This document shows, piece by piece, positions 1 through 64,000 of a DNA stretch of 64,000 bases (position 1 is the stretch's first letter; each line of letters begins with the position of its first letter). A program made the translations under genes and the position numbers. Below the pieces are notes generated by a model. The model searched no databases. It was not told the origin of the DNA and saw only the letters and a program-made list of their open reading frames with translations. This DNA is from Mizuhopecten yessoensis (Eukaryota): positions 2,633,212 through 2,697,211 of the forward strand of contig NW_018408761.1 of the NCBI RefSeq assembly GCF_002113885.1, read 5' to 3'.

Positions 1-3000
1 GTATAACCATCTTTACTACGGGATTAATCATCGTTACTACGGTATAACAATCGTTACTACGGTATTAACCATCCTTACTACGATATTAACCATATTTACT
101 ACGTTATTAACCGTCCTTTCTACGGTATTAACCATCGTTACTAAGGTATTAACCATCCTTACTACGGTATTAACCATATTTACTACGGTATTACCCATCC
201 TTACTACGGTATTAACCGCCCTTTCTACGGTATTAACCATCGTTACTAAGGTATTAACCATCTTTACTACGGTATTAGCCATCTTTACTACGATATTAAC
301 CATCGTTACTACGGTATAACCATCGCTACTACGGTATAACCATCTTTACTACGGGATTAATCATCGTTACTACGGTATAACAATCATTACTACGGTATTA
401 ACCATCTTTACTACGATATCAACCATCTTTGCTACGGTATTAACCATCGTTACTACGGTATTATCTACGGTATTAATCATCGTTACTACGGTATAACAAT
501 CGTTACTACGGTATTAACCATCTACTACGGTATAACCATCGTTACTACGGTATAACCATCCTTACTACGGTATTAACCATCGTTACTACGATATAACCAT
601 CGTTACTACGGTATAACCATCTTTACTACGGTATAACCATCGTTACTACGGAATTAACAATCGTTACTACGGTATTATCCATCGTTACTACGGTATAACC
701 ATCTTTACTACGGGATTAATCATCGTTACTACGGTATAACAATCATTACTACGGTATTAACCATCTTTACTACGGTATAACCATCTTTACTACGGGATTA
801 ATCATCGTTACTACGGTATAACAATCATTACTACGGTATTAACCATCTTTACTACGATATTAACCATCTTTACTACGGTATTAACAATCGTTACTAAGGT
901 ATTATCCATCGTTACTACGGTATTATCCATCGTTCCTACGGTATAACCATCGTTACTACGGTATTAACAATCGTTCTTACGGTATTATCCATCGTTACTA
1001 CGGTATTAACAATCGTTCTTACGGTATTATCCATCGTTACTACGGTATAACCATCTTTACTACGGTATTACCCTTCTTTACTACTGTATTAGCCATCGTT
1101 ACTACGGTAGTTACCATCGTTACTACGGTATTAACCATCGTTACTACGATATAACCATCGTTACTACGGTATAACCATCCTTACTACGGTATTAACCATC
1201 TTTACTACAGTATAACCATCTTTACTACGGTATTAACCTTCTTTACTACTGTATTAGCCATCGTTACTACGGTAGTTACCATCGTTACTACGGTATTAAC
1301 CATCGTTACTACGGCATAACCATCGTTACTCCGGTATAACCATCTTTACTACGGTATTAACCCTCTTTACTACTGTATTAGCCATCGTTACTACGGTAGT
1401 TACCATCGTTACTACGGTATTAACCATCGTTACTACGATATAACCATCGTTACTACGGTATAACCATCTTTACTACGGGATTAATCATCGTTACTACGGT
1501 ATAACAATCATTACTACGGTATTAACCATCTTTACTACGATATCAACCCTCTTTACTACGGTATTAACCATCGTTACTACGATATAACCATCGTTACTAC
1601 GGTATAACCATCTTTACTACGGTATAACCATCGTTACTACGGTGTTAACCATCGTTACTACGGTATTAACCATCTTTACCCCGGTATTAACCATCGTTAC
1701 TACGGTATAATCATCTTTACTACGGTATTAACCATCTTTACTAAGGATTAACAATCGTTACTACGGTATTAACCATCGTTACTACGGTATTAACAATCGT
1801 TACTACGGTATTATCCATCGTTACTACGGTATTAACCATCCTTTCTACGATATTAACCATCCTTACTACGGTATTAACCATCTTTACTACGGTATAACCA
1901 TCTTTACTACGGTATTAACCTTCTTTACTACTGTATTAGCCATCGTTACTACGGTAGTTACCATCGTTACTACGGTATTAACCATCGTTACTACGGTATT
2001 AACCATCTTTACTAAGGATTAACAATCGTTACTACGGTATTAACCATCTTTACTACGGTATTAACAATCGTCACTACGGTATTTACCATCTTTACTAATG
2101 TATTAACCATCCTTACTAAGGTATTAACAATCGTTACTACGGGATTAACCATCTTTACTACGGTATAACCATCGTTACTACGGTATTAACAATCGTTACT
2201 ACGGTATTTACCATCTTTACTAAGGTATTAACCATCCTTACTACGGTATTAACCATCCTTACTAAGGTATTAACCATCCTTACTACGGTATTAACCATCC
2301 TTACTACGGTATTACCCATCTTTACTAAGGTATTAACCATATTTGCTACGGTATTAACCATCGTTACTAAGGTATTAACAATCGTTACTAAGGTCCTACT
2401 TATCGATACTAACGTATTGACCATCATAACTAAGGTACTGACCATCATTACTAAGGTACTGACCATCGTTACTAAGTTATTGCCTATCGTACCTAAGTTA
2501 TTGCCTATCGTTACTAAGGTACTGACCATCATAACTAAGGTACTGACCAGCATAACTAAGGAACTGTCCATCATAACTAAGGAACTGACCATCATAACTA
2601 AGGTACTGACCATCAAAACTAAGGTACTGACCATCGTAACTAAGGTACTGACCATCGTAACTAAGGTACTGATCATCGTAAAAAAGGTACTGACCATCAT
2701 AACTAAGGTACTGACCATCGTAACTAAGGTACTGACCATCGTAACTAAGGTACTGACCATCGTAACTAAGGTACTGACCATCATAACTAAGGTACTGACC
2801 ATCGTAACTAAGGTACTGACCATCGTGACTAAGGTACTGACCATCCTAGCTAAGGTACTGACCATCGTAACTAAGGTACTGAACATCGTAACTAAGGTAC
2901 TGACCATCATAACTAAGGTACTGACTAGCATAACTAATGTACTGACCATCCTAGCTAAGGTACTGACCATCGTAACTAAGGTACTGACCATCGTAACTAA

Positions 3001-3592
3001 GGTACTGACCATCATAACTAAAGTACTGACCATCGTAACTAAGGTACTGACCATCATAACTAAGGTACTGACCATCGTAACTAAGGTACTGACCATCATA
3101 ACTAAGGTACTGACCATCATAACTAAGGTACTGACCATCGTATCTAAGGTACTGACCATCATGAATAAGGTACTGACCATCGTAACTAAGGTACTGACCA
3201 TTGTAACTAAGTCACTGACCATCGTAACTAAGGTACTGACCATCATAACTAAGGTACTGACTATCGTAACTTAGTTATTGCCTATCGTTAATAAGTTATT
3301 GACCATCGTTACTACGTTATTGACCATAATACTACGTTATTGACTATCGTAACTAACGTATTGCCTATCGTTACTAACGTATCGACTATCCTAGCTAAGG
3401 TACTGACCATCGTTTCTAAGTTATTGACCATCGTTTCTAAGTTATTGACCATCGTTTCTATGTTATTGACTTTCGTTACGAAGTTATTGCCTATCGTTAC
3501 TAAGGTAATGCCTATCGTTACTCACTTATTGACCATCGTAACTAAGGTACTGGCCATCGTTATTAAGGTATTGACCATCGTTACTAAGGTAT
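1..3592. repeat. 20/21-bp minisatellite array (GGTAT[T]AACCATCGTTACTAC, shifting at ~2400 to AAGGTACTGACCATCGTAACT); runs off the window start
   Basis: Directly visible tandem units. 1-2390 mixes 20- and 21-bp units; 2400-3590 is strictly 21 bp, giving the heptad-repeat ORFs (MVSTLVT / VLTIVTK). Confidence 0.97.
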
Positions 3593-3614
3593 TCCTTTGA
3601 TATATACCATTCAA

Positions 3615-5205
3615 CCACATCAGGTATCCCTCGGAGACTTACCATTTCACTACATCAGGTATCCCTCGGATATCTACCATTCTATTACATCAGGTATCTC
3701 TCGGATACTTACCATTCCACAACATGTACATCAGGTATTCCTCGGATACTGACCTTTTCAGTACATCAGGTATCCCTCGGATAATTACCATTCCACTACA
3801 TGTACATCAGGTATTCCTCGGATACTTACCATTCCTCAACACTTGGTATTCCTCAGATACTTACCATTCTGCTGCATCAGGTATTCTTGGATACTTACCA
3901 TTCCTCAACACTTGGTATCCCTCATATTCTTACCATTCTGCTGCATCAGGTATCCCTCTGATACTTACCATTCTACTACATCAGGTTTACCTCGGATACT
4001 TACCACTCCACTATATTAAGTTTCCATCAGATACGTATCATTCTACTTAATATCTCTTGGATGCTTACCGTTTCACTACACTAGGTATCCCTCGGACATT
4101 TACAATTATACTTCACTTACTACCCCTCGGATACGTATCATTCTACTTAATATCTGTCGGAAACTTACCATTTCACTACATTAGGTATCCCTTGGATATT
4201 TACCATTCGACTACATCAGGTATTCCTCGAATACTTACCATTCCACTACATCAGGAATTCCTCGGAAACTTACCATTTCACTTCACTATGTCTCCCTTTA
4301 ATACTAACCATTCCTCTACACTTGGTATCCCTCGGATACTTACCATTCCACTACTACATCAGGTACCTCGGATACTTACCATTCCGATACATGTACATCA
4401 GGTATCCCTCGGATACTTACCATTCCACCACTAAATCAGGTACATCGGATACTTTCCATTCCACCACTAAATCAGGTACATCGGATACTTACCATTCCAC
4501 CACTACATCAGGTACATCGGATACTTACCATTCCAATACATGTTCATCAGGTATCCCTCGGATACTTACCATTCCACCACTACATCAGGTACATCGGATA
4601 CTTACCATTCCAATACATGTTCATCAGGTATCCCTCGGGTACTTACCATTCCACCACTACATCAGGTACATCGGATACTTTCCATTCCAATACATGTTCA
4701 TCAGGTATCCCTCGGGTACTTACCATTCCACCACTACATCAGGTACATCGGATACTTACCATTCCAATACATGTACATCAGGTATCCCTCGGATACTTAC
4801 CATTCCAATACATTTACATCAGGTATCCCTACCAATCGACTACAACAAGAACCCTCGTAGAATTACCATTTCACTACACTGGGTATCTCTTGGATACTTA
4901 CCATTCTGCTACATCAGGTATCCCTTGGATACTTACCATTCTGCTACATCAGGTATCCCTTGGATACTTACCTTTCTGCTACATCAGGTATCCATTGGAT
5001 ACTTACCTTTCTGCTACATCAGGTATCCATTGGATACATACCATTCTGCTACATCAGGTATCCCTCGAATATTTACCATTCTACTACATCAGGTATCCCT
5101 CGGATACTTTCCATTCTGCTACATCAGGAACCCTCGGAGACTTACCATTTCGCTATACTGGGTATCCCTCGGATACTTACCATTCTACTATATCAGGTAT
5201 CCTTC
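3615..5205. repeat. ~35-bp tandem repeat (CATCAGGTATCCCTCGGATACTTACCATTCCACTA) with a 77-bp higher-order block at ~4500-4820
   Basis: Units visible. ORFs at 4540 and 4617 start with the same peptide 77 nt apart. Confidence 0.93.
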
Positions 5206-6284
5206 GATTTCATATCCTTCTCCGTGTCAGCCATATACTTCCTCGGGCTGATATGATACGGAGTAAGATATGAAAATGGTCATATGGAAACCTTTTTTTC
5301 AAAAACTGCTCTATAACATCCAAAATATTAGAAATAACATATAAAGCTAGCAGAAAATTATATTTCATGAGCTTCACCAACATCACATTCTACCTTAAAG
5401 AAAACAAAATAAACGGAATAGCAAACACAGGTGGATTATTGCAATGTGGACACTACCAGTTTGAGGTGTGATTTTTCTGAAAAGTGTTGAACCGGAAGTT
5501 AACCGATTATGGCGCGACCCGGGCGGATAGGGATTGGTCCGGGTTATGACCTATTTACAGCTAGCAGTATCACACATGCAAAGCAACCCATATCACGGAC
5601 AAGTGTATGTTAAATACCATTTCATTCCTCTTGGTATCACTCCTAAACGTACTTTAACTCGAACAAGATACACTTGTTGGCAGCAAGATGCCTGCTGTCA
5701 CCGGGGACATGATGACGTCATAGTGATGGATTCGATGCCAACTCGGCTGGCATTGCATATACGTTTTGGAAGTAATTTTGTTTTGAGGTCCAATGCGTTT
5801 TTACTTAATGCGTCTCTCATTTGTTTAGCAATACACATTTCTAAGTAGATTTCTCTGTTCCTCAGTTATCAAATTTGCGCTCAAAATCAGCTTAATTGCT
5901 TTTAAATCAATGAATGAAATGTAAAGTTGTATCTACTTTTCAAATCTAACATGGCATTGTTTCAAATTTTTTCACGCGTTTTTCATAGTTTCTACAACAG
6001 TATCTTTATTTCTTGTGGGTACCAGTAATTACAATATAAAAATACAGATTCTAATCAACTGGAATACTGTTCGACTATTGGATATTATAACTACACTGAA
6101 GGGACTTCATTTCTATCGATTTCAAATGCAATGCACTTGATTTATGACTTATAATTAAATAATGAGCACATGGTGTGGTAGCTGATGTAGAGCACGTACG
6201 TGTTAAGTGAATCAGGTGGAAGCTCGCTTCTTACACAAATATAACTCCCGTGTCTTGTTTTATATAATTGGTACAATAGTGTCG

Positions 6285-9200
6285 AGTTGTAAGGCTGGGA
6301 CAGTCTGTCTTGTTGTCGTGTAGTGAGACTAGTACAGTCTGTCTTATTGTCGTGTTATAAGGCTAGTACAGTCTGTCTTGTTGTCGTGTTGTAAGACTGG
6401 TACAGTCTGTCTTGTTGTCGTGTTATAAGGCTAGTACAGTCTGCCTTGTTGTCGTATCATAAGGCTAGGCCAGTCTGTCCTATTGTAATGTTGTAACACT
6501 GGTACAGTCTGCCTTGTTGTCGTGTTATAAGGCTAGTACAGTCTATCTTATTGTCGGGTTATAAGGCTAGTACAGTCTGTTTTGTTGTCGTGTCGTAAGA
6601 CTGGTACAGTCTGTGTTGTTGTCGTGTTGTAACACTGGTACAGTCTGCCTTGTTGTCGTGTTATAAGGCTAGTCCAGTCTGTCTTGTTGTCGTATCACAA
6701 GGCTAGTACAGTCTGTCTTATTGTCGGGTCGTAAGGCTGGTACAGTCTGTCTTGTTGTCGTGTTATAAGGCTAGTACGGTCTGTCTTGTTGTCGTGTCGT
6801 AAGACTGATACAGTCTGTCTTATTGTCGTGTCGTAAGGCTGGTACAGTCTGTCTTGTTGTCGTGTCGTAAGGCTAGTACAGTCGGTCTTGTTGTCGTGTC
6901 GTAATACTAGTACAGTCTGTCTTGTTGTAGTGTTGTAAGACTGGTACAGTCTGTCTTATTGTCGTGTTATAAGGCTAGTACGGTCTGTCTTGTTGTCGTG
7001 TTGTAACACTGGTACAGTCTGTTTTGTTTACGTGTCGTAAGGCTAGTACAGTCTATCTTATTGTCGTGTTATAAGGCTAGTACAGTCTGTCTTATTGTCG
7101 TGTTATAAGGCTAGTACAGTCTGTCTTGTTGTCGTGTTATAAGGCTGGTACAGCCTGTCTTGTTGTCGTGTCGTAAGGCTAGTACAGTCGGTCTTGTTGT
7201 CGTGTCGTAAGACTAGTACAGTCTGTCTTGTTGTAGTGTTGTAAGACTGGTACAGTCTGTCTTATTGTCGTGTTATAAGGCTAGTACGGTCTGATTTGTT
7301 GTCGTGTTGTAACACTGGTACAGTCTGTCTTGTTGTCGTGTTATAAGGCTAGTACAGTCTGTCTTATTGTCGTGTTATAAGGCTGGTACAGTCTGTCTTG
7401 TTGTCGTGTTATAAGGCTAGTACAGTCTATCTTATTGTCGTGTTATAAGGCTAGTACAGTCTGTCTTATTGTCGTGTTATAAGACTGGTACAGTCTGTCT
7501 TGTTTACGTGTCGTAAGGCTAGTACAGTCTGTCTTGTTGTCGTGTAGTAAGACTAGTACAGTCTGTCTTATTGTCGTGTTATAAGGCTAGTACAGTCTGT
7601 CTTGTTGTCGTGTTATAAGGCTAGTACGATCTGTCTTGTTGTCGTGTAGTGAGACTAGTACAGTCCGTCTTATTGTCGTGTCGTAAGGCTGGTACAGTCT
7701 GTCTGTCTTGTTGTCTTGTTGTCGTGTCGTAAGGCTAGTACGGTCCGATTTGTTGTCGTGTTGTGAGACTAGTACAGTCCGTCTTATTGTCGTGTTACAA
7801 GGCTAGTACAGTCTGGCTTGTTGTCGTGTAGGAAGACTAGTACAGTCAGTCTTGTTGTAGTGTCGTAAGACTGGTACAGTCTGTATTTGTGTCTTATCGT
7901 AGGACTGGTACAGTCTGTCTGTCTTGTTGTCGTGTTGTAACACTGGTACAGTCTGTCTTGTTGTCGTGTTGTAACACTGGTACAGTCTGTCTTGTTGTCG
8001 TTTTATAAGGCTAGTACAGTCTATCTTATTGTCGTGTTATAAGGCTAGTCCAGTCTGTCTTATTGTCGTGTCGTAAGACTGGTACAGGCTAGTACAGTCT
8101 ATCTTATTGTCGTGTTATAAGGCTAGTCCAGTCTGTCTTATTGTCGTGTTATAAGGCGAGTACAGTCTGTCTTATTGTCTTGTTATAACACTGGTACAGT
8201 CTGTCCTGTTTACGTGTCGTAAGGCTATTACAGTCTATCTTATTGTCGTGTTATAAGGCGAGTACAGTCTGTCTTATTGTGTTGTCGTGTTGTAAGACTG
8301 GGACAGTCTGTCTTGTTGTCGTGTTGTAAGACTGGTACAGTCTGTCCTATTGTCGTGTTATAAGGCGAGTACAGTCTGTCTTATTGTGTTGTCGTGTTGT
8401 AAGACTGGAACAGTCTGTCTTGTTGTCGTGTAGTAAGGCTAGTATAGTCTGTCTTGTTGTCGTGTAGTAAGGCTAGTATAGTCTGTCTTGTTGTCGTGTT
8501 GTAACACTGGTTCAGTCTGTCTTGTTGTCGTTTTATAAGGCTAGTACAGTCCATCTTATTGTCGTGTTATAAGACTGGTACAGTCTGTCTTGTTGTCGTG
8601 TTGTAACACTGGTACAGTCTGTCTTAGTGTCGTGTTATAAGGCTAGTACGGTCTGTCTTATAGTCGTGTTGTAACACTGGTACAGTCTGTCTTGTTTACG
8701 TGTCGTAAGGCTATTACAGTCTATCTTATTGTCGTGTTATAAGGCTAGTACAGTCTGTCTTATTGTCGTGTCGTAAGACTGGTACAGTCTGTGTTGTTGT
8801 CGTGTTGTAACTAACACTGGTACAGTCTGTCTTATTGTTTATAAGGCTAGCACGGTCTGTCTTGTTGTCGTGTTATAAGGCTAGTACAGTCTGTTTTGTT
8901 GTCGTGTCGTAAGACTGGTACAGTCTGTGTTGTTGTCGTGTTGTAACACTGGTACAGTCTGTCTTATTGTCGTGTTATAAGGCTAGTACAGTCTATCTTA
9001 TTGTCGTGTTATAAGGCTAGTACGGTTGGTGTCGTGTCGTAAGACTGGTACAGTCACAGTCTGTCTTGTTTACGTGTCGTAAGGCTTGTACAGTCTGTCT
9101 TATTGTCGTGTTATAAGACTAGTACGGTCTGTCTTAAAGTCGTGTTGTAAGACTTGTACAGTCTGTCTTGTTAACGTGTCGTAAGGCTAGTACAGTCTGT

Positions 9201-12200
9201 CTTGTTGTCGTGTTGTAAGACTGGTACAGTCTGTCTTATTGTCGTGTCGTAAGACTGGTACAGTCTGTCTTATTGTCGTGTCGTAAGGCAAGTACAGTCT
9301 GTCTTGTTGTCATGTCGTAAGACTGGTACAGTCTATGTTGGTGTCGTGTTGTAGGACTGGTACAGACTGTGTTGGTGTCGTATCGTAAGACTGGTGCAGT
9401 CTTTGTTGGTGTCTTGTCGTAAGACCTGTTCTGTCTTTGTTGGTGTCGTGTCGTAGGACTGGTACAGTCTGGGTTGGTGTCGTGTCGTAAGACTGGTACA
9501 GTCTGTCTTGTTGTCGTGTCGTAGGGCTAGTACAGTCTGTCTTGTTGTCATGTCGTAAGACTGGTACAGTCTGTGTTGGTGTCGTGTCGTAAGACTGGTA
9601 CAGTCTGTCTCGTTGTCGTGTCGTAGGGCTAGTACAGTCTGTCTTGTTGTCATGTCGTAAGACTGGTACAGTCTGTGATGGTGTCGTGTCGTACGACTGG
9701 TATAGTCTGTGTTGATGTCGTGTCGTAAGACTGGTACAGTCTTTGTTGGTGTCGTGTCGTAAGACTTGTTCTGTCTTTGTTGGTGTCGTGTCGTAGGACT
9801 GGTACAGTCTGTGTTGGTGTCGTGTCGTAAGACTGGTACAGTATGTGTTGGTGTCGTGTCGTAGGACTGGTAAAGTCTTTGTTGGTGTCGTGTCGTAGGA
9901 CTGGTACAGTTTGTGTTGGTGTCGTGTCGTAGGACTGGTAAAGTCTGTGTTCGTGTTGCGTCGTAAGACTTGTTCTGTCTTTGTTGGTGTCGTGTCGTAG
10001 GACTGGTACAGTCTGTGTTGGTGTTGCGTCGTAGGACTGGTACAGTCTGTGTTGGTGTCGTGTCGTAAGACTGGTACAGTCTGTGTTGGTGTCGTGTCGT
10101 AGGACTGGTAAAGTCTGTGTTGGTGTTGCGTCGTAGGACTGGTACAGTCTGTGTTGGTGTCGTGTCGTACGACTGGTATAGTCTGTGTTGATGTCGTGTC
10201 GTAAGACTGGTACAGTCTGTGTTGGTGTCGTGACGTAGGACTGGTACAGTCTGTGTTGGTGTCGTGATGTAAACTTGTACATTCTGTGTTGGTGTCGTGT
10301 CGTAGGACTGGTACAGTCTGTATTGGTGTCGTGTCGTAGGACTGGTACAGTCTATGTTGGTGTCGTTTCGTAGGTCTGGTACAGTCTGTGTTGGTGTCGT
10401 GTCGTAGGACTGGTACAGTCCTACGACACGACACCTACAGTCTATGTTGGTGTCGTTTCCTAGGTCTGGTACAGTCTGTGTTGTTGTCGTGTCGTAGGAC
10501 TGGTACAGGTTGTGTTGGTGTCGTGTCGTAGGACTGGTACAGTCTGTGTTGGTGTCGTGTCGTAGGACTGGTATAGTCTGTATTGGTGTCGCGTCGTAAG
10601 ACTGGTACAGTCTGTGTTGGTGTCGTGTCGTAGGACTGTTACAGTCTGGGTTTGTGTCATGTTGTAGGACTGGTGCAGTCCGGGTTGGTGTCGTGTCGTA
10701 GGACTGGTATAGTCTGTATTGGTGTCGTGTCGTAGGACTGGTATAGTCTGTATTGGTGTCGTGTCGTAGGACTGGTATAGTCTGTGTTGGGGTCATGTCG
10801 TAGGACTGGTACAGTCTGTGTTTGTGTTGTGTCGTAATACTTGTACAGTCTGTGTTGGGGTCGTGTCGTAGGACTGTTACAGTCTGGGTTTGTGTCATGT
10901 TGTAGGACTGGTGCAGTCTGTGTTGGTGTCGTGTCGTAATACTTGTACAGTCTGTGTTGGTGTCGTTTCGTAGGACTGGGATAGTCTGTATTGGTGTCGC
11001 GTCGTAAGACTGGTAAGACTGGTACAGTCTGTCTTATTGTCGTGTTATAAGGCTAGCACGGTCTGTCTTGTTGTCGTGTTATAAGGCTAGTACAGTCTGT
11101 TTTGTTGTCGTGTCGTAAGACTGGTACAGTCTGTGTTGGTGTCGTGTTGTAAGACTGGTACAGTCTGTCTTATTGTCGTGTTATAAGGCTAGTACGGTCT
11201 GTCTTGTTGTCGTGTTGTAACACTGGTACAGTCTGTCTTATTGTCGTGTTATAAGGCTAGCACGGTCTGTCTTGTTGTCGTGTTATAAGGCTAGTACAGT
11301 CTGTTTTGTTGTCGTGTCGTAAGACTGGTACAGTCTGTGTTTGTGTCGTGTCGTAGGACTGGTACAGTTTGTGTTGGTGTCGTGTCGTAGGACTGGGATA
11401 GTCTGTATTGGTGTCGCGTCGTAAGACTGGTACAGACTGTGTTGGTGTCGTGTCGTAGGACTGGTATAGTCTGTATTGGTGTCGTGTCGTAGGACTGGTA
11501 CAGTATGTGTTGGTGTCGTGTCGTAGGACTGGTACAGGTTGTGTTGGTGTCGTGTCGTAGGACTTGTACAGTCTGTGTTGGTGTCGTGTCGTAGGACTGG
11601 TACAGTCGGTGTTGGTGTTGTGTCGTAATACTTGTACAGTCTGTGTTGGTGTCGTGTCGTAGGACTGTTACAGTCTGAGTTTGTGTCATGTTGTAGGACT
11701 GGTGCAGTCTGGGTTGGTGTCGAGTCGTAATACTTGTACAGTCTGGGTTGGTGTCATGGCGTAGGACTGGTAAAGTCTGTGTTGGTGTTGCGTCGTAGGA
11801 CTGGTACAGTCTGTGTTGGCGTCGCGTCGTAGGACTGGTACAGTTTGTGGTAGTGTCGTCTCGGAGGACTGGTATAGTCTCTGTTGGTGTCGTGTCGTAG
11901 GACTAGTACAGTCGGTGTTGGTGTTGTGTAGTAGGACTGGTACAGTCTGGGTTGGTGTCGTGTCGTAGTACTGGTTCGGTCTGTGTTGGTGTCGTGTCGT
12001 ACGACTGGTATAGTCTGGGTTGATGTCGTGTCGTAAGACTGGTACAGTCTTTGTTGGGGTCGGGTCGTAAGACTTGTTCTGTCTTTGTTGGTGTCGTGTC
12101 GTAAGACTTTTTCTGTCTTTGATGGTGTCGTGTCGTAGGACTGGTTCAGTCGGTGTTGGTGTTGTGTCGTAATACTTGTACAGTCTGTGTTGGAGTCGTG

Positions 12201-14850
12201 TCGTAGGACTGTTACTACAGTCTGTGTTGGTGTCGCGTCGTAGGACTTAGTGTTGTAAGACTGGTACAGTCTGTCTTGTTGTCGTGTTATAAGGCTAGTA
12301 CGGTCTGTCTTGTTGTCGTGTAGTGAGACTAGTACAGTCTGTCTTATTGTCGTGTTATAAGGCTAGTACGATCTGTCTTGTTGTCGTGTAGTGAGACTAG
12401 TACAGTCTGTCTTATTGTCGTGTTATAAGGCTGGTACAGTCTGTCTTGTTGTCGTGTTATAAGGCTAGTACAGTCTATCTTATTGTCGTGTTATAAGGCT
12501 AGTACAGTCTATCTTATTGTCGTGTTATAAGGCTGGTACAGTCTGTCTTGTTGTCGTGTTATAAGGCTAGTACGATCTGTCTTGTTGTCGTGTAGTGAGA
12601 CTAGTACAGTCTGTCTTATTGTCGTGTCGTAAGACTGGTACAGTCTGTGTTGGTGGCATGTAGTAGGACTGGTACAGTCGGTGTTAGTGTTGTGTCGTAG
12701 GACTTTGTAACACTGGTACAGTCTGTCTTATTGTCGTGTTATAAGGCTAGTACGGTCTGTCTTGGTGTCGTGTAGTGAGACTAGTACAGTCTGTCTTATT
12801 GTCGTGTTATAAGGCTGGTACAGTCTGTCTTGTTGTCGTGTTATAAGGCTAGTACGATCTGTCTTGTTGTCGTGTCGTAAGACTGGTACAGTCTTTGTTG
12901 GTGTCGTGTCGTAGGACTGATACAGTCTGTGTTGGTGTCATGTGGTAGGACTGGTACAGTCTGTGTTGGCGTCGCGTCGTAGGACTGGTACAGTCTGTGT
13001 TGGTGGCGCGTCGTAGGACTGGTACAGTCTGTGTACTGGTATAGTCTGTGTTGATGTCGTGTCGTAAGACTGGTACAGTCTTTGTTGGGGTCGTGTCGTA
13101 AGACTTGTTCTGTCTTTGTTGGTGTCGTGTCGTAGGACTGGTATAGTCTGTGTTGGTGTCATGTCGTAGGACTGGTACAGTTTGTGTTGGTGTAATGTAG
13201 TAGGACTGGTACAGTTTGTGGTAGTGTCGTGTCGTAGGACTGGTATAGTCTGTGTTGGTGTCGTGTCGTAGGACTGGTTCAGTCGGTGTTGGTGTTGTGT
13301 CGTAGGACTGGTACAGTCTGTGTTGGTGGCATGTCGTAGGACTGGTATAGTCTGTGTTGGTGTCATGTAGTAGGACTGGTACAGTCTGTGTCGTCGGACT
13401 GGTATAGTCTGTGTTGGTGCTGTGTTGGTGTAATGTAGTAGGACTGGTACAGTTTGTGGTAGTGTCGTGTCGTAGGACTGGTACAGTCTGTGTTGGTGTC
13501 GTGTCGTCGGACTGGTATAGTCTGTGTTGGTGGCATGTCGTAGGACTGGTACAGTCTGTGTTGGTGGCATGTCGTAGGACTGGTACAGTCTGTGTTGGTG
13601 CCATGTCGTAGGACTGGTACAGTCTGTGTTGGTGGCATGTCGTAGGACTAGTATAGTCTGTGTTGGGGTCGTGTCGTAGGACTGGTACAGTCTGTGTTGG
13701 GGTCATGTCGTAGGACTGGTACAGTCTGTATTGGTGTCATGTCGTAGGACTGGTACAGTTTGTGTTGGTGTAATGTAGTAGGACTGGTACAGTCTGTGGT
13801 GGTGTCGTGTCGTAGGACTGGTACAGTCGGTGTTGGCAGTCTGTGTTGGTGTCATGTAGTAGGACTAGTACAGTCTGTGTTGGTGTCATGTCGTAGCACT
13901 GGTACAGTCTGTGTTGGTGTTGTATCGTAGGACTGGTACAGTCTGTGTTGGTGCCATGTCGTAGGACTGGTACAGTCTGTGTTGGGGTCATGTCGTAGGA
14001 CTGATACAGTCTGTGTTGGTGTTGTATCGTAGGACTGGTACAGTTTGTGTTGGTGTCGTGTCGTAGGACTGGTACAATCTGTGTTGGTGTCGCGTCGTAG
14101 GTCTGGTACATTTTGTGTTGGTGTCGTGTCGTAGGACTGGTATAGTCTGTCTTGGTCTCGTGTCGTAGGACTGGTACAGTCGGTGTTGGTGTCGTGTCGT
14201 AGGACTGGTACAATCTGTGTTGGTGTTGTATCGTAGGACTGGTACAGACTGTGTTGGTGTCATGTCGTCGGACTGGTATAGTCTGTGTTGGTGTCGTGTC
14301 GTAGGACTGTTCCAGTCTGTGTTGGTGTCATGTCGTAGGACTCGTACAGTCTGTATTGGTGTCGTGTCGTAGGACTGGTACAGTCGGTGTTGGTGTTGCG
14401 TCGTAGGACTGGTACAGTCTGTATTGGTGTCATGTCGTAGGACTGGTACAGTCAGTGTTGGTGTTGTATCGTAGGACTGGTACAGTCTGTGTTGGTGCCA
14501 TGTCGTAGGACTGGTACAGTCTGTGTTGGGGTCATGTCGTAGGACTGATACAGTCTGTGTTGGTGTTGTATCGTAGGACTGGTACAGTTTGTGTTGGTGT
14601 CGTGTCGTAGGACTGGTACAGTCTTTGTTGGTGTAATGTAGTAGGACTGGTACAGTCTGTGTTGGTGTCCTGTCGTAGGACTGGTACAGTCTGTGTTGGG
14701 GTCATGTCGTAGGACTGGTACAGCCTGTGTTGGTGTTGTATCGTAGGACTGGTACAGTCTGTGTTGGTGCCATGTCGTAGGACTGGTACAGTCTGTGTTG
14801 GTGTCGCGTCGTAGGACTGGTATAGTCTGTCCTGTTCGTGGTGTAAGACT
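6285..14850. repeat. 34-bp satellite array with two subfamilies: A (GTTATAAGGCTAGTACAGTCTGTCTTATTGTCGT) and B (GTCGTAGGACTGGTACAGTCTGTGTTGGTGTCGT)
   Basis: About 8.5 kb of tandem 34-mers. The 34-aa period of the minus-strand ORFs equals three units. Confidence 0.97.
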
Positions 14851-15574
14851 GTTGTCGTGTTTACCTAGTCCTGGCTTTTGCATGTATAACAACTTGAAAC
14901 GGTCATTAGAAATATGATGTTTTGAAAGTATCTTAAGAAATTAAGTTTACTGATAAAGAAAACCAAACAAAGTAAATATTTTCCTATAATACTTCTTCAA
15001 TTGATGACTCATTGGTAATAAAGATTAAGAGAATGAAAATCCATCCCTAAAATGTTAAGAAACAGATAAATAATACAGCTTAAAGGGAAAGACGCCTATC
15101 GAATCAAATATAAATTTACAGGTTAACAACTTTTGGCTTCAAATGATCATTTGTTCCTTAGCTAGTATTTCAGGTAAAGCATGCTCAGAATACATTCCAG
15201 CATTGCGGCCATCCTTGTGGATCGAGAGTAAATCAGCACAGTTAACCATCTTGTCATATGTGGAACAATAACCAGATAGGTGAACGCATTGCACACAAAT
15301 GTTGGTGCACCTATACCAGTTGGTAATGGATACAGTACGTCAAACGTGAACTACTTACAGCTGGGAGTCCGCCTAAGACTCGTCGGTGATGTAAGGGATC
15401 CATAAGGTGGAAATCAAAATTTGTCCAACCTGCTGTTGAAACTAAAGCGTAAAATCCCTTAATTACATGATTTTAAAAACAAGAGGATCACTGGTTAATT
15501 TCAAATTAGTAGTGAAGAGTTTATATGTATATTGTGAACCGTACCAGTACTTAAAATAAATAACTGTGGCCGTC

Positions 15575-16752
15575 AAGATTACAGCCAACGTCGGGGACTA
15601 AGATGACAGCAAACGTCGGGGACTAAGGTAACAGCAAACGTCGGGTACTACGATTACAGCCAACGTGGGGGGACTAAGGTTACAGCAACCTTTAGGGACT
15701 AATGTTACAGCAAACGTCGGGACTAAGATTACAGCAAACGTCGGGGACTAATGTTACAGCAAACGTCGGATACTAATGTTACAGCAAACGTCGGGGATTA
15801 ATGTTACAGCAAACATCGGGGACTAAGGTACAGCAAACGTCGGGGACTAAGGTACAGCAAACGTCGGGGACTAAGGTACAGCAAACGTCGGGAACTTAGG
15901 TTACAGCAAACGTTGGGGACTAAGGTACAGCAAACGTCGGGGACAAAGGTACAGCCAATTTCGGGGACTAACATTACAGTAAACGTCGGGGACTAAAGTT
16001 ACCGCAAACTTCGGGGACTAACATTACAGCAAACGTCGGGGACTTAGGTTACAGCAAACGTTGAGGAATAAGGTTACAGCAAACGTCGGAGACTAAGGTA
16101 CAGCAAACGTCGGTACTATGGTTACAACAAACGTCGGGGACTAAGTTTACAGTAAACGTCGGGGACTAAGGTTACAGCAAACGTCGGGGACTAAGGTTAC
16201 ATCAAACGTCGGAGACTAAGTTTACAGCAAACGTCGGGGACTAAGTTTACAACAAACGGTGGGGACTAAGGTACAGCTAACGTCGGGGAATAAGGTTACA
16301 GCAAACGTCGGGGACTAAGTTTACAACAAACGTCGGGAACTAAGGTTACAGAAAACGTCGGGGACTAAGGTACAGCAAACTTTAGGGACTAATGTTACAA
16401 CAAACGTCGGGGACTAAGTTTACAACAAACGTCGGGGACTAAGGTACAGCAAACGTCGGGGACTAAGGTTACAGCAAACGTCGGGGACTTAGTTTACAAC
16501 AAACGGTGGGGACTAAGGTACAGCAAACGTCGGGGACAAAGGTTACAGCAAACGTCGGTGACTTAGTTTACAACAAACGTCGGGGAATAAGGTTACAGCA
16601 AACGTCGGAGACTAAGGTACAGCAAACGTCGGTACTAAGGTTACAACAAACGTCGGGGACTAAGATTACAGTAAACGTCGGGGACTAAGGTTACAGCAAA
16701 CTTCGGGGACTAAGGTTACAGCAAACGCCGGGGACTAAGGTACAGCAAACGT
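15575..16752. repeat. 24/25-bp minisatellite (G[T]TACAGCAAACGTCGGGGACTAAG)
   Basis: Directly visible tandem units. Confidence 0.96.
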
Positions 16753-17779
16753 CCTCTGTACTTTGTATGTTATGTGATGTAATGCAACTCAATTTGGAAT
16801 GAAATAAAGTTTATATTAAATACAAAGCAATGAGGCACATATTTGAATTTTAGATTTTCGATGTAGAAAGCCCCCCAGAGTAAACATGTTGCTGTACCAC
16901 AAGACCATTGTTTTCATCTACTGTAAATATCATGCTGACATTGGTGGGATGTCCATCAACTCACGTTAAACAAGCAAGTAACTATATTGACCGGACATTA
17001 CCAAACCTTGAATAATTAGTTCTGTTTCAAATATCAAACATTAAAAAAACAGATTATTTTCAAATGATCAAACTCATGATAAGCTACCACGTAGTCACCT
17101 GGTTCGTTTAGGATATAATGTTCCGGTTTTTTTATGCAGGATAAATTTGACCAAGGCTGGCGTGATTAGAAATTGGCTGTGCTCCTGAGACTAGCTGCAA
17201 GTATATATTGAACATTTTATCATGATAACCTCTGGCCGAGGAAGAGAACTGCCAAGTTACATCCCCACCGACAGTCGGTTATTAGGGAGAAGATATAACG
17301 GCTAAAACCCTAGGGAGTTACGTTACATTAGCAGTACATATTATATATGAAGATCGGACAGTAGCCAGTAGCAGGGAACTGTACATACCGGGTGTGTAGG
17401 TGGCTGGACTGTCAACACCTCGTCCGCCAACGACCTCCAATCATCTTACACCAATTCCCAGTCTTTTATGCTATTATGGTTTCGTCGTTATTAAATTGTT
17501 TTTTAGTTTGTTCCGTGGAATACTTTTTGTTTCATGCTTCATTCAAAGAGATAATTATAGCAAAGACAAAAATGTAGCAAAAAGATAAAAGTGACAGTGA
17601 TAATGTAGCAAAGAATTTACTGTAGCAAGAAACAAATGTAACAAAGAGACGAAGGCAACAAAGAAAGAAATTCAGCAAAAAGACAAAATGTAGCAAAAAG
17701 ACAGATTAAATGTAGAGAAGAAACAAATAAAGCAGAGTAGTAACTGAAACAAACGAACAAATGTAACAAACAACGATCC

Positions 17780-18157
17780 GAATGTAACAAAGATTCGAAT
17801 GTAACAAAGATTCGAATGTAACAAAGATTCGAATGTAATAAAGATTCGAATAAAGATTCGAATGTAATAAAGATTCGAATGTTACAAAGATTCGAATGTA
17901 ACAAAGATTCGAATGTTACGAAGATTCGAATGTAACAACGATTCGAATGTAACAAAGATTCGAATGTTACAAAGATTCGAATGTTACAAAGATTCGAATG
18001 TAACAAAGATTCGAATGTAAAAAATATTCGAATGTAACAAAGATTCGAATGTTACAAAGATTCGAATGTAAAAAAGATTCGAATGTAACAAAGATTCGAA
18101 TGTTACAAAGATTCGAATATAAAAAAGATTCGAATGTAACAAAGATTCGAATGTTAC
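17780..18157. repeat. 17-bp minisatellite (GAATGTAACAAAGATTC), forming the palindrome ATTCGAAT at each unit junction
   Basis: Directly visible; 17-aa period in the minus-strand ORFs. Confidence 0.95.
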
Positions 18158-18234
18158 AAAAAAGGAAACGTAGCAAAGAAACAAAGATATCAGACAATGA
18201 CAATGGGTTCCGCTCTACATGTCTTCAATACACA

Positions 18235-18706
18235 AAATAGGAATAAGAATACAACATTTGATATAGCGCCCTATCTAGCTCGAATAAGCTACTCTAAAGC
18301 GCTTTACAATACATAGATATACAATGCATACACTCAATACAATTAGCATATACATTAATCAATACATTTTGAGGAATTCGCAGGGCTGCCTCATCAGGCG
18401 CTAACTCATAATCTTATGCCACCTGGATAATATCTCCATATGTGTGTATGCCTGCGTGTGTGCTGGAGATGTACTGTGTTCTGTTTGTAGTTGGACCGTG
18501 CTTCCAACGGTATCATTTATAGTGCCACCTCACTTGAAATTTACAGCACAGTCAGATACCGCAACATCCACCCCAGACCAGTTTATACTCCATCTGTGTA
18601 GAACAACGCTTTCTCTGAATCTGCCATGCGGTACGACGATTTTTGGGATCGAACCCCGACCGCCTGCGTGGAAGGCCGTAGTGTTAACCACTCGAACAAT
18701 CCGCCC
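18235..18706 (-). mobile_element. tRNA-derived SINE (Gly-like head, L2/CR1-type 3' tail)
   Basis: Minus strand starts GGGCGGATTGTTCGAGTGGTTAAC (A box), has a TCC-like anticodon loop and B box GGTTCGATCC (18646-18655). It ends TGTAAAGCGCTTTAGAG...GCGCTATATCAAATG plus a TATT-rich tail, resembling L2-clade 3' ends. Confidence 0.75.
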
Positions 18707-19577
18707 ATAAAACACGTATATCGAGAGCAGAACCCTTGCTTTTCGATGATGAAATTGAGCGAAAGACAAATATATTAAAGAGACACGTTTAGAGAAAGAC
18801 AAATTACAAAAAATGCCTTAAGTACCCAAATAGAGCAAACACATATTTAGAATATATGTCTAGCTAAATAGAAATGTAGAAAATGTCAAATATAGTAACA
18901 ATTAGACAAATGTAGCAAAGAAACAAAGTTAGAAATAAACAGATGACATGTGTAAATACTGTAGATCGGAACGAAACGACAACTGTAACAATGGGCCAGT
19001 GTAGCAATTAGACAGATATATATGTATTAAGTTCACGTATGCATAAAGAGCCAAATCTCATTTAGGGACAATAATAGGAAAGAGACAAATGTTACAAACA
19101 TATCCAGGAGGACAGTTCCACACTGAAGAGGCGTTCGTGTTAAGATTATACAACAGAAATGGGTCCAGACAAGGAAAGGAGCGTTGGGTCATCAGCGAAT
19201 TTAATCATATTCATATGGTTAAAAAGTCAGATGGTTTAGACAAACACATTTGTGATAATAGTTTTCCCAATAAAACATTTCATTCATCAAACTTATTCCG
19301 GTGAGACCATAATTTCCTATCTCATACACTTAATCCTTTTTACAAACCAACTCGCACGCACATGTCTATATCAGTGTGTTGTTCTGGTGGAGTATAAGAC
19401 ATATCACAAGGAACTCTCTCAAAAGACGAACGATCAATGTTACCGTGTATCACTATCTCATTACCCAAATGTCCTATAGCAAGTCAGCCAGTGCGTCAAC
19501 ATTAACACCGTTCGCTCCAAGGAGTTGGCGTAATCTACATGTGTGCAACGTGCGTGATGTTGTTGTGACTTTATAGG

Positions 19578-19975
19578 TCCCTTTAGTGTCGACAGGGTCG
19601 TTTGGTCCAGAATTACCGCCGTTAGTGTACATCTGTGTCAACAAAGGCGTGTTGGTCCAGAATTATCACTGGTAGTGACCCTCTACATCGACGGAGGGCC
19701 GTTCTGTGTCGATAGAGGGCCGTTGTTCCAGATCGAGTTACCCCCCGGTAGTGCCCCTTTGTGTCAACAGAGGGTTGTTGGTCCAGAATCACCGCTGTTA
19801 GTGTCCCTCTGTGTCGACGGAGGGCCGTTGTTCCAGAGTTACCCCCGGTAGTGCCCCTTTGTGTCAACAGAGGGCTGTTGGTCCAGAATCACCGCTGTTA
19901 GTGTCCCTCTGTGTCGACGGAGGGCCGTTATTCCAGAGTTACCCACGGTAGTGTCCCTTTGTGTCAACAGAGCGT
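19578..19975. repeat. 50-bp repeat organised as a 100-bp dimer
   Basis: GTGTCAACAGAG recurs at 19761, 19861 and 19961, with the related GTGTCGACGGAGGG half-way between. Confidence 0.88.
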
Positions 19976-19994
19976 TGTTTGTCATTTGAGTGAC

Positions 19995-20217
19995 GGTTTG
20001 GTTTGTTTGTATTTTACGTCCTTTTAACAGCTATGGTCATTTAAGGACGTGCCAGGTTTTGATGGTGGAGGAAAGCCGGAGTTCCAGGAGAAAAACCACC
20101 GACTAACGGCCAGTACCTGACGACTGCCCCACGTAGGTCTCGAACCCGCGACCCAGTGGTGGAGGGCTAGTGGTAGCAGAATGTCAGACGCATTAAACAC
20201 TTGGCCACCGCGGTCCC
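19995..20217 (-). mobile_element. tRNA-derived V-domain SINE
   Basis: Minus strand: GGGACCGCGGTGGCCAAGTG (A box), GGTTCGAGACC (B box), V-domain-like GGTGGTTTTTCTCCTGGAACTCCGGCTTTCCTCCACC, and a (CAAA)n tail. Confidence 0.82.
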
Positions 20218-20664
20218 TCCTTCGAGTAACAAACAAGGAATGTCCCTCTGCAAACAAGGCATAGCTAATGATTCATTATTGATACACTACTCAGCATAAC
20301 CCGTATCCCCAACTTTCATGAGCACATAGCAAACTTAATCCAATGATTCTCGCCAATGTTGTGCTGGGTACCTTCAACACAACTCCCATTCCCCACTAAT
20401 TTGTCTATCACGTGACGATTAATTTTGTCTTAATTGCTAAAATCCCAATGACTGTATTTGCCCTTAATAGACATTTATGTATTTTTTTACCCTCTTTTAC
20501 CCATACTCAAATTCATATTATTCTTCTGTCCCTATACCCTCAAACCTACACGACCACTATTCTTTACGGTTAAAATACCAGTCACCTGTAAGCTGGCCGA
20601 AGGGAGGTAATCAGTAAAATAAGTCTAATGTGTCCAACAAATAGGAGAGATAATTCTCAGTCAA

Positions 20665-22240
20665 GAGATGTTATACAAAGATGACCTTTATAGACAGGTG
20701 TTTTATAAACAAAGGTAGTCCTCACAGACAATGACTGTTATACAAAGGTGACCTTTATAGACAGGTGTTTTATAAACAGAGGTAGTCCTCACAGACAATA
20801 GATGTTATACAAAGATGACCTTTATAGACAGTTGTTTTATAAACAGAGGTAGTTCTCATAGATTGTCTGACAAAAGATGTTATACAAAGATGACCTTTAT
20901 AGACAGTTGTTTTATAAACAGAGGTAGTTCTCACAGACAATAGATGTTATACAAAGATGACTTTTATAGACAGGTGTTTTATAAACAGAGGTACTTAATT
21001 ATCAGACAATGGATGTTATACATAGGTGACATTTTAATTATAGAAAGGTGTTTTATAAACACATGTATTCCTCATAGACAATGTATGTTATACAAAGGTG
21101 ACCTATATAGACAGGTGTTTTATAAACAGGTAGTTCACACAGACAATAGATGTTATACAAAGGTGACCTTTATAGACAGTTGTTTTATAAACAGAGGTAG
21201 TTCTCACAGCAATAGATGTTATACAAAGGTGACCTTTATAGACAGGTGTTTTATAAACAGATAGTCCTCACAGACAATGAATGTTATACAAAGGTGACCT
21301 TTATAGACATGTGTTTTATAAACAAAGGTAGTTCTCATAGACAATGGATGTTATACAAAGGTGACCTTTATAGACCGGTGTTTTATAAACAGAGGTAGTC
21401 CTTACAGACAATGATTGTTATACAAAGATGACTTTTATAGACAGGTGTTTTATAAACAGAGGTACTTATCAGACAATGGATGTTATACAAAGGTGACATT
21501 TTAATTATAGAAAGGTGTTTTATAAACACAGGTATTCCTCACAGACAATGTATGTTATACAAAGGTGACCTATATAGACAGGTGTTTTATAAACAGGTAG
21601 TTCACACAGACAATAGATGTTATACAAAGGTGACATTTATAGACAGTTGTTTTATAAACAGAGGTAGTTCTCAGACAATAGATGTTTTACAAAGGTGACC
21701 TTTATAGACAGGTGTTTTATAAACAAAGGTAGTTCTCACAGCAATAGATGTTATACAAAGGTGACCTTTATAGACAGGTGTTTTATAAACAGATAGTCCT
21801 CACAGACAATGAATGTTATACAAAGGTGACCTTTATAGACATTTGTTTTATAAACAATGGTAGTTCTCACAGACAATGGATGTTATACAAAGGTGACCTT
21901 TATAGACTGGTGTTTTATAAACAGAGGTAGTCCTTACAGACAATGATTGTTATACAAAGGTGACCTTTAAAGACAGGTGTTTTATAAACAAAGGTAGTTC
22001 TCACAGATAATAGATGTTATACAAAGGTGACCTTTATAGACAGTTGTTTTATAAACAGAGGTAGTTCTCAGACAATAGATGTTATACAAAGGTGACCTTT
22101 ATAGACAGGTGTTTTATAAACAAAGGTAGTTCTCAGACAATAGATGTTATACAAAGGTGACCTTTATAGACAGGTGTTTTTTAAACAAAGGTAGTTCTCA
22201 CAGACAATGGATGTTATACAAAGGTGTCTTCATAGACAGA
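20665..22240. repeat. ~67-bp tandem repeat (AGACAATAGATGTTATACAAAGGTGACCTTTATAGACAGGTGTTTTATAAACAGAGGTAGTTCTCAC)
   Basis: Directly visible. Diagnostic variants recur 467 and 532 bp apart, indicating a multi-unit block duplication. Confidence 0.95.
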
Positions 22241-23588
22241 CATTTTGATTTTCCACAACAACATGTTTTACAAAGAATATTTTACCGATTAAAGGTGTTA
22301 CATAGATGTCAGTGATTTTAAATGTGTTTCTTTTCAGAGTTTCTAGAATAAATTTACCTGTGTAATAGGGAAAGGGGAGACAACTGACATGCTCAAGAGA
22401 ATTCTTCTTTACTGAACTGTCTGGTCATGACAGACTGTACATGATGAGATGGCCTCTATCAAACTATAGACAGCTGGTTATCTGGTTCTTTTGGACACTT
22501 TTTTAAAGTATTTTTGAGAGAGCTGATGTTTATATATCCATAGTCGCTGTACTGTTATTGGACTTAGTTCTCCTTTAAAGACAAAATAAATCAACAAAAT
22601 ATTTACCTTTTTGTTTTATTACAAAGGTAACACATACTCAACAATGTTGTCATAATAAATAGATGAGGTTAATTTAGCACTTCCATTTCTGGATCATACG
22701 TATACATTCGAACACACCATCCACTTACATACACCATCACAATTTAGTGGTTACAATCTATTCAACTTGTACGTTTCTTATCATGCTTGAAAAATACTTC
22801 TTCTCTTAAAAAAGATTTCTTCAAATTGCTTTTTTTAAATTGGTTTTGGACTTGTAGTTATCATAGAACTATTTACTTTTGTAGGCCTAAAGTGATTGTC
22901 CTGAAATAAATGGTTTTGTGTAATATAAGGTAAATCTTTACCGGTAATTACTGTCACTGAATTCTGGCCGAATAAAAAATATCAAGAATATTTGAAAACA
23001 AATTTAAAAATACGAAATGAAATATATTTAAATAAAATACACATGTACTCAGATTCCCTAACTCAAACCTCATCATTGACTGAAGTTTTTAAATGCATCA
23101 GGAGACCGGAGGAGGGACCAACTGTATTCAGAACAAGGCATGCCTCACACACTCCTGTAGTTACACACCTCCAAACCATGGTTTCACGCTGTGTTGTCTT
23201 AGACATATACATGTAGGGATCAAACTTAATACTTCATATATCTTGCACCAAATATGGCCACTCAAACAATCATCCATCACATTAATAGTTTTTCACACAG
23301 TGTTAACTTTTTCTACAGTACTTTGTAATGGTTGTGATTGGTACGTCCAATAACTCAATACAAACACTGGGGGAAGTTGTATTGGCACAAACCTTTCTCA
23401 TGTCAAAGTCATAAAGCTTCCTTAAAGAATAATAACCTATATGCAGCGCATCCTGACTAAATCTGTTCAAACAGTTCTCAATGTTTTGGAATCCACAGAG
23501 AATCACATCTGTGCTGTTTGATGGAAAATTCTTAGGACTCTGTGCATGTAGATTTGGCAGGCAGTTAATAAAACTCGGGGTCCATACA

Positions 23589-23654
23589 TCACTTCCGTCC
23601 CTTTTTGCGTAGAGCTTGTCCTGATCCAGAAAATGCCTCAAATCCCTTTCCATC
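23589..23654 (-). CDS. UFD1: UFD1 exon 12 ([21 protein letters not shown])
   Basis: C-terminal SHP box, TGA stop, AG acceptor. Confidence 0.93.
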   Translation of the reverse strand, partial: DGKGFEAFSGSGQALRKKGRK

Positions 23655-26600
23655 CTTATAACAAAGAAAAGAATATTTTGCAAAATAAGTCCTATATTTG
23701 GACAAGACACTGATTAAAGTGCTGCAATGCAGGCGATCGCTGTCGGTCTTCTCCTGTTTTCTTGTCACACACACAAGCACCAACCCTTCCACACAAGGAC
23801 CTACCCACCCACACAAGGACCTACCCTTCCACACAAGGACCTACCCACCCACACAAGGACCTACCCTTCCACACAAGCACCAACCCTTCCACACAAGCAC
23901 CAACCCTTCCACACAAGGACCTACCCACCCACACCGCCACATACACAAGCACCAACCCTTCCACACAAGGACCTACCCACCCACACTGTCACACACACAA
24001 GCACCAACCCTTCCACACAAGGACATACCCACCCACACTGTGACACACACAAGCACCAACCCTTCCACACAAGCACCAACCCTTCCACACAAGGACCTAC
24101 CCTTCCACACAAGCACCAACCCTTCCACATAAGGACCTACCCTTCCACACTGTGACACACACAAGCACCAACCCTTCCACACAAGGACCTTCCCACCCAC
24201 ACTGTCACACACCCAAGCACCACCCCTTCCACATAAGGACCTGCCCTTCCACACTGTGACACAGACAAGCACCAACCCTTCCAAACAAGGACCAACCCTT
24301 CCACACAAGCACCAACCCTTCCACACAAGGACCTACCCACCCACACTGTGACGCACACTTACAAATCATATACACAGAATTATTCACATGTATGAACAAA
24401 TTAACCACATCCAACATATGTGAAACATATAGAATTTCATACCTGAATTGAAATACCTAAACCACAATCAGTCAAGACTTCTTAAATTTGAGGGAAAGTT
24501 GAATGTTCCCATATCAATAATTTGATGGTTGTTAAAAAAATAGATAAACCAACAAAAAAACCCATTTTGTTTTATGTTAATTTTTTGGCCTTTTTTGTTG
24601 CACCATGTAATTGTATGTAATTATACCAACACTGATACGTTTTCATCTGCTATGTTTATTGTCAAGTAAGAACAGTTGGTATACCATGATAGATACATTT
24701 TTGAAGAATGAGATATATTACATGACATTTTCGTAATATAAGTACATTTTGTATTGACTTGTATCTTTTCTGTATAGATTGGCTGCATAAAACCTATCAC
24801 TTTGTGTAAAAAAATTCAGCATATTTTACAGGAAATGTAATTAGTGGTGATTTGGATATTCTAAACAAAATTTTAATTTGAAAAGAATGATAAACATTCA
24901 AGAAATCCTATTTGGATACTCCTAGCATTAATATGTAGCAGCATGAAGTATTTTCAGCCAAGAAATCATACCATAAAAACCTAACACTGTTTTTCTTTAA
25001 ATATAAAACAAGGTTGAAAAATATTCATGACATTCACATTTAAGACTAGTTTTAAATCCCTGACACAAAATAAATGTGATAGATTTATCCAGCATCAGTA
25101 ACACTTACATCTTCACCCTCCGTTGGTATCTGTCTTTGTGTCCGTATAAATGTGAGACTCCCTTTCTTATAGTTGTAGTTTGGAATTCCCCTATAGGTAA
25201 AACAAAACATATCAAAGTTATAGTCGGTGTCAAACAACTTCATCACTGAGTTGATCAGCATCAATTATAGTCTGTATCAAACAACTTCATCACTGAGTAG
25301 ATCAGCATCAATTACAGTCCGTGTCAAACAACTTCATCAGAGTTGAGCAGCATCAACTATAGTCTGTATCAAACAACTTCATCATGGAGTAGATCAGCAT
25401 CAATTATAGTCTGTATCAAACAACTTCATCACTAAGTTGATCAGCATCAATTATAGTCTGTATTAAACAACTTCACCACTGAGTTGATCTGACAGCATCA
25501 ATTATAGTCTGTGTCAAACAACTTCATCACTGAGTAGATCAGCATCAATTATAGTCTGTATTAAACAACTTCACCACTGAGTTGATCTGACAGCATCAAT
25601 TATAGTCTGTATCAAACAACTTCATCGCTGAGTAGATCAGCATCAATTATAGTCTGTATCAAACAACTTCACCACTGCGTTGATCTGACATCATCAATTA
25701 TAGTCTGTATCAAACAACTTCATCACTGAGTTGATCAGCATCAATTATAGTCTGTATCAAACAACTTCACCACAGAGTTGATCAGTATCAATTATAGTCA
25801 AACAATGTAGAGTTTGTCAGTATTATGTATTAATTAAGTCTGTTATTTGAATAGCAATGTATCTATGAATTAAGCTGTGTTGTTTAAAAGAGCAAATACC
25901 TACCATACCATAATTAAAAAAATTGTTTGCTTGATTTCAGATTCGTGCAAAATGTAAATGATTACCAGATAACAGGAAAGTGACCCGAAACGACAGGCAA
26001 AACGCAAGCATTGTCTGATTGTTCTCACCTTTTTGTGGGGCCTGTAGGGGTGATTTGATTATCAATTTCCATACCCTTCTTCTTCCCATCCAGTCGGTTA
26101 CCAGAGCCACTAAATGCCTGCATTGATACATCAAGATCCCATGTTACTTTACACAATAAGAAACTAACAAATGGGCTTAGCATGAACAGATTTACTGAGA
26201 CTTTGCACCAAATTATTTCATATCAGATTTGATTGTGTCTAAAAAGATTTTGGGTTTATTTTCAAAATATATTCAACAATATGATTGATTCATCAAGTGC
26301 AACAAGGGAAAGGATTTCATTTTAGTCATCAACAGGTTGATTTTAATGCATTCAACAACATTTTTAACTTACCCTAAATGCATTATCCATACAATCGGCT
26401 ACGTCCATAGCATTCTGGAACAAAACAACAGATCAGGATATGATGAAATCAGTACCCAAAGTAAGACAACAATTCTGGCACTGGGGAAGAATATTTCCCA
26501 AGTAAGGGTGGATGGTTGGTGCAGTAGATAAGCACTCTCCTTTTTCACCACAACATCCAGGGTCCTCCTCGATTTGACGTGGTAAGTATTGGGTCACATG

Positions 26601-29600
26601 CCTAACTATGTGGGTTTTCTCAAGGTATTCTGTTCCCACATTAAGACCCCTACATGCTTCCATTGCCAACAAGAATGATTAAGATAAGTTGGAATATCTT
26701 GTTTCATAATTGTTGTAAAATAAAGTTTATATACATTTCATTCACAACTTAAAACCTGTGAAACCGCATACAGTGGGATACGATGTGAATATTTAACATG
26801 CTCCAGATAGCACATATGGAGATGATATCATATTCAGTCCAGGTGAGCCGAACAAAATTTTATGGTTTTCGAAAAGGATTTTAAAAACTTCATTTCTTTC
26901 CAAATAAAAATAAGACAAATAGACTGTAAACTTACATCTGCTTCTATTTCCTCCTCCTCTTGCTTCTTCATCGGTACTGGCTCCTTGTAGCCTACGGGTG
27001 GCGCAAAGTCTACCTGTAATCAGGTCAATCATTGTCACGATAAAAAAAATGAATGGCCAAACTGAAACCTGAACTTGGAACCTCCAAACTATCAACAGAT
27101 ATTCTAACCAACTGACCTGTCTCATTATCTGTGATTGACCAATTCAAGGAATGATTGCTACACAACACACATTACACCAATACTGTGGTCTACAGGGAGA
27201 ATTCAACCTATTAATGGAAACACTCAACTCAAAACTGTCAGATATTGTTTAAGATACAGCATGCTACAGTGTACAGCTGTCTGTTAGACATTTAAGGTAT
27301 TTAATACTTGACTATTTAAAGTTTGATGAAAACGCTGTTCAGAACTGAAGTCGAAAGAGCGAAGACAAAATACTTTCTCTAATGGTTAACGTGACCTTTG
27401 ACTAGACTTCCTGAAACACAAACTCCTATGAGGTATTCTCGAACTTGAATGTCACTATTGTATGAAGTTCGATCAAAATTTGTTGACAAAAGAATTTCTT
27501 TGGCACCCCCCAAAAAGATACACACATACTTATCTAGTACATACACTATTCACCATTATGATTTTCTCACAAAGGAATGTTAGGATAATCATAAGCTTTT
27601 TTACTCCATGTTCTAGATGTCAATTCTCATTCATATAAAAAATCTGCTATAATATAATAAGTACCATGGCAGCTGTTTTTTTAAACATAATACTAGGTAT
27701 GTTTAATTTTAAACTGATTTGTCATTTCTCATTTGCAAAGTCAACTGGATATATCTGATATGATATAATAATGAGATAAAACTAAATAACAGTTAACTCT
27801 TAAATGTTTCATAGTAATTCCTCTGGAAGCTGTAGGGTATGAATTAACAAAATGTGCATTGGAAAATTGATTTTATACAGAAATTCAATTCAACGTGTAG
27901 TACTCACGTTCATGTCACACTCTATAATGGACACTGCTCTGTCAGGTCGTGTCTCCAACACGAGCATCTCGTACTCCTGTGTAAACAAACATTGATAGTA
28001 ACAAATACTGATAGTAACAAACACTGATAGTAACAAACACTGATAGTAACAAACATTGATAGTAACAAACACTGTTAGTAACAAACATTGATAGTATCAA
28101 ACACTGATAGTAACAAACATTGATAGTAACAAACATTGATAGTAACAAACACTGATAGTAAAAAACACTGATAGTAACAAACATTGATAGTAACAAACAT
28201 TGATAGTGGGCTAGTAACAATAATAACAATCTAAATCAACCGGCTATCCTGGAAATATTCGAAGTTAAAAGTTTGTCTACACACATTTTTCTTGAGTTAA
28301 GGACATATGCTAGTTAATTGTGACATGTAGCTTATTTAAAAAAGTGCCACTCTTAAGAAATCTGTACAATCTCTGTGTAGTAATTCAAATTTTGATGATG
28401 TCACATTTGAATGTTATCTGTACTAGAATGCATTGATTAACATGTACTAAGTTTAATTTGAATGATTAGAGACTGTTTTTTTAAGGGAGACAACTCTAAG
28501 AGTCTAATGTTTGTGATAGCAAATATCTTAAGAAAAGTATACCAGCAATATTTACTAATACCAGACTGTTAAGTCGTTAAATTGGCCTAAGTCCTCCTGA
28601 AAGGTTTATAACACCAGGTTTGTCTACTTTTGACCATTATCACATGTGATTTATTTTTGTAAAATATAGATCCTCAGAAAACATTTAGTCATTTTTGAGA
28701 TTTGATATGTCACCATTATATTTAGGTTACACCAGAACACATAGTACCTACCCTTTCATTGTACTTTATAGAGATTATATCATCTGTTGACAAACAAGCA
28801 AAACTTCGCAGCATGTTCTCTAGGCTGAAGGCATAACTTAAGGATTATATATGAATTCATGAATCTCAGAAATAGGACCAAAAAAGGTGAAATATTTTTA
28901 CACTTTTTGAGTTTCTATGGCAAAAATTAAATAGAATAACAAATTGTTTTTAAATGTAAAATCACAAAATTAATGTTTCATGATATCCAGCATATACAAG
29001 ATTATTCCCTGGACTTATAATCCAATATATGTATACAGTACTGGGCACTGAGAAGGAAGTCCATCAGAGGTGCTACACATACTGGTGTCAGTGTGCTGAC
29101 TATATATATACAGTATTGGGCACTGAGAAGGAAGTCCATCAGAGGTGCTACACATACTGGTGTCAGTGTGCTGACTATATAGTAGCAAGGATACACAGCT
29201 TTGGGATTGGTGATGTCAAGGAAGTCCACACTCTGGGGCTGGAATCGTGCAAATGTGGCAACTTTGAGTGACATGTTTTCAACAGTTACCAAGTCCCCTT
29301 CTGTCAGTAATAGGTTCTTCATCATCTGTCAATGCACAAACATGGGTTCATTATAGACGTCAACAAGTCATGATTGGATTCAATCCCCGGGAAGTATTCA
29401 GTCAGAGCAACAGTCCTGAAATAGTTACGCCTCTGACATTGATATTGCAGCATTAGAATTAAAACAAAAGTACTGTCTGAGCAGTTATTCAGATAATGTC
29501 TTTTTTTTGTACAGTACTACTCAAAACATTTAATCAATTTTATGAAACATACCCTACATAAATGTAATAGGATTTTTTTTATGATTTTTTTTATATAATC

Positions 29601-32370
29601 GCAGAAAAATAGATAAAAATCTCATTAAGTTGACTTTAATGGTGATTTAGTGTTTTTAATTCACGTTGCTTTGATTTATTTAAAATATTTTGATACAAGT
29701 TAAAACAAACTTCAACTGATAAATGTATTTTACTTTTGTCTTGATGATTTGCATTTTTGTTTTTTACAAAATTCAGAAATGAGGTATTTTTTTGGAGGTC
29801 ACAATACACCTACGATACTTTACGGAATTTTTTCGTTTCTGAATTTAGTCTACTCATCTATTCCAATACATGGAGTGACAGCTCCAGCTCGGCATGCACG
29901 ACGAAAGACTAGAATTGTGTGAAACTTTAAAGTTATGCCTATTTTGGACCAAGTCTATTTCGAGTTGTAATATTTTCATTAAAATTTTGCAACAGATCTT
30001 TTCACTTTGCTTCTACTGTTACTATATGTATCGTGATATGTATTGTATCGTGATACATATTGTATCGTGACCACAGTATCCTGAAAGGTATCATATCGTC
30101 AGGTTAGTGTATCATTGCAGCCCTAGTATGCTGACCAACTCTATTCAGTATAATGATAAAGCGTACCCAGTATGGTATGAAGATCCTGCCTTCATCTGCA
30201 ACAAACTCCAGTACACCACAGTGTGTCTCCCTGGCCTTGCCTTTGTTGCTGAGCTTGAACAGCATTGGGTACTGTATATGGAGGCGAGCTATGGAATGAA
30301 GATTATCAAACAACCTGGTTTGTTACAAGAAATAATAAACTTAGAGACAAACTGTAGGTTCTTAGGAATATACAATTCAGTCCTTAATTAGAAACATTTT
30401 TTATGTTTCAAATCAGTTTACTTATTCTTAATAAGACACATTTTTTTGTGGTTCACAAAGAGGATTTTAACAGCATTAATGATTTGACAGCTTAGAAGAT
30501 GTTACACACATGGGCATGGCCATTAATTGACAGAAAAACCTAACAATGGTAACAGTGCCGATTGTTATACAATTACAAAGATGCATATCTAGATCAATGA
30601 AAACCTAAATAGTATTATACACCATGTAAGGCAGATTTTAGTTGTTCATAGGATTCCTGTTGCCTTCTAGCTTTTAGTACATGTCTACTAACCTATTAAA
30701 TGCTGAAGACATTTTAAAATATTAACTGTCATGTTGTCTTATAACAACTAAATGAAGTTGTAGATGTACTTACTTAATTTATCCAAAGCAGATGGTGGCA
30801 TCATGACTGAAAGGAATATCAAGAGATATGTAAAGCATGCTTGTCAGGTCTCCCTTTTAGGAAGGAGATCAATTGTTGATGTGCTTTTTTTAACCTCAAT
30901 TATGATCTTTGAAATCAGCAGAATTTCCTTCATTAATAATGGAACACTATGGTATGGAATATTCAAGATTTTAAACACAATAAAGCCGTCTACATTAGAA
31001 ACCTTGAAGAGAAGGAAATATTTATTATCTAAATAATCGAAGGTGACAAAACAGTGAAGTTCCCAAAACTAAACATACAGTAATACAAGAGATTAATAGA
31101 GGCCTTGAAAATTAAGATTGGTTAAAAAAATTGTCTATGATGTTCTTATATAGTAGGTTTTGATTATGCAACCCATAATACCTGACATAGATCCTTAGAT
31201 TATTGTTTCTTTATAGACAGTGTATGCTCTAGATATGGTCTCCATGCAGATGTTTCTTCATCAAAAATTGTGGATCAATGTTCTGACAAAGTTTGGAAAT
31301 AGGAGGTTGACTTGTATTACAGTAGCCCAAGTTTCCTCTGGCCCAAACACCAGTCTTGGACATTTTGACAGATAGATGTCTGGTGTGTGGGGGACAGAGC
31401 TCACTGTTGTATGAAAATGTGGAATTCTCAGACATCGTTTGGTGTCGGAGAGCTTTGAGGTGCTGACAACAAATATTGACTATGACACAACACATTACAC
31501 ATACCTCCCATACATTAATAAATGGATTATTTATTGATCCAAGTCCGCTCTTACTACCACCAACAGCTGCTAAATTCTGTCAGTAGTTTCCACGGTTTTA
31601 AATCGTTTAAAATTTCCCACCGGAGTGAACACCACTTTTGTAGGTCATGGGAGTGACAATGGTGAGCATGCTACTTACTTTTCCCTCCTCTCTCCACATC
31701 ATCTCGTTCTGTGGCCATCATGGACACAGAATAACATCTGTATGTCTCCTTAAACTTGTTTCCCATCTCAAATCCTGCTCTGCCGAAACCAAACTGTAAA
31801 ATATTTATATACATATATATTAGAATCAAATGAAATATTTATTGTATCTTTTCATACATATCTACAGTAAAATTATATTTACTTTCATTAAGGTCACAAC
31901 TGGTATTTTCCATTTTCCTTTTAGAATAGAAATTGTTTAATTCTGAAAATTCCTTTTTTCCTTCATCACCAGACCTTTCCATTTAAATTTTCCCTGCCCA
32001 TAACAATTTTAGAAGAGATTCCCCCACACATCCTTCCTTCTATTTCAACCCAAAAAAAAGATAAAAATAAAATCATCTAGCCCTAATAATATATATATTA
32101 TTGATTACATAAGATTTTTGTTTGGTGATACTGTACAGTACTTCCAGAAACTATGAATAACGTTACTTACAGTGCAGTTAGTGAAGTGTTTATTCAGTGA
32201 CCAACCACAGGCGCTTGTGTCTGGTATTTAATACCTGAACATATGTAAATACATGTACTGTTTGTAGCGGATTTTAGATTTTAGCTCAGGTATAAAATAC
32301 CAGATACAACTGCCTGTTGACCAACTACTGTATTGTAGGCATATGAAGCTCATATCAATATACAAACCAT
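23589..32370 (-). CDS. UFD1: Ubiquitin recognition factor in ERAD 1 (UFD1, p97/VCP-NPL4 cofactor); complete 12-exon gene, 903 nt, 300 aa
   Basis: Exons (minus): 32368-32370, 31679-31793, 30774-30806, 30167-30288, 29195-29325, 28752-28824, 27908-27976, 26936-27013, 26373-26414, 26029-26117, 25109-25190, 23589-23654. All junctions GT-AG with consistent phases. Motifs [57 protein letters not shown], and SHP boxes FSGSGNRL and FSGSGQAL. Confidence 0.97.
23765..24358. repeat. 20-bp C/A-rich minisatellite (ACACAAGCACCAACCCTTCC / ACACAAGGACCTACCCTTCC) in UFD1 intron 11
   Basis: Directly visible. Confidence 0.93.
25109..25190 (-). CDS. UFD1: UFD1 exon 11 ([16 protein letters not shown]...)
   Basis: Matches the conserved RGIPNYxxKxGxITFIR motif; tag acceptor, gtaagt donor. 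Confidence 0.93.
25217..25800. repeat. 47/51-bp tandem repeat (ATTATAGTCTGTATCAAACAACTTCATCACTGAGTTGATC[TGAC]AGCATCA) in UFD1 intron 10
   Basis: About 12 visible units; 47- and 51-bp forms alternate in the middle. Confidence 0.93.
26029..26117 (-). CDS. UFD1: UFD1 exon 10 ([15 protein letters not shown]...)
   Basis: SHP box; cag acceptor, gtgaga donor. Confidence 0.95.
26373..26414 (-). CDS. UFD1: UFD1 exon 9 ([14 protein letters not shown])
   Basis: Phase 0-0, ccag acceptor and gtaagt donor; supplies the FR preceding AFSGSG. Confidence 0.8.
26508..26665 (+). mobile_element. Degenerate tRNA-headed V-type SINE fragment
   Basis: GGTGCAGTAGATAAGCACTC (A-box-like) and GTGGGTTTTCTCAAGGTATTCTG (V-domain-like). 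Confidence 0.4.
26936..27013 (-). CDS. UFD1: UFD1 exon 8 ([12 protein letters not shown]...)
   Basis: Conserved motif; cag acceptor, gtaagt donor. Confidence 0.94.
27908..27976 (-). CDS. UFD1: UFD1 exon 7 ([23 protein letters not shown])
   Basis: Conserved motif; cag acceptor, gtgagt donor. Confidence 0.95.
27983..28207. repeat. 16-bp minisatellite (TGATAGTAACAAACAC/T) abutting the UFD1 exon 7 acceptor
   Basis: About 13 visible units. Confidence 0.93.
28752..28824 (-). CDS. UFD1: UFD1 exon 6 ([24 protein letters not shown])
   Basis: Matches LENxLRxFACLxTxDxIxIxYNE. Confidence 0.95.
28825..29194 (-). other. U12-type (minor spliceosome) GT-AG intron, UFD1 intron 5, 370 nt
   Basis: 5' splice site GTATCCTTG; branch-site-like TCCTTAAG at 28844-28837, 12 nt before the intron end; this junction restores the reading frame. 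Confidence 0.9.
29195..29325 (-). CDS. UFD1: UFD1 exon 5 (MMKNLLL...[10 protein letters not shown])
   Basis: Highly conserved UFD1 segment. Confidence 0.96.
30167..30288 (-). CDS. UFD1: UFD1 exon 4 ([12 protein letters not shown]...[13 protein letters not shown]...PYW)
   Basis: Highly conserved UFD1 segment. Confidence 0.96.
30774..30806 (-). CDS. UFD1: UFD1 exon 3 ([11 protein letters not shown])
   Basis: 33 nt, phase 1-1; cag acceptor, gtaagt donor. Confidence 0.93.
31679..31793 (-). CDS. UFD1: UFD1 exon 2 (FGFGRAG...YRCYSVSM...VERGGK)
   Basis: Conserved motif; cag acceptor, gtaagt donor. Confidence 0.94.
32207..32332. mobile_element. Small inverted-repeat (MITE-like) element in UFD1 intron 1
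   Basis: 32-bp arms 32207-32238 and 32286-32317 with 4 mismatches; right end ...CTACTG-TA. Confidence 0.55.
32368..32370 (-). CDS. UFD1: UFD1 exon 1 coding part (ATG only)
   Basis: acaacATG|gtttgt; exon 2 starts in phase 0 with F, so exon 1 must end on a complete codon. Confidence 0.75.
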
Positions 32371-32567
32371 GTTGTGTAGATGCTTTTGACGATCTTCTAG
32401 AACGGTTTATTTTAAGAAATTACTCAATTTTGAGACGTGTTAAATCGACAATGTGCGATGACAGGCAAGAACAGAAACCGGATGTATATATAATGAAAAT
32501 ACATATGCGCGTGCGCCTAAACTAAATTAGTTTCCGGTTTAAAAACCCGCCATAAACAAATGTGAAA
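32371..32567. promoter_or_regulatory. Compact bidirectional promoter and 5' UTRs shared by UFD1 and CDC45
   Basis: 197 bp between divergent ATGs. ETS-like ACCGGATGT (32477-32485) and TTTCCGGT (32531-32538), NRF1-like TGCGCGTGCGC (32506-32516), CCCGCCAT (32546-32553). Confidence 0.8.
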
Positions 32568-32618
32568 ATGTTCGTGAAAGATTTTAGAAAGGGGTTTTAT
32601 GATGTCGTGCAAAATCAT
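32568..32618 (+). CDS. CDC45: CDC45 exon 1 (MFVKDFRKGFYDVVQNH)
   Basis: Matches the CDC45 N-terminus; gtgagt donor. Confidence 0.95.
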
Positions 32619-35600
32619 GTGAGTATCTCATTTATTCTATGTATCTTATCAGATCTGTTCTTACTTTACTCTCACATAAACTCATCATATAGTATTAGCC
32701 TGATCTGTTTGTTGATAAATAATATAAATAATAACGTAATAATATTGACAATGATCAGATGATCTGATGATTTTGTACAGTATTTTTCATATAAATACAC
32801 TTATTTTTTTACAGTGTTTAGATTCTGTTATCGTAGTTGGTGTGTTGATTATTTTGATATCTCAAGTTAGTTCAGATTAGGCTAGACTTACAAAAGTAAG
32901 TATATTTACCGATTCAGAATTTGATAATACCACGGCACAGGAGCCTAAAGTTCTGTCAATAATGAATAATAACAGTAATGCAAACAAAATACCTATAATA
33001 TGCTTAAAAAATAGCATATTATAGGTATTTTGTTTGTATTACTGTTATTATTCATTATTGACAGAACTTCAGGCTCCTCTGAAAATACTGCTTTCAGAAT
33101 GAGATAAGATAAACATTATTTAAAGTCGGCTAGTCGAGGAATAACAATTGAACATTAAGACCAACATAACATAAGTCCGCTCTGGGAAGTATGGCAGCAC
33201 CTCCGTTTTGGAACATTATTTAACTTGTCCTGTTGGAAGTTCAGATGTCCGAACGAGCCCTGCCATGGGCCGAAGCCAGATAGATACATGAATTACCATA
33301 TTTCAGATGTTGGATCAATTGAAATATAGATGTGCAACTATACTAAAGTTGTTTCTTATTTATTTTTATAAAGTAGAATGTACTGTCATGATGGTGGTGG
33401 GACCATGCATGTATTCACAACTCTAATACTAGATCTATGTATACGTAATTAAGCTTAGAAGCTTCTACCACCAATAGCTTCGTCGTTAATTCAGATTGCA
33501 TTGTCTGAAAGTGAATGTTAGAAGCAAGGAAAACTAGAGACACGTGCAGACACATAATAATGTAAGGGCATAGGTTGATTGGGTGAAAATAAAAATAAAA
33601 TGATGAGTGAAATTTGCAATCAGACTCGACTTATTGCTATGCCAGGAACATAACATGGTAAGGAATTATATTCAAGGTAATTATATAATGAATGTATAAT
33701 ATAATATATATTATGATAGGGAAAACTGAGACTGGTGGATAAGGTTAACAAAGCTTATATATAATTACTGCATTGTTATCCCCCGCTTTCACCGAAACGG
33801 GGATATTAATTTGGGTTTGTCTGTCTGTCACACTTCGTTTCCGTGCAATAAATATAACTGCAACAAATGTTAACCCATTTTCTTCAAACTTGTTAACAGG
33901 TTTAAATGCCGTAAGGGCTCGACCAAGTTCGATGACTACTTTCAGCGGACTGTATTTGGCGGAGTTATGGCCCCTTTAATAACGAAACATAACCACTTTC
34001 AGCAGACTTTATTTGGCGGAGCTCGAGTTATATGGCCCCTTGAATAACGAAAAACATCATTATCTGCCGTTTCCTTGCAATAACTGCAACAAATGTTAAC
34101 CGATTTTCTTCAAACTTGGTATCATGGTTAAATGCCTTAAGGGCTCGGCCAAGTTTGACAACCACTTAAATCAGACTCCATTTGGCAGAGTTATGGCCCC
34201 TTGAATAACGAAAAACATCATTATCTGCCGTTTCTGTGCAACAAATGTTAACCGATTTTCTTCAAACTTGGTAACAGGGTTAAATGCCTTAATTATAAGG
34301 GCTCGGTCAAGTTTGACAACCACTTAAATCAGACTCCATTTGGCAGAGTTATGGCCCCTTGTTTAACAGAAAACATCATTATTTGCAGTTTCTGTATGTT
34401 TTTTTCAAGCTATACGTGATATTATGTCTCAACAGCACAATACTCACATGTTTAAAACTAACCTCAATAATGTTTACCTACAATATGTCCTGCAATCAGG
34501 GGATATAAATTCCATGAATTTGCTTGCTTATATATATATATTTTTTTATGACCATTCTATTTTCACAGAGAGTCCTGGTTCTTGTTGCCTTTGATGTTGA
34601 TGCTCTATGTGCGTGCAAGATACTTCAGGTAAATATGATCACAGGCTAGGGGTGTAAAAATCCACTAGCTGATGCCCGGGGCTACCAGATTTTCAGTTTG
34701 GGCTAGTGAAATTTAGAGGCTTATATTACTATAGCCCGGGGCTAGTGACTTTTTTAGGTTGTCATAATATAACTAACAAAAGTGCTTCTGTTCTATTCTA
34801 TCATCATGAGAGTAACCATTCAACATTTTAGCCTATAAATTCCTGGTAATTTTCACTACAATACCTATCAGAACACATGCAGTCATTCACGCCGCATTGT
34901 TTATGCAAGACATTCTGTTGCCTTTCACGTGTGCTATGTCAGGATGTGTGATAGTAGGCACTATTCACATCCTAAATAGCATTGAAAGTCTATACTAACC
35001 ACCAAATTGGCCCTCTTTGTTGCAAATCATTCTCTTTTATTTGATTTAAGCATGAATATGTGGGGTACAGAAATAAAGTTCATCTCTCCAAAAGTCGCAA
35101 GTCTGCCATGTTTGTTTTCTAATACTGAAACTGGGATCTGGACTGATTTTCAGGAAGAGTAAAATAAAAATCGCTAATATTGGTTTAAGTTTCAGTAACT
35201 TTTAAGGCATTCAATTATTAAAAAATATATAATATTATTTATTATTTAAGGAAAACATATTCATCTGTGAATGAGATATAGATTGTGTGATCATGTTGTC
35301 AGCTTGATCCATCTTTGAATGAGATATAGATTGTGTGATCATGTTGTCAGCTTGATCCATCTGTGAATGAGATATATATTGTGTGATCATGTTGTCAGCT
35401 TGATCCATCTGTGAATGAGATATAGATTGTGTGATCATGTTGTCAGCTTGATCCATTTTGTATTTGTCGGGCTAGCAGAATTTTATTTCGGGCCAGTGGA
35501 TTATTAGTGTCTATAAGCTGCTAGCCCGGGGCTAGTATTCTGAAAAACACTTTTACACCCCTGGATGATACTTTTGTATGAGAAAACGGTATTGCCTTTC

Positions 35601-38600
35601 ATATATAATATCATTGGACAGTAGTCTAAAACCTTTAAAAATTTACAAAATCATCAGAAACAGTATTTCAGTTAAAAAAAAAAAAAGATTATTATATATA
35701 TGAGTCAAAATGAATGATGATTTAAAGTGATTTGTAACACATGTTACCAAAATCTTATTGCAGGTCATAAATACAAAGCCTTTGAAAGGTACTGGTTTTC
35801 AATACATTTGCCGACTTCTGTTTACCGGACGGTATGAAATACATACAATTTATTACATTGTTGTGCACACAATATGCACCACAAAGTAATAAGGATGTAA
35901 TTATAATCGTTTACAATGTTATATCAGTGTGTCCCTATAATGTAATCAATATGAGTTGTGAAATTGTTTGTTTTTATTTCAGATTCCATCAAATATTTCA
36001 ATGTTTGTTATATTTTAAAACATCTTCATTTTTGATTTCAGTGTTTGTTCCAGAGCGACCAAATACTTTACACCATAGTACCGGTGTCTGGACGTGAGGA
36101 GTTGGAGCGTGCATATGTAGAGAATTCTGAAGGGGTAACTTGTTCATAGCTTTACTTAGTTTATTCTGAATGCAGACATATCTGTCTCTATATTCAGATC
36201 ATACTCCATATTATTACTCAACATAATAAATGTTCATAAGGCGGAATAATATTAAACTTGCATTGGTTCTCAGCCCAGCTCACATTGTTTATTTTTTTAT
36301 TGAAGGAGATTGGGGTTCTCCCTCAATTCCTCCTCATTACCTATACTGGTTCAATAAAATGAAAAATAAAATTGTCTAAAATAGTAAATATAAGAAAATG
36401 AACACTAGGTAGGCACTTGACTTACTTTGGTAGACAGGGAAGCAGAAATTGTATAATTGAAATTCTATCTCCAGTATTAATACTGAATTATTTACGGATG
36501 TACACCCATACCCTTTCTGCCATCTCTTCACACACATGGTTAGTAACATATACTGGTAAATATTCTGATAGTATTCTAATTTATTAATTGTGACCATTTA
36601 ACTGAAATTTTGATATCCAGTAAACAAATTGTTATTCTATTAACTTAAGTCTTCTTTGATGTTAACATAAATCTATGAATTATAATTAAATACCTTTGAT
36701 CCTGCCTTTGCTTCCATCGACTTACCTTCGACCCCTCTCCGCAGACTCCCTGTGTAATTGATCTTTATCTTAATACAATATTGCAGATCAAGCATGTATT
36801 GATGATCAACTGTGGGGGGACGATAGATGTGGTAGAGACCCTACAGCCTGAGGAATGTGTCCGCTTCTACATCTGTGACAGGTAAGGTATTACTAATGTG
36901 ACAGGTAAGGTATTACCACTGAAGAATGTGTTCGCAGACACAGTGGATTTTACTTACACCTAAGGTTAACTCATTGTCTGCTATGTTTGATAATCCTTGC
37001 TTGTGCTGATTTTGCTCTTAAAATTATTAAAAATTACATGTGTTTTGTAAATATAAGAGCAAATTCTTCTTTCTTCTTCTTCCTTCTTGGGGTCTGGACT
37101 TGGTCCGCCCAAGTACGGGAGTAGACTCCTGTAATAGGAATGTAAAACGTCCGGAACTGTGCGCTATGTACAATTTTGAATGGACTTAAAATTTTATATT
37201 AAGATATGTTACTCTCATATAATATGTGAATACATTAATAAAATGAAAACATTGAAGATTAACAACATTTTAACATATATACAATTTGTACAGTGGCCTT
37301 GTGGATTAGTATAGTGATTTGACCCCTTCAATAGTTATAAGTGGAGATGCCACTTTTGAAGGATTCAAGGGAAGAAGTCATGCACATAGATTCTGGTAGG
37401 GTAATCCAGTCTGTTATTGTCTAAAGTCTAAATTACATCACCATCGACCATTTATGTGTTTTGTCTTGTTAGAATCCAAGACAGAATTCACATCACATAA
37501 GGTTTATAATTGTTTCGCTATGGGAATTTTACAGTTTCCGTGGCAGTTATTCAACACATGTTGATAGACCTAATTATAAACATATAAATGTGTGTGTAAT
37601 ATTGACAAACAGAATCCAATCATAGATACATGTAAATCCCTGGTTGTTACGTATATCAATCTCTGTTCTGTACCAGTCACCGTCCAGTCGACATACACAA
37701 CATATATAATGCTGTCCAAGTCAAACTGTTGATGAAGGAGGATGAGTTTGAAGAGCTTCCAGAGTATGACCAAGTCTTCAGAGATGAGGTAGGTATCAAT
37801 CTAAAGTTTAAGAAATAATAATATAATATAAAAGAAATTATTTGACATTCATTATTGAATTGTAGGGGCTTTTTTATGCATATTAAAAAACTGTCAGTTA
37901 TATCACAAGCAATTATTTAGTAAATTAAACACAAGCTAATGTAATCTAGCGCTTCTAGAAAAAACGCATATATCACGAAATGGTTATTGAGCAAAGCTAA
38001 TGCCACACAGTGCTGTTAGAAAAAGCTTACATATGTCAACCTTCATTAAAGGAATAAGACATATTTCTGTAAGTATCTTAACACAATAGATACTGTATAG
38101 CACTACTTTATATGATTCTCATGATCTTGTCTGTAAGCATGAGATAAGGCTGTTCAGATCACCATATATCTGGTCAGTCATCCAGATGTAAATAATTCTT
38201 GATGTTATATATCAAAGAGTGCTGAACAGATCTTTATGAAATTTCATACATAGGTTTTCCTTGTTTTTTAGTTGTGCATGTTTAATTTTGAGACTGATCA
38301 CAAGTTTGGTATATCAAGATCACATACTGATGAATCAATAAAGCCCTAACACATGTCTATTTATTGGAATCTAGTCTGACGATGAATCTGGTAACGAGAG
38401 TGATGACTCCGAGAAGTCTGGGAAGAGAAGAAGGTATGATGATGACTACCTGGAAAGAAAACGACAGAAGCGATTATGGAACGAGGAAAGGTAATCTTAT
38501 TTCATCAGAAAACATATACTGTGCTTCCTGGTATTTAGCCAAAGAATAATGACTTGCATTTAATAGTCAATGCTAGTAATATGACACCATTACTTGATAA

Positions 38601-41600
38601 TAAGGTGAAGTAAAATGAATTTTATAGTACTTCATACCATAGGGCAGAGAATGGACTAATCAAAAACCTTAAAAATACCTTAAAAGACAACAGGTTTGCT
38701 TTGGTCCACACCTCTATTTTGGCTTGATTGACCTGTTATCTGTCTCTGTGGTATACTGGTTATACTACAATAATTTTTTTTTCAAATTTCCAAGATGTAA
38801 ACTTTTAAAGTAATGCTAATTAGTATTTGGACTTAAGTGTTTCAACTTCTTAACATTATACATTGTTTGGTTTCAGGTCCAAGTTGTTATTTGAATATTC
38901 TCAATTTTCTACCTATGGAACAGCAGTAAGTATATAAATGAAGATGTTAAGAAGCTAATCAAAAATGTAACAAAGTATGTTTTTACTTAATATTTGTATT
39001 ATAACAATGAACATATAGCAAACCCTGTTTGATACAATTAGCCAAGTAGCACAAGTTGCACTCTGCTAATTAATGCTATGACCAGATGTGTACTGACTTT
39101 AAAGACACATTTCAGATTACTTACAAAATTAACTATTCTATTCAAATAAATAGTATTATAGAGCAGCCTACATCTTATTCTTGTTGGTTAAAAAACAGCT
39201 GAGTGGATTTTGATTGAACTCGGGTAGGCCTAAAATCTGAACTTGAATTATTCAAAATCCTACTTTTCCAAATTTGGTCTGAAATATCAGTAGGATAAGG
39301 TGATCAGATCGTGGTTTGTAAAACTGAAGTTTGTGTGACGGGCCAAACATAGGAATTTTGAAAGATTTACAAGCTACTTAAAAAAATATTCAGATCCCAT
39401 GTTATATAATCACTTCCTAATCATGATTTTATGATAAAGATATCCTCAAACAAATCATTGCCTTGCATGAAGAGGAAAGTGCTATCATGGTACCAATGTT
39501 TGTTCCTGGGTCAGCCTTGCCCTGGTGACTTAGTCCGAGGCATGACATTTGTACCAGTTCTTTTTGATTATTTTGTGTTGAAACTTCTCGGGGAATGTGA
39601 GTGCAAAGGAGAAGATTAATAGTGTCACAAAGGAATACTTAGCATTTCTGTTACCTGTTTGGTGTGCAAAGCATAAAAATATCAAAATTTGGCATATATT
39701 TCCCTAATTTAATCATTTTTAGCTCACCTGGCACACATTTTTAGCTCACCTGGCACAAAAGGCCATGTGAGCTTATGCTGTACTGCGGCCTCCGTCGTCC
39801 GTCAGTCAACTTTTTATTTTGAACGGCTTTTTCTTATTAAAATGACCTTGACCTTTCAAGGTCACAGGAGTCAAATATGTTAAAAACTTCAAACAACAAT
39901 ATCCTATAAGAACCATTTGGACTAGAGTCATGATACCCGGGTATGTTATGTAGACCAGCAGTGCAAACCTATTTCTTTATTACAGTTATGAGACCAAAGG
40001 TCAACTTTAAGTGCTAGTCGGGGGTCAAACGTAAACATGGGTTAAAAGCTTTAACAATCTTCTCAAGTTCAATAAGGCCAAGGGCCATGACATTTGGCCA
40101 GTAGGGACCGGAGATGGAGTGCTATACAATTTCCTCATTTAAATGACCTTGACCTACTTTCAAGGTCACAGGGGTAAATTATGTTAAAAACTTAAAACAA
40201 CAACATCCTATAAGAACCATTATACCTGAGTATGCAATGTAGACCAGCAGAGCAAATATTTTTCTTCATAACAGTAATGAGGTCAAAGGTCAACTTTAAG
40301 TGCTAGTCGGGGGTCAAACGTTCAACATTGGTTAAAAGCTTTAAAATCAAAATTTGAAATTTCAAACAATATCTTTAGAAACCTTTAAGAGATGTTAAAA
40401 TGTGTTGTGTATTAAATAGTTACCAAATTTGGTCTGAAGTTACCTATATGTCGGTTTCATGTAACAAAAGAAACAGGTAAATGATACAGGCCCTCTTGAC
40501 CTCTTGTTAATGTACAGTCCATACATTAAATGCTAACTATTGTGATGAAATAAAGCTTGGTATTAATCCAAGGAATAATTTAAGTTGTATGTTATATGTA
40601 TTTTGTATTTTTAGCCATTATTAACACTTTATTTTTCTTGTAGGCAGCCTTGCTTATATTTGAATTGGCCTGGAAAATGTCCAAAGACACCAATGACCTT
40701 TTATGGTAAGTAGAGCCTGCGTGTAACAGTGTGTGTGCAATGTAAAGCTGTTATGAAAGATTTAATTGTTAGACGTCACTACAAATTGCTACTTTTCAGG
40801 GATGTTATTCTTCCTCTTTTCAGAAGATTTCCTCTTTTCCCCTACTTTCATACGAGGATTTTAAATCTTGTTGATTTTTTCTGATACAATGATAATCGAT
40901 TCATAAAGATTAGGTGTGTTCCTCTGCTTTCATTTTGCTTTCCTCCTTTTTTCCCTCAATCACATTCCTGTTATATATATATAATCAGATGGCAAGAAGA
41001 ATAACCCCATTTCTGCTAGAAATTCATGCAGTCATTTCTGTCCTTTGAGCGTCCAGACCTTGAACATGTTGGTTGAGTGACAGATGCTCTTGAACAATGA
41101 CCATCTGATTATGTCAAGACTCTGGGCATTAAGTATTTATGCATATATATATCCTGGAAGAGACTGGCAAGAACATACAGATAATTTGTTTTGTAGGTTG
41201 TCTATCTTGGGAGTGACTGACCAGTACATTCATTACAAAACACCAAGGGACAAATACATAGATGATGTGATGGCTCTACAGTCCCATGTGTCTCGCCACA
41301 ACCACAGGTGAGTTATCATGTGTTCAATAATTTACATACATCTGCTTTATTCAAAGGTACTAAGTGAGAAATACACAGGCCAGATTATAGGTCACGCAAA
41401 ACATTAGTGGCTGCCCCATCCTTTGACGTAGATGAGAACTCAAAACAGTGTTTTATAGTGTTTTGCTTTATGGCCATTAAGTTACATTGTGTAGATTTAA
41501 CACCTGTGAAACTGTTGACCACAGATAATGTATCCTGACTTCAGACATTCATCCTATCTAATAGATTATGTTTTATTAACACTTTTCGTGATGGTGGATT

Positions 41601-44600
41601 TAGTTTGCATTGATTGATCTTTATCATTCTTTTAAAATAAGCTCAACTGACCCTATTTAAGATAATTTTATATTATATTGACCTCATGCAATTTGAAAAT
41701 TAATGCAATATCTAGTTATTTTGTCAAGAACATACTCCCGGAGTGCTTGTTCTATAGCTTTATGTTTACTTGTCAGAGATGACGAAGACAACATCCTATC
41801 TGTGAACTGTCTCAAGATCTCCTTTGACGAAGAGCTCCAGCTACCGTTGTATCGACACTGGTCGTTGTTCGAAAGCATCTGTCACTCAACCAACATGGCC
41901 TGCAAGTTCAAGGTCTGGACGCTCAAAGGACAGAAACGACTGCATGAATTTCTAGCAGAAATGGGGTAATTCTTCTTGTCGTCTGATTATGTCAAGACCC
42001 TGGGCATTAAGTATTTGCTGTCATACATGTCATTGTTTTCAGTTGGCCAAAATTAAGAAAACTCTCAAGCTTGAAAGAAAATATTTTCAGAGCTAAAAAT
42101 CTGACATCAATAAATACTCCCATTTGACATCCTGGTTTAAAGAGCAAATGCTGCAAAAAATTCTTATGGAGATGTGTTCAGTTGGAGATCTCCCTTTTGG
42201 AGGTTTCATATGTTGACGGGTACGGCGGCTTTCATTGATATGTCTGTACATTGGACAATCGGGTTAAACTTTCAGATACATCTTGAGGAATACATCAAAT
42301 GTAGGTCACTGTGACCTATGTTTTAGGCTTCACTGATAAGTTTGCATTCAACTCCTTTCCTTTTTTTTATGCCTCCGCCATAAAATGGGGGGGGGGGGGG
42401 GGGCATATAGTGTTGCCCATGTCTGTCCCGTCCGTTAGGCATCAAACACTGAAACTAATTTCACATGGTGAGGGGACATTCATGTCTTAAAGACATTTTC
42501 TAGTTTTACTTTATATTCAGCTCCATGTTCATCTGAGAGATGGAATATATATGCTTTAAAATTGTTTTCTAGTTGCTTAATAGAATGAAAAAAACTTCCG
42601 AGACTTATTTCATAAATATCATCCATGACCTTTTATATTTCACAATATTTTCCAGGAATAAGGAAATATATGCAAAACTTTTTTGTACAATAAATGACAT
42701 GAAGTCAATATTATTTCAGGATGCCTCTTACACAGTGTAAACAGAAGTATGCTGCAATGGATTCCAGTGTGAGGAATAATGTGAAACCCCTGATCCAGGA
42801 CCACATGGCCAAATATGGGTAACTGGGACCCTTATCTCTTAACTCTTATATCAGGATGATCTGTTGTATTAAAAAGATTCTTGCTATCTTTACATCAGAG
42901 TTACTCAAGACTCAAGTGTATATAAGTTTTTAAAGGGTTATTACTCTTAAAGAAAGTATGTATGATTAATTAAAAAGCATGTACATCCTTAATTTTTAGC
43001 ACAACTCACGGGTATAATGTGCACAGTAGCATAGATTTTTTACTCTTACATAAATCAAATGCGTAAGGTAGCATGCATCCTTAAGTGTATCACAAATCAA
43101 AGGTAAAATGTGTAAGATAAAAGCTCTATTTGAAAGAAATTCTACTTGTACTTGATATGCCTATGTATAATGATACTGTAAAGCTTTGTATGTGCCATGT
43201 TTCCATTGTGTCTGACAGGCTGGTGCCTCAAGATGTAGTGTTTCCCTCCTTCTTTGCCCAGTACGGATACAAAAACAAGCTCTGTGCCACAGATGTTGTC
43301 CTTGGGTGTGTGTCCACACTGGAGTCTATTGTAAGTACTATGGGGTGTTTAGGAGTGCTCCAAACACCTAAATCAGTATGTTGTCCTTGGGTGTGTCCAC
43401 ACTGGAGTCTGTTGTTAGTCCTATGGGCTCCAAACACCTAAATCAGTATGAAAATCAAGGGCAGGAGAACTGTTTCAGTTTTGCTCTACAATGTTAAAAA
43501 CAGATATTCAAATTAATAGCTGTTGGCATCCTTAGTATGATTTACAGTTCAAAATATTCCTTCGGTCTGCAGGAAGCTTCCGTTTTCCTGTTCAGTCACA
43601 TAACATTTGAGTTTTGGGGGCAAATTTAGGGAAAGTTTAGTCTAATTCTTCATTTAGAAATAGTGTTTTGTTATTATAAACTCAAAAAGCTCTCCAGTGA
43701 CATATTTTTGCAGCTTTAATATTTATTTTCTGATTACAGATTTTCCAATTCATTATTACTCATTATGAGATCGCTATTGGTTACTATTACAATGACATCT
43801 ATTTACAGTTTACTGTTGTTCTGATTTAGGAAAAGGGAAAGAGTCCGACCGACCATTTCCTAAATGCACTGGATGTCTTACAGAGGTAAGGAACATATAG
43901 CTCCAGGTGTCGTTAAGTTTCCCAGGATTCTAATTTTTCTTTTTCTATTTAATTGTGCAATATTTTTATCCCTATTAATATTTGAGCTTTACAGCATTAA
44001 CATACATAGCCAAAAATGATGCTACAATGTCATGACTTTGCAGCAATTGTGGTGTATACTCTTTTTCTGACCTTATTTGTTGATTAAGGCAGTGCAGAGT
44101 TATTTTCCATTATATTTATGTTATTTGTTCCAAACTCTTACAAAACAGTTTTAGTTTGCACCCTCTTATTAGGGGTTATAATATTTTGAAAATTTTCTCA
44201 GTGATGTTTCTGAAAAGTACTTACAAATATATGACCAAAGGTGCATTAGATAAGCTCCTTTTATTACAATCATGTTATGAAGGGTTCGACTCCTTTTAGC
44301 AGAGATGTTTTTTATGAAGTAAACAAAAATGTAATAAATAATTGTTTGTGTACAACTCTTTGCATAGTAATAGGCAAGCAGCTCCAGATCAGAAAAATGC
44401 CAAACAAAATGGAAGTTTTTTTCTTTGGAGATTTAGTTTAGAGTAAATGGACTCTCTTCCTTAAGCTGATACAAAATTAATTGATGGACTGCTATAAATG
44501 TTGATAAACTGCTGTTGTAATTTTGTAATTATATTTGTGATTGTCCTGATTAACTTGTGTTGTACTTGAAACTTTCAGGGGAAATGTGATTGCCATGGAG

Positions 44601-46064
44601 AAGTCTCTAGTTTGTGCCAAGACTCAGGTACAGGCTCTCGTCACACAGGTCCGCACCTTCCTGGACATGCACCAAGTGATCTCCGCTGGACCCTTCCTCT
44701 ATGCCTTCATACAAGAGGTATGTCTCCCCTTAATTTTTTACAAACTCTTGACTTTTCTGATTTCACATTTTCCACTTCCCAAACTTTACTGTACTGATTG
44801 CATCAAACTTTGGCAGGAAGCATAAGTTTATATTGACTTGTCTTCGCGTGCAGGGTACAGCAGATGTGAAGTATTTCTCCACGCCCCAGTGTCTGATGAG
44901 GCTGGCCCGGTTTACACAGGAGGCTCACTGCTCGGTGGTAAGTATACATACCCTGGTCAGTATCTACAACACTAATTTCAGTGTCATTCAGGGATATTAA
45001 CCAGATATTAGACACCTTGGCGGGGGGTCTGAATCACTATGTCCTTGTTTGTTGTTGTTTTTGTCAGGCACGTCACTTTTCATTGTCTATGCATGTATAT
45101 TGAAATGTAATATTGATAAAATAACCAGGTGGTTATATGAAAAGGTAGTAGTATGAAGACAGTTGGATGCCAATTAATTTATTGAGCTTTATTGGCATTA
45201 AAACCAAATATACATGTTCTGGGATTGTAAAAATTGCTGTCGGAAAATATACAAAAAAACCCCTCAAATTTTGCTTATATTTTTCAAAACTTGTGTGATT
45301 TTTTTCTCACCAAAATTTCATGAATCTGAAGGCATGATAAAACTGGATTAATGACTTCACACCTACCCTTGTTCTAATATTGTAACCCCTTTGTGCTGTA
45401 TTTATCAGAGTCGTAACAAGCGAGCCCGGTCGATGCCGCTTGTGTTGGGAGCCCCTTTAGACAGTGAACAGGGTACAACTCTTGTGATTGGTATCCCACC
45501 CCTACAGCTCGATGACGAGAGGAAAAAGTAAGTATGGCACTCTTATGACTTTAGAACAGGATAAATAAACCCAGGTCTGTGAGAGTTGGAAAAATACCAA
45601 TCGAGATCGTATGTTCCATAATTTCATAGACCATTCAACTGTACATTGTTGTACATGATAATTTGAATGCCATGCTGTAGATTTGATGTTCACAGCTAAG
45701 TTTTGTATTTGTAGCTTCTTTGGGAAAGCGTTTGAACAAGCAGCCGTGGGTTCCAATGCTCGAACTTTACTGGACAGCTTTGACACTTTTAGTAAGTATT
45801 TGAAAACCTGTTAATAATAACTGTACCTATTGACTATGAATGACAACAGGTCCTGCACTTAAAACGTTACATCTTGTATTTTTTTCAAGGTCATGTTTCT
45901 ATCAATAAAAACGTCATGTTATTGCTCTTTTGCCTCCATTTGTGGTCAGATTGTATAACTCATCCTATTTGTGTGAACATTTTTTTTTTTCCATTTCAGT
46001 TGTGGAAATGAAGACAGAAGACAAGAGCAAGTTCTTTGATGCCCTGATTAGTTTACTGCAGTAA
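32568..46064 (+). CDS. CDC45: Cell division control protein 45 (CMG helicase subunit); complete 18-exon gene, 1689 nt, 562 aa
   Basis: Exons: 32568-32618, 34569-34628, 36042-36134, 36787-36881, 37677-37788, 38375-38490, 38877-38925, 40644-40705, 41197-41307, 41777-41965, 42720-42818, 43219-43330, 43830-43885, 44579-44717, 44854-44937, 45409-45527, 45715-45791, 46000-46064. All junctions GT-AG with consistent phases. Motifs MFVKDFRK, DVDALCACKIL, INCGG, DSHRP, HVSRHNHR, LYRHWSL, EFLAEMG, GPFLY, NFFGKAFE, KFFDALISLL. Confidence 0.97.
32939..33078. repeat. Near-perfect fold-back palindrome (66-bp arms, 8-nt loop) in CDC45 intron 1
   Basis: 32939-33004 is the reverse complement of 33013-33078 with 2 mismatches. 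Confidence 0.92.
33773..34526 (+). mobile_element. Non-autonomous Helentron-like element (DINE-1/HINE architecture) with ~155-160-bp internal tandem repeats
   Basis: 5' TATCCCCC with nearby inverted GGGGATA, then (GTCT)n, internal repeats (GAGTTATGGCCCCTT x4), and a 3' GGGGATAT followed by hairpin AAATTC-CAT-GAATTT. Confidence 0.72.
34569..34628 (+). CDS. CDC45: CDC45 exon 2 (RVLVLVAFDVDALCACKILQ)
   Basis: Conserved DVDALCA motif. Confidence 0.96.
34647..35563. mobile_element. hAT-like non-autonomous TIR element carrying 4 x 48-bp tandem repeats (35263-35454)
   Basis: Termini TAGGGGTGTAAAA ... TTTTACACCCCTG; subterminal GCCCGGGGCTA motifs at both ends; no clear target-site duplication. Confidence 0.68.
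36042..36134 (+). CDS. CDC45: CDC45 exon 3
   Basis: CLFQSDQILYTIVPVSGREELE matches LFxxDxxxYTxVPVSG. Confidence 0.94.
36787..36881 (+). CDS. CDC45: CDC45 exon 4
   Basis: IKHVLMINCGGTIDVVETLQPEE...FYICD. Confidence 0.94.
37677..37788 (+). CDS. CDC45: CDC45 exon 5
   Basis: HRPVDIHNIYN...VFRDE. Confidence 0.94.
38375..38490 (+). CDS. CDC45: CDC45 exon 6 (acidic loop and basic NLS-like stretch)
   Basis: SDDESGNESDDSEKSGKRRR...RLWNEER. Confidence 0.9.
38877..38925 (+). CDS. CDC45: CDC45 exon 7
   Basis: SKLLFEYSQFSTYGTA. Confidence 0.92.
39714..40508 (+). mobile_element. Non-autonomous Helentron-like element (HINE) in CDC45 intron 7, with ~300-bp internal duplication and a duplicated 5' end
   Basis: TTTTAGCTCACCTGG...CCATGTGAGCT, then CCGTCGTCCGTC; AAATGACCTTGACCT at ~39840 and 40141; 3' CAGGTAAATGATACAGGCCCTCTTGACCTCTTGTT. 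Confidence 0.75.
40644..40705 (+). CDS. CDC45: CDC45 exon 8
   Basis: AALLIFELAWKMSKDTNDLLW. Confidence 0.95.
40981..41138 (-). repeat. Templated insertion in CDC45 intron 8: inverted copy of 41859-41990 followed by a direct copy of 41982-42016
   Basis: Hand alignment: 123 nt with 7 mismatches and one 9-nt deletion (inverted part), then 34/35 identity (direct part). Confidence 0.93.
41197..41307 (+). CDS. CDC45: CDC45 exon 9
   Basis: LSILGVTDQ...LQSHVSRHNHR. Confidence 0.95.
41777..41965 (+). CDS. CDC45: CDC45 exon 10
   Basis: DDEDNILSVNC...LYRHWSLFES...GQKRLHEFLAEMG. Confidence 0.96.
42362..42505 (+). mobile_element. Short HINE-like remnant with a poly-G run
   Basis: TTTTATGCCTCC...GGGGCATA, GTCTGTCCCGTCCGT, and a 3' GGGGACAT followed by hairpin ATGTCT-TAA-AGACAT and TTCTAGTT. 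Confidence 0.6.
42720..42818 (+). CDS. CDC45: CDC45 exon 11
   Basis: MPLTQCKQKYAAMD...KYG. Confidence 0.94.
43219..43330 (+). CDS. CDC45: CDC45 exon 12
   Basis: ...FFAQYGYKNKLCATDVV...LES. Confidence 0.93.
43830..43885 (+). CDS. CDC45: CDC45 exon 13
   Basis: EKGKSPTDHFLNALDVLQR. Confidence 0.92.
44579..44717 (+). CDS. CDC45: CDC45 exon 14
   Basis: ...QVISAGPFLYAFIQE. Confidence 0.94.
44854..44937 (+). CDS. CDC45: CDC45 exon 15
   Basis: GTADVKYFSTPQCL... Confidence 0.92.
45409..45527 (+). CDS. CDC45: CDC45 exon 16
   Basis: ...MPLVLGAPL...GTTLVIGIPP...RK. Confidence 0.94.
45715..45791 (+). CDS. CDC45: CDC45 exon 17
   Basis: FFGKAFEQAA...FD. Confidence 0.95.
46000..46064 (+). CDS. CDC45: CDC45 exon 18 (coding end)
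   Basis: VEMKTEDKSKFFDALISLLQ* with TAA stop. Confidence 0.95.
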
Positions 46065-48296
46065 CTCATCTTAATGAGGAATGGCTGTGGGTGGTTGGTA
46101 GTGTGTTAAACACAGAACTTGTCTGAACTTGTTAACTGTGATGTTTAAAAGTAACTGACTGACATGGCCTGTACGGTGAACGAGGTTCAGTAAAACTTGA
46201 GTCAGGTTTTATTTTGTACTTCTGTACAAAATTTGTGTTCTCATGGATTTCTGTTACAGCGCATTTGTACATGTACTGTCAGCATGCATATTTTAGCACA
46301 TATTTCTACAAATTGGTGACAGGTTTCATCAGACACACATAATTTATTAACTACAACTATATCTAAGCATGAAGGAAAAAAGTTTATTCATAATTAAGTG
46401 CTTAAGAGTTAGTATGGAAGATGCAAAATTATTAGTATTGCTATAATATGCCTGTTTATGGTAGAATGGTGTCATGTGCTATGTAACGGTAGGGTAACTA
46501 CTTGTGGTATACGTATACCATCCAACAGCCAGCTGCTAGTCAGGGTCCGTACTAATACTGACAGGACTGTGATAATACATACATGTTACACCAAATCCTT
46601 CGTGGCCGGTGGAGGATCTGTCTCATACCAGCCTGCCATCAGATAATTTGGGTGACAACTATGGATTTTGAAACATGAGTAATTTGCATCAAATTATAAT
46701 TCATAAAATCTGTAATTGAATTTGAAGACATGGGATTGAGTGTATCCCCAAATAACATTATCTGTACTATATGTATTATGTAAAATGAAATGGATGTATT
46801 ATTTTTGTAAAGTGTATGTTTGTTCAACATTTAGTAATTTCAATGTATTTCATAAATTTGTGTACTGAAAATATAATCTTAAGTGCTGGCTTAAATTTTA
46901 AGATTATTTGCAAATATTTTGTTTTTCTATAAAATCCATAAAATTGTGTTAAAATTTAAGAATTTTGGGGTGTTGTGAAAATTTGGGTACAAGTCAACAA
47001 AAATAGTCAATAATAATAATCATTTTGAAAACACCAGTAATGCTGCAACACCATATGTCTCTATATCTATTGGGTGTAATTAATATAGATCCTGTGATTT
47101 GACATGATTTTGCTTGTTTCCAAAATATTTATATATATATATATAATATATAAAACAATCTTTTACCTTTGAAAACAATGCAGACTTTTTATAAAGGCTC
47201 ACAAAAGTTGGAAAACATATCTTCACTTTGTAGCATTTAACATCTGATTCCATAGAGAAAGGTTTCCTCTGTTTAGTGTTCACATTCAGGTAACGTCATG
47301 CTACCACAATTGGTACATTTGTGATGGTTTTTCAGTGTTATTTAAAAACCCAGATGTTATATCAGGAATGTTTCTTGATTCTTGATAAAGACTACCCATA
47401 GTGGTTCATGTTCATGAAAAGTTTTGAGTCAAAGTTATTTGTTTTTAAAATATAACGCTAAACTCTCAGTGAGATTTTATCCATTTTTTCGGCCATGATT
47501 AGTAACCAAATTGGTACACCATATCACAGGCTCTGAATCTGTTTATAATTCTACTAGTTGATGTGCTGATTGCAACATTAAGTAAATAAAGCACCACTAG
47601 ATGAGGACGTCAGGTTGTGTTGTGATTGCAACTCAATGTTCATAAGTCTTAGATTTATGCAATCACCCAGCAGACGTACTCGAAGGTATCCACACCTAGA
47701 CGAAAAATCTGTTACAACACCGCAAAGAAGCAAGGCGTTGGCTCCTCTCCCCTATTCTGAAACTATATTGTTTTTATAAATATATACACTTTGATATTAT
47801 CCTGTTACAAGGACCAGAAATCAACCCTCAAATATTCTTATAATTAACTCCTTCAAAATCCTCCAAACTTTTGTCAACATGCATCATTATTTATGGTTTT
47901 CTGATATGTTTATTTTGAAGTCATCGTGTACTCTTAAAATGTTGCTGTAAACAACTCATTTGGTGGATATACTGATATATATCTCTATTGTTTTACCATC
48001 AGAGGAAAATACACAAATTTTATTTTAAAGTACTATTAGAACCACTATTTGACCATGTACCAATTTGGGTAGTGTACCAGTTTGGGTAGCTTGATATATA
48101 ACTCACAGTTGCCAGCGTCATACCATTAGTCATCGACTACTATTGAAAAATATATAGTATATCATTTTCATCTTACAAATGACACAGGACATTTAAAATT
48201 CTTGTTTTAAGCTTTGAATATGTAATACAATGTAAATAGAAAATCTAATAGACTTACTCTTTGAATACTACTTATAGTTTATTCATATAACAGATA

Positions 48297-48466
48297 CAGT
48301 AAAACTTTGTTATACTGCCACTGTATGTCCAGAGAAATTGTGGCGTTATGTGGGGTTTGGCGACAAATTGAGGAAATTTGTAAAGGAATTCCTAAGAAAA
48401 AGAGAAAAAAGGGACATTGAAATATGTGGGAAATCTAACGAAGGGTATTATATCGAGGTTTTACTG
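48297..48466. mobile_element. Tc1/mariner-pogo-type MITE, 170 bp
   Basis: TA|CAGTAAAACTTTGTTATA ... TATATCGAGGTTTTACTG|TA; 15/18 TIR identity and TA target duplication. Confidence 0.75.
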
Positions 48467-50353
48467 TACTTGTACATGTACTGATATATATTGGTACACT
48501 GCAATACTTGAGGAGAAACGATTGTGAAATATTGGTAGTTTTTAACAGGAAACCATGATTAAATATCTTCTGTATATTACATTGTTATATAGTCTATCAT
48601 GAAATGTGTTGTGTGTCCTGCCATTTACCGGAAACTTTTACTGTACATAATTTGTTTTATCAGCATTGTTTCTCTGTACAATGTATTAAAACTATATATG
48701 GTCATTGGAATTTTAATTACCCACACAGGGAAACAAAATAAACATGAATGTTAGGCAATTTTCATGTTAATATGGATTCAAGTCTGGATATTTTGACTTT
48801 GATTTATTCTTGACATGTATTTCCATGTATGATTGTCTATGGTACATCTGTAATTAATCAATGACAATTGTTTCATCACTGACATGGTACAATGAATAAT
48901 AATCAAGGATGAAGTTTTCCTTCTGAGTCAGATTTTTTTTTCACAATTAAATCCAAATTGATTTTAAAATATTTTTTTCAAACTTTTTGGCCACTCGTCT
49001 AGACAGCAAGTTTTCCTTGCCATTATAGTTTGAATTTATACTCTTTCAACCAATGTGATTTGACACCATTTGTAAATATTATAATAAATTATTAATGTTT
49101 TCCGTTTATGTATGTATTACATCTGACGAAGACTACCTTTCCTACATTCTTTACTATTTTTCCTTTCCATTGTACATACCTTAGATATTGCCATGTGCAG
49201 TTTCTGTATCTGTATTTTGTGTTTGTTTTTGTTTTGCAGTAAGAATGAGGGATTTTACTTGTGTTAATAATATAAATAATAGTCAAGTAATGAATATCTA
49301 GGCCCAATCGTAAATATCGGGGCAAAGTGTACACTGATTAGCTTCATAGGAAGTTATACAAATCTTACATATTTTCAATGATTTCCAATTAGAAACTACA
49401 GCCACACGCATAAAGACTTGAAATGATCATCTGAAGACAGAAAGGCAAAATTATTTCAAAATGTTCAAATACCCAGTACAAGTAAAGAAAGAAAATAGAA
49501 GAAAATTTGTTTTGAATTTTTTTAGTTATGACTTGTGAAGATAAACAAATTTTGATTTTTTATTGTTAAAAAAATAAGGTGTTTATCAGGTCCACATGTA
49601 GGTCACTTCTGTGGTAGTTTTAGAAATGAGATACTTTATTTTATGCAATCAAAACTGACTGGTTGATTGTTTGATTGTGATCTTGGTAAGACCTACATTT
49701 TGTACCTTGTGCTGTTGATGATACCATGTACAAACCTACATATATTTATATATCAATTGTGCAAATCATTTTTACCTATTAATTGCAGAGTATTAAAATA
49801 AAATGATGATATTGTCAATGTTTATAACGGGAGCACCTCTCAGCTGGTTAAACTTGAAAAAGGCTACGGTATGTGTTGTGTTAATGTAACCTTTGCTCTC
49901 TTCGTCTTTTCATTTAAGTGCTATGTAAACAACAAGTTACTGTTTTTAACTCTCCAATATTGTACAACAGACAATGTTTACAATTTGAAGTTTTGAATGC
50001 AGTTGTGTAAAATATTGTAGATCAAATTATGATAACCTCACATGTTATTTATTTCATGCATTTGTCATATGTGCCTTAAAATTTTAATTGGTTCTATGTT
50101 CAACATGTATTTATTGGGGAAATTTCACTGCATACTGATTCTCCAAATTTCTTTGAAATTATCATACATGTAAATATAAAGTCAAAATTGATTTATGAAA
50201 TGAAAATAAAAGAAATAATTCACTATTCCTTAAGCGTGCCTTTTTTTGACAACATTAATTTTATAAAAGTTTGTGGGATCTGAGCAGCCTATGCAAGCTG
50301 AGGCTGTTCATAAACGTTTGTACATTGTGATCAATAATTGGAAATCATGTGAG

Positions 50354-50732
50354 TTTTTATACGCCCGTCAAATTTGACGAAAGTATTATGGAATGGGGTT
50401 GTCCGTCCGGCGTAAACTTTTGTTTGTCTGGCAATCTCCTCCTACATTTTTCGACCGATCTCTTTGAAACTTGGTATACATTATAATCATGATATGAAGT
50501 TGTGTTTCCCTTAAAAGAATTTTGATTCAACGATTTTTGCAAAAGTAATTGCCCTTTGTTCATTTCAGTATTTGATTTTTTGTCCTGAGATTTTCTTCAA
50601 CGTTTTTTATAGCATGTCAGCTAACCACTCTTAGAATGATGGAGAGAGAGATCTTATTTCAATGTAAGAAAGTATATAACACTATATGGAATTCGACGGG
50701 CGTATATTGTTCCACCCCGCGGTACTCTTGTT
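50354..50732 (+). mobile_element. Non-autonomous Helentron-like element (HINE)
   Basis: 5' TTTTATACGCCCGTC and 3' inverted GACGGGCGTATA, GTCCGTCC microsatellite, ends CTCTTGTT. Confidence 0.72.
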
Positions 50733-50908
50733 CAAAATGTTTAAACATTCTCTATATTAGTTGTGTACCTGGTAAAGATCGGATTTATTTATTTGATAAA
50801 TACATTGGCATGACATTGTTTTTCTTGCATGGCGTTTAAAAACATCCAGATTCCGTAAAAGAAGATGGCCACTCTTGCTTCTGATTGGCTGAGACCTTAC
50901 AGGTTGTA

Positions 50909-52258
50909 TTTTTAGGTCACCTGAGCTTTGCTCAAGTGACCTATTCCAATCGCTTTTCGTCCGTCGTCGTCCGTCGTGCGTAAACTTTTACATTTTCAAC
51001 TTCTTCTCAAGAACCAGTGGATGGATTTTTTTCAAACTTGGTCAGAATCATCCTTGGTAGATGAGGCTTCAAAATTGTAAAATTGGGATTCCTACCCCCA
51101 CCCCTGGGGCCAGGGCGGGGCCCCAAAGGGAAAATTATCCAATATTTCAAAAATCTTCTTCTCCAGACTCACAGGTACTACAGTGATTTTCTCTACGTGG
51201 AAAGAAAGATCATCAGGGGCTTTACTTAAATTGTAAATTTCAGGACCCCCGAGCTATCCGTTCTCCCTTGGGGAGGGGGTAAAGTTTACTATAGTTTATA
51301 TAGGGAAATAACACTTTTGGGTATATTTTGACAACTTTCTGTAGGAAATTATTTTTACTTGGTGAGAATTATCCTTGGAGGTAGATGGTTTCAAATTGTA
51401 AAATTGAGATTCCTACCCCGACCCCTGGGGCCAGGGCGGGGCCCCAAAGGGAAAATTAATCAATATTTCAAAAATCTTCTTCTCCAGACTCAGAGGTACT
51501 ACAGTGATTTTCTCTACGTGGAAAGAAAGATCATCAGGGGCTTTACTTAAATTGTAAATTTCAGGACCCCCGAGCTATCCGTTCTCCCTTGGGGAGGGGG
51601 TAAAGTTTACTATAGTTTATATAGGGAAATAACACTTTTGGGTATATTTTGACAACTTTCTGTAGGAAATTATTTTTACTTGGTGAGAATTATCCTTGGA
51701 GGTAGATGGTTTCAAATTGTAAAATTGAGATTCCTACCCCGACCCCTGGGGCCAGGGCGGGGCCCCAAAGGGAAAATTAATCAATATTTCAAAAATCTTC
51801 TTCTCCAGACTCAGAGGTACTACAGTGATTTTCTTTACGTGGAAAGAAAGATCATCAGGGGCTTTATTTAAATTGAAAATATCAGGACCCCGAGCTATCC
51901 GTTCTCCCTTGGGGAGGGGTTAACGTTTAATATAGTTTATATAGGGAAATAACACTTTTCGGTATATATTTTATATATTTTCAGCAGAAAATTGCTCAAA
52001 CTTAGTCAGAATCATCTTGGGTAAATGAGAGTTTTACTTTGTAAAATTAGGATTCCTGCCCCATCCCCAGGGGCTAGAGCGGGGCCCCAAAGGGAACATT
52101 TACCAATATTTTCAAATTCTTATCCATTGATGACATGACAAGTATTGTATTTCACTTAGTTTACATGCTGATTTCCACATCACATCTAAACAATAAAATA
52201 AAGCTACCAGTATCTATGATATAACTCAGGTGACCGCTAAGGCCCTTGGGCCTCTTGT
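50909..52258 (+). mobile_element. Young non-autonomous Helentron-like element (HINE) with ~3.3 internal 321-bp tandem repeats
   Basis: 5' TAGGTCACCTGAG with inverted CTCAAGTGACCTA, (CGTC/CGT)n, near-identical ORF-track peptides at 51359 and 51680, and a 3' CTCAGGTGACC followed by hairpin AGGCCC-TT-GGGCCT and CTTGT. Confidence 0.82.
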
Positions 52259-53211
52259 CTGGTTTAACTTTGGTCTTACTTTGTGGTAACTGGTAGTTAC
52301 AGAAATACATACGTGTAACACTTGATTACCTATAGTTCAAAATCTAAAATGATCATAAAGACTTATGTTTGGCAATTATGGGTGATATATAAGATCAGTC
52401 CGATAGCAGGCCCTTGCTGACTGACAATATTGTTTGATTATTCTTGTTACCGGGTATTCACATAGATATTTGGTCATATTAGATCATTGTGAAAATACAA
52501 GACGAGATGCATTTGACGACTTTTGTAGTTTTATTTCTTATATTACAATAACATTGTATTTACAGTAAATGGTTATGTGTTGTAAATAAAAGTTACAGAA
52601 ATACCTAAAACAATGAAGATATTTCGAAAAATAGGTACAGAAATACACCAAAGTTAGCGGTCAATCTGCCAGAAGGCAAATCATTTGCAGTTTTTGTAGC
52701 TTCAAAGTAGAGTTCTAGTCCGTCCAAGGGACTACTTTTAAACTGCTCTCATACATTCCCTCCTTCCGCAGTATGACATAAGTTGGGCATAATACTGTAC
52801 ATTTACAATTCACAATGGTATAATTCCTGTCATTCCTAGGATGAACAAATTGTTGTTTACATCTTGAAAAAAACCCAGTTAACTTGGATGGACAAAATGA
52901 TTTGGAAATAAGAAATATCAACAAGAACATTTAACCAATGTTCTGACTTTGAAATTCAGAAATCACATTCTCCTGGAACTATTCACATTGAAAGCAGAAA
53001 GGTGTAGTACGACAATATAGTTAATTAATTTACATTTCAATGATTGAAAACAAATATTTCTTTCCTTTTTTATCAACTGGAACAAAATTACAATCTGAAA
53101 TGTTTTTCCCCAGCTACAACAAATTGATTTGTAACTCTTTACTGCTACACATCTCCTGAATATTTTTATCACAGATTTTAATGTTTATTAGATTGTTGTT
53201 TTTCATCTTGT

Positions 53212-56901
<3,690 letters not shown>

Positions 56902-57744
56902 CACTCTACATAAACACAAACAGATAGACATGTCGTTAAGTTTATTAGCATTATATCAAATTGGATTGAAGAATAAATGATACCATGGAAAATGTTCATT
57001 TCACTTTAAATATATTATATACTGATGACATTTTAAAGACTGCATGACATTATTGGCAAGTTAGCTCGCTTGATTTGCTAGCTCTTGGCAAGGGTAAGTT
57101 GATACACCAACTTCATTAGCATTTGCAAACTATTATTACTTCACTCTTACAGTTTCAGACTATGTTTTATTGTTTATCTTTTATGATGTTTTAGCATATA
57201 TACAGATCAGCTATACCATTTCAGTTTTCATATAATTTTCTATTGTCAGAGTATTGATATTAACATTGCTAGAAAATGTCTTAGATTTGTTGAATGATAT
57301 CCAGTGTAACCCTGCTATGCAATCAGTCGAGGTTATGTTTCAATTGTGTTTACATACATTGTCTCTTTTAGTTTGATAAAAACACACTTGACAAACAATG
57401 ATAACCAGATGAGTAAATGTGTAATTATATAGTCTTGATTATCAAATTGTTGGGGAAATGTTTGATAACGATAAAAAAATACAATGAACCTACAAAAATG
57501 TAGCTCGCCGTAAGATTGTACACTTGTATCTGTTGACAACAGCTAAAAATATTAACTGTTTCGACACTTATTTTAAGGCTTTCTCTGTTTTATCGAAGCA
57601 AATAAATTGTACAAATGCTTCTTAAAAGATAACAGTAATTGATAATTCAAATAAAATGTTGAAATTCTTATATTCATCCGTACTGTCAATATATTTTACC
57701 TGGTTACTCTTGTTTCCACAGGTGAACTTATGAAGACTGGATGA

Positions 57745-57900
57745 TGGACGCTTACCTAGCAACACATGTTGCTACAGCAAATGGTCTCGCGGGATTTCAC
57801 GTTACTATAAACCGGAAGTAAGGCGACATCCACATGTGTTTTCATTGGTTAATAAGAATGTCAACCTTTGACCTTTTACCATGAGTTGACGTTGCATGCA
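57745..57900. promoter_or_regulatory. Putative bidirectional promoter for TEKT1 and SLC25A1 with RFX X-box-like sites
   Basis: CTTACCTAGCAAC (57751-57763), GTTGCTACAGCAAA (57768-57781), TCTCGCGGGA (57785-57794), ACCGGAAGT (57811-57819), ATTGG (57844-57848), DR1-like AGGTCA-A-AGGTTG on minus (57862-57874). Confidence 0.65.
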
Positions 57901-57971
57901 GTTTAGCGAACATTCGACTTACGGACGTGTTTACAGGAGGAATGAAGTGAAGTGAAACCACATGTCAAAAC

Positions 57972-58077
57972 ATGGATAAGGACAAGAGTAACTCTGTCCC
58001 CAGTGGTCAAATCTATGCACTGGTACCTCAGAAGCCGAAAAGTACATGGCAGAAAAGTTGCAAAGGCATAGTTGCAG
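57972..58077 (+). CDS. SLC25A1: Probable first coding exon of the mitochondrial tricarboxylate (citrate) carrier; remainder not found in the window
   Basis: aaacATGG start; MDKDK...KSCKGIVA-G followed by a strong GCAG|gtgagt donor. KGIVAG resembles the K[G/A]I[V/L]AG segment preceding G[I/L]xGGIEICIT in animal citrate carriers. Only a short motif supports the identity. Confidence 0.55.
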
Positions 58078-58352
58078 GTGAGTGCAGCATGATGATGATG
58101 CAAGTTGCATCAGCGAGCAAAACTGATGAAAAGTTTGACAATCGTGACCTACTTAGAAGCGTTATCTTTTTAGGCGAACTTGGCAAATGATAGGACATGT
58201 ATTTTATACTTTGGAACGTATAATTTATAGAAGCCTAAATTTTATTTTCTATATTTAGAATAAGTTCCACTTTGAAGTTTTGCACTAGTTAATTATTAAA
58301 TTGTAAATATCTTTTGACAAATGATAAGTCCATGTTCATAAGGTTCAGTAGA

Positions 58353-58722
58353 CTGCCGATTGAGCCATATAGCTGTAAAGACCTACAATAACTCTATTAA
58401 CCTATCTGAAATAGGTCTTTTGAGCTATTTTCATGTGATTTTCTTTATTAAGGAAAACGAAACATAGTCGCTTTTAAAAAAAGATACATCACATATACAT
58501 ATTCTTTTTAAAAAATAATGATGTGAAAAAATCGGAAATTTTACATTTATGAAAAATGAAAATAAACATCTAAATGTATACTTTTTGTAGTCAACATTAC
58601 CATAAACCTTATTGTTTTATGCCACATTGTTTTAATTTAATGAAAATTGAAATCTTAGAATTATAGCTCAATACAGCTATAATTTATAGGTGAATATAGC
58701 TATATAGGTCTTTAAATCGGCA
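58353..58722. mobile_element. Degenerate TIR element remnant
   Basis: CTGCCGATT..TAAAGACCTA..TATTAACCTAT at the left end mirrored by ATAGGTGAATA..TAGGTCTTTA-AATCGGCAG at the right. Confidence 0.45.
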
Positions 58723-59644
58723 GAGTGTTCTGGACCTGTTCATTATAGGTAAAATCAAAGGTGTTTGATATTCTGTACTTTTTTACAGTAATACCCTTAT
58801 TTTTTTATGATTTTTATCTCAATTTACAATTGGAGTTTCTAACACATTCGGTAAAAGTGTGTACACAATTAACAGTATAAAAACATTATGTTAGAATTGA
58901 TTCAAAATCATCTCCAAATCTACCCCTTTTCATTTTAAACACGAAAAAGAAACTGAAGAAGGAATGCAAATAACTATCTGTAACAAACAAGTGCTAGAAT
59001 GGTGTTTTTCAGTGTTTGGGTATCCTTTAACTTTCAATTTTAAAAAGAGTCAATTACTCTTTTTGCGATAAAACCCTTTTTCATCAAAGTAGCATGCAGT
59101 CTGAATTAGCATGCGTATATATACTCCATTAATATATATGTATATATAAAAAAAACCCACATCTGGCAACAAATACTACTAAATGGTACTGGAACATGTG
59201 CTTGCTGTTTTATGACATTACTTAATAAAATCCTGAAATTTAGCTTGGTATCTAATATAGTATTTTCACTTTCTATTTTTTCCAATCAGTATCAGAGTAA
59301 GACTCCCACTTCTGTGATTTATCTGAGTAAGGGTTAATTTTAAGGTGAAATTCTAGCTGCGATAATGTAGCTTCTGACCCTGAGACAATTTCCGGGGTAA
59401 AGGAGGCCGGGTATTAATATTAGTACTACTACTAGGTGAAGTCCCAGATCATATCATTCAATATTTGGGTCAAGGTCAGATGATGGTGTACTAGTGTAAG
59501 CATAGTACATATACCTAGAGAAGTTGACCTACTAAGCTTATCTGACACCACATCCTAAGATAAGCATTTACATTGTATGTGTTTAAATGTTGGGGACAGT
59601 GTTCAGTTCTATATATACTGTCATTTACAATTTTCTTATTTTAA

Positions 59645-60287
59645 AGGGGCTGGTCGGGGAAAAAAATACAAAATAAATGGGTCTAAATGCGTTCTCTGGC
59701 CTTCCAAAAGTTATACCACGGCAATATGATGGTCAAGTTCTGCTTGCAATGTCCAGTTTTGACCAATGAAATCTTGGGGAAGCCCTGCGTAAATTTAGCG
59801 CAGATCTATTTATATGTGTCACATGGTTGTTTCGAAAGTGAGGCAGTGAAGATAACAACAATAGCATGCCGTCATGGGCCATGTCGGACTCAACTAGCGG
59901 ACAAGACAGCAATACTATACATAAATAATTGTTTTCACAGGTCATGTATGATGCAAGTGTAGTATTCCTACCTATATGTTGTTATATATAACGGTATTGA
60001 TACCTCGTGCCTGTCATGACTTTTGAATGCACCTTTTTCTTTCGCCGCGATGTTTACATTTGGCCTTGTTGATGACGCGCGTGCGGTAAAATTACATCGC
60101 TGATCTGGGTCAATTGAGAGTTTTAGACTGTCAGGTGGCGATTTAGAATTTCTTTAATATAATTATAATTTTTACTCTTTGGGAGTGAATTTCAGCAAAA
60201 TCGGTATCGGTATATTTCATAAGAAGGTATTTTAAACATGTGTATGCCATTTTAGCAAATATGACATTTTTCCCATGACCAGCCCCT
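59645..60287. mobile_element. Non-autonomous DNA transposon with TTAA target duplication (Kolobok-like), 643 bp
   Basis: TTAA|AGGGGCTGGTCGGGGAAAAA ... TTTTTCCCATGACCAGCCCCT|TTAA. Confidence 0.8.
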
Positions 60288-61619
60288 TTAAAGAAATTAT
60301 TTAGTGATTCAATAAGTACAAAAATACTGTGACAAAGTTATTGGTTAGTAACATTGATGTGGAACTTTGCATTTTCATACACACAAACAACTCTACAAAC
60401 TAATTAGGGCACACAATATGCAATTTCATTTTAAAAGTAATGATTTCTTCCCTGGTGATATTTGAAGGAAAAGTTTTTTATTTGAAGAAAACATATATAT
60501 ATTGACTAATAAAGTTTCACAAGTGATGCTTTAAATTTCAATTGTATATGACCTGAGATCTGTGTCACATTTGTCAATTTTTTTAATAAGAAATTGTCCT
60601 CATGTACATGCAAGCAAAATACATGCATGGTACCATGTTCAAAAAAATCGTTCTGTTTTCATTTTAGGTCTTGATGGTTTTTAAGATAAATCAAGAAACA
60701 ATATGTGTAAAATGTAAGAAAAAACAACCTGAAACTGTATGTCAATACATGTACACATTATGATTAAGTCAAGATAACTCTCCTTTATTTTTTTCCAGGC
60801 ATTTAACAGGAAATAAACATGTCTTTTTGTTTGGTCTTACCAGGTATTACCAAAATTACACAGAATACCAGTGAAAATTAGGTTATTAATATCAAAATGA
60901 TTATTGGTTGGTTTAAAATAAGGTTTGTTTACAATATGTTTACTGAAGCCCTATAAAAAGGAGAATCAACTTTGTTGAAATGAAAGATTTGTCCCTCTTA
61001 CTAGGAAAAAGGGTTCAGACCTTGATAGGGTAAATCAGCAGGTCATGGGTAGGTACAGGATAATAATATGTTCCTTTCCATTCTATATACCATCCCATCA
61101 GACTTTACTGTTACAGCACTCCTTCTCATCTGACTAACATCTAGACAGGTGACAATACTGACTCAAACAGAGTAAGATATGGCCATGGTTTACAACCATG
61201 CACTACCCGGAAGAGAATTTCCAAACAATGATTATGAATGAGCCTTACAAAACATAAGCTATTTTTGTAAGCATGGTAATTATCATAATGTTCCTCACAG
61301 GTCCTGATTACACAATATCAGATAACAGGGTATTTGGTTATAATTAGCAACAATTTACCTGGAGTTCTGTGTCAGCATAATTGGAGCTTACTTAGTAAAC
61401 AGGATTTAAAATGTAAGACCACAATGACAAACAGAAATCTGAAGCTCTTCCTGGTCAAAGTCAATAATTAATGTCTCTGGGCTTTATGGTCCACAGCCTT
61501 TTTTTTCATTCATGACGCATTTTTGCTACTAACAAATTGCTATTAAAATTTTGTGCCTTATTTAATTAATCATTGATTTACGCTTTTACTTGTTTCTTTT
61601 AACCAAGAACAGAAGACAT

Positions 61620-61982
61620 ACAGTTACAAAGTTTGTTCAAAACAGACCCCTTGGGTCAAAATTGGAGTCACACCCATTTAATTCAGTTATCGTGTTCACA
61701 GGGTCCAACAATAATAGAATTACCAAGGGGAATAACTATGTACGTTATGGTCAAATTGGTCCGGTATTCAAATTCATCCAAGATCTCATTGATACAAAGC
61801 TGCATACAAAGTTTCATCAAAATAGGTTCATATTTACTGAAGTTATTGTGTTTACAAGGAAAAATTAATGGACGATGCAGCAAGGTCACTCGGACCGATG
61901 AATGGTATGAATTGGCCCCTGGATAACAGTCCTAATTTGAATCGGATGTCAGGTGACCGTTAAGGCCCATGGGCCTCTTGTT
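61620..61982 (+). mobile_element. 3' part of a HINE-like element with nested fragments
   Basis: CAGGTGACCGTTAAGGCCCATGGGCCTCTTGTT, nearly identical to the 3' end at 52227-52258; left boundary approximate. Confidence 0.6.
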
Positions 61983-64000
61983 TTTTCTAAAGGGCCGGTG
62001 CCTTTTTTATATTGGGAATTTTATGGCGTGGACACAATGAATTGGGAATTTTACGACATGTTACGGATGTATGATATAGGGGAAATTTTGTTTGATCACG
62101 CTCAAACAACCTCATGTGTAAACAAAACTTGTAGCTTGAATTCAATGCCCCAAGATAAACTTCTATTTGTCAAAAATTTTACAACGTCGTACAACATAAG
62201 AAGGCATACTTTATTTATTTTTAAAAAGATTGGGGAAATATTGGGTCTGAATTGGGAAAACTTTACTCAGGGAAAGTACTAAAGTCAGCACTACAAATGG
62301 GGTTAAAAAATCACTGCAGCTGCTAACAAAATAATTCTATATTTATTTGTATTGTGGTGTTATTAATAACTTCAATATTATTTCAACCAGTTTAAGATAT
62401 ATGCACAAAATCTATGTCAAAATTCATGATCTTTTATCTTTTAAAAAATTGAAAAAACAATACATGTTGTAAAAATTATGCCCAAAGAAGGCAAGAAAAA
62501 CCAAGAGAGTCATAGGAATTGGTAAACTTGTAGTGTAGATAAATGAACCTAAGTACCACGTTTTTCTTAATTTTCTGTATCATCACTCAAGCGCTGGAGC
62601 TTGTTATTAAAAGATTTATTATTAGGAGCTTTACTATCGTGCAGAAGGTGAGACATCCGAACAGAACTAAATCAAAACTGTATAAAGAATGGTGGAGAAT
62701 GACCCTACCATAGAAAACTAGTACGAATCCTATTTATGACGAGCCTAGTTTATATAACCTTGGTTCCTCATTGTGTTTCCTAACTGTAACATGTATGTCA
62801 ATTTAAGTATGTTGATGAGATGTGTGGACATATTTTCCATACATGACAGTCAGTACTCTATATATAGTGATACCTCCATGGGTCACATCAGATGTAGACG
62901 ACTGTTCAGACAGATAATAAATTATCCCCCAAAATAACCAGGATTTCTATTTAAATATCTAGCTATATATATTTGTAGTGAGTTGATGTTTAAAAATGAC
63001 TTTGCTGATGCATTCGTTAGTGCAGTCCTTAGACACCGGGGTACCCTGAGCTCACGATCAGGGGCAGAATGTTAAAATTGAATCTATAAAAAAAATAAAA
63101 AAATGTACTTCAATATCAACATGATCTTTTCAGAATATAAATATACAAAAATACTATTTCTATACAAAGGTTTCATAAATGTTCCTTTTGTAAGGTAATT
63201 ACATTTGATAAAACTGCATGGCTCCAGATCGCCAGTCTCGTCACATAAAAACTGGGTATTTTAAGGTAACTATATTTTAAAATAAACAGAGCTAAAACAA
63301 TATTTTGTTACGTTTTCCTCAGATGAAACTCTTCAACTTGCAAAAAAGTAAGCATGTCTTCAATATAATTAATTTAATGACTCCAGATCACATAAGAAGG
63401 AGGTCTCTGCTGACAGTGCCCCTGGTTGTGTCATGTTGAGCTTTTGATTTTCATTGCAAGCATCCTATTACCAGAATAATGAATTACATCTATTTTAAAT
63501 AATATTGATAAATTAAGAATTATTCATGTTATTGCCATTGATCCAATACTATCCTATATTGAGTATTTTTGGCACCACCAAAATTTGGCGGTTTTTGCAC
63601 AAAATAGGTACCGTAGGTTAAACTAAGTGTCAGAGTGTAGCATTTATGATTTCTATGTGTTAAATTTTGGTGTTTTCTGATTTCTGTAGTAACTTACATA
63701 GTAGTCCATCAGTCAAACTTAATAGGTTACAATACCATTGAATACGGTAAATTATAATATAAACTAAAACAGGATGCATATGTAACATACACATGCATTT
63801 TGACAGATTCTTGTTATGCAGCATAATGACAGAAGTTTATATCATCTATAGCATTCTGTTTACACATGGCTACATACCTTGCTACATACCTAGCACACAG
63901 GTGTACTTAACTGCATGCTATCAATTGATAGCAATAGCAGTGACTGACTTGTATACTCTTGAACACAACTGTTTGTGTAAAGGAAACAGTGAAAAATTAA

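What the first reader, a model, noticed from the sequence alone, without database searches (positions are those of the whole stretch)
40981..42016. CDC45 intron 8 carries an antisense copy of exon 10 and its splice donor: a built-in ~120-bp pre-mRNA duplex
Seen: 40981-41103 is the reverse complement of 41859-41990 (last 107 nt of exon 10, its donor and 25 nt of intron 10), with 7 mismatches and one 9-nt deletion. It is followed immediately by a direct copy (41104-41138, 34/35) of 41982-42016. The insert has 12-bp inverted ends (ATAATCAGATGG / CCATCTGATTAT) and sits between two (TA)n runs. Four of the 7 substitutions are CpG transitions, and four leave G-U wobble pairs. One leaves an A:C mismatch at exon position 41873 (third base of a GAA codon). 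Established: long intramolecular duplexes can mask splice sites, promote exon skipping or back-splicing, and serve as editing-complementary sequences for ADAR, which favours A:C mismatches. Inference: a template-switch repair insertion made a hairpin that loops out exon 9 and buries the exon 10 donor. Skipping exons 9+10 (300 nt, phase 2 to phase 2) would be in frame, giving a possible new isoform or regulatory switch in an essential replication gene.
Basis: partly seen in the sequence, partly recalled or inferred. Interest (0 to 1): 0.82.

Follow-up and report, generated by a model that had tools for sequence, protein, structure and literature searches.

The report
Inverted exon-10 copy inside CDC45 intron
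A mollusc CDC45 gene carries, in intron 8, a unique 158-base patch copied (mostly backwards) from its own exon 10 and intron 10; it is real and could pair with exon 10 in the pre-mRNA, but it looks like a young repair/replication scar and nothing shows that it has a function.

Summary
40981-41103 is the reverse complement of 41859-41990, with 7 substitutions and one 9-nt deletion. 41104-41138 is a 34/35 direct copy of 41982-42016. The exon numbering, exon sizes (111 + 189 nt) and phases are also as stated.

The patch has no other copy in the 988-Mb genome. The two other hairpin repeats in the window belong to multicopy MITE-like families. It sits in a (TA)n microsatellite, with about 3 nt of microhomology at the left junction.

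The copy has decayed. It has lost 4 of 5 CpGs, gained a stop codon, changed a conserved Glu to Lys and lost 9 nt. So it is neither an assembly artefact nor brand new.

Four related bivalve-like CDC45 loci with 5-6 kb of upstream sequence, and a fifth with only about 290 nt upstream of exon 10, have no second copy of exon 10. They are distant relatives (72-78% exon identity).

In silico the arms form a 122-bp duplex (-211 kcal/mol) that buries the exon 10 donor. Deaminase-domain (A_deamin) genes are present.

There is no sign of selection on the pairing and no transcript data.

Best reading: a lineage-specific templated insertion, with an untested effect on RNA.

The parts
40644..40705 (+). CDC45 coding exon 8 (ends in phase 2, TG|)
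   Evidence: tblastn with full-length CDC45 representatives and splice-site reading; conserved in related loci
40972..40983 (.). left (TA)6 run; its last 3 nt (ATA) overlap the start of the inverted copy (junction microhomology)
40981..41103 (-). inverted copy of 41859-41990 (last 107 nt of exon 10, donor, 25 nt of intron 10). It has 7 substitutions and a 9-nt deletion. Read on the minus strand it is a decayed exon-10 fragment with a TGA stop
   Evidence: the Pfam CDC45 model hits it on the minus strand (positions 315-352, 1 TGA)
41104..41138 (+). direct copy (34/35) of intron-10 sequence 41982-42016, joined without microhomology to the inverted segment
41143..41152 (.). right (AT)5 run, 4 nt after the end of the patch
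41197..41307 (+). CDC45 exon 9 (111 nt), inside the loop of the predicted duplex
41777..41965 (+). CDC45 exon 10 (189 nt); Pfam CDC45 positions 289-351, 64 bits
41859..41990 (+). source of the inverted segment and 3' arm of the predicted pre-mRNA duplex; includes the exon 10 donor at 41966-41967
41982..42016 (+). source of the direct segment; overlaps the other source by 9 nt (41982-41990)

Best explanation
The 158-nt patch at 40981-41138 is a lineage-specific templated insertion, that is filler DNA made by template switching during break repair or replication. It filled a lesion in a (TA)n microsatellite of CDC45 intron 8. The polymerase copied 132 nt of the + strand backwards (41990 to 41859). 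It then switched to the other template strand and copied 35 nt forwards (41982 to 42016). It then rejoined the intron. An equivalent two-step history is a direct 158-nt copy followed by an in-place inversion by a single four-point template switch; this would also give the 9-nt overlap and the short inverted ends. Since then the copy has drifted as non-coding, probably methylated, DNA. As a by-product the pre-mRNA contains two arms that can form a 122-bp near-perfect duplex. This duplex loops out exon 9 and covers the exon 10 donor. Most likely this is neutral or slightly harmful and is tolerated, because splicing and helicases outrun or undo the pairing. In the fraction of transcripts where it does form, promiscuous A-to-I editing of both arms is the most probable consequence; 32 A lie in the exon arm and 22 would recode. 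Shown here: the structure, its uniqueness, the decay of the copy, its absence in distant relatives, and the in-silico duplex. Inferred: the repair mechanism, neutrality, and editing.
For: The two segments of opposite orientation and their junctions are. The left junction shares ATA with the (TA)n run; the other two junctions are blunt. The patch is unique in the 988-Mb genome, while the other two inverted repeats of the window are multicopy MITE-like families. The decay points from exon to copy. CpG count is 5 in the source and 1 in the copy. CGA became TGA, and GAA (Glu) became AAG (Lys), at residues conserved in relatives. The 9 nt missing from the copy encode Ala-Cys-Lys, and Ala-Cys-Lys/Arg is present at that place in the four closest of the relatives listed. 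No second copy of exon 10 exists in L006, L008, L010 and L012 (5-6 kb upstream examined), nor in L009 (only about 290 nt upstream held). The window has no N, so no assembly gap is nearby. The duplex is -211 kcal/mol and is present in both the MFE and the centroid structure. Folding is 174 kcal/mol less favourable when the patch is forced unpaired. The donor is paired with p about 1. A_deamin domains occur on several contigs of the genome, and ADAR1/2 are described in bivalves (PMC6651903). Template switching is a documented source of new hairpins (PMC8794818, PMC10710096, PMC7954356).
Against: At 123 nt copied from 755 nt away, the event is larger and longer-range than the short-range template switches described so far. 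Those studies required a template within 100 nt (PMC7954356) or saw patterns up to 59 bp (PMC8794818). Two of the three junctions show no microhomology, so the repair pathway cannot be named. No close relative or second haplotype could be examined, so the date and fixation status are unknown. Neutrality is a default, not a result: 7 substitutions give no power to detect selection on the pairing. Survival of a 122-bp duplex over a donor site in an essential single-copy gene could also mean that it is used.
Confidence: 0.65

Rival explanations
1. The patch is a functional cis-element. It would act as an editing-complementary sequence and/or a splice-site mask. It would make CDC45 isoforms lacking exon 9, 10 or both, or recoded exon 10, or an exon-9 circular RNA, or endo-siRNAs against CDC45, as a regulatory switch for a replication gene.
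For: A very stable predicted duplex covers the donor. An A:C mismatch lies at 41873. All three possible skips keep the frame (111, 189 and 300 nt). Deaminase-domain genes are present. The copy has persisted long enough to collect about 6% divergence in a single-copy essential gene. Long-range pre-mRNA pairings can affect splicing (PMC2724269, PMC8052449).
Against: It is not conserved in any relative that could be reached. There is no excess of pairing-preserving changes (4 G-U against 2 mismatches among transitions, p = 0.34). The 9-nt bulge and 3 mismatches look like plain decay. The skipped 37-100 residues lie in the conserved core of CDC45 (Pfam positions 248-351), so the isoforms would probably be dead. 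The arms are 755 nt apart, which gives the spliceosome time to remove intron 8 first (inference; Eperon et al. 1988 as cited in PMC2724269). No transcript data were available.
Confidence: 0.1
2. The patch is an assembly or library artefact, such as a chimeric fold-back read or a mis-join. It would not exist in the animal.
For: The assembly is fragmented (82,659 contigs). Inverted chimeras are a known library artefact (own knowledge). An independent record of the junction ORF 41084-41308 was not found, although the tool may withhold records of this genome.
Against: The copy differs from its source by 7 substitutions and a 9-nt deletion, with a CpG-decay signature. An artefact would copy the source exactly. 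There is no gap or N in the window. The flanks on both sides are normal intron 8 sequence leading into exon 9.
Confidence: 0.05
3. The patch is a transposon-related insertion: a small TIR element or MITE with 12-bp terminal inverted repeats and a TA target site that captured host sequence. Alternatively it is a reverse-transcribed piece of unspliced CDC45 pre-mRNA inserted antisense.
For: It has 12-bp perfect inverted ends and TA-rich flanks. MITE-like palindromes are common in this genome. The copy contains intron sequence, so only DNA or unspliced RNA could be the template.
Against: There is no other copy in the genome. Homology to the source runs 26 nt beyond the right 'TIR', so the inverted ends are not the ends of the insert. 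There is no matching target-site duplication at the right edge, no poly(A) and no RT-type hallmarks. Nine of the 12 inverted-end bases are explained by the 9-nt overlap of the two copied segments.
Confidence: 0.04

Closest known systems
Template-switch mutations (four-point model) that create hairpins and de novo miRNA stems (PMC7954356, PMC8794818, PMC10710096)
   Same: One mutational event writes the reverse complement of nearby sequence into the same strand and creates a perfect stem at once. Mismatches accumulate afterwards. A 1-3-4-2 type switch reproduces the arrangement of inverted segment, 9-nt overlap and direct segment.
   Different: Here the copied stretch is 123 nt and its template lies 755-880 nt away. 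In those studies the switches span tens of bases and the template lies within about 100 nt. An extra jump back to the intron is needed, or a prior direct duplication.
Templated insertions / filler DNA at double-strand breaks (polymerase-theta-type end joining, foldback and MMBIR events; PMC11724301, PMC10622511)
   Same: A composite insert of several segments is copied from flanking DNA in both orientations. It sits at a break-prone AT microsatellite, with short or no microhomology at the junctions.
   Different: Most experimentally seen inverted templated insertions are 5-34 bp (PMC11724301). This one is a germline, evolutionarily retained 158-nt event inside a gene. The enzymes involved cannot be inferred.
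ADAR editing-complementary sequences (intronic ECS pairing with an exon, e.g. GluA2 Q/R site; own knowledge)
   Same: An intronic sequence is complementary to a coding exon of the same pre-mRNA, and an A:C mismatch is present.
   Different: Known ECS are conserved, usually short and imperfect, and direct site-selective editing. This duplex is long, near-perfect, unconserved and upstream of the exon, which predicts promiscuous hyper-editing if any. No editing has been shown.
Inverted-duplication model of hairpin small-RNA gene birth in plants (PMC3237417, bioRxiv 10.1101/682591)
   Same: An inverted duplicate of part of a protein-coding gene creates a long hairpin with perfect complementarity to that gene.
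   Different: There both arms are copies outside the parent gene. Here one arm is the working exon itself, inside the same transcript, in an animal. No small RNAs are known.
Experimental splice-site sequestration by inserted inverted exon copies (Solnick & Lee 1987; Eperon et al. 1988, cited in PMC2724269) and natural long-range pre-mRNA pairings (PMC2724269, PMC8052449)
   Same: The design is the one used in classic experiments: an antisense copy of an exon/donor placed in a neighbouring intron loops out an exon.
   Different: Natural regulatory pairings are conserved and usually 10-30 bp. This one is unconserved and 122 bp. The long 755-nt loop weakens the expected effect in vivo (own knowledge of Eperon 1988).

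Membership tests
Template-switch / templated-insertion mutation | New sequence is the reverse complement (or a copy) of nearby sequence on the same chromosome | tested here: met
   the only other match in the genome is the source 755-880 nt downstream
Template-switch / templated-insertion mutation | Ancestral (outgroup) state lacks the new sequence | tested here: met
   L006, L008, L010 and L012 (5-6 kb upstream) and L009 (about 290 nt upstream) have one copy of exon 10 only.
Template-switch / templated-insertion mutation | Short-range: template within about 100 nt, the same-fork criterion of the pair-HMM study | tested here: not met
   the template is 755-880 nt away; criterion from PMC7954356
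Template-switch / templated-insertion mutation | Microhomology at the switch points | tested here: inconclusive
   3 nt (ATA) at the left junction and none at the middle and right junctions
MITE / TIR transposon | Multiple copies in the genome | tested here: not met
   no copy besides the source. Contrast for true MITE-like families
MITE / TIR transposon | Inverted repeats at the very ends, flanked by a target-site duplication | tested here: not met
   homology to the source continues 26 nt past the right inverted end; no TSD at 41138/41139
ADAR editing-complementary sequence | Intronic sequence forms a duplex with the edited exon | tested here: met
   in silico only: 122 pairs, -211 kcal/mol
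ADAR editing-complementary sequence | A-to-G differences between RNA and DNA at the exon | not testable with these tools
   no RNA-seq access
ADAR editing-complementary sequence | Conservation of the ECS across species | tested here: not met
   absent in all related loci reached
ADAR editing-complementary sequence | Editing enzyme encoded by the genome | tested here: inconclusive
   A_deamin (PF02137) occurs on several contigs, best 212 bits. dsRNA-binding domains were not checked, so ADAR versus ADAT/ADAD is not resolved. ADAR1/2 are reported in bivalves (PMC6651903)
Conserved regulatory long-range pre-mRNA structure | Complementary regions conserved, with compensatory substitutions | tested here: not met
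   not conserved. Changes are one-sided decay of the copy; 4 G-U against 2 mismatches among 6 transitions
CDC45 (Pfam PF02724) gene | Exons match the CDC45 profile in order on one strand | tested here: met
   exon 10 scores 64 bits. Exons 1-17 lie collinear at 32568-46043 on the + strand. It is the only such locus in the genome

The most novel reading that the evidence does not exclude
The inverted exon-10 copy has been co-opted. By pairing with exon 10 in nascent CDC45 pre-mRNA it would give condition-dependent (for example transcription-speed- or ADAR/helicase-dependent) exon skipping, recoding or endo-siRNA production. That would tune the dose of an essential replication-initiation factor, and would be a caught-in-the-act example of how an editing-complementary or splice-masking element is born from a single template-switch event.
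Probability: 0.07. Interest if true: 0.65.

Novelty: new member of a known kind. Interest (0 to 1): 0.3.

Why it matters
If it is only a scar, it is still a clean natural example of a long (123 nt), long-range (about 0.8 kb) templated inversion-insertion at a (TA)n tract in a germline. It is larger than the short-range template switches catalogued so far. It is also a natural version of the classic experiment in which an antisense exon copy is placed in an intron. It comes with precise, cheap predictions: clustered A-to-G changes across 41859-41965 and 40981-41103, exon 8-10, 9-11 or 8-11 junctions, an exon-9 back-splice, and 21-23-nt RNAs from both arms. If any of these is found, the locus would show how editing-complementary or splice-masking structures arise in one step. 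As it stands, it concerns one locus in one genome with no evidence of function.

Tried and rejected
1. MITE or transposon origin: rejected (unique in the genome; the inverted ends are not the borders of the insert).

2. Assembly artefact: judged unlikely because the copy is diverged and CpG-decayed.

3. Independent confirmation of the junction: I looked up the ORF 41084-41308, which spans it. It is not on record.

4. Close relatives: the protein searches with exon 10 alone returned only exon-sized fragments of 73-89% amino-acid identity. Their loci are 72-78% identical in exon DNA. That is too distant to date the insertion or to test fixation.

5. Selection on pairing: only 7 substitutions, so there is no power (p = 0.34).

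A literature search for the contig number found nothing (one search was a syntax slip).

7. Earlier notes of the scan by words: nothing similar.

8. Spliced CDC45 protein: I did not build or search one.

9. No contig looked human.
Full report
**Observation**

- The repeat finder reports two abutting inverted arms: 40981-41068/41903-41990 and 41065-41103/41859-41897.
- It also reports the direct pair 41104-41138/41982-42016 (34/35) and the 12-nt perfect inverted ends 40981-40992/41101-41112.
- A global alignment of 41859-41990 with the reverse complement of 40981-41103 has 7 substitutions and one 9-nt deletion, at 41897-41905 with placement ambiguous by one base.
- Four substitutions are CpG-to-TpG/CpA changes in the copy, at source positions 41864, 41871, 41937 and 41981.
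- In RNA, four substitutions leave G-U pairs (41864, 41871, 41979, 41981).
- Three leave mismatches: 41873 A:C, 41937 C:A and 41968 A:A.
- TA runs lie at 40972-40983 and 41143-41152.
- The window has no N.

**The gene**

Pfam CDC45 (PF02724) hits exon 10 at 64 bits. It is the only credible CDC45 locus in the genome. The other Pfam hits fall in model positions about 100-260 on other contigs and look like acidic low-complexity matches.

Full-length CDC45 representatives found with exon 10 alone align exon by exon to 32568-46043 on the + strand. Splice sites were read directly.
- The first coding exon is 32568-32618.
- Exon 8 is 40644-40705.
- Exon 9 is 41197-41307 (111 nt).
- Exon 10 is 41777-41965 (189 nt).
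- Exon 11 starts at 42720.

I add that exon 9 alone and exon 10 alone are also multiples of three, so any of the three skips keeps the frame.

No fetched contig looked human.

**What the patch is**

A DNA search of the whole assembly (988 Mb, 82,659 contigs) with 40981-41138 finds only the patch itself and its two source stretches.

The window holds only two other inverted repeats of 40 nt or more within 5 kb, at 32936-33081 and 54423-54556. Both belong to palindromic families with dozens of scored copies or more. The patch is thus not a mobile element. Homology to the source also runs 26 nt beyond the right-hand 'terminal' inverted repeat.

Nine of the 12 inverted-end bases follow simply from the fact that the two copied segments overlap by 9 nt in the source (41982-41990).

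**Direction and age**

The exon is the source and the intron patch is the copy.
- The copy turns a conserved Arg codon into TGA.
- It turns a conserved Glu into Lys.
- It lacks 9 nt that encode Ala-Cys-Lys. The four closest of the relatives listed have Ala-Cys-Lys/Arg at that place.
- The Pfam model still recognises the copy on the minus strand, with one stop.
- The source has 5 CpG and the copy has 1. This is the signature of methylated-CpG decay in unconstrained DNA. Gene-body methylation in bivalves is my own knowledge.

Divergence of about 5.7% (2.4% without CpG changes), plus an indel, rules out a chimeric-read artefact, which would be identical to its template. It also means that the insertion is not brand new. 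Given the high polymorphism of bivalves (own knowledge), I cannot say whether it is fixed.

**Relatives**

Exon 10 alone was used as the query. The best hits are exon-sized ORFs of 73-89% amino-acid identity from ENA and JGI assemblies.

Their loci are L006, L008, L010 and L012, with 5-6 kb on each side, and the short contigs L007, L009 and L011. They share exons 8-12 with the window at 70-82% DNA identity.

L006, L008, L010, L012 and L009 were searched for a second copy of their own exon 10 on either strand, and none has one. L009 holds only about 290 nt upstream of exon 10, so it says little about intron 8.

The patch is therefore not an ancestral feature of the gene. These relatives are too distant to date it. 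The tools may withhold nearer genomes, and an exact look-up of the junction-spanning ORF 41084-41308 found nothing.

**How it probably arose**

On the + strand the patch reads, in order:
- the reverse complement of 41990 to 41859;
- then 41982 to 42016;
- then, after 4 nt, the (AT)n continues.

The left junction shares ATA with the (TA)n run. The middle and right junctions are blunt.

Two histories fit.
- (a) A single repair or replication event at a break or stall in the (TA)n tract, with three template jumps.
- (b) A direct 158-nt templated copy followed by an in-place inversion through a single four-point template switch. Points 1 and 3 would lie at the start of the segment, point 2 at 41990 and point 4 at 41982. 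This automatically gives the 9-nt inverted overlap.

Both belong to the known class of template-switch or templated-insertion mutations (PMC7954356, PMC8794818, PMC11724301). The event is larger and longer-range than those usually catalogued. Those studies required a template within 100 nt, saw patterns up to 59 bp, or found 5-34 bp at yeast breaks (abstract). The pathway and enzymes are inferred, not shown.

**What it could do**

Folding 40950-42050 as RNA gives the long duplex in both the MFE and the centroid structure.
- It has 122 pairs from 40979:41992 to 41103:41859.
- The duplex energy is -211 kcal/mol.
- The fold is 174 kcal/mol less favourable when the patch is forced single-stranded.
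- Every base of the exon 10 donor region 41963-41971 is paired with probability above 0.93, except 41968, the third intron base (the A:A mismatch).
- The local folds of either arm alone are only -37 to -38 kcal/mol.

Whether it forms in vivo is open. The arms are 755 nt apart, and intron 8 may be removed before exon 10 is transcribed. Classic work found weak in-vivo effects of such hairpins with long loops (Eperon et al. 1988, cited in PMC2724269; content from my own knowledge). Later work shows that long-range pairings can matter (PMC2724269, PMC8052449).

The genome encodes A_deamin domains on several contigs, and bivalves have ADAR1 and ADAR2 (PMC6651903). If the duplex forms, promiscuous editing is the expected outcome. 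The exon arm has 32 A, of which 22 would recode.

**Evidence for function**

There is none.
- Among the six transitions, four leave G-U and two leave mismatches. The neutral expectation is one half, so the one-sided p is 0.34.
- The bulge and mismatches look like ordinary decay.
- The element is not conserved.
- The residues that skipping would remove lie in the conserved core of the Pfam model (positions 248-351).

The only weak argument for tolerance or use is that a 122-bp duplex over a donor site has survived for some time in a single-copy essential gene.

**Verdict**

The origin by template switching is well supported as a class. The functional reading is unsupported but not excluded. It is a new member of a known kind, of modest interest. 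It has cheap and decisive RNA-seq and PCR tests.

Noticed in passing
window 32936-33081 (CDC45 intron 1): Near-perfect palindrome (69-nt arms, 8-nt loop) that belongs to a multicopy MITE-like family. About 40 other loci scored at 82-94% identity (each matching on both strands), with 247 first-look candidates.
   Followed up: partly
window 54423-54556: A 47-nt perfect inverted repeat with a 40-nt loop. It is a member of a second, larger palindromic MITE-like family (1413 first-look candidates). Several copies carry the same ~35-nt longer variant at 80% identity.
   Followed up: partly
G000 contig C76735, about 72-181 kb (outside the window): A cluster of at least five or six A_deamin (ADAR/ADAD-type deaminase) domain copies lies on one contig. 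Further loci lie on C5459, C1154/C81141, C5518 and C696. This may be a lineage-specific expansion of the deaminase family.
   Followed up: no
L008:5277-5310 and 5479-5512: In one related CDC45 locus, the first 34 nt of intron 10, just after the exon 10 donor, have an 88% inverted match 170 nt downstream. This is a local intron-10 hairpin next to the same donor and is unrelated in sequence to the window's patch.
   Followed up: no
window 41104-41138 and 41982-42016: The 35-nt direct repeats flank exons 9 and 10. Recombination or slippage between them would delete both exons at the DNA level, leaving an in-frame gene. The inverted arms could likewise invert exon 9. Both are possible sources of null alleles.
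   Followed up: no
window 32568-32618: The CDC45 start codon and first coding exon (17 residues, donor GTGAGT) were found here.
   Followed up: partly
G000:C4282:135559-135840 (-) and other contigs: Pfam CDC45 hits are confined to model positions about 100-260 on unrelated contigs. They are most likely acidic low-complexity matches, not CDC45 paralogues.
   Followed up: no
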